Assembly (NCBI GenBank): GCA_965227835.1
Contig: OZ245768.1
Span: 1,110,001 to 1,142,000 of the forward strand
Length of the DNA stretch: 32,000 bases
Origin: Candidatus Saccharimonadota bacterium
Lineage (GTDB): Bacteria > Patescibacteriota > Gracilibacteria > BD1-5 > UBA6164
Reading direction: 5' to 3'
Shown here: positions 1 through 32,000 of the stretch, piece by piece
Position numbering within the stretch: position 1 is the stretch's first letter
Layout of the letters: the number at the start of each line of letters is the position of its first letter
Notes under the pieces: model-generated
What the model was told of the DNA's origin: nothing
What the model saw: the letters and a program-made list of their open reading frames with translations, nothing else
The model's database searches: none
Program-made: the position numbers and the translations under genes

Positions 1-2100
1 TAATATTGATATTGCCCTTTTTACCAAAGGATCTCTACTGTTACTATTTATTTCTATGAAATGTTCCAAGTCTATATCAAATTTTTTAATTTCTTTTTCA
101 AAGTTAGGGTCATTTAAATCTGGAAATTTAGGACATCAATCAATATCTTGAAGTATTCAAAGTGCCATAATACTTGATAAGTTATAGTTTCTCAAATGAT
201 CATTATCTAGTTCTCAAACTCATCATGAGTAATATTCAGCTAAAAATATATAGGTTTCTCTTAATTTACTAGATAATTCAGGGTTATTTTGCTCTCTTAT
301 TCTAAGTTCAGAAATTATTATAAGTATATCTTCATACTGTGACTCTAATTCTTTGGAGTAATGTTCAATTGTATCTTTTTTATTCCAGACAATTCAAAGC
401 ATATTTTCTAAATCCTCTGTCTTTTGGGCTATAATTTTAAAGTTTTCAAGTCTAAAGCTTAGACCATTTATAAGTTGAGAGTCAGAAACATTTTCTGGAG
501 ATTGTGTTATTTGTTCTAAAATACTATCGTCTTCTACATCTATATCAGGAGTAGTTGTATCAAGAGTATTTGGAATATTGTTGTCTTGTGGCAATACTGG
601 AGCTTGTTCACCTAAAGAAATTTGATTTTGTGAAATGTTTGCATCTTGCACATTAGTTTCAGTTCAAGATAAAGAAAGTATTACATCAGAAACTGTGCTT
701 CTTCCATCACCTTTATTGTTAACTAAATATTGTATAAATTTAGGTATATCTTCATCTGTTATTCATGCATTTTGTAAAGCTCTTTTTTCTGTATCATTAA
801 GTAGGAGAGCATTTATAGTAGTTATATCATCTATAGAATCTATATATTTTCAAAAGAGTATGGTATTTGAAGAAAAAACAGATGTAAGAACAGAAATTTT
901 ATCTCTTCACAAAGCCTCTGATCATCTATCCAAATCCATATCACTTATGGAAGAAGAAGCATTTTCTAAAACTCTACCTGAGTCTATACTGTTGCTTCAT
1001 AAATTTGCACTACTGCTTCATAGATTTGTAGTTATATTATTTATAGCATTACTTCTAACTCTAGTTTGTTCAGGTGTATTTGAAAATCAAGAGCTAAAAG
1101 TATCTGTAACTTTATCAGAGGCATGACTTAAAAGTTCTCATCATCATAAGAATAAAAAACCTAAGGTTAAAGGTATCCTAGTATACCATTTTTCTCATCA
1201 GGGTATTTGTCTATACATTTCTTTTGGTATACCAAAAATTAATGATAATGTTAAAAATAACATACCCATTGATTTCAACCCTCACTTATTTTTATCAAAC
1301 CATGATCACCAGTCTTCTTTTCATTCAAATACTGGTATCATTGATCAGAAAAATGTTTTTGATGCCCCAGTTGGAATATTTTGTTTAGGGTCAACATTTT
1401 CTAAAACTTCACTATCTTCAGTTTTGTCAAAAAAACTGTCCAGTTTTTCAAAAAATATGCTATAATCATTTGTTTCATTTCATGTGGGTGTAGATCTAAA
1501 CTCAGATAAAAAAGCCAAAAGACCTTTATCTTCTGGTGTTCATACAAAGTTAAGTCAAGATATATTGGTATTTTTGTTTAATACAGAGAGTATTTCTATT
1601 TGATCTTGGCTTGATATACCTTGCTTGAATGAATCATTTCTAAATTTTTCCAAAACTGTTCAGGCTTTCATTTCTATATATGTCTCTTTCCCAAGTATTC
1701 AGTCTTTTGATATATTGTGTTCTTCTTGATAGTTTTGAATAGCTTGTTTAAAATCTTCAAACACAAAAGGATCTTCTACTCCCAAAGTTTCTTTTGCTAG
1801 TCTCAAAGCCTCACTTCTAGATATACCTATTTTTTCAAGATTTGAGGAAGTTAGTTGCATTTCATGGTTTGAAAGTCTTTCTTGAGTTTCTTCTATAATA
1901 TCTTCTTGGGCATTATTTACAGCTTCTAATTCTCATGTTTCTGCTTGCTCTTGAGATTCTGGCCAAACTTGTACTGGTCTTACCAAGCCTATACTTCATT
2001 TTCCTGGAATATTTATTTTACCACCTACTGGAATATTTACTCCATCATTTATATCCATTCTCCCTACATCTAATTCAACATTTTCAATATTTCTAGACAT
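1..2100 (-). CDS. Large hypothetical protein with a peptidoglycan-binding-like motif and central hydrophobic segments; the C-terminus runs off the window start
   Basis: The minus-strand frame is uninterrupted for 700 codons when TGA=Gly (many in-frame TGA, no TAA/TAG), with ATG at 2098-2100. It is in the same frame as track ORF 394..651. FKQAIQNYQEEHNISKDGILGKETYIEM resembles the PG_binding_1 DGxxGxxT pattern. Hydrophobic stretches are GLKSMGMLFLTLSLIFGIP and RIPLTLGFLFLGGG. Confidence 0.6.
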
Positions 2101-2134
2101 ATTTTTTAAGATTATTATATTATTTTCCTTAAAT

Positions 2135-2143
2135 ATTTTAACA
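2135..2143 (-). promoter_or_regulatory. Possible extended -10 (TGTTAAAAT) for the 1..2100 gene
   Basis: The reverse complement of 2131-2145 reads TGTGTTAAAATATTT, about 35 nt upstream of the ATG at 2100. No clear -35 was found. Confidence 0.3.
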
Positions 2144-2208
2144 CAAAAAAAAAGCCAAGACAACCATTTGAAATTGACAATAGCTTATTTTATTTTTAAA
2201 ATGTTGGA

Positions 2209-3654
2209 TTAATGTTTAATAATTTTCAATTTTGAGTTTTTTAATGTTGCTATTCCTATTTTTAAATCATCATATATTAATTGATAGTATTCTTTTTTAT
2301 TGTTAGAGTTTAAATCTATTTTTTTATATTCAATTTCTTGTCAAGCTAAGAGTTTATCAAGCTTTATTTTATCTATTTTTAGAGTGTTTTTTTTGAAATA
2401 TGAAAACATACCTACATACTGGCTAGGTGTAAATCCTCATGATTTGATGTGTCATATATTTATTCATATTTTGTAAATAAATATTTTTTCCCATATATCA
2501 CTCAAACTTTTATTACACATATGTATTTCTCAATTGTAGATGTAAATAAAGTATTTTTTTATATCAAAGCCAAAATTTTCTAAGAAGAATTTTTTTATCA
2601 ATTTTAACTCTGCACTACTTACTTTTTTAATATTTTGCCTTAAAAAGATTTCTTGTTTTTTATCCCATTTATCTTTTTGATTATTTGATAATTCTTTTTT
2701 AGATTCAATTGATTTGATTTTTTTTATCTTTGCCACAAAAAAACCACCTGCCAATTCCAAATGTGGCCAGCTTCTTTTGAAAAAATCATTTAAATTAGAA
2801 TTTTTTTGAAGAGTTTTAAAATGTTTATTTCAAGGTGTTGATTTTTCATCAAGCGGTAATAGTTCAATAAATTCTCAATATTTTTTAAATAATTTTTCTA
2901 TTACCTGTTCGTTTTCAATTTTATTTAAAGTGCAGGTAGAATATACAAGTTCTCATTTGGGCTTCAAAGCTTTTATTCAGCATTCCAAAAGTCAAAACTG
3001 GAGTTTGGATATGGTTTTTATATTTTTTATATTCCGATATTTTAATATATTTTCTTCTCTAAATGCTGTTCATTCTCAACTGCAAGGTGCATCTATTAAT
3101 ACTTTATCAAAAAGTTCAGTAGTATTTTTGAAAAATCTACCATCGTGATTTGATACAACCACATTTAGGCTACTCATTCTATCAATATTTGAAAAGAGTC
3201 ACGGAATTCTTTTCTTTTGTATTTCATTTGCTACTATCAAACTTTGGGGATAATATTCGCTTAATTGTGTGGTTTTTCAACCAGGGCTTGCACTCATATC
3301 CAAAATAAGATAGGGTGTTTCATCTTTTTTGTCATTACTCATATAAAAAGGTGATGAACTTGCAGATATTTCTTGTATATAAAAATAACCTGAAAGATGT
3401 TCGGTGGTGTTTCAAAGAGGAGTTTCTTTGGAGTTTTGTCTATCTATATAAAAGGTGTTTTTTCAGAGTTTGGTTGCTTCTAGTATCCACTTATTTTTTT
3501 CTGCTCTTTTCTTGAAATCTTCTATACTTATTTTGTTAGTATTTACTCTAATTGATTTTTTAAGAGGTTTTTCTAGAGAGTTTTTAAACTCCTCTATTTG
3601 TTCATCATTAAAGCTAAATTCTTTTTTTATATATTTTATAAAATCTTCTTTCAA
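2209..3654 (-). CDS. rsmF: 16S rRNA m5C methyltransferase, NOL1/NOP2/Sun family (RsmF/RsmB-like), 481 aa
   Basis: The N-terminus is PLKKSIRVNTNKIS. The SAM motif is LDMSASPGGKTTQL, and catalytic motifs are DAPCSGEGT and YSTCTL, followed by GGFFVAKIKK. The glycines in PGGK and CSGEG are TGA codons. The apparent stop at 2530-2532 is TGA, so the frame continues to TAA at 2209-2211. Confidence 0.8.
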
Positions 3655-3871
3655 GTGTTTTTATTTTAATATGTATTATAGAATGGAAATTTATTATATA
3701 GTAAACTAAGATGCAAATTGTTTTGCTATATAGATGATAAAAAGCAAATAGAAACTTCCAATAGCAAATGGCTAAAGCCATCTGTTTACGAAAAATAAAA
3801 AGGTTACTTTTTTTGCATAATTTAAATTTTTTCAAGCTCTTTTCTAAATATAACAAAAATTTTCAAATAAT

Positions 3872-4717
3872 CTAAAAAACTATTTTAGCACATCTAGTTA
3901 TTCCAGAATTGTCTTTAAAAAATTCAAATTTTAGATTCAGGTTTTCTAAAAAAGATTCACATATTTCTTTTTGATCAAATCAGATTTCTATAAAAAGCAT
4001 TAGTTTAAAACTACTTGGTATTAATCATCTAAGTTTTATGATTTTTTTTATAAGTTTTTGATACAATTCAAATCAAGTTATTTTTCATCAATAAAGTGCT
4101 TTTTCTGGTTCATATTTTATGGTTTTAATATCCATATTTTTGAAGTCATTATCTTTTATATAAGGCAAGTTTGCTGTAATTATTGTGTTTTTTGTAGAAA
4201 ATCATTTTTTTTCTAATTTAAAGTAAGGAAAAATATCATCAAGCAGATTTCAACAAATAAGTTTTGTTTTTTTTTCAAGTCAGTGTTTTTTTAAATTTAT
4301 TTTTGCTACTTCAAGTGCATCTTTTGAGATATCTATTCAAAAAGAGTTTATATTTTTTGAAGGAATATATAAGCTTTGTTTCAATAGGGCAATAGTTATA
4401 CATCAGCTTCAAGTTCAAATTTCTATAAGATTAAATTCTTTGTATTTATTGAATTTAATTTCATCTAGAGTTTTTTTTACTAAGATTTCAGTATCATCTC
4501 TGGGGATTAAAACTCTTTTGTCTACGAAAAAAGTCAGTCCATAAAATTCAGCTTCTTTTAGTATATATTCTATAGGTTCTCATTTTTCATATCTTGAAAT
4601 ATAACTATTTAGTTTGTCTTTTATATTGGAATTTAGTTTTGGGGGTTTTAAAAATAACTGCTCTCTTTTAAGACCAGTTATTTTTTGAAGAAATTTTTCT
4701 TGTATTTTTTTATTCAT
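3872..4717 (-). CDS. prmC: Release-factor glutamine N5-methyltransferase PrmC/HemK, 281 aa
   Basis: Motifs are [31 protein letters not shown], the SAM motif EIGTGSGCITIAL (TGA-encoded Gly), the NPPY-type motif ANLPYI, EPEKALYGG and EIGFDQ. The start is ATG 4715-4717 and the stop is TAG 3872-3874. Confidence 0.85.
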
Positions 4718-4783
4718 TATTTTATGTGTATTTTTTATAAAAAGTTGGTGGTTTTAAAAAATGATTTTAAAATTAGCAGAATG

Positions 4784-4916
4784 TTTGAGTTTAGCAAGAA
4801 AGTGTTTAGGTTTGATAAGGGAGTTAAGGTTTAAGTTCAAAGTAAGAAAGTTGAAATTATTAAGGGGTCAAGATTTATTAAGGTGTAAAAATTAGGCAAG
4901 GGGTCAAGACCCCTTG
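4784..4916 (+). repeat. Intergenic module, copy A: TTTGAGTTTAG, then TAAGGGGTCAAGAT, then a CAAGG..TC-AA-GA..CC.TG hairpin
   Basis: The 11-mer at 4784-4794 and the 14-mer at 4861-4874 are identical to 24252-24262 and 24322-24335. They occur in the same order and orientation, and each is followed by a homologous hairpin (4897-4916 and 24365-24384). Confidence 0.6.
4886..4916 (-). terminator. Rho-independent terminator after the AGOG gene
   Basis: A perfect 9-bp stem CAAGGGGTC/GACCCCTTG with a 2-nt loop lies at 4897-4916. On the minus strand it is followed by CCTAATTTTTA. It sits 24 nt downstream of the stop at 4940. Confidence 0.6.
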
Positions 4917-4939
4917 TCTTTGGGATTTGAAATATAAAA

Positions 4940-5662
4940 TTAACTTAATAAATCTTCATATTTGGTCCACACTATTCAATCTAGGTGTAGTAGAGGTATT
5001 TTTAGTTTTTCTGATAGTTCAAGATAGAATTTTTTTATATCATCGTAATCTTCTTTATATTTATTAAAAATGGCTATAAGTCTTGAATCAATGGGTATAA
5101 ATATTGTTTTGGGAAATTCTCTAAATCCATAAATATTTCTCGCTGCATATCAAAACATTTTTATAGCAAAAACTATTGTTTTTGCATCTTTTTTTTGATT
5201 CATGGTTTCTGCTAGTTTTTCTAGTAGTATTTCCATATTTTCATAAAAATATTGAGGTTTTTTGATAAAATCATCTAAAAAGGGTAGTAGCTTTTCAAGT
5301 CTTTTGTGTTTCATAGAAGTAAATCTCCTATTATTTTTAGAGTTTGATATAAAATTTCATAGCTCTTCAATGATTTGTTTTGAATTATTTTCTTGTCAGG
5401 AAAATATTTGAGATTTTGAAGAAAAATACTGGTTAAATTCTTCCCAATAGAGTTCACCTTTTCAAGATAGTTGATAGCATATAAGGGAATTTGATATTAC
5501 CAGAGCTAGATATGAGTTTTTGTTTTCCACATTTTTTTCTAGATTTTTTAGTGCAATAAATTGCCTATCTTTTTCTTCAAATAATATTGACTCTTTTATG
5601 TTGTATTTTTTAAGTTTATCGTATAGTTTTTGCATATTTAAGATTTTATTTTTAATTTTCAT
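4940..5662 (-). CDS. N-glycosylase/DNA lyase, archaeal-type 8-oxoguanine glycosylase (AGOG family), 240 aa
   Basis: ALVISNSLICYQLSGKGELYWEEF, TIVFAIKMFGYAARN, IPIDSRL and PLLHLDGIVW match the AGOG pattern (SYQLxGKGExxW, K-containing helix, IPVDxR, LHLDxxxW). Track ORF 5462..5662 continues through TGA codons to TAA at 4940-4942. Confidence 0.75.
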
Positions 5663-5775
5663 TTATAATAATTAAATTTTTAAAAGTTTAAAGCTTTGTT
5701 TTTAGTTGTTATATTTTATATTTAAAAAAGCTAATTTTCAGCTTGTTTTATGCGAAAAGCTGGAGGTAAAAAAAT

Positions 5776-5803
5776 TTGACTTGATTTTCTTTTTTAATAG
5801 AAT
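5776..5803 (+). promoter_or_regulatory. Sigma70-like promoter for tRNA-Gly
   Basis: TTGACT (5776-5781), a 16-nt spacer, then TAGAAT (5798-5803). It lies about 34 nt upstream of the tRNA start. Confidence 0.4.
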
Positions 5804-5836
5804 TCTTTTCGTTTCTCGTGTTTTAGCAATATTTAA

Positions 5837-5913
5837 GCGGGTGTAGCTCAATTGGCTAGAGCATCTGCCTTCCAAGCAGAGGGTTGTGGGTTCGAGACCC
5901 ATCACCCGCTCCA
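5837..5913 (+). tRNA. tRNA-Gly (anticodon UCC), CCA encoded
   Basis: Manual cloverleaf: acceptor GCGGGTG/CACCCGC, D arm GCTC-AATTGGCTA-GAGC, anticodon arm TCTGC-CTTCCAA-GCAGA, T arm GTGGG-TTCGAGA-CCCAT, discriminator T, then CCA. Confidence 0.9.
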
Positions 5914-5932
5914 AAATAAAAATTTATTTAAG

Positions 5933-5987
5933 AGTAGAAAGTAGAAAGTTTATCTAAATGCTTTCTTTAGGAAGTCTACTTTTTTTA
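5933..5987 (+). terminator. Compound hairpin plus T7 run between tRNA-Gly and tRNA-Ile
   Basis: The outer stem is AGTAGA (5933-5938)/TCTACT (5975-5980) and the inner stem is AGAAAG/CTTTCT. It is followed by TTTTTTT. Confidence 0.4.
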
Positions 5988-6014
5988 TTTATAGGGTTTA
6001 TTTAAATATTTTTC

Positions 6015-6091
6015 GGGTGTATAGCTCAGCTGGTTAGAGCGCACGACTGATAATCGTGAGGTCGGAAGTTCAAGTCTTCCTATACCCACCA
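6015..6091 (+). tRNA. tRNA-Ile (anticodon GAU), CCA encoded
   Basis: Acceptor GGGTGTA/TATACCC, D arm GCTC-AGCTGGTTA-GAGC, anticodon arm CACGA-CTGATAA-TCGTG, T arm GGAAG-TTCAAGT-CTTCC, then A and CCA. Confidence 0.9.
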
Positions 6092-6093
6092 TG

Positions 6094-6170
6094 CGGAGAC
6101 TGGCGCAATTGGCTAGCGCACACGGTTTGGGACCGTGGGGTTGTGAGTTCGAGTCTCACGTTTCCGACCA
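6094..6170 (+). tRNA. tRNA-Pro (anticodon UGG), CCA encoded
   Basis: Acceptor CGGAGAC/GTTTCCG with the C1-G72 pair typical of bacterial tRNA-Pro. Anticodon arm CACGG-TTTGGGA-CCGTG, T arm GTGAG-TTCGAGT-CTCAC. It starts 2 nt after the CCA of tRNA-Ile. Confidence 0.9.
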
Positions 6171-6175
6171 TTTAA
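6164..6175 (+). repeat. Direct repeat CCGACCATTTAA, copy 1 (tRNA-Pro 3' end); putative att core
   Basis: It is identical to the 12-mer at 12087-12098. The CCGACC core is G+C-rich in a very AT-rich background. Confidence 0.55.
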
Positions 6176-6189
6176 GACAATCCATAGAA

Positions 6190-6226
6190 ATAGCATTAAC
6201 TTTTCCGAAGTTGGTGCTATTTTTTG
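6190..6226 (+). terminator. Rho-independent terminator of the tRNA cluster
   Basis: A 13-bp stem ATAGCATTAACTT/AAGTTGGTGCTAT (two U-G pairs) with loop TTCCG is followed by TTTTTTG. Confidence 0.65.
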
Positions 6227-6680
6227 TTGGTTCTAAACTATCTAATCAGCCACCTCTATTATTTAGTTCATTTTCTAGCGTTTGAAACCAAGGATACAGT
6301 TCTATAGCCAATACTCAGTCTTTTAGAGTAAAGTTCTGACCAAGTGTTGATAATATTTCTTTTTTCTCCTTTAAACTTCATTTTATAAATGATTCCATTG
6401 CTCTACATGCAAAATCAAATACTTTTTCAGTTAGTTCTTGGACTTTCTCAGCTTTTGTATCTAGTCATTCTCTTTGCTCTTTTAATCTCTCTATACTTAC
6501 TTTTAAATCTTCTTTCTTATTTAAAAACTCATCTTTGGATATGATTTCATCTAATAATAAGTCAGTTAAGTTTTTCGGCTTCTCTTCTTCACTATATATA
6601 TTTTTGTTAATATTCTCATATATTTTTAGCTTTTTCTCTATTTCTTCTGAATAGTTCTCTTTTAATGAGCCTGTTGTAAA
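6227..6680 (-). pseudogene. 5'-truncated large serine recombinase (C-terminal fragment only)
   Basis: The frame encodes ...DEFLNKKEDLKVSIERLKEQREGLDTKAEKVQELTEKVFDFACRAMESFIKGSLKEKKEILSTLGQNFTLKDGVLAIELYPWF, which resembles the coiled-coil C-terminal tail of large serine recombinases. The frame opens directly after a TAA at 6681-6683 with no start codon, no catalytic N-terminal domain and no upstream space. Confidence 0.55.
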
Positions 6681-6687
6681 TTAAACT

Positions 6688-7476
6688 TTGACTATTAAAA
6701 AGAGGAAACAAGAAGCTGAAAAAATATACACTTGGAGTATCCCTACAAGTCAATGATTTACTGAAAAATCTAAAATTATTAGTTATAATAAAAATATTAT
6801 ACAACCTTCTTTTATTAGCTTTGATAGTGAGAAAGAAGAATGGTTTATAGGATATTTCTTAGAAAAATCTGAATTAGTAGAATTTTGGTATAAAAACTGG
6901 ACATCTTCAGAACAATTTTTTGCAGTTCCATATATTGATAAATATTGAGAAAAACAATCTTTTTACCCTGACTTTATAGTTTACCTTAAATCTTGAATTA
7001 TATGATTATTTGATCTTAAATCTTGATTTACACTCAAAGATTGAACTTTAAAAGCGAAATGATTAGAAGAATATATAAAAAATAATACTAAAAAATGAAA
7101 AAAGATTATAGGATGACTTATTGAAGTAAATAAAGTCCCTAATACTGAGACTATAACTATGCTGATTAACAATACTTGGAACTATTCTCTTGAAAATAGA
7201 AAAAACTTTTCTGTATTTAATAACAATTATATTGAAAATTATAGTTTTGAAGAAGTAGCTTGAATTTCTGAAAACTATAAAAAAGATATTCAAAATGAAA
7301 TAGAAAAATTATTTCATGATCTAAACAACAAAAAAAGTAGTTATGTTTTCTTTATAAATGAACAAAAAGATTCTTGAGATTTTGATTTTGAAAAAGCCAG
7401 TGAATTAAACAGAGAAATTAGTGAAATTGAGAATAAAATTAAAGAAAAAGAAAAAGTCCTAAGTGAGTTAGTCTAA
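6688..7476 (+). pseudogene. 5'-truncated type III restriction Res-like protein: C-terminal PD-(D/E)xK nuclease region only (262 codons from TTG)
   Basis: FDSEKEEWFIGYFLEKSELVEFWYKNW...YIDKYGEKQSFYPDFIVYLKSGIIGLFDLKSG matches the fDSxxE...YxPDF...(D/E)xK C-terminal module of Res-type helicase-nucleases. No helicase part is present. There is no ATG near the 5' end, and the frame opens 4 nt after a TAA. The stop is TAA 7474-7476. Confidence 0.5.
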
Positions 7477-7605
7477 AATATCCCTTTTTACTCCAAAAAG
7501 TCCTTAGAAAATTTATATTTTTCCTTATTTAAAGGCAAAAACTATATATTAATTTTTGAAGTATGATATACATGTTTTTCATATATTAAGACAAAGTCAA
7601 AATAA

Positions 7606-7634
7606 TTGCCAAAATATCTCAAATATGCTAAAAT
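7606..7634 (+). promoter_or_regulatory. Sigma70-like promoter of the toxin-like cassette
   Basis: TTGCCA (7606-7611), a 17-nt spacer, then TAAAAT (7629-7634). It lies 31 nt upstream of the ATG at 7665. Confidence 0.45.
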
Positions 7635-7657
7635 TATTACTAATTAATAGTAATAAT
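7633..7657. promoter_or_regulatory. Perfect 10-bp inverted repeat overlapping the -10/+1 region (candidate operator)
   Basis: ATTATTACTA, a 5-nt spacer, then TAGTAATAAT, followed by a T7 run and the ATG at 7665. Confidence 0.35.
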
Positions 7658-7664
7658 TTTTTTG

Positions 7665-7985
7665 ATGTTTAAAGATGAAGAAATTATTGAAAAAATCAGA
7701 AAAACTAAATTGTTTAACTCTAAGCTTAAACAAGATATTATTTGATACTTCAATTTCTTAAATCAAACTCAGAAAAATAACCTATTACAAGCTCTAAATA
7801 CAGAAACAAAAATTATAAAAAACTTTCTATCAACCTTAAAAGATAAAGAAATAATCAAATTTGAAGAAATAAAATGAAATATTGATAATTTACAAAGGCA
7901 AGATAGAAACTTAAAGGAGCTAAAAGAGAAAGCTCAAGATGAATTAGAAATAGATAACTTACTAAATAAACTAGATATAGTATAA
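7665..7985 (+). CDS. Small, probably all-helical protein (106 aa), translationally coupled to the toxin-like gene
   Basis: ATG 7665 to TAA 7983-7985. The stop overlaps the next ATG (TAATG). The sequence is charged and heptad-like (KELKEKAQDELEIDNLLNKL) and contains two in-frame TGA codons. Confidence 0.6.
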
Positions 7986-8917
7986 TGTCAGCAGAAGCAT
8001 TAAAAGGCTTTGATTCACAAGAATCAGCTATAAATTCTCAGGAAAGACAAAAAGAAGCTATCAGACAAGAAACTGATAGGCTTTATTCTAGTTTAGATAA
8101 TTTCAATTTAGAGCAAATGCAAACCTTAGTAGATACTTTATCTGCTAATAATCCTGAATTTAATCAAGAAATTACAAGCTTCCAAGATACTAATTCAACA
8201 AGAGTAGTAGAAATGTTAAAAGCAAATAGCGAAAGCAATGACAGTTCTAACTTTGAATATTTTTGAATTGATACAGAACAAATATGAGAAATACAATGAG
8301 AACTTGATAGCCTAGATTTAGATATAAATAATATACTTGATTGATATAAAACCTATATTGAAACAAATTTAAGCTGATTAACAAAAGAGCAAATAGATAA
8401 AGTAAAATTATCAATATCAAATAGAGTTTTAGGATTATGAAATGAAATAAAAGATTTAAAATGAGATTTAGATGATTGAAAAGATTTTAAAAACAACAGA
8501 TGGATTATTAATGAAAAAATTACTGATAATTTTTCAGATATAAATAATAAATTATTACCTAGCCTAGCTTTATTATCTAAAATCAATTCTTGAGAGAATA
8601 TAATTTTAAGAGAAGAGTGACTTTATGATGTAAGAGATAAATTAGAAGAAATCAAGAAAATGCTATGAGCTGAAGTTTTATCTGATTGAGATTTTGATAA
8701 AACTTGGAAAAGTATGGAGTTAATAGATGCTAATACCAATAATTGGAACATATTAGATATAAGAGAAGATATTGATGCTAGATTTTTAGAAGAAAATTGA
8801 ATAACAAGTATTGAAGATATATCTTTATTAAGTGAAAAAGATAAACAAATAGAAAGTACTGCTCAATATACATTTTATGCATTATGGGTCTGTTGCAAAT
8901 TAGATTTTAGCTATTAA
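7985..8917 (+). pseudogene. 5' part of the IS-disrupted 800-aa toxin-like gene (native codons 1-300, then 11 IS-encoded codons to a TAA)
   Basis: Track ORF 7985..8266 continues through many TGA codons. The native sequence ends at 8885, and the frame then runs into the IS left end to TAA 8915-8917. The N-terminal region is charged and looks helical. Confidence 0.75.
8886..8896 (+). repeat. IS left terminal inverted repeat
   Basis: GGGTCTGTTGC is the perfect reverse complement of 10079-10089. Confidence 0.8.
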
Positions 8918-8970
8918 AAAGAGAAAAAAGAGATATAATTAGATAGTAATTATATTCTAAGAAAATACCT

Positions 8971-9936
8971 ATGTGAGAATCAAATCAAATAAGTTTTGTT
9001 ATCCTAAACGAGCTAATTCCAGAAAATCATCAATATCGTAAATTTAAGAAATTGTGGAACTTTGATTGAGTAAATAAAATACTAAAAAATATAGATCTAT
9101 GAAAAACTCATGTATGATATTGAGTAAAAAAATTATTTCTATGTTTACTAATCCAGTTTATGGAAGATCTATCAGATAGAGAGTTAGAGAAATATCTTGC
9201 AGAAAATTTAGCTGGTAAATGGTTTTGCTGATTTAAATTAACAGATAAAACTCCAGATTATAGTATATTCTCAAGAGCAAGAAAAAAGATATGAACAAAT
9301 GAACTATCAAAGATATTTGAAGATTTAAAAAATCAATTATCAAATAAGGGGTATATGAGTGAAGTGTTTACATTTGTAGATGCTTCTCATTTAGTTACTA
9401 AAGCTAATTTATGGGAAGAAAGAGATAAATGAATAAAAGAATGATATGAAAAAATGAATAATGAAACTCTTCCAAAAGTTGCTAATGATAAGGAAGCTAA
9501 AATTTGATCTAAGTGAAAAAATAAATTTTGGTATGGTTATAAAAAACACGCTAGTGTTGATATGCAATCTTGAATGATAAACAAGATAGCTATAACTCAA
9601 GCTAATGTAACAGATGCAAAGTGAATGAAACATGTATTACCAAATTCATGAGCAGTATATGCTGATAAGTGATATTGTATTTGACCAGCTATATTATCAT
9701 CAAAAAAGAAGTGATTACATTTATGTGCAATAAAGAAGAATAATATGAAAGAGAAGGATAAGGATAAAGATAGATTTTATTCTAAACTTAGATCTCCTTA
9801 TGAGAGAGTATTTTCAAAAATGAATCATAGAGTGAGATATAAATCTGTAGTAAAAAACCAGTTTACTGCATTTATGGAAGCTATATCTTTTAATCTCAAA
9901 AGATTGGTTGTATTAGAGGAAATCCCAATAGCTTAG
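8971..9936 (+). CDS. IS5-family DDE transposase (DUF772-like N-terminus plus DDE_Tnp_1-like core), 321 aa
   Basis: Motifs are GYGVKKLFLCLLIQFMEDLSDRELEKYLAENLAGKWFCGF, TPDYSIFSRARKKIG, FVDASHL, FWYGYKKHASVD, VYADKGY and SPYERVFSKMN. It has many in-frame TGA=Gly codons, including ADK(TGA)Y. ATG 8971, TAG 9934-9936. Confidence 0.85.
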
Positions 9937-10078
9937 ATTAGTTTCCTTAGGTGGATTTTGTCTAAAATCCTAAATTATATATAAAAATGGCTATAATTTA
10001 ACAAAAAATAGATGAATTTTATAAATCTTTCATCTATTTAGTACTTTTCTTAATTAAAACTCTTTTTAAAATCAAAAC

Positions 10079-10089
10079 GCAACAGACCC
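10079..10089 (+). repeat. IS right terminal inverted repeat
   Basis: GCAACAGACCC is the reverse complement of 8886-8896. Confidence 0.8.
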
Positions 10090-10094
10090 ATTAT

Positions 10095-11596
10095 TAGCAA
10101 TTCAAATATGAGCTGAATTTACACCTGCTTGATGGACTATTTGAGCTTGAATTGATTGATATGACCTTTTTTCTGATAGTGAAGCATTAATAGATTTATG
10201 AAAAAAAATATGAGTTATAGATGAAAATTATAAAACTGAAAAAACTTTGGTAGACAATGTTTTAGCTGGAATTTGATTAATACCTTGAATGACTATATTA
10301 ACTAAATGAGATAAGTTATATACATTTTTTAAACAAATGTGACCAGAAGATAAAACTTTTTTTATGGAGCTACTAGATAAAGTATGAGAAAAGTTAGGTA
10401 TAGCTTGAGAGTATTTAAATAAGTTAAAAGATAAATTATTTTGAGTTAAAAGTAATAAAGTAGATAATTTTCGTAATTTTGACTGAATAGATTATAGTTA
10501 TACATCTCCTATTAATAAGATAGATGAATTATTGAAATTATGAGATTTAGAGAAGGTTGAAGAATTATTATTAACAAATAGTAGAAAATTATATTTTCCA
10601 GAAAATAGTTATAGTGAATTTAATAAATATATAACTCAATGAAATTATAAAGAAGCTTTTGAAATTTATAAACAATCAGAAGCTAAAAGTATAGAAAAAT
10701 TGAAAAATATATGATTTTCTATAGAAGATAATCTAAAATTTTATGAAGCATTAAAAAATTGAAATATTGATGAAATAAAAAGGCTTTTAGATAAATCAAA
10801 AAAAATCTCATGAGATGTATATAAATGAGACTATAAAAATACTTCTGATTTGTATTGAATTTCTAGGGATAAAATAACTGATGTAGAGAAATATAATAAA
10901 AAGGGGAAAATGATTAATCCTATATCATGAAAAGAAGAATTATTAAGTAGAAATGAGTTACATGAACTTATTATATCAAAATTTCTAGATTGAATAGAGA
11001 AAAAAGATACACCAGTATTTTTAGTATTATGATGAATGAGTTGAAGTTGAAAAAGTGAAATAAAGAAATGATTAAATAATGAAATATGAAATCATATTGA
11101 AGTTGACCCAGATGCTGTAAGAAGATTATTACCAGAATTTAAAGAAAATATGCCAGAAACAAGTATTACAACACATCAAGAAAGTCTATTTATATCAAAA
11201 CAAATATTAAATAGAGCTATTGAAAATAATGGTAATATATTAAGAGAAACTATAATGACTAGAAAAGAACCATTATTGAATTATATTGAAAAATGATGAG
11301 AAACTCATAAAATGGACTTTAGATTTGTATTTTCATGAGAAGAATCTTGGCTTAGAAATACTTTATGAAGAGATAGAACAGTAAATCCACAAGTTTATGT
11401 TTCTCAATTTAAAGCATTTGAAACAGTAGTGGATATGATGTGAGATAGTAATATAAAAAATTTAAAAATAATACTAAATCTAAAAGAAGAAGAAATTATT
11501 TTTAATAAAATAAACTGATTAGCAAAACCTACATCATGAGAATGAATGAAAAAATTTTTTATATTTAATGAAATATCTAAAAAAATTAATAATTAA
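10095..11596 (+). pseudogene. 3' part of the IS-disrupted toxin-like gene: glycine-rich linker plus C-terminal Zeta-toxin/P-loop kinase domain
   Basis: There are 500 in-frame codons to TAA 11594-11596. The Walker A motif is VFLVLGGMSGSGKSEI, followed by EVDPDAVRRLLPEF (compare the Zeta/PezT GxxGxGKT ... D-D-F-R ... P arrangement). Upstream segments are AGWTIGAGIDGYDLFSD and LAGIGLIPGMTILTKGDK. Confidence 0.7.
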
Positions 11597-11606
11597 TAAT
11601 TATATT

Positions 11607-12008
11607 ATGGAAATAAATCAAAAGGATTATGAAAAATTCTTAAAAGATATATCTTGATGACAAGATATATCTAAAATACCTGAAAAATTAGAACAAACTA
11701 AAGAAGAAAAAGAACATTCTTTGTTTGTTTATATGTGCTATGTTGTTTCTTGAATGAATCCACCATTTGAAATAACAAAAGAAAAATGGAATGAATTAAT
11801 ACAATTTTGAATGGTAACTTCAGAAATTACTAAAAATTGAATAGAGTATAGCATTACTGAGAAAGCACTTGAATATGTATGATGAGTAGATAGTGATTAT
11901 GCAAAAAAAATAGAACCTTATAAAGAAGATAAATTATTATGGATAGATAGGGATAGTATTGATTGAAATTTATGAAAAACTAGAGAATCTATTGATAATA
12001 TAGTTTAA
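11607..12008 (+). CDS. Small hypothetical protein (133 aa); positional candidate for the cognate immunity/antitoxin
   Basis: ATG 11607 lies 10 nt after the toxin-like stop, and the stop is TAA 12006-12008. It has several in-frame TGA codons and is followed by a strong terminator. Confidence 0.55.
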
Positions 12009-12086
12009 TTCAAAATATTTATAATATAGGTATATTAATATAGTCATCATAGCTTTGAATCTCAGTTCTAATCTCCTGCACTATAG

Positions 12087-12098
12087 CCGACCATTTAA
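12087..12098 (+). repeat. Direct repeat CCGACCATTTAA, copy 2 (putative distal att)
   Basis: It is identical to 6164-6175. The preceding TCAGTTCTAATCTCCTG matches the tRNA-Pro T-arm sequence TGAGTTCGAGTCTCACG at 12 of 17 positions. Confidence 0.5.
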
Positions 12099-12111
12099 TG
12101 TATTAAAAAAA

Positions 12112-12145
12112 GCAACACCAGCCTTTTAGGCTGGTGTTGCTTTTT
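12112..12145. terminator. Bidirectional rho-independent terminator (between the toxin cassette and fic)
   Basis: A 12-bp G+C-rich stem GCAACACCAGCC/GGCTGGTGTTGC with loop TTTTA is flanked by an A run upstream and a T run downstream. Confidence 0.8.
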
Positions 12146-12202
12146 GGTATTAGCCCTTTTTTTCTGCCAAAATATTAATTTTGCAGAAATTCCTAAATAT
12201 TT

Positions 12203-13162
12203 TTATATACTTATGTCTACATTATCCAATGTTTTTTTATATTGTTCCAACATAAATTTATAATACTTCTTTTTATTCCCTGATTTGCATGAAGAAATAG
12301 AATTAAAATATGCTTGTTTATTTTCTGTAAATACTATCATAGGAAAGAAGTTATTTTGCAATAATATTTTATTCATAATAAATCTACCTGTTCTTCCATT
12401 TCCATTTTCAAATGGATGAATTTGTTCATATTTTAAATGAAAATCAAATGCTTCCTGTAACGAAAAAGTTATCTTTTTATTTTCCCTGTATCTTTGAATT
12501 AAACTATTTATTTCTCATGAAACATTTTCAGGTGCTGTAGTGGTAATATTATTTACAATATTTACTATTTTCTTAAATCCTCGTGGATATCTCACTCCTG
12601 TTTCTTGTAGTAAATCCTTCGTAAGAATATGGTACAACTTTTTTATATTAACCTCATTAAAAAGAAATTTTTCTTTTATAAAATTCCAAGACTTTATTGA
12701 ATTTTCAACTTCCTGTATTTCATTTTTTAATTTATACTTATATTTTTTATCATCTATAATCTTTTCCACCTCTTCTTCTGGTATCTTACTACCCTCTATA
12801 TTATTTGAGTTATAAATAAATTTTTTTGGAAAAACATATTCCAACCATGTTTTAATATTATTTCAAATTGATAATACTTCTATATCACATGTAATTTTAT
12901 TTTTTTGAATACATGAAATAATATCAACACTGTTACTGAATAATTTAGACTGAAATATTACTCTGTTCAATAAATCTTCACTATAAAAATATATTAAAAA
13001 ATTCTTATAACTTTGGGAATTATAAATAAATTCACATTCTTTTTTTGTAAGCTGAATAATATTATTCTTTCTAATTTTCTCTGAATGTATTTTTATTAGA
13101 AATTTATTTCAAAAAGATTTTTTAGCCAAAAATAATCATGAATCTTTTTTTTCTATAAACAT
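12203..13162 (-). CDS. fic: Fic-domain protein (AMPylase type), class II with an internal inhibitory motif, 319 aa
   Basis: The canonical motif is HPFENGNGRTGR. The upstream SNNIEG fits the (S/T)xxxE(G/N) inhibitory helix. ATG 13160-13162, TAA 12203-12205. Track ORF 12515..12844 is the middle of this frame, and four TGA=Gly codons are present. Confidence 0.85.
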
Positions 13163-13327
13163 ATGAAATGTAGTTATATTGATTTTAGGTACCCATAAAC
13201 TAATACTTTTTGCCTAAAAAGTCAAATTATTCTTTATATTAAGACATCAGTATTACCTAAAAATAAGTAAAAAAATACAGGAGACTAAAAGGCATAGTTT
13301 CAGGTTAATATTACTTAGAATCTAGTT

Positions 13328-13356
13328 TACACAAATTTTACAAAAAAAAGAGAGCA
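13328..13356 (+). repeat. Direct repeat flanking the purB cassette (3' side of the gene)
   Basis: TACACAAATTTT (13328-13339) is identical to 14959-14970. A similar A-rich tail ending in AAGAG-GC follows both copies. Confidence 0.5.
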
Positions 13357-13368
13357 TCTCTGCTCTCT
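13342..13368 (-). terminator. Rho-independent terminator of purB
   Basis: The stem AGAGAGCA/TGCTCTCT (13349-13368) has loop TCTC. On the minus strand it is followed by a T8 run. It lies 17 nt downstream of the stop. Confidence 0.8.
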
Positions 13369-13384
13369 TTTTATTTTCTCCTCT

Positions 13385-14860
13385 TTATACTTCAGATTTT
13401 TGGGCATGTACTGGATTGTCTTTTGCATACTTAAGTACACTTGACACAATATCAGACTGTAAGAATTCCTCACAAATCTGAACAGAAGCACCGATGTAAT
13501 TCATTGGATCAAGTTTTTCAGGAAATACAACTCCTTCAAACTCTTTATATCCACCATTTTGGAGACGCTGTAGAAGATCATTATCATTAATATCACCATT
13601 AGCAATATCAAGCCAAACCCCCTTACATCTTTCCATAATGATATGATGGGTTTCCTGACGAGGAGCACCTTGTTTAACTGCCAAAGACAGAACTTCCTCA
13701 GTAGCAAGAAATGGAAGCATTTTTGCCAAACGTGTTGATACAACATTTTCAAACACATTTAGACCTTCCATAACCTCAACTGCAAGCTTTAGACAAGCAT
13801 CAACGACTAAGAATGACTCAGGCAGGTAAATACGACGACCTGCAGAATCATCTAGAGTGCGTTCAAGACCTTGAACTTGCTGTGTCATATCTGCCATAAG
13901 TTTAAAACCAGGCAAAGTACGAGCAAGAGAGTTAAGTCTCTCATCTTTCATAGGATTTTGCTTCCATGGCATTGCAGAAGAACCAACCTGATTTTTTCCT
14001 CTAGGTTCACCAACTTCACCAGTTCTTGCAAGATGACGAATATCAGTTGCAAACTTAGCCAAGTTATTCCCTAGAGAAGTAAAACAAGACAGTAATGCCA
14101 CTTCCATACTACGATGAGCCGTTTGACCAGGTACTAAATCAGTAACTGGAATATCAAGTTTTTTTGCTACAGAATCTTGGAACTCTTTAACTTTAGCAAA
14201 ATCACCATCAACCAATTTCATCATTGCTTCGTAAGTACCAGTTGCACCACGTACACCTTTCATATTCCAGTTATCTAGAAGATATTCAAGAGTATTAAGA
14301 TCTTCCATTACTGGACCTACCCACATAGCAATTCTTTTACCAAGTGTGACTGCAGCTGCAGGCTGTAAATGAGTTTCACCCAACATAGGTAAAGATTTAA
14401 ACCTATCTACTTGCTCAAATGCAATCTTCAAAAAGTTTGCAGTATGAGCCATGATATGTTTAATCCATTCTCTCTGCTGGATAATCTCACCATTAGATGT
14501 TGCATCTTCAGATGTCATTGCAATGTGAAGAACTTCACCCAATTCAGGAACAAGATGATTACACACATAGCTAATATTAGCCATTACATCGTGTTTGGTC
14601 TCACACTCAATTTCACGGATTTTATCCCAATCAAACAATGTAATGTTATCACGAAACTTTTGAACAGCCTCTTTTGATGGTGGTTGAACAAGTACACCCA
14701 TTTCCATCTGTGTTTCCAAAACCGCTAACCATACGGTACGTATGCAAGTCCATCTATAAGCCTCACTTGTAAGAGTTTTAGCTTCCGTAGAACAGTAACG
14801 GCCAGTTAAAGGTGATGAGTAAATATCACTCTTTCCAAATTGTGAAAGCTCAATAAACAT
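13385..14860 (-). CDS. purB: Adenylosuccinate lyase (long, ADSL-like form), 491 aa
   Basis: This is the only long ORF in the standard-code track. It carries the fumarate-lyase signature GSSAMPWKQNP and the motifs LGETHLQPAA, ERTLDDSAGRR and LPFLATEE. AGGAGG lies 5 nt upstream of the ATG. The stop is TAA. None of about 29 glycines (my count) is TGA. Confidence 0.9.
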   Translation of the reverse strand: MFIELSQFGKSDIYSSPLTGRYCSTEAKTLTSEAYRWTCIRTVWLAVLETQMEMGVLVQPPSKEAVQKFRDNITLFDWDKIREIECETKHDVMANISYVCNHLVPELGEVLHIAMTSEDATSNGEIIQQREWIKHIMAHTANFLKIAFEQVDRFKSLPMLGETHLQPAAAVTLGKRIAMWVGPVMEDLNTLEYLLDNWNMKGVRGATGTYEAMMKLVDGDFAKVKEFQDSVAKKLDIPVTDLVPGQTAHRSMEVALLSCFTSLGNNLAKFATDIRHLARTGEVGEPRGKNQVGSSAMPWKQNPMKDERLNSLARTLPGFKLMADMTQQVQGLERTLDDSAGRRIYLPESFLVVDACLKLAVEVMEGLNVFENVVSTRLAKMLPFLATEEVLSLAVKQGAPRQETHHIIMERCKGVWLDIANGDINDNDLLQRLQNGGYKEFEGVVFPEKLDPMNYIGASVQICEEFLQSDIVSSVLKYAKDNPVHAQKSEV

Positions 14861-14902
14861 TTTTTCCTCCTATCTTTGAATTATAGCCTAAAAGCTATAA
14901 AT

Positions 14903-14930
14903 TTTATATTTATAAAAATTTAAAAGTCAA
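14903..14930 (-). promoter_or_regulatory. Sigma70-like promoter of purB
   Basis: On the minus strand: TTGACT (14930-14925), a 16-nt spacer, then TATAAA (14908-14903). Confidence 0.35.
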
Positions 14931-14958
14931 AATATCCTCGATAGAATCTATCACGAAA

Positions 14959-14987
14959 TACACAAATTTTGCAAAGCAAAAAGAGCC
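14959..14987 (+). repeat. Direct repeat flanking the purB cassette (5' side of the gene)
   Basis: See 13328-13356. The 12-nt core is exact and the tail is similar. Confidence 0.5.
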
Positions 14988-15085
14988 ATTTATGATTAAT
15001 TTCTTGTGCTCTAAAAATTTAGAGTAAACTAACTTGTAAGTTAGGCTGTTTTAAAATGCAATTTTAATTGAAAAGGAAATTTTTA

Positions 15086-15146
15086 TTTTTTCAACAGAGG
15101 ATTTTAGCCCTTTGCTATTATGAAAAGTTTCTATCTTTAAAAAGAG
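15086..15146 (+). repeat. 61-nt intergenic repeat, copy 1 (TTTTTTCAACAGAG ... TTTGCTATT ... TTTCTAT)
   Basis: An ungapped comparison with 31317-31377 gives 47 of 61 identical positions by my count, including a 14-nt identical start. Confidence 0.6.
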
Positions 15147-15232
15147 ACTATCTAGTTTGCTATAATAATTTTCTACAAAAATCTGACCCTTTAAAAATTT
15201 CACAAAAACTAGCAAAAATTTTATAACCTTTT

Positions 15233-16669
15233 TTACAACCCCTGTATTATCTTACTCATAGAATCAACTCAAAATCATGTCATTCATTTGTTTGCAAGAC
15301 CATAAGCTTCATAAGAATTTAGGGCTGTTCATGCTATATCAATATGTGTATATTCTTCCTCTCTTGATAAAAAATTGTATATAAATGCTCCTCACATGGT
15401 GGATCAAGCATATACTCATTTACTAAGATTTTGTAAATCTGCTACTTCTCATTTGGTTTTTTCTATAAAATAATCATCAAAAGGTAGTCTATTGTATTTT
15501 TCAAAATTATCTTCTGAATATTTAATAAACTTATTTATTAAATCATTATCTGTTCACATTATTCAAGCATGTCTAAATCACAATCATACTATACAAGCTC
15601 AGGTAAGTGTAGCTATTGTTAAAATTTTATCTAACTTGTAGTTTTTTGAAATATAGCTTACTCAATCAGCTAATATAAGTCTTCATTCTGCATCTGTATG
15701 CACTATATCTACTGTTTTTCAAGAATAAGATTTTATTATATCACTTGGTTTAAATGATTCTCAAGAAATATGATTTTCAGCCAAAACCAAGCATGCTATA
15801 ATATTTACATTTAGCTTTTTATCATCTAGTTCTTTCATCAAACTAAAAACTTGGGCCGCTCAACACATATCTCATTTCATTTCATACATACTATCTCATG
15901 GCTTTACCTGTATTCATCAAGTATCAAAAGTAACTCATTTTCATACTATTCATATAGTTGGAAGTTTTTTATTTACTATGTTTTTTAAAATTATGAGTGA
16001 TGGTTTATGTTTTGATCATTTTCAAACTGCTTTTAACAAATTTAATCATATTTTCTCAATCTTTTTATAATCAAAAACTTCTATTTTAGTATTTTTAAAC
16101 TTGGTTTTTTCAACTATTTTTACAAAACTTTCAGGATAAAGTTCATTTGAAGGCATAGATCAAAGATCTCTAGCTAAAACTATATTTTCTAGTGTAGATA
16201 TTCTTGCATTTATTGCCTTTTCTCCAATGTTTTCTTTATTTAATAAAATGTTTATTTTGTCTTTCTTTTTTGATTCCTCATCTGTTTTGAAATCAGTGTA
16301 TTTATATCTTGATAGAACTGATATATCAAGCATATTTAAAAGCATTTTTTCATCTCTAGAATATATAGTAAAATTGCTATTTTTATAATTTCTAAATATA
16401 TCAGAAGCGAAATAAATAAAATCCTTTTTTTCTTTATTCAAATAAAAAATAACTGTAATATTTTCAAAACCATCTTGTCAAACAAAAAAATCAAAACTTG
16501 TATTTTCTCACTTTTTTAAAATTTCTTTTATTTTTTCACTTATTTTTTCTTCTGTATCAAATTTTTCTAAAATTAGATCTTGAAATTCTTCTATATCTGA
16601 TTGTTTTTGTATTAAACAAATCAAGTTACTACCTTTTATTTTAGATAGATTTTTTTCTATTTTTATCAT
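15233..16669 (-). CDS. pepA: Leucyl aminopeptidase (M17 family), 478 aa
   Basis: Motifs are [58 protein letters not shown] and HIDIAGTA. Nearly all of these glycines are TGA. ATG 16667-16669, TAA 15233-15235. Confidence 0.85.
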
Positions 16670-16681
16670 AATTAAAAATTA

Positions 16682-17617
16682 TTAAGTATTTAGTCTTTTT
16701 ATTTTGTAGTATGTTAAAACTATGCATAAAAATTCTCAAAAAAATATAAGACTTAAATTAAATAAATCAATATCAAAAAAATATATAAAATATATTAATC
16801 AAAAGAAATTGATTAAATAAGATATGAAATAAAAAAAGTAATAATCAAAAGAGTATTTAAATTTATAAAAATAGGTCAAGATTATAAATTCAAGTGCTAT
16901 AAACATAGTAGTACAAAGAAAGATAATTCCATCATCTATTGGGTAAAAATATGAATAATAAAGGGAATATAGAAGAAAAATCAAAGTTATAATTCAAAAT
17001 ATAAGGGATATATAATTTTCAAATTTGAGATGTATAAATAAATTAAATAATCACAAGTAAAGAGAAATTAAAACTATATAAATATCTAAAGGGTATTTTA
17101 TTATATATATAATTATTAAAAATATTGATATATACGAAAGTATAATAGAAATAATTCTTAAAAGTATTATTTTATCCCTAAATCTTTCCAATTTAGTTAA
17201 ATAAAAAAATATAGCTCCACTAAAAAAAGATAATATAAATACCAAGTAAAAAATTATGTTTTTGTATAAGTATGTATAAGCAAAATAAAACAAAAAAAAT
17301 GCTACTAGCAATATAAAAAATCCAAATAAAACTTCTTTTTTATATTTAGATAAAAATTCATTTTTCTTATTTTCTTCTTCTTTTTTGTTTTCAGGTTCTT
17401 TTTTTATTTTGAAAAATATTCATGTTAGATATATGTATAGAAAAAATCAAACTAAACTAAATCCAATTGCTTCTAAAATAGGATTTCAAAATAAACTTTC
17501 AAAATATATGTTGTTTTCAAAACTATAGTCAAGAATAGTTTTATTTTCATTTGATAAATAAAAAAATAAAAAAATTAATGAGAAAACAATTGATATGCTA
17601 AGAGTTATAAGAGCCAT
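16682..17617 (-). CDS. Polytopic membrane protein, hypothetical, 311 aa
   Basis: A single frame joins track ORFs 16799..16984 and 17051..17311 through TGA codons. It is very hydrophobic and F/I/L/Y-rich, with a charged loop KIKKEPENKKEEENKKNE. Confidence 0.55.
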
Positions 17618-17634
17618 AGTTTTTTAAGTTAATT

Positions 17635-19473
17635 TTATCTATCATATTTAGTTTTTAAATCTTTTAAATCTATTTCATATACAACTGGTCTTCAATGTGG
17701 ACAGGTAGAAGAATAGTTTAATATAGCATCATTTAATAGTTTATTCATTTCAAATAAACTCAGTTTATTACCAAATTTTATTGCACTTCTACAAGATGTA
17801 TATGCAAATATTTTGTTTCTTACTTCATCTAGAGTGTTTGATTTATTAAATCAGTGTTCTCATATATCTTCTATTACTCAGGTAAATATTTTAGCTATGT
17901 TTTCTTTTTGGATAAACTGCGGTATTCAATTTATCATAACAATTCATTTTGATAATATCTCAAAGTCAAATCACATTTCTATAAATATATCCTTGTTTTC
18001 TTCCAAAATACATAACTCTTGGCTTGTAAGTTTTATGCTTTCTCAAATTAATAATCATTGAGTTTGTGCTTTTTTGTCATTTTTGACCAATTTTTCGTAT
18101 ATTATTCTTTCTGCTAAGGCATGTTGATCTAATATCTGTAATCCATTTGATGTTTGAACAGCTATGTAGCTATTGTGTATTTGTCATATAATTCTTCATA
18201 TTGGGGTTTCGTGCAAATCATATTGCTTATTGTCTTGAATAGAATCTTTTTCGTCTTCTAGATCTTTGGAATATCAAGACATTATTCATTTTGAAAAATT
18301 TATAGCTTGATTTATTTTTGTTTGAGATGGATTTATAGATGTGTCTTTATATGGGGAATATGACTTAAATTTTGTTCAGGATCATATGTAGTAGTTTGGA
18401 GTGTTATCATTTATTCTGTTTTCTTTCGGTATCTCTTCTTCTCATTTTTCTAATCATAATGTATTAAAATTAGAGCCACTTAAACTTACATTACTTAATT
18501 TATTTTCTATGGCATTGTAAAATCATCTAAATATTTTAGATTCATCTGCAAACCTTATTTCTAGTTTTCTTGGATGAACATTTACATCAATTTGGGTTGG
18601 ATCAATTTCAATATTTAATATATAAGCTGGATATGATTTTGGAGCTATAAATCTGTTGTAAGCATCTGTTATTGACTTAAATATTAGAGGTGATCTAACT
18701 ATTCTTTTGTTTACAAAAAGGACTTGTTTGTTTTTGTTTGAGAATGATATTTTGGGGTCAGATATATAACCTGTTATTTTAAATCAAGGTATTTCATAAT
18801 CTATTTTTAATAGGTTTAGACTGAGTTCTTCTCAGTATATATTATAAATTCTTGTTTTTAACTCTTCTTCTTTTTTGTATTTAAATACATTTTTTCAATC
18901 ATTTTGAAATTCAAATCAAATTTCAGGATAGCTAAGAGATATTTGCTCTATAAATTCCTTTATTTTACTATACTCAGTTTGTGGTTTTTTTAAATAGTTG
19001 AGTCTGGCAGGGGTATTAAAAAATAGGTCTGATACTATTATCTTAGTTCAATTTTCTGATCATATTTTTCAAATATTTTTATCTTGTGTTCAGTTTGTTT
19101 CTAGGAAATATCAAAAGTTGGAATCTTTTGTTTTTGATATTATTTTAAATTTTGACACTGATGATATACTTGACAATGCTTCTCATCTAAATCAAAATGT
19201 CATAATATTATAGAGGTCTTGTATTGTTTTTATTTTAGATGTAGTATATTTTTCTAGTACTATAGATAGACTTTCTTCATCTATTCATTCTCAATCATCT
19301 GTAATGATTATTTCATCTATTCATCAATTTTTAATTTCTATTTTTATATTTTTAGTTCAAGAATCTATAGAATTTTCAACTAATTCTTTTACTACTGATA
19401 CAGGTCTCTCAACTACTTCTCATGCTGATATTTGGTTTGTGAGTGTTTTGTCTAGTTTTATTATTTTTGCCAT
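17635..19473 (-). CDS. mutL: DNA mismatch repair protein MutL, 612 aa
   Basis: Motifs are [55 protein letters not shown] and the C-terminal CPHGRP. ATG 19471-19473, TAA 17635-17637. Confidence 0.9.
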
Positions 19474-19592
19474 TTTTTTAATTTTTGATTATTTTTAATG
19501 TTTCTTTAAACTGTATTTTATAAATTCTTTATTTGATTCAAAATTTATTATTTTAGAGATTTTTCACAAGTTGGTATAATATTTAGTACAGC

Positions 19593-19629
19593 AAAAAAGA
19601 TTTCTTTAATTTTAAAGAAATCTTTTTTT
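19593..19629. terminator. Bidirectional terminator-like hairpin downstream of the 207-aa gene
   Basis: A 13-bp stem AAGATTTCTTTAA/TTAAAGAAATCTT (19597-19624) is flanked by A and T runs. Confidence 0.55.
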
Positions 19630-19654
19630 GGAAATTAGAAATAGGAGAATTAAA

Positions 19655-20278
19655 TTAATTTATTATATCAATAATATTTTTGGTGAAGTTAACATTTATT
19701 CTTTCAATTTTTCAGTGATTTTCATCTTCTCTGTTTATCCATTTTCAATCTATCATTAAAACTAAGCTACCTGAAATATTAACTATGTTTCAATCAAAAG
19801 AAAAACCATAATCCAATTCAATTCATTCTTGTTCATAAATTTGATAAATTAAATTACCTTTCATATCTTTATATTCTTCAAAGGGTATTGCTTTATAATT
19901 TTCTACATATGGAGATAATCATTTCAAGTCTTCTATTTCATATCTGTTAAATTTTTGAGGAATATCCATTCATAATAGACTATTAATTTGTTCAGTTGCA
20001 TGTTTATTTCTTACTCCTGTGTTTTGATCAAAAATTGCTGATACAATATCACTTTGCGTTAGCTTTTTATCTTTTGGTACTCATCTGATTCATCAATATA
20101 TATTTAGTTTATTTGTTGGATCACTAAACGATTCATATATTCTTCATGCTCTTCAATCTTCATTTGTAAGTTTATATCATAACTTACCAAGAGTTTCATC
20201 AATTAACCTTATATTTTCATTCAAAGATTCAACTCATTCGTTTGTACTTTCCGAAAAATTGTTTGATTCTATACTCAT
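19655..20278 (-). CDS. Hypothetical protein, 207 aa
   Basis: ATG 20276-20278 to TAA 19655-19657 with many in-frame TGA codons. It lies 75 nt downstream of the LysM protein gene. Confidence 0.5.
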
Positions 20279-20353
20279 AATTTATTTGTTTATATAATAA
20301 AATAGATTTTAAAGTTTAATTTTAAAATAATAGATTGATATTTTTAAATTTCT

Positions 20354-23197
20354 TTATCTTTCTTCCCTATATAACTCCAACAATTCATTTAGTTTTACTT
20401 GTACGTCCATTTTACTGTCTACTTTTCAAAGTTTCATGTCTATATCGTTCCAAAAATAGGATCAATCTAATTCAATTTTTAAAGCAACATTCCTCCCTTC
20501 GTGATTTCTACCTCATTTTATAACTACATCTTTTATTTCTCAATCCTCATTGGTATAATTTCATACAACTATTTTTCCATAATTACTTTTTAATTTTTTT
20601 ATTTCTTTAAGAAGAGTTTCGTCATCCATAGTTATTTTATTTATTTTGAAATCAATTCAGTCTAATCTTTCATCTGTACTTATTTCATCTGTAGTTGATT
20701 CATGGTTATCTTCCTCGGCATAATATCTTTCAAGTAGTTTATATAACCTTGTTCCTAAATGCCCTCTAATTGCTCACTCTCTTGCTCATCTCAATGAATC
20801 TATTTTTATTTCTTCATCTATAAACTTAGATCAATCTAACTGGATTCTAAGTCATTTTTCTTTTTCTCATACAACAAGTATTTCTCAAATACCTCAATCT
20901 TTTTTCTTATATCTTCATACAACTATTTCTCCGTAATAATCTCTCTTTTCAAGTTTTCTTATCCTTGAAATTTTTTCACTATCTACATCTATTACATTTA
21001 ATTTTACTTTTTCGTGATTTGCCTCTATTTCCATCTCTGTTTTTATAGGCATGACCCTAATATTTGAAATTAGTGTTGTTAATTCTTTTCTTTTTGTATT
21101 TAGTTCTGTTGTTGCAGTTTCAATTTCTTGAGAAGAAGCATTTCTATCTATAAGTGCTTTCAAATATGCCTTAGATTGCTTATAACTTCCTTCAGCAATA
21201 TCATATAATCTTTTATTTTCTATATATCTATCTGCTGATTTACTTGAATCCCCTGGAAATTTTGTTAAATTTCTAAGTTCTGCATCGTTAAGAAATCTTA
21301 CTCTTTCTGAAATTGCTGATTCTGCTTCATTTAAAATTCTTGTTCTTTCTGCTGTTGCTTCGACTTCTGATTGAATATTAGCTCTTAATTCTTGAATTCT
21401 TTGATTTACTCTTTGTGTTTGTGCTTGTGTTAAAATGTTTTCACCTCCAACTTTTATCTCTTTTAATTTTTCTAAAGAATCTATATCTTCTGTTCCTAAT
21501 ATATCTTCAAAATTATCGTTTACTGATTTTTTAATTTCTAAGTTAATATATCTTATATTGTTTGATAAAATTTGTTCTATAGGGAAATTACTAAAAATTT
21601 GTGTTTTAGTTTGATCATCCATTGGATCCAAAAAAGTAAGAGTTTCTGTAAGGTGTTCTCTGTCTTTTTTTAATGAGTCTATTCTTTCAAAAATAGAATC
21701 ATTTTGATTAAAAGAAACCATTTCAAAATTTGTTGCACTAGCATTAAGGTTTGCTATAAGTTGTGTTTTATTTTCAAATTTTAAACTTTCCGCAGATGCT
21801 ATATTTGAAAAATCTCTATATCTATCTTTGAGAACTTTTAAATGTTTTTTAAGATAATCTAATCTTTTTCATTCTTCTAAATTTCAATAATCTTCTTCAC
21901 TTATTATTTCTGATAAATAATTATCTCATAATACATTTGGAGTTCAAAGATTTACACCAATTGGCACAGTTATATCATCTTTTCAATCTACTTGACTTGA
22001 GCCATCTACTCATGGCTGTTGTGTTTGAGGATTAGCTATAGTAGCCTGTCAATCTGTTTGATTTTGTTCTATTGGTTCTTCAACTATTTGAGATTGTACT
22101 TGTGTTTGTAAATTAGCTATAATAGCAACTTCGTCTAATTCAACTGTTTGAACTTCTTGTTCTTGAGCAGGTTTAGGTATGGAGCCTAAACTATTTGGCA
22201 TTACAGGTAATTTAATTTTATCTCAAATCCGTAATACATCTCACTTTATTCAGTCTCTAAATTCTTTAGGGTCTTTATCTTTTCCAAGTCTTCTTGCCAT
22301 CTTACCATCATTTTGTGAATCAACTACATAATTAACCATTTTTGCTATCTGTGTATTATCTGTTAGTCAATAATGATCTCTTACTATTTTGAACAGTGTA
22401 TCTCATTTTTTTACAGTATAAATTGTTTCACTAGATATAGTTTCTACCTCCTCTGAATCACTTCAATTTTCAGTTAAATCATTTATTCTACCTATATTAT
22501 CGTCAAATATACTAGAATCTATTCAGCTGGAATTATTTGATACATTTTCTTCTTCTCACTCCCTTTGTTCCCAGTTACCTACCTTTGTTGTTTTTCTAGA
22601 ATTTCACATTCAAGTATTACGTTCATATTCTTTTTTTATTATTTCTCAGTTTTCATCATATCTCATCACAAATGTGTCCTTTCTTCAAAAACCATCAAAC
22701 CTTACTTGTATTTCTCAGTTTTTTATTATGACTCAGTGGAAATAGCTATTTTTATCTAAACTTGTATTAGAATCTGAAGTAATTCAATCATAAGTATAAT
22801 ATCTTAAATTATTTCTAGTATTAGATATAATATCTTCCCAGTTTGGAATCTTGTTTCAAAATTTTTCTACAAGAGATTTAAATCTATTATAGGATTCTTT
22901 ATCTATTGCAGAAAATCCGTTTTCTAAAATACTTGCAGATAACTCTTTTAATCATCTACCAGTTTCTCAATTAATATCTATTTTTCAATCCTCATAAGCT
23001 TCATCAATTACAGAAACTTCTTCAGGAGTTACTATTCAGTCATTTATAAGTTTATCTTTAAGTGCTTTTATATCTTCTTTATCATCTCAGTCAAAATCTT
23101 CCACAGATAAGCTAGGTTCACCACTTGGTGATGAATTAGCAAATGAGTTTTTTAAAAGAAAATTTAGTAAATTTTTATAGCTATTTATTGCAAACAT
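20354..23197 (-). CDS. Large (947 aa) LysM-domain protein with a coiled-coil region and two tandem C-terminal modules
   Basis: One frame runs from ATG 23195-23197 to TAA 20354-20356 and contains track ORF 20915..21721. The LysM-like segment is YTVKKGDTLFKIVRDHYGLTDN...GDKIKLP. The C-terminal repeats are YGEIVVGRYKKKDG...LRIQLDGSKF and YGKIVVGNYTNEDG...LKIELDGSYF. Confidence 0.7.
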
Positions 23198-23440
23198 ATT
23201 TTTTTATTATATATATAAATTTTTACATCCTTTTATTTACATTTTCAATTGTAACATATTTATAAAAGTATTTTCAAGTAAAATTAATTGACTATTTAGT
23301 ATTTTATTTTTTATTTAAAAATACATCCCGTTTTAAGATGTATTTTTATTTTTTGAGAATAATTTTTTCAAATTTATTTTCAAAGAAAAGTAGAAAGGTA
23401 GTTTAATAGTTGATAAAATAATAAATTTTTCAGCATCTCT

Positions 23441-24208
23441 TTAAGATCATGTTTCAAATTTCTTTTTTTCAAATATAACTACCGTAAGATAAAGTATTAT
23501 TATTAAGTAAAACAAAGAGTAAATTCCATTATAAAAAAAGAAACTATTTGGTAGCTCTACAAAACTTCCAATGTAGCTTTTTGTATTTAAAGCTTCGTAA
23601 GGAGGGAAAATAAGTTCTAGTGTTCTTGCTCAAAAAGATATTATTTCATTCTTACTTTTATTTACTAAGTCAATTAAGAGACTAAATGAATGTCAAACAA
23701 GATAGAATAACATTGATACAAGGATAGTTATTATATTTGACATAAAAGATCAAAAGAAAAATACAAGAGAAAGTAGCAATTCTAGTTTTAAGAATGTGAA
23801 TATTATTGAAATTATTATAAGGGAACTTATTTCTATTCCTTTTATATATAATACTCAAAAGTATAGGATGGATTGAAAAAATATTATAAGTAAAATAGCC
23901 AAACTAAAGCCTAAAAATTTTCATATTATAAACTCATATCTTCTTATAGGTTTACTAAGTATTAAAAATATAGTCTTTCATTCTATTTCTTTAAAAAGTA
24001 GCTGTGATCAGACAAAAAGCACTCCTATTATTCAAAATATTTCTATCATCCCCATTCCAAAATCTATGATAATTTTTTTGTCATTTCACATAGATAAGTT
24101 TCAAAGTATTATTGAAAATAGTATAAAAACAAAACCAAAAAAGATTATCATATAAAGAAACTTATTTCTAACTATTTCTCTGAATGTATTTAAAGTAATG
24201 TTAAACAT
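23441..24208 (-). CDS. ABC-2-type transporter permease (NosY/YhaP-like), 255 aa
   Basis: MFNITLNTFREIVRNKFLYMIIFFGF..., LLFKEIEGKTIFLILSKPIRRYEFIIGKFLG and about six hydrophobic segments. ATG 24206-24208, TAA 23441-23443. No adjacent ATPase gene was found. Confidence 0.6.
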
Positions 24209-24251
24209 AATATATAATTTAAAATTTTAATATCCTATATTTTCTAATTTT

Positions 24252-24384
24252 TTTGAGTTTAGATGTAAATATATCAAGAATGAAAGGTATAGGCTCCTTT
24301 TCTACTCTTAATGGTTTTACCTAAGGGGTCAAGATCCGAGCTTATCTCAATTACCACTAAAAAGCAAGGTATCAAGATACCCTG
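24252..24384 (+). repeat. Intergenic module, copy B (see 4784-4916)
   Basis: TTTGAGTTTAG is at 24252-24262, TAAGGGGTCAAGAT at 24322-24335, and the hairpin CAAGGTATC-AA-GATACCCTG at 24365-24384. Confidence 0.6.
24358..24384 (-). terminator. Terminator after fmt
   Basis: On the minus strand the hairpin CAGGGTATC-TT-GATACCTTG (8 of 9 pairs) is followed by CTTTTTAG. It lies 33 nt downstream of the fmt stop. Confidence 0.5.
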
Positions 24385-24416
24385 TTTAAGTAGTATTATA
24401 AAAATTATTTATTTTT

Positions 24417-25364
24417 TTACTCAAAAATATAGTTTAAAAATTCTTTATTTCAATTTATAAAAGAAAGTATATCAAGACTATTTTTTCATTCAAGTTTTAC
24501 TTTTTTTAAAACTAATATTTTTCCTCATTTCACCACAATTCATATAGTTTTTTTATCTATCTTACAAACACTTCATATTTCCTGTTTTCATAAATAATCT
24601 TGTAAGATCACCTCTTCAAAGTTTATCTTTTTTCAATTAAAAAAACTATATATTAAAGGCCATTTATAGTATGCTCTAAATTTATCATATATTTCAGTTC
24701 AATTTTGCTTTTTGAAAATGACTCTTCCGTCTTCTTTTTTTATTTTAGAACAATAACTTGCCTTGGAATCATCTTGTTTTAAAGGTTTCATTTCTCATTT
24801 TAAAATTTTTTCAAGTGTTTCTACCAAAGCTTTTGGAGCAATATTTTCAAATTTAGCAAAAATATCTGGTGTTTTATCATCACTTTCTATTTCTATTTCC
24901 TCTATTTTTAAAATATCTCATTCATCCATTTTTTCGTTCATATACATTATAGTTATTCCTGTTTTTTTATCTCAATTTTTTATTGCTTCTTGTATAGGGC
25001 TAGCTCATCTATAATTCGGCAATATACTTCCGTGTATATTTATACATCAACTCTTAGCTATACTAAGTATTTCTTTTGGTATTATTTTTCAGTATGAAAC
25101 AACAACAATAAAATCTAGGTTTAAATTTTTTAATTTTTCAAAAACATCTTTGTTTTCAAAAAGAGTTGTTGGTTGTATTACTTCAATACTTTTTTCTAGG
25201 CAAAAAGCTTTTAGTGGAGTTTCCAGTAAAATCTTTCTTCTTCATACGGGTTTATCTGCTTGTGAAACACCTAAAACTACATTCAGTTTAGTGAAATAAT
25301 CTTTTACAAGGGATTTTAATATATTCGCTGAAAAATCTCATGTTCAGAAAAATGCTATATTCAT
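24417..25364 (-). CDS. fmt: Methionyl-tRNA formyltransferase, 315 aa
   Basis: Motifs are MNIAFFGTGDFS, FIVVVSYGKIIP, NIHGSILPNYRGASPIQEAI, GITIMYMNEKMDEGDIL and ASYCSKIKKEDG. ATG 25362-25364, TAA 24417-24419. Confidence 0.85.
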
Positions 25365-25367
25365 ATT

Positions 25368-26045
25368 TTATTTTGTTAATTTTAATACTTCTGTTCTTCA
25401 GCTGTAGTCCTCAAATGTTAGTATTATTTCATTAATAGATTCATCATCTCAAAATATTTTTTTTCAAAGTATACTTTTTATTTTAAGCTCACTTGAATTA
25501 CTATTTCCTCAATATTCTATATTTTTCAATATTGTATCTTTTTTTTCGTTGAAATAATTAAAAATTATTGTATTTAGTTCAGTTCAAGAAAAACTTCACA
25601 TTATTTTGTATTCTCAGTAATCTTCCAAACTTCCTGTAAAATAATTATTATGCCCTACATCTTCTTCTTTTTGAAATTTGTATGATTTGTAATATTTAAT
25701 TGATCAAGTTCCAGAATTTGTTCAACTAAAACTAAATTTTCAAATACCCTCATTGTTTAAATCTTCAAAATCCAAGACTAAATCTAAATCAAAAATATTT
25801 TGATTTGAGTAAAAGAAGTTTTTATCCTTTACAAGCACTATCTCATAATCAAATATTTCTCTGTTATTTATTTTTTCATCTAAGGAGTCAAAACTATCTT
25901 TTATATTTGCTATATTTTTTTTAAGTTCTGTTTCATCTATAAACTTTGTAAAATAAAATACTGTTCAGCTAAAAACTAAGGTCATAATAGAAACAACTAC
26001 CATTAGTTCTATGAGACTAAAACCAAATTTTCTTATTTTCTTCAT
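25368..26045 (-). CDS. Type IV pilin/pseudopilin-like protein with a prepilin N-terminal methylation motif, 225 aa
   Basis: The N-terminus MKKIRKFGFSLIELMVVVSIMTLVF fits G/F(S/T)LxE plus a hydrophobic helix. ATG 26043-26045, TAA 25368-25370 (3 nt before fmt). Confidence 0.7.
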
Positions 26046-27094
26046 ATTTTTTTAGTAAAAAGTGTTATTATCTCGTTTATAAATATAACCACAAATACTA
26101 TTATTATAAATACAATTATTTTTCAAATTTTATCAAGAAAAAGTGAGGTTATTCAGAAAAAAAATGATAGTGAGAATATAATAGTTAAAACCTGCTTTTT
26201 ACTTAATCATATATCTATAAGTCTATGATGAAGGTGTGTAAAATCTCATTTTAGAGGATTTTTTTTACAGTATATTCTTTTTAATATTACATATATAGAA
26301 TCCACACTATATATTCAAAAAACTACAAGAACTGTTGCTATTTTTCATCCAGATATTATTGCAAGAGAGGCTAACATAAATCATAAAAACATAGTTCCCG
26401 TATCTCACATAAGTATTTTTTCTTTTATATCAAAAATCCAAAAAGGTATTAAAATTCAAACTAATATTATCGCAAGTTGCATTATAAATTTAGCATTTTC
26501 TACTCATCATTCATAATTATCTCTGCTAAATAAAACTGCTCACAAGATAAAAAGTATTAAAAAAGATATTATTCAAAGTCATGATGTATTTCACTGTATT
26601 CAGTCTGTCCAATTCAAAGAGTTAAATATAAATACATACCATAAGATAGTGAAAATCAAAGGTATTATATATATGGTGTAGTCAAAAATCTGAAAATTGT
26701 ATGTTTCAAGGTTTATTATTCAACCAAAAATATTGCTTATATATCCTATTTTTATTGATGTTAATCAGATTACTGCTCATATAATTATTTGTATAACTAG
26801 CCTTATTTTTGCACTTAGTTTAAATCTGTCATCTATAAAACTTATTATTGTTATCACAGATCCAAATAACCAAAGCAGATAAAGTTTGTAGTTATGTTCT
26901 ACAAAAAAGTAACTTACAAAAATAAAAACTATACAAAAAATTATCCCCATAGAATAAGGAATTGGCTCTCTTTTTTTATTGTATTTTGAAGGGTTATCTA
27001 CTATCTTCAAACGATAAAATAGCTTAATAAAAAATATTATTAAGCTGTATGACAGCAATACTGAAACTAAAAATGTTATTAATATATCAAGCAT
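26033..27094 (-). CDS. Polyprenyl-phosphate N-acetylhexosamine-1-phosphate transferase (GT4 MraY/WecA family, WecA/TagO-like), 353 aa
   Basis: Motifs are IDDRFKLS, FNSLNWTDGIQG, MGDTGTMFLGF and VDSIYVILKR...GDFTHLHHRL. Track ORF 26777..27094 extends through TGA codons to TAA 26033-26035 and overlaps the pilin gene start by 13 nt. Confidence 0.75.
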
Positions 27095-27366
27095 AAGTTT
27101 TTTAGAAATATACTACATTTTTCCATATTTTTTGCTTTTATTTTACAGCTGTAAGTATAGCTTTGGTATTTTTTAAATCAAATTTTGTTTGAGTTTTTTA
27201 AGCTTAGCTTTATAATAACTCCTAAATACTTCAGTTCTTCCTCAAAATAGCAATTATTGTAGGAACATCTGCAAAATTACTTCTTTATGACAAAAGTAGA
27301 GATTTTTTAGATAATTTTTACGAATAAAATTTTTTGTTTAGTTATTCTAATACAAAAATCTCTCTG

Positions 27367-28251
27367 GTGAAAATTAGCAAAAAAGATTATTTTTTCATAT
27401 ATGTTAATTTTGCAAATGTCTATATAGTTTGGTTTATATAATTAATTTTAAAATCTTTGTATCCATTTATTGATATTTACTGATACAGAATATATATTTT
27501 TGGGATAGTTCTTCTTTTATCCTTTTTCATATTTTTTTATATACTTAAAAAACTTAGAGATAGACACAGCTTTGATGTAAGAATATTTACAAATAATTCC
27601 CTTTGGTACTTTTTGTCCATATTCTTTTTTTCAAGGCTTTTTTATGTTATTTCTAGATGGCATGATTTGAAATATATAGAAGATTTTGGACAGTTTTTTA
27701 TAACTACTGATTATGACTTTTCCTTGTTTTGAGCTATGTTTTGATTCTTACTAGTATTTTTCATAAATATAAGACTTAGAAGAGAAAAATTGGTAAAATA
27801 TATAGATTCTATAGTTTTAGCTTTCCTACTAGCTGTATCTATTTGATATATATGAGCACTCTTTTGATGACAAGTTTATGGTAGTTCTACAAATATATGA
27901 ATAGAAATATCTTATAACAGTCCATTCTCTCCAATATCATCTACACCTGTATTTCCTCTAGCACTGGTTTATTCCTTGATTTTTTTTATAGAATTTGCTG
28001 TTTTATATATTCTTTCAATGTATATAAAAATCAAAGGTTTTATATGATATATATGACTTTTAATTTTCTGACTGACTATATTGGTTTTTGAAAATTTTTC
28101 GGGGAAACATGATATTTTTAATAGTCTAGTTTTTTTAAATATGAACCAAATTTTATCTATATTTTTAATGGTTTTTAGTTTTTACAGGCTATACTCTTTA
28201 TCCAAAATTTCATCTAAAGATACTTCTGTTATAATAAATCACAACGAGTAA
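27367..28251 (+). CDS. lgt: Prolipoprotein diacylglyceryl transferase-like membrane protein
   Basis: SRLFYVISRW..., the conserved-block equivalent IGYIGALFGGQVYGSSTNIGIEISY, and PVFPLALVYSLIFF. The frame is open from 27328 and ends at TAA 28249-28251. There is no in-frame ATG near the 5' end, so the start is tentatively GTG 27367 (alternatives are TTG 27334 or 27430). Confidence 0.55.
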
Positions 28252-28259
28252 TAAAAATT

Positions 28260-29753
28260 ATGTGAGGAGGTTTTTCAAAAAATATATTTTTAAACATTTT
28301 TCTCACTTCTTTTTTATCATGAATTTTTCTAAATAACATCTTTTGAAACTATGTTTTATCCCTACTATCACTAGCTTTTTTATTGGTATTTTTGATTAAT
28401 TTAATAATGTATCTAGGAAACTATAAAAGCTATATAGTTTGCCTTTTTGTTATTATCTTATCTTTCTTTTTTTGAGTTTTAACTTCAAACCACAATCTAA
28501 ATATTATAGAAAAAAATAGAGATTTCCTAAAAGCTTATGATTCGGGATTTAATCATAACTTAACTTTTGAAATAAGAGATGTATATAAAATAAAAACTTA
28601 TGAAATAGAGTTTCTTGCCAAACTAAAAAACATAAATGGTCTAGATTTAGATGTAGAAAAAAATATTTTATCAATTGTGAAAATAGCAAAAAATTATGAA
28701 ATTGAAAAATGAGATATTATTACAAGCAGAGCTAGGGTTGAGTTGATAAAAAACTTCAACGATTTTGATTACAAAAACTTCTTACTTTCAAAAAATATTT
28801 ACTTTAGATCATATCTTCCTTTTATAGAAAGGACTTGAAAAATAAATCCTAGTTTTATACTACAATACATAGCTAATGTTAGACAAAAATCTTTGGACAT
28901 AATATATGGAATGTATCCTAAAAATGAAGCTATTTTTCTTGCTTGAATATTACTTTGAGCTAGAGAAAGTTTACCAGAAGATGTTAAAAATAATTTTAAT
29001 AATTCTTGATTAACTCACTTTATAGCTGTTTCTGGTTTTAATATAACTATACTTGTTATTTTCTTTAGTTTTGTTTTCAAATTTTTACCTGTTTTTTTAA
29101 GAGTTATATGAATTACTTCTGTTATAGTAGCTTTTACCTTTTTAGTTTGAGATACTGCTCCTGTTGTTAGAGCCTCTATAATGGGTCTTATCGCTTATTA
29201 TATAATGATGTCTGGGAGAAAATCTGCTAATTTTACTATTCTTTTGCTTACTGCCTTTATTATGTCCCTTTTTTCTCCTCTTATTTTAAACTATGATGTA
29301 AGCTTTGCCTTATCTTTCTTGGCTGTTTTAGGTATACTTTATACTCAAAATTTTTGGGAAAAAGTTTTTAGATTTATGCCTAAAATTTTTGCTATAAAAG
29401 AAGCTTTTGTTTTGACTATGGCAGCACTTGTTTTTACTTTACCAATAATGCTTTTCAACTTTGGGCAGGTTTCAGTTTTGGCTCCTATTTCAAATGTTTT
29501 GGTTACTTGGACTATACCTATAGCTATGCTTTTGTGATTTTTATCGGTAATTTTTTATTTGGTATTTCCTCTCTTTTGATATTTAATTTGATATTTTGCA
29601 TGGATTTTTTTGAAATGGGATATGCTTGTTGTGGAGTTCTTTTGAACCAAAGATTTTAGTGTACTTAAATATGATTTTTGAGAAAACTCTTTATATCTTC
29701 AAATACTTTATTTTGTTATTATAGTTTTTTTAGTTTTGTTTTTTAGATGATAG
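28260..29753 (+). CDS. comEC: ComEC/Rec2-family DNA internalisation channel (core domain only), 497 aa
   Basis: Motifs are FNNSGLTHFIAVSGFNITIL, GDTAPVVRASIMG (contains track ORF 29181..29537) and FALSFLAVLGI. ATG 28260, TAG 29751-29753. At this length there is no room for a C-terminal metallo-beta-lactamase domain. Confidence 0.8.

Positions 29754-32000: not shown

Follow-up and report, generated by a model that had tools for sequence, protein, structure and literature searches.

The window analysed here, a stretch of 32,000 nucleotides, comes from the genome of a Gracilibacteria-type bacterium that reads UGA as glycine (code 25). Open reading frames of at least 100 amino acids in the six frames sum to 40 kb when TGA is taken as a sense codon, as opposed to 8 kb under the standard code, and TGA encodes conserved glycines in the GGGKGG motif of GDH and the FGFRGEAL motif of MutL. 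The gene under study, purB, lies in a chromosomal context (mutL, pepA, fmt) and has the following features in and around it.

12203 to 13162, minus strand: Fic-domain gene directly downstream of purB (Pfam Fic, 1.1e-12), a conserved neighbour
13328 to 13355, plus strand: direct repeat copy a, TACACAAATTTTACAAAAAAAAGAGAGC, overlapping the tail of the purB terminator
13345 to 13372, minus strand: intrinsic terminator of purB, a 12-bp stem with runs of A and T on either side (-15.8 kcal/mol, z = -3.3)
13385 to 14860, minus strand: purB coding sequence, an open reading frame of 491 amino acids with its TAA stop at 13385-13387 and no in-frame TGA
14866 to 14871, minus strand: Shine-Dalgarno (SD) sequence AGGAGG, read directly, 5 nt upstream of the ATG
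14881 to 14900, minus strand: palindrome TTATAGC-N6-GCTATAA in the 5' leader, its core AGCTTTT..RRCTA conserved in an alignment of close orthologs
14901 to 14930, minus strand: promoter-like site, TTGACT (-35), 18-nt spacer and TAAAAT (-10), found by scan with 10/12 matches
14959 to 14986, plus strand: direct repeat copy b, TACACAAATTTTGCAAAGCAAAAAGAGC, upstream of the purB promoter
15233 to 16669, minus strand: pepA, M17 leucyl aminopeptidase (Peptidase_M17, 6.9e-97), upstream of purB, with TGA at 31 of 37 glycines

The predicted product of purB is an adenylosuccinate lyase (ADSL) of the long, eukaryote-like type. Its Lyase_1 (PF00206, 2.3e-30) and ADSL_C (PF10397, 9.5e-09) domains both exceed the Pfam gathering scores, and its best NCBIfam match is TIGR00928, at 290.1 bits compared with 111 bits for the next family. 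This score falls below the equivalog cut-off of TIGR00928 (326.2 bits); the protein is a divergent member of the family. The resemblance to the long ADSL form noted in the original prediction is confirmed by the best-matching solved structures, which are those of human ADSL (PDB 2J91 and 5NX8; E = 4.5e-83 over the full length). The segments VGSSAMPWKQNPM, GETHLQPA and KHDVMA align with IGSSAMPYKRNPM, GFTHFQPA and RHDVMA of the human enzyme, with HDVMA, ETHLQPA and GSSAMPWKQNPM matching its catalytic His and Ser regions, and the signature loop GSSxMPxKxNP and the catalytic His motifs are invariant in a 17-sequence alignment of the purB clade. Nevertheless, no ADSL, of eukaryote or PVC/Hydrogenedentes type or otherwise, shares more than 36-39% identity with purB unless it belongs to the 21-member purB clade, which adjoins the PVC/Hydrogenedentes-type enzymes in the tree on a long stem. 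As predicted, the window ORFs annotated or inspected by eye include no other purine gene, and the proposed role in salvage agrees with published Gracilibacteria metabolism, in which the conversion of IMP to AMP is a step typically retained (PMC11452946, PMC6851277). The enzyme would make AMP from IMP and, in relatives that keep purC, would also take part in de novo purine synthesis.

All 29 glycine codons of purB are GGN (22 of them GGT) and none is TGA, whereas TGA accounts for 396 of the 545 glycine codons (73%) in 22 neighbouring ORFs of the window; at that frequency, the probability of drawing no TGA in 29 is about 5e-17. The original prediction had put these figures at about 29 glycines without TGA and at roughly two thirds TGA in the neighbours, with a TAA end to the gene, and was right on each. 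The adjoining pepA is a native gene, and in the GDH gene of the window 24 of 36 glycines are TGA.

purB is a self-contained transcription unit: it has a consensus-like sigma-70 promoter, a strong terminator, a TAA stop and an SD sequence, a signal of which the genome otherwise makes hardly any use. The promoter, the terminator and the AGGAGG had all been anticipated, as had the lack of an SD sequence at the gdh, mutL, fmt and pepA starts: purB alone among 20 genes of the window carries one, and the other 19 starts inspected lack even a 4-nt core. An SD-like motif also precedes purB in the orthologous loci L001, L002, L004, L005, L088, L091 and L090; the regions ahead of the gene in L001, L004 and L005 conserve TTGAC and TATAAA, and TTGACT is found in L002, L088 and L091 as well. 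Because A and T runs flank the terminator stem, it could work in both directions, and in L001, L004 and L005 the stem is retained through a compensatory change (C:G to T:A). The leader palindrome gives a convincing predicted hairpin in the window only (-7.1 kcal/mol, z = -1.7); a conserved 5'-leader hairpin or riboswitch was ruled out, as there was no Rfam match and no consensus structure across the orthologs.

The ten code-25 orthologs of purB, all on contigs where TGA is a sense codon, are 49-84% identical to one another. Together they contain 299 glycine codons, of which 86 are GGA and none is TGA, and all ten stop at TAA; in the genes neighbouring them, TGA makes up 26-91% of the glycine codons. 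In a tree built by neighbour joining only, the code-25 sequences are monophyletic (96% bootstrap). One further member of the clade, L090, for which we found no closer relatives, lies on a standard-code contig, and its placement in this tree is weak (46-57%). In all related code-25 loci recovered, purB has conserved neighbours. Genes for folD and for an RND pump are repeatedly found beside it, such conserved neighbours tie together both deep subclades, and the Fic gene downstream in the window shares 76% identity with its counterpart in L002 (Ca. Gracilibacteria bacterium 28_42_T64). The immediate neighbours do vary among purB orthologs that are 75-83% identical. A suspicion that purB is anomalously divergent relative to ACR_tran (82-87%) was set aside, as its divergence falls inside the span shown by its neighbours (28-87%). 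Among 5.8 billion proteins, the closest relative from outside the clade reaches about 39% identity, and a scan of a genome collection with the clade alignment gave only distant standard-code ADSLs among the matches listed (at least 600).

In base composition, purB is only in part distinct from its surroundings. Its G+C content of 0.382 exceeds that of the neighbours (about 0.17-0.30), with a step from 0.25 to 0.39 at its borders, and to this extent the description of the gene as compositionally foreign stands. The description fails at synonymous sites, where we found no atypical composition: the fourfold sites are as A/T-rich as those of native genes (for example, the Ala codons end in A 19 times, C once, G once and T 16 times). 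GC3 is 0.24 against about 0.15, GC1 is 0.55, and most of the excess lies at codon positions 1 and 2. Given the native-like fourfold sites, the extra G+C can be attributed mainly to amino-acid composition and codon-box choice; it would reflect a conserved protein in which GGN, CGN and CTN replace TGA, AGA and TTA, and not a foreign base composition.

This codon choice recalls that of highly expressed bacterial genes under translational selection, which avoid ATA and AGA and prefer GGT and CGT. In the lineage of the window, purB likewise avoids ATA (1 of 24), AGR (8 of 22) and TTA (8 of 50) along with TGA and favours GGT, CGT and CTT, and the window gene shares with such genes a strong promoter, an SD sequence and a terminator. 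However, the purB genes of L088 and L091 avoid TGA only: with AGR at 21 of 23 and 18 of 22 arginines, respectively, their Arg and Ile usage is native-like, yet TGA is still absent, which indicates a UGA-specific constraint and not general codon optimisation. A further departure from ordinary translational selection is that the codon avoided by purB is the most frequent glycine codon of the genome.

Arginine and leucine codons provide an internal control within the gene itself. Among the invariant columns of the purB alignment, arginine uses both of its boxes (CGN and AGR) in 15 of 15 columns and leucine uses both of its boxes in 12 of 13, but none of the 14 glycine columns mixes GGN with TGA. 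Turnover of TGA is rapid in native genes: such mixing occurs in 40 of 78 conserved glycine columns of ACR_tran and in 13 of 20 of folD. Fourfold sites are saturated between the lineages. Polarised changes in ACR_tran show five TGA gains in 16 branch-opportunities (roughly 0.3 for each GGN site and branch), from which purB would be expected, as a rough estimate, to gain about nine TGA codons per branch, as opposed to the zero seen; together with the internal control from Arg and Leu, these changes rule out a slow GGN-to-TGA gain as the reason. Out of frame, TGA occurs 8 and 40 times in the window gene and is abundant in every ortholog, so the block applies only in frame. purB is therefore an old gene with conserved neighbours and a UGA-specific in-frame block. 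On these sequence comparisons, it is evidently under UGA-specific selection acting at translation, and in every code-25 lineage examined this would be purifying selection that keeps the gene without in-frame UGA.

Our preferred reading, to which we assign a probability of roughly 60%, is that purB is a native, vertically inherited gene kept UGA-free by translational selection, likely for high or reliable expression. Very high or very robust expression is our leading guess as to the cause. If purB is highly or reliably expressed, any cost of UGA decoding would be selected against, and such costs might include competition for a single tRNA-Gly(UCA), misincorporation of Trp, or drop-off. As ADSL is a homotetramer whose subunits share active sites, these costs could be worsened in purB. 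Against an expression-based cause, the genes for enolase, SAM synthetase (MetK) and GDH, usually highly expressed, are less TGA-depleted than purB on the same contigs and are not UGA-free (in L006, TGA encodes 20 of 41 glycines of enolase and 14 of 38 of SAM synthetase). Moreover, with TGA the commonest glycine codon in these genomes, it is not obviously a "slow" one. The supplements of proteomics papers do not mention the enzyme, and we found no transcript or protein abundance figures for purB there.

Two other kinds of TGA-free sequence in code-25 settings are instructive in comparison. Code-11-compatible, TGA-free phages whose predicted hosts are Gracilibacteria and Absconditabacteria have been described (Liu et al., mBio 2023, PMC10746230). 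Like purB, these phages have no in-frame TGA, use a non-TGA stop, read the same under both codes and reside in or target code-25 hosts; purB is instead a chromosomal housekeeping gene whose TGA-free state and neighbours are kept across deep host lineages. The second case is a PHO4 gene (PiT phosphate transporter) that adjoins purB in L005. It too has no TGA (0 of 32 glycines), ends in TAA and lies on a TGA-rich contig, but its homologs in standard-code Gammaproteobacteria are 80-86% identical, with a donor-like contig (L122), and judging from this similarity it is a true cross-code import. purB has no such near homologs. The suggestion that the code barrier can be crossed by genes lacking TGA holds in general, through PHO4, but purB itself cannot be cited in its favour.

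The original prediction had interpreted purB as a cassette recently acquired from a standard-code donor. The cassette would have been inserted between pepA and the Fic gene with a target-site duplication, and its lack of TGA, higher G+C and private promoter, SD and terminator do fit such an event, as do the flanking repeat, an IS5-type transposase in the vicinity and the precedent of PHO4. We now regard this as extremely unlikely. The bracketing direct repeats exist (24/28 ungapped, 25/27 gapped), but their score of 38, set against a maximum of 35 in 1000 shuffles, is hardly above the 37 and 35 of other real intergenic pairs, and copy a is the tail of the purB terminator, which is itself conserved. 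The transposase is 3.4 kb from purB, beyond the Fic gene, and no integrase or recombinase is adjacent. TGA-free orthologs with conserved neighbours occur across diverse code-25 lineages down to 49% identity and form one clade, which is the pattern that the prediction itself had named as refuting it; the linkage of purB to Fic is common to L002, the fourfold sites are fully native-like, and the proposed search for a donor clade by BLASTP and phylogeny yielded none, nothing outside the clade exceeding the 39% given above. The G+C step at the borders of purB could also be taken as the mark of a standard-code segment mis-joined into a code-25 contig. This artefact can be excluded because no fewer than nine independent assemblies (JGI, ENA, Logan and NCBI) show the arrangement of an intact TGA-free purB amid genes rich in TGA, and the native composition of the flanks and of the fourfold sites also argues against it. 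A more elaborate form of transfer, in which purB passes repeatedly from code-25 hosts to standard-code organisms or code-11-compatible phages and back, with UGA-bearing copies eliminated along the way, is unlikely but less so. As an autonomous unit with a consensus promoter, purB would be expressible in almost any bacterium; flanking repeats are present in L001 as well as in the window, the immediate neighbours vary, L090 lies on a standard-code contig, and TGA-free phages of Gracilibacteria have been described. Conversely, the code-25 sequences form deep monophyletic groups linked by conserved neighbours, L090 is the single standard-code member known, and the divergence of purB lies inside the range of its neighbours. 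The phage route was ruled out, as no member of the purB clade occurs in INPHARED (50,697 records) or IMG/VR.

Selection might be dispensed with altogether if purB had entered a code-25 ancestor from a standard-code donor after the reassignment and had simply not yet accumulated TGA. CPR bacteria seldom carry purine genes (PMC6851277), which together with the long stem of the clade makes an ancient transfer of a TGA-free purB plausible, and PHO4 illustrates that imports begin TGA-free. As a passive relic, however, purB is very unlikely: synonymous sites are saturated, Arg and Leu have switched boxes in nearly all invariant columns and Gly in none, native genes gain TGA at the rate given above, and none of the 86 GGA codons, each one step from TGA, has been converted in ten lineages. 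In L088 purB is TGA-free although its neighbours there reach 91% TGA. A different kind of selection deserves more weight, although we hold it only tentatively: code-25 bacteria may keep a small conserved set of UGA-free genes, purB being the clearest, that could be translated without tRNA-Gly(UCA) when this tRNA is limiting or disabled, as might occur in dormancy or stress, under the action of a toxin or anticodon nuclease, or on infection by a code-11-compatible phage. Such a set would provide either a "safe mode" of regulation or a shield against UGA-decoding attacks, for example by UGA-free phages; if it exists, genes would be regulated at a further level, through their use of the reassigned codon. 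The UGA-specific constraint in L088 and L091 is consistent with this idea, as are the existence of UGA-free phages of these hosts (PMC10746230), toxin-type genes (Fic, Zeta toxin, Phd/YefM) near purB at several loci, and other UGA-free or UGA-poor genes, namely SSB (0 of 14 glycines), NUDIX (0 of 11) and purC (3 of 24). SSB and NUDIX are short, however, and the statistics for such genes are weak.

Once reassignment is complete, reassigned stop codons are usually regarded as ordinary sense codons. The selection that we propose for purB departs from that picture, as the gene excludes the reassigned codon over the whole known UGA=Gly history while its other synonymous routes stay open, and the restriction of this exclusion to Gly TGA suggests that in these bacteria decoding UGA is, even now, costly for particular genes or risky under certain conditions. 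Whether reassigned codons are fully neutral, or ambiguous or regulated, thereby becomes a testable question. In practical terms, lack of the reassigned codon together with high G+C does not reliably indicate horizontal transfer where a genome has been recoded, and the pair of purB and PHO4 offers a guide to telling resident from imported TGA-free genes. Lastly, some lineages read CGA and CGG as Trp (PMC8629427), and we considered whether purB shuns every reassigned codon; this was ruled out, as CGA and CGG are used freely in the gene and align with conserved arginines.

The adenylosuccinate lyase (ADSL) gene of the window, purB, is an ancient, vertically inherited gene with conserved neighbours, which selection has kept free of in-frame UGA in genomes that read this codon as glycine. 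That the window (G+C about 25%) belongs to such a genome (code 25) follows from its open reading frames of at least 100 aa, which in six frames total 40 kb with TGA as sense compared with 8 kb under the standard code, and from TGA at conserved glycines, as in the GGGKGG of GDH (G-TGA-TGA-KGG) and likewise the FGFRGEAL of MutL; a tRNA-Gly(UCA) gene is absent from the window. As predicted from the sequence alone, all 29 glycine codons of purB are of the standard GGN type (22 GGT) with no TGA, whereas in the other 22 window ORFs 396 of 545 glycines (73%) are encoded by TGA, a frequency at which 0 in 29 would arise by chance with a probability of about 5e-17. The minus-strand order around the gene is mutL, membrane protein, pepA (M17 peptidase), purB, Fic.

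Features of the window around purB
4940-5662 (-), gene matching the AGOG N-glycosylase/DNA lyase family (PF09171, 3.2e-53)
5837-6170, tRNA cluster Gly(TCC), Ile(GAT), Pro(TGG)
7970-12008, variable patch past Fic; its Zeta-toxin-domain protein and IS5-type transposase genes are TGA-rich
8971-9936, IS5-type DDE transposase, 17 TGA
10070-11596, 508-aa protein with Zeta-toxin domain, 38 TGA
11568-12008, small ABC-3C MC2-like protein
13385-14860 (-), purB, 491 aa

The expression signals named in the original prediction are likewise present: an AGGAGG precedes the ATG by 5 nt (the 19 other window starts lack even a 4-nt SD core), the reading frame ends in TAA, a promoter-like site of its own is predicted (TTGACT-N18-TAAAAT) and the terminator is strong (-15.8 kcal/mol, z = -3.3). 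The view of purB as compositionally foreign holds for its overall G+C (0.382 against 0.17-0.30 in its neighbours) but not for its fourfold sites, which are as A/T-rich as those of native genes (Ala A19/C1/G1/T16, Pro A8/T11); the excess is located in codon positions 1 and 2, with a GC1 of 0.55. The sole other G+C peak, at 6.0-6.5 kb, is explained by the tRNA cluster, as are spurious ORFs on both strands at 5985-6680. Similarly, the flanking direct repeat exists (24/28 ungapped, 25/27 gapped) but is not distinctive, its score of 38 comparing with a shuffle maximum of 35 and with 37 and 35 for other real intergenic pairs of the window; one of its copies is the tail of the terminator kept with purB in other genomes.

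Close orthologs share the order of the whole expression unit: TTGAC (-35), TATAAA (-10), an AGCTTTT..RRCTA leader motif, AGGAG, ATG, TAA and a terminator with a compensatory change in its stem. Among gene starts in the window and five recovered contigs (L001, L002, L004, L006 and L088), most are preceded by plain A/T-rich leaders and SD cores of at least 4 nt are rare (9/75 genes); an SD-like core precedes purB at four of five loci scored in the same way, and also in L001, L005, L091 and L090, a contig with apparent standard code. In L001, purB is flanked by two copies of a roughly 55-nt hairpin that resembles a terminator (ATCAAAAAAACCAC...GTGGTTTTTTC; alignment score 60), one some 160-210 nt upstream and the other 60-115 nt downstream. 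Another match of the same strength within this locus points to a dispersed intergenic repeat rather than an att site.

A homolog search covering 5.8 billion proteins returned a graded identity series (83, 82, 81, 80, 76, 75, 73, 66, 59, 58, 55, 53 ... 40%), past which lies a plateau at 36-38% of Planctomycetota, Lentisphaerae, Hydrogenedentes and eukaryotic ADSLs. All 21 sequences of the series fall into a single clade with 96% bootstrap and a long stem in a neighbour-joining tree. DNA was obtained for ten distinct members (the window, L001, L004, L005, L093, L006, L094, L002, L088 and L091), all in contigs where other genes require TGA as sense. Each of these ten purB genes has no in-frame TGA and ends in TAA; their pooled 299 glycine codons are GGT 174, GGA 86, GGG 31 and GGC 8, compared with TGA for 26-91% of glycines in their neighbours. 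L090 (SRR11476867_407074) carries a 50% identical purB with a TAG stop and a GGAGGA SD. Its contig is AT-rich (flanks 28% G+C) and appears to use the standard code, with no in-frame TGA in flanking genes and TGA as stop once. It may come from a standard-code relative of Gracilibacteria; 'Gracilibacteria' members on the standard code that retain RF2 are documented (Codetta; PMC8629427). Our search found no relatives of its purB closer than the clade itself.

The setting of purB is conserved as well. The downstream Fic genes of the window and L002 (Ca. Gracilibacteria bacterium 28_42_T64) share 76% identity, the genes that follow purB stand in one order in L001 and L002 (folD, then genes of about 350, 440-520 and 819 aa), L004 keeps the order purB-folD-X, and in L088, from the other deep subclade, an RND efflux operon adjoins purB as in L001 and L002. 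Divergence of purB among these genomes, 50-56%, falls inside the 28-87% range of its neighbours. The RND (ACR_tran) pump (L001 6235-9375, L002 242-3409(-), L088 8091-11231) is TGA-rich (60-88%) and 82-87% identical among genomes, with other shared genes at 28-63%; it is either unusually constrained or exchanged among code-25 lineages.

TGA-free orthologs with conserved neighbours across code-25 genomes contradict the recent acquisition from a standard-code donor that had been proposed; this is the very pattern that the original prediction had set as its refutation. A genuine cross-code import is provided by the PiT/PHO4 phosphate transporter (L005 3-1274) adjoining purB (L005 1444-2919), a pair present in a second assembly too. 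Both genes are TGA-free (PHO4 0/32 Gly) in a code-25 contig, but only PHO4 has close standard-code homologs, 80-86% identical in Gammaproteobacteria such as Sedimenticola and Ca. Venteria, and a donor-like contig (L122; 41% G+C, pst/phoBR/dsrC context, standard code). Recent import of purB is effectively excluded, as is an assembly chimera as its source. In recoded genomes, freedom from the reassigned codon together with high G+C is by itself no indicator of horizontal transfer.

Synonymous sites are saturated between lineages, with 44-66% of fourfold sites differing in purB and ACR_tran alike. Conserved-glycine columns mix TGA and GGN in 40/78 cases for ACR_tran and 13/20 for folD, so native orthologs swap these codons rapidly. 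With L088 as outgroup, ACR_tran gained TGA at ancestral GGN sites in 5/16 branch-opportunities, a rate that, although based on few sites, predicts about 9 gains per branch in purB, where none is observed. Invariant columns of purB use both CGN and AGR for Arg (15/15) and both CTN and TTR for Leu (12/13), and the GGN codon varies in 14/14 invariant Gly columns with TGA in 0/14. Saturation, rapid native exchange, these Arg and Leu box switches and glycine never as TGA effectively exclude a passive relic. Orthologs contain 8-17 TGA trinucleotides in frame 2 and 26-40 in frame 3 with none in frame, which places the constraint at translation and not on DNA. Its specificity to UGA is shown by L088 and L091, whose purB has native-looking Arg and Ile codon usage (AGR 21/23 and 18/22) with TGA at 0/28 and 0/29, their neighbours having 80-95%. 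Further TGA-free genes in code-25 contigs encode SSB (0/14; L004 10089-10529(-)) and a NUDIX hydrolase (0/11; L006 15993-16445), and few TGA occur in purC (3/24; L006 10311-11348) and an ABC-F-like ATPase gene (3/33; L004 197-1648).

We rank translation yield or fidelity first among the possible reasons, insulation second and a code-neutral shuttle third. Exceptionally strong selection for yield or fidelity would exclude UGA from purB, a reading suggested by the strong promoter, SD and terminator and by the codon usage of the window lineage, which avoids ATA, AGA and TTA and prefers GGT, CGT and CTT. Because the subunits of the ADSL homotetramer share their active sites, defective ones could do more damage than usual. 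For a BD1-5 bacterium, mistranslation of UGA at a low level has been reported (PMC4032931), and UGA/UGG wobble ambiguity has been noted (PMC8629427). Against selection for yield or fidelity, TGA does occur in the enolase, MetK and GDH genes of the same contigs. It is less probable, though conceivable, that purB is insulated from UGA decoding under particular conditions, which fits the UGA-specificity of the constraint and the existence of UGA-free phages infecting these hosts (PMC10746230). That purB is a code-neutral shuttle gene we consider distinctly improbable: its autonomous unit, the repeats on either side of it in the window and in L001, and the single standard-code clade member favour this weakly, but conserved neighbours and monophyly do not, and no phage or viral contigs with purB of this clade were found.

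The enzyme itself is ordinary. It is, as had been proposed, a long eukaryote-like ADSL, full-length and human-type (E = 4.5e-83 to PDB 5NX8 and 2J91), in which the Lyase_1 and ADSL_C domains are present and the catalytic motifs conserved; a score under the TIGR00928 cut-off marks it as divergent. No second purine gene was seen among the window ORFs annotated or read by eye; in L006, purC lies near purB. Gracilibacteria reconstructions list IMP to AMP/ATP among typical retained steps, and purine synthesis is near-complete in the 28_42_T64 genome (PMC11452946, PMC6851277). In the literature searched we found no description of a chromosomal housekeeping gene from which a reassigned codon is excluded across a whole clade and in a gene-specific manner; what comes nearest is the TGA-free coding described for phages that infect these hosts, from which purB differs in being a chromosomal housekeeping gene.

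Toxin-type genes recur near purB (Fic, Zeta toxin and, in L004, Phd/YefM). The window also holds three copies of an intergenic element some 64 nt long, with no Rfam match, at 15085-15147(+), 31316-31378(+) and 3748-3811(-). Its core is TTCAACAGAG..TTTAG...TTTGCTATT.T.G.AAA.TTTCTAT, it includes a promoter-like TTCAAC-N17-TGcTATTAT, and two copies come directly after the end of a gene, gdh in one case and a prmC-like gene in the other.
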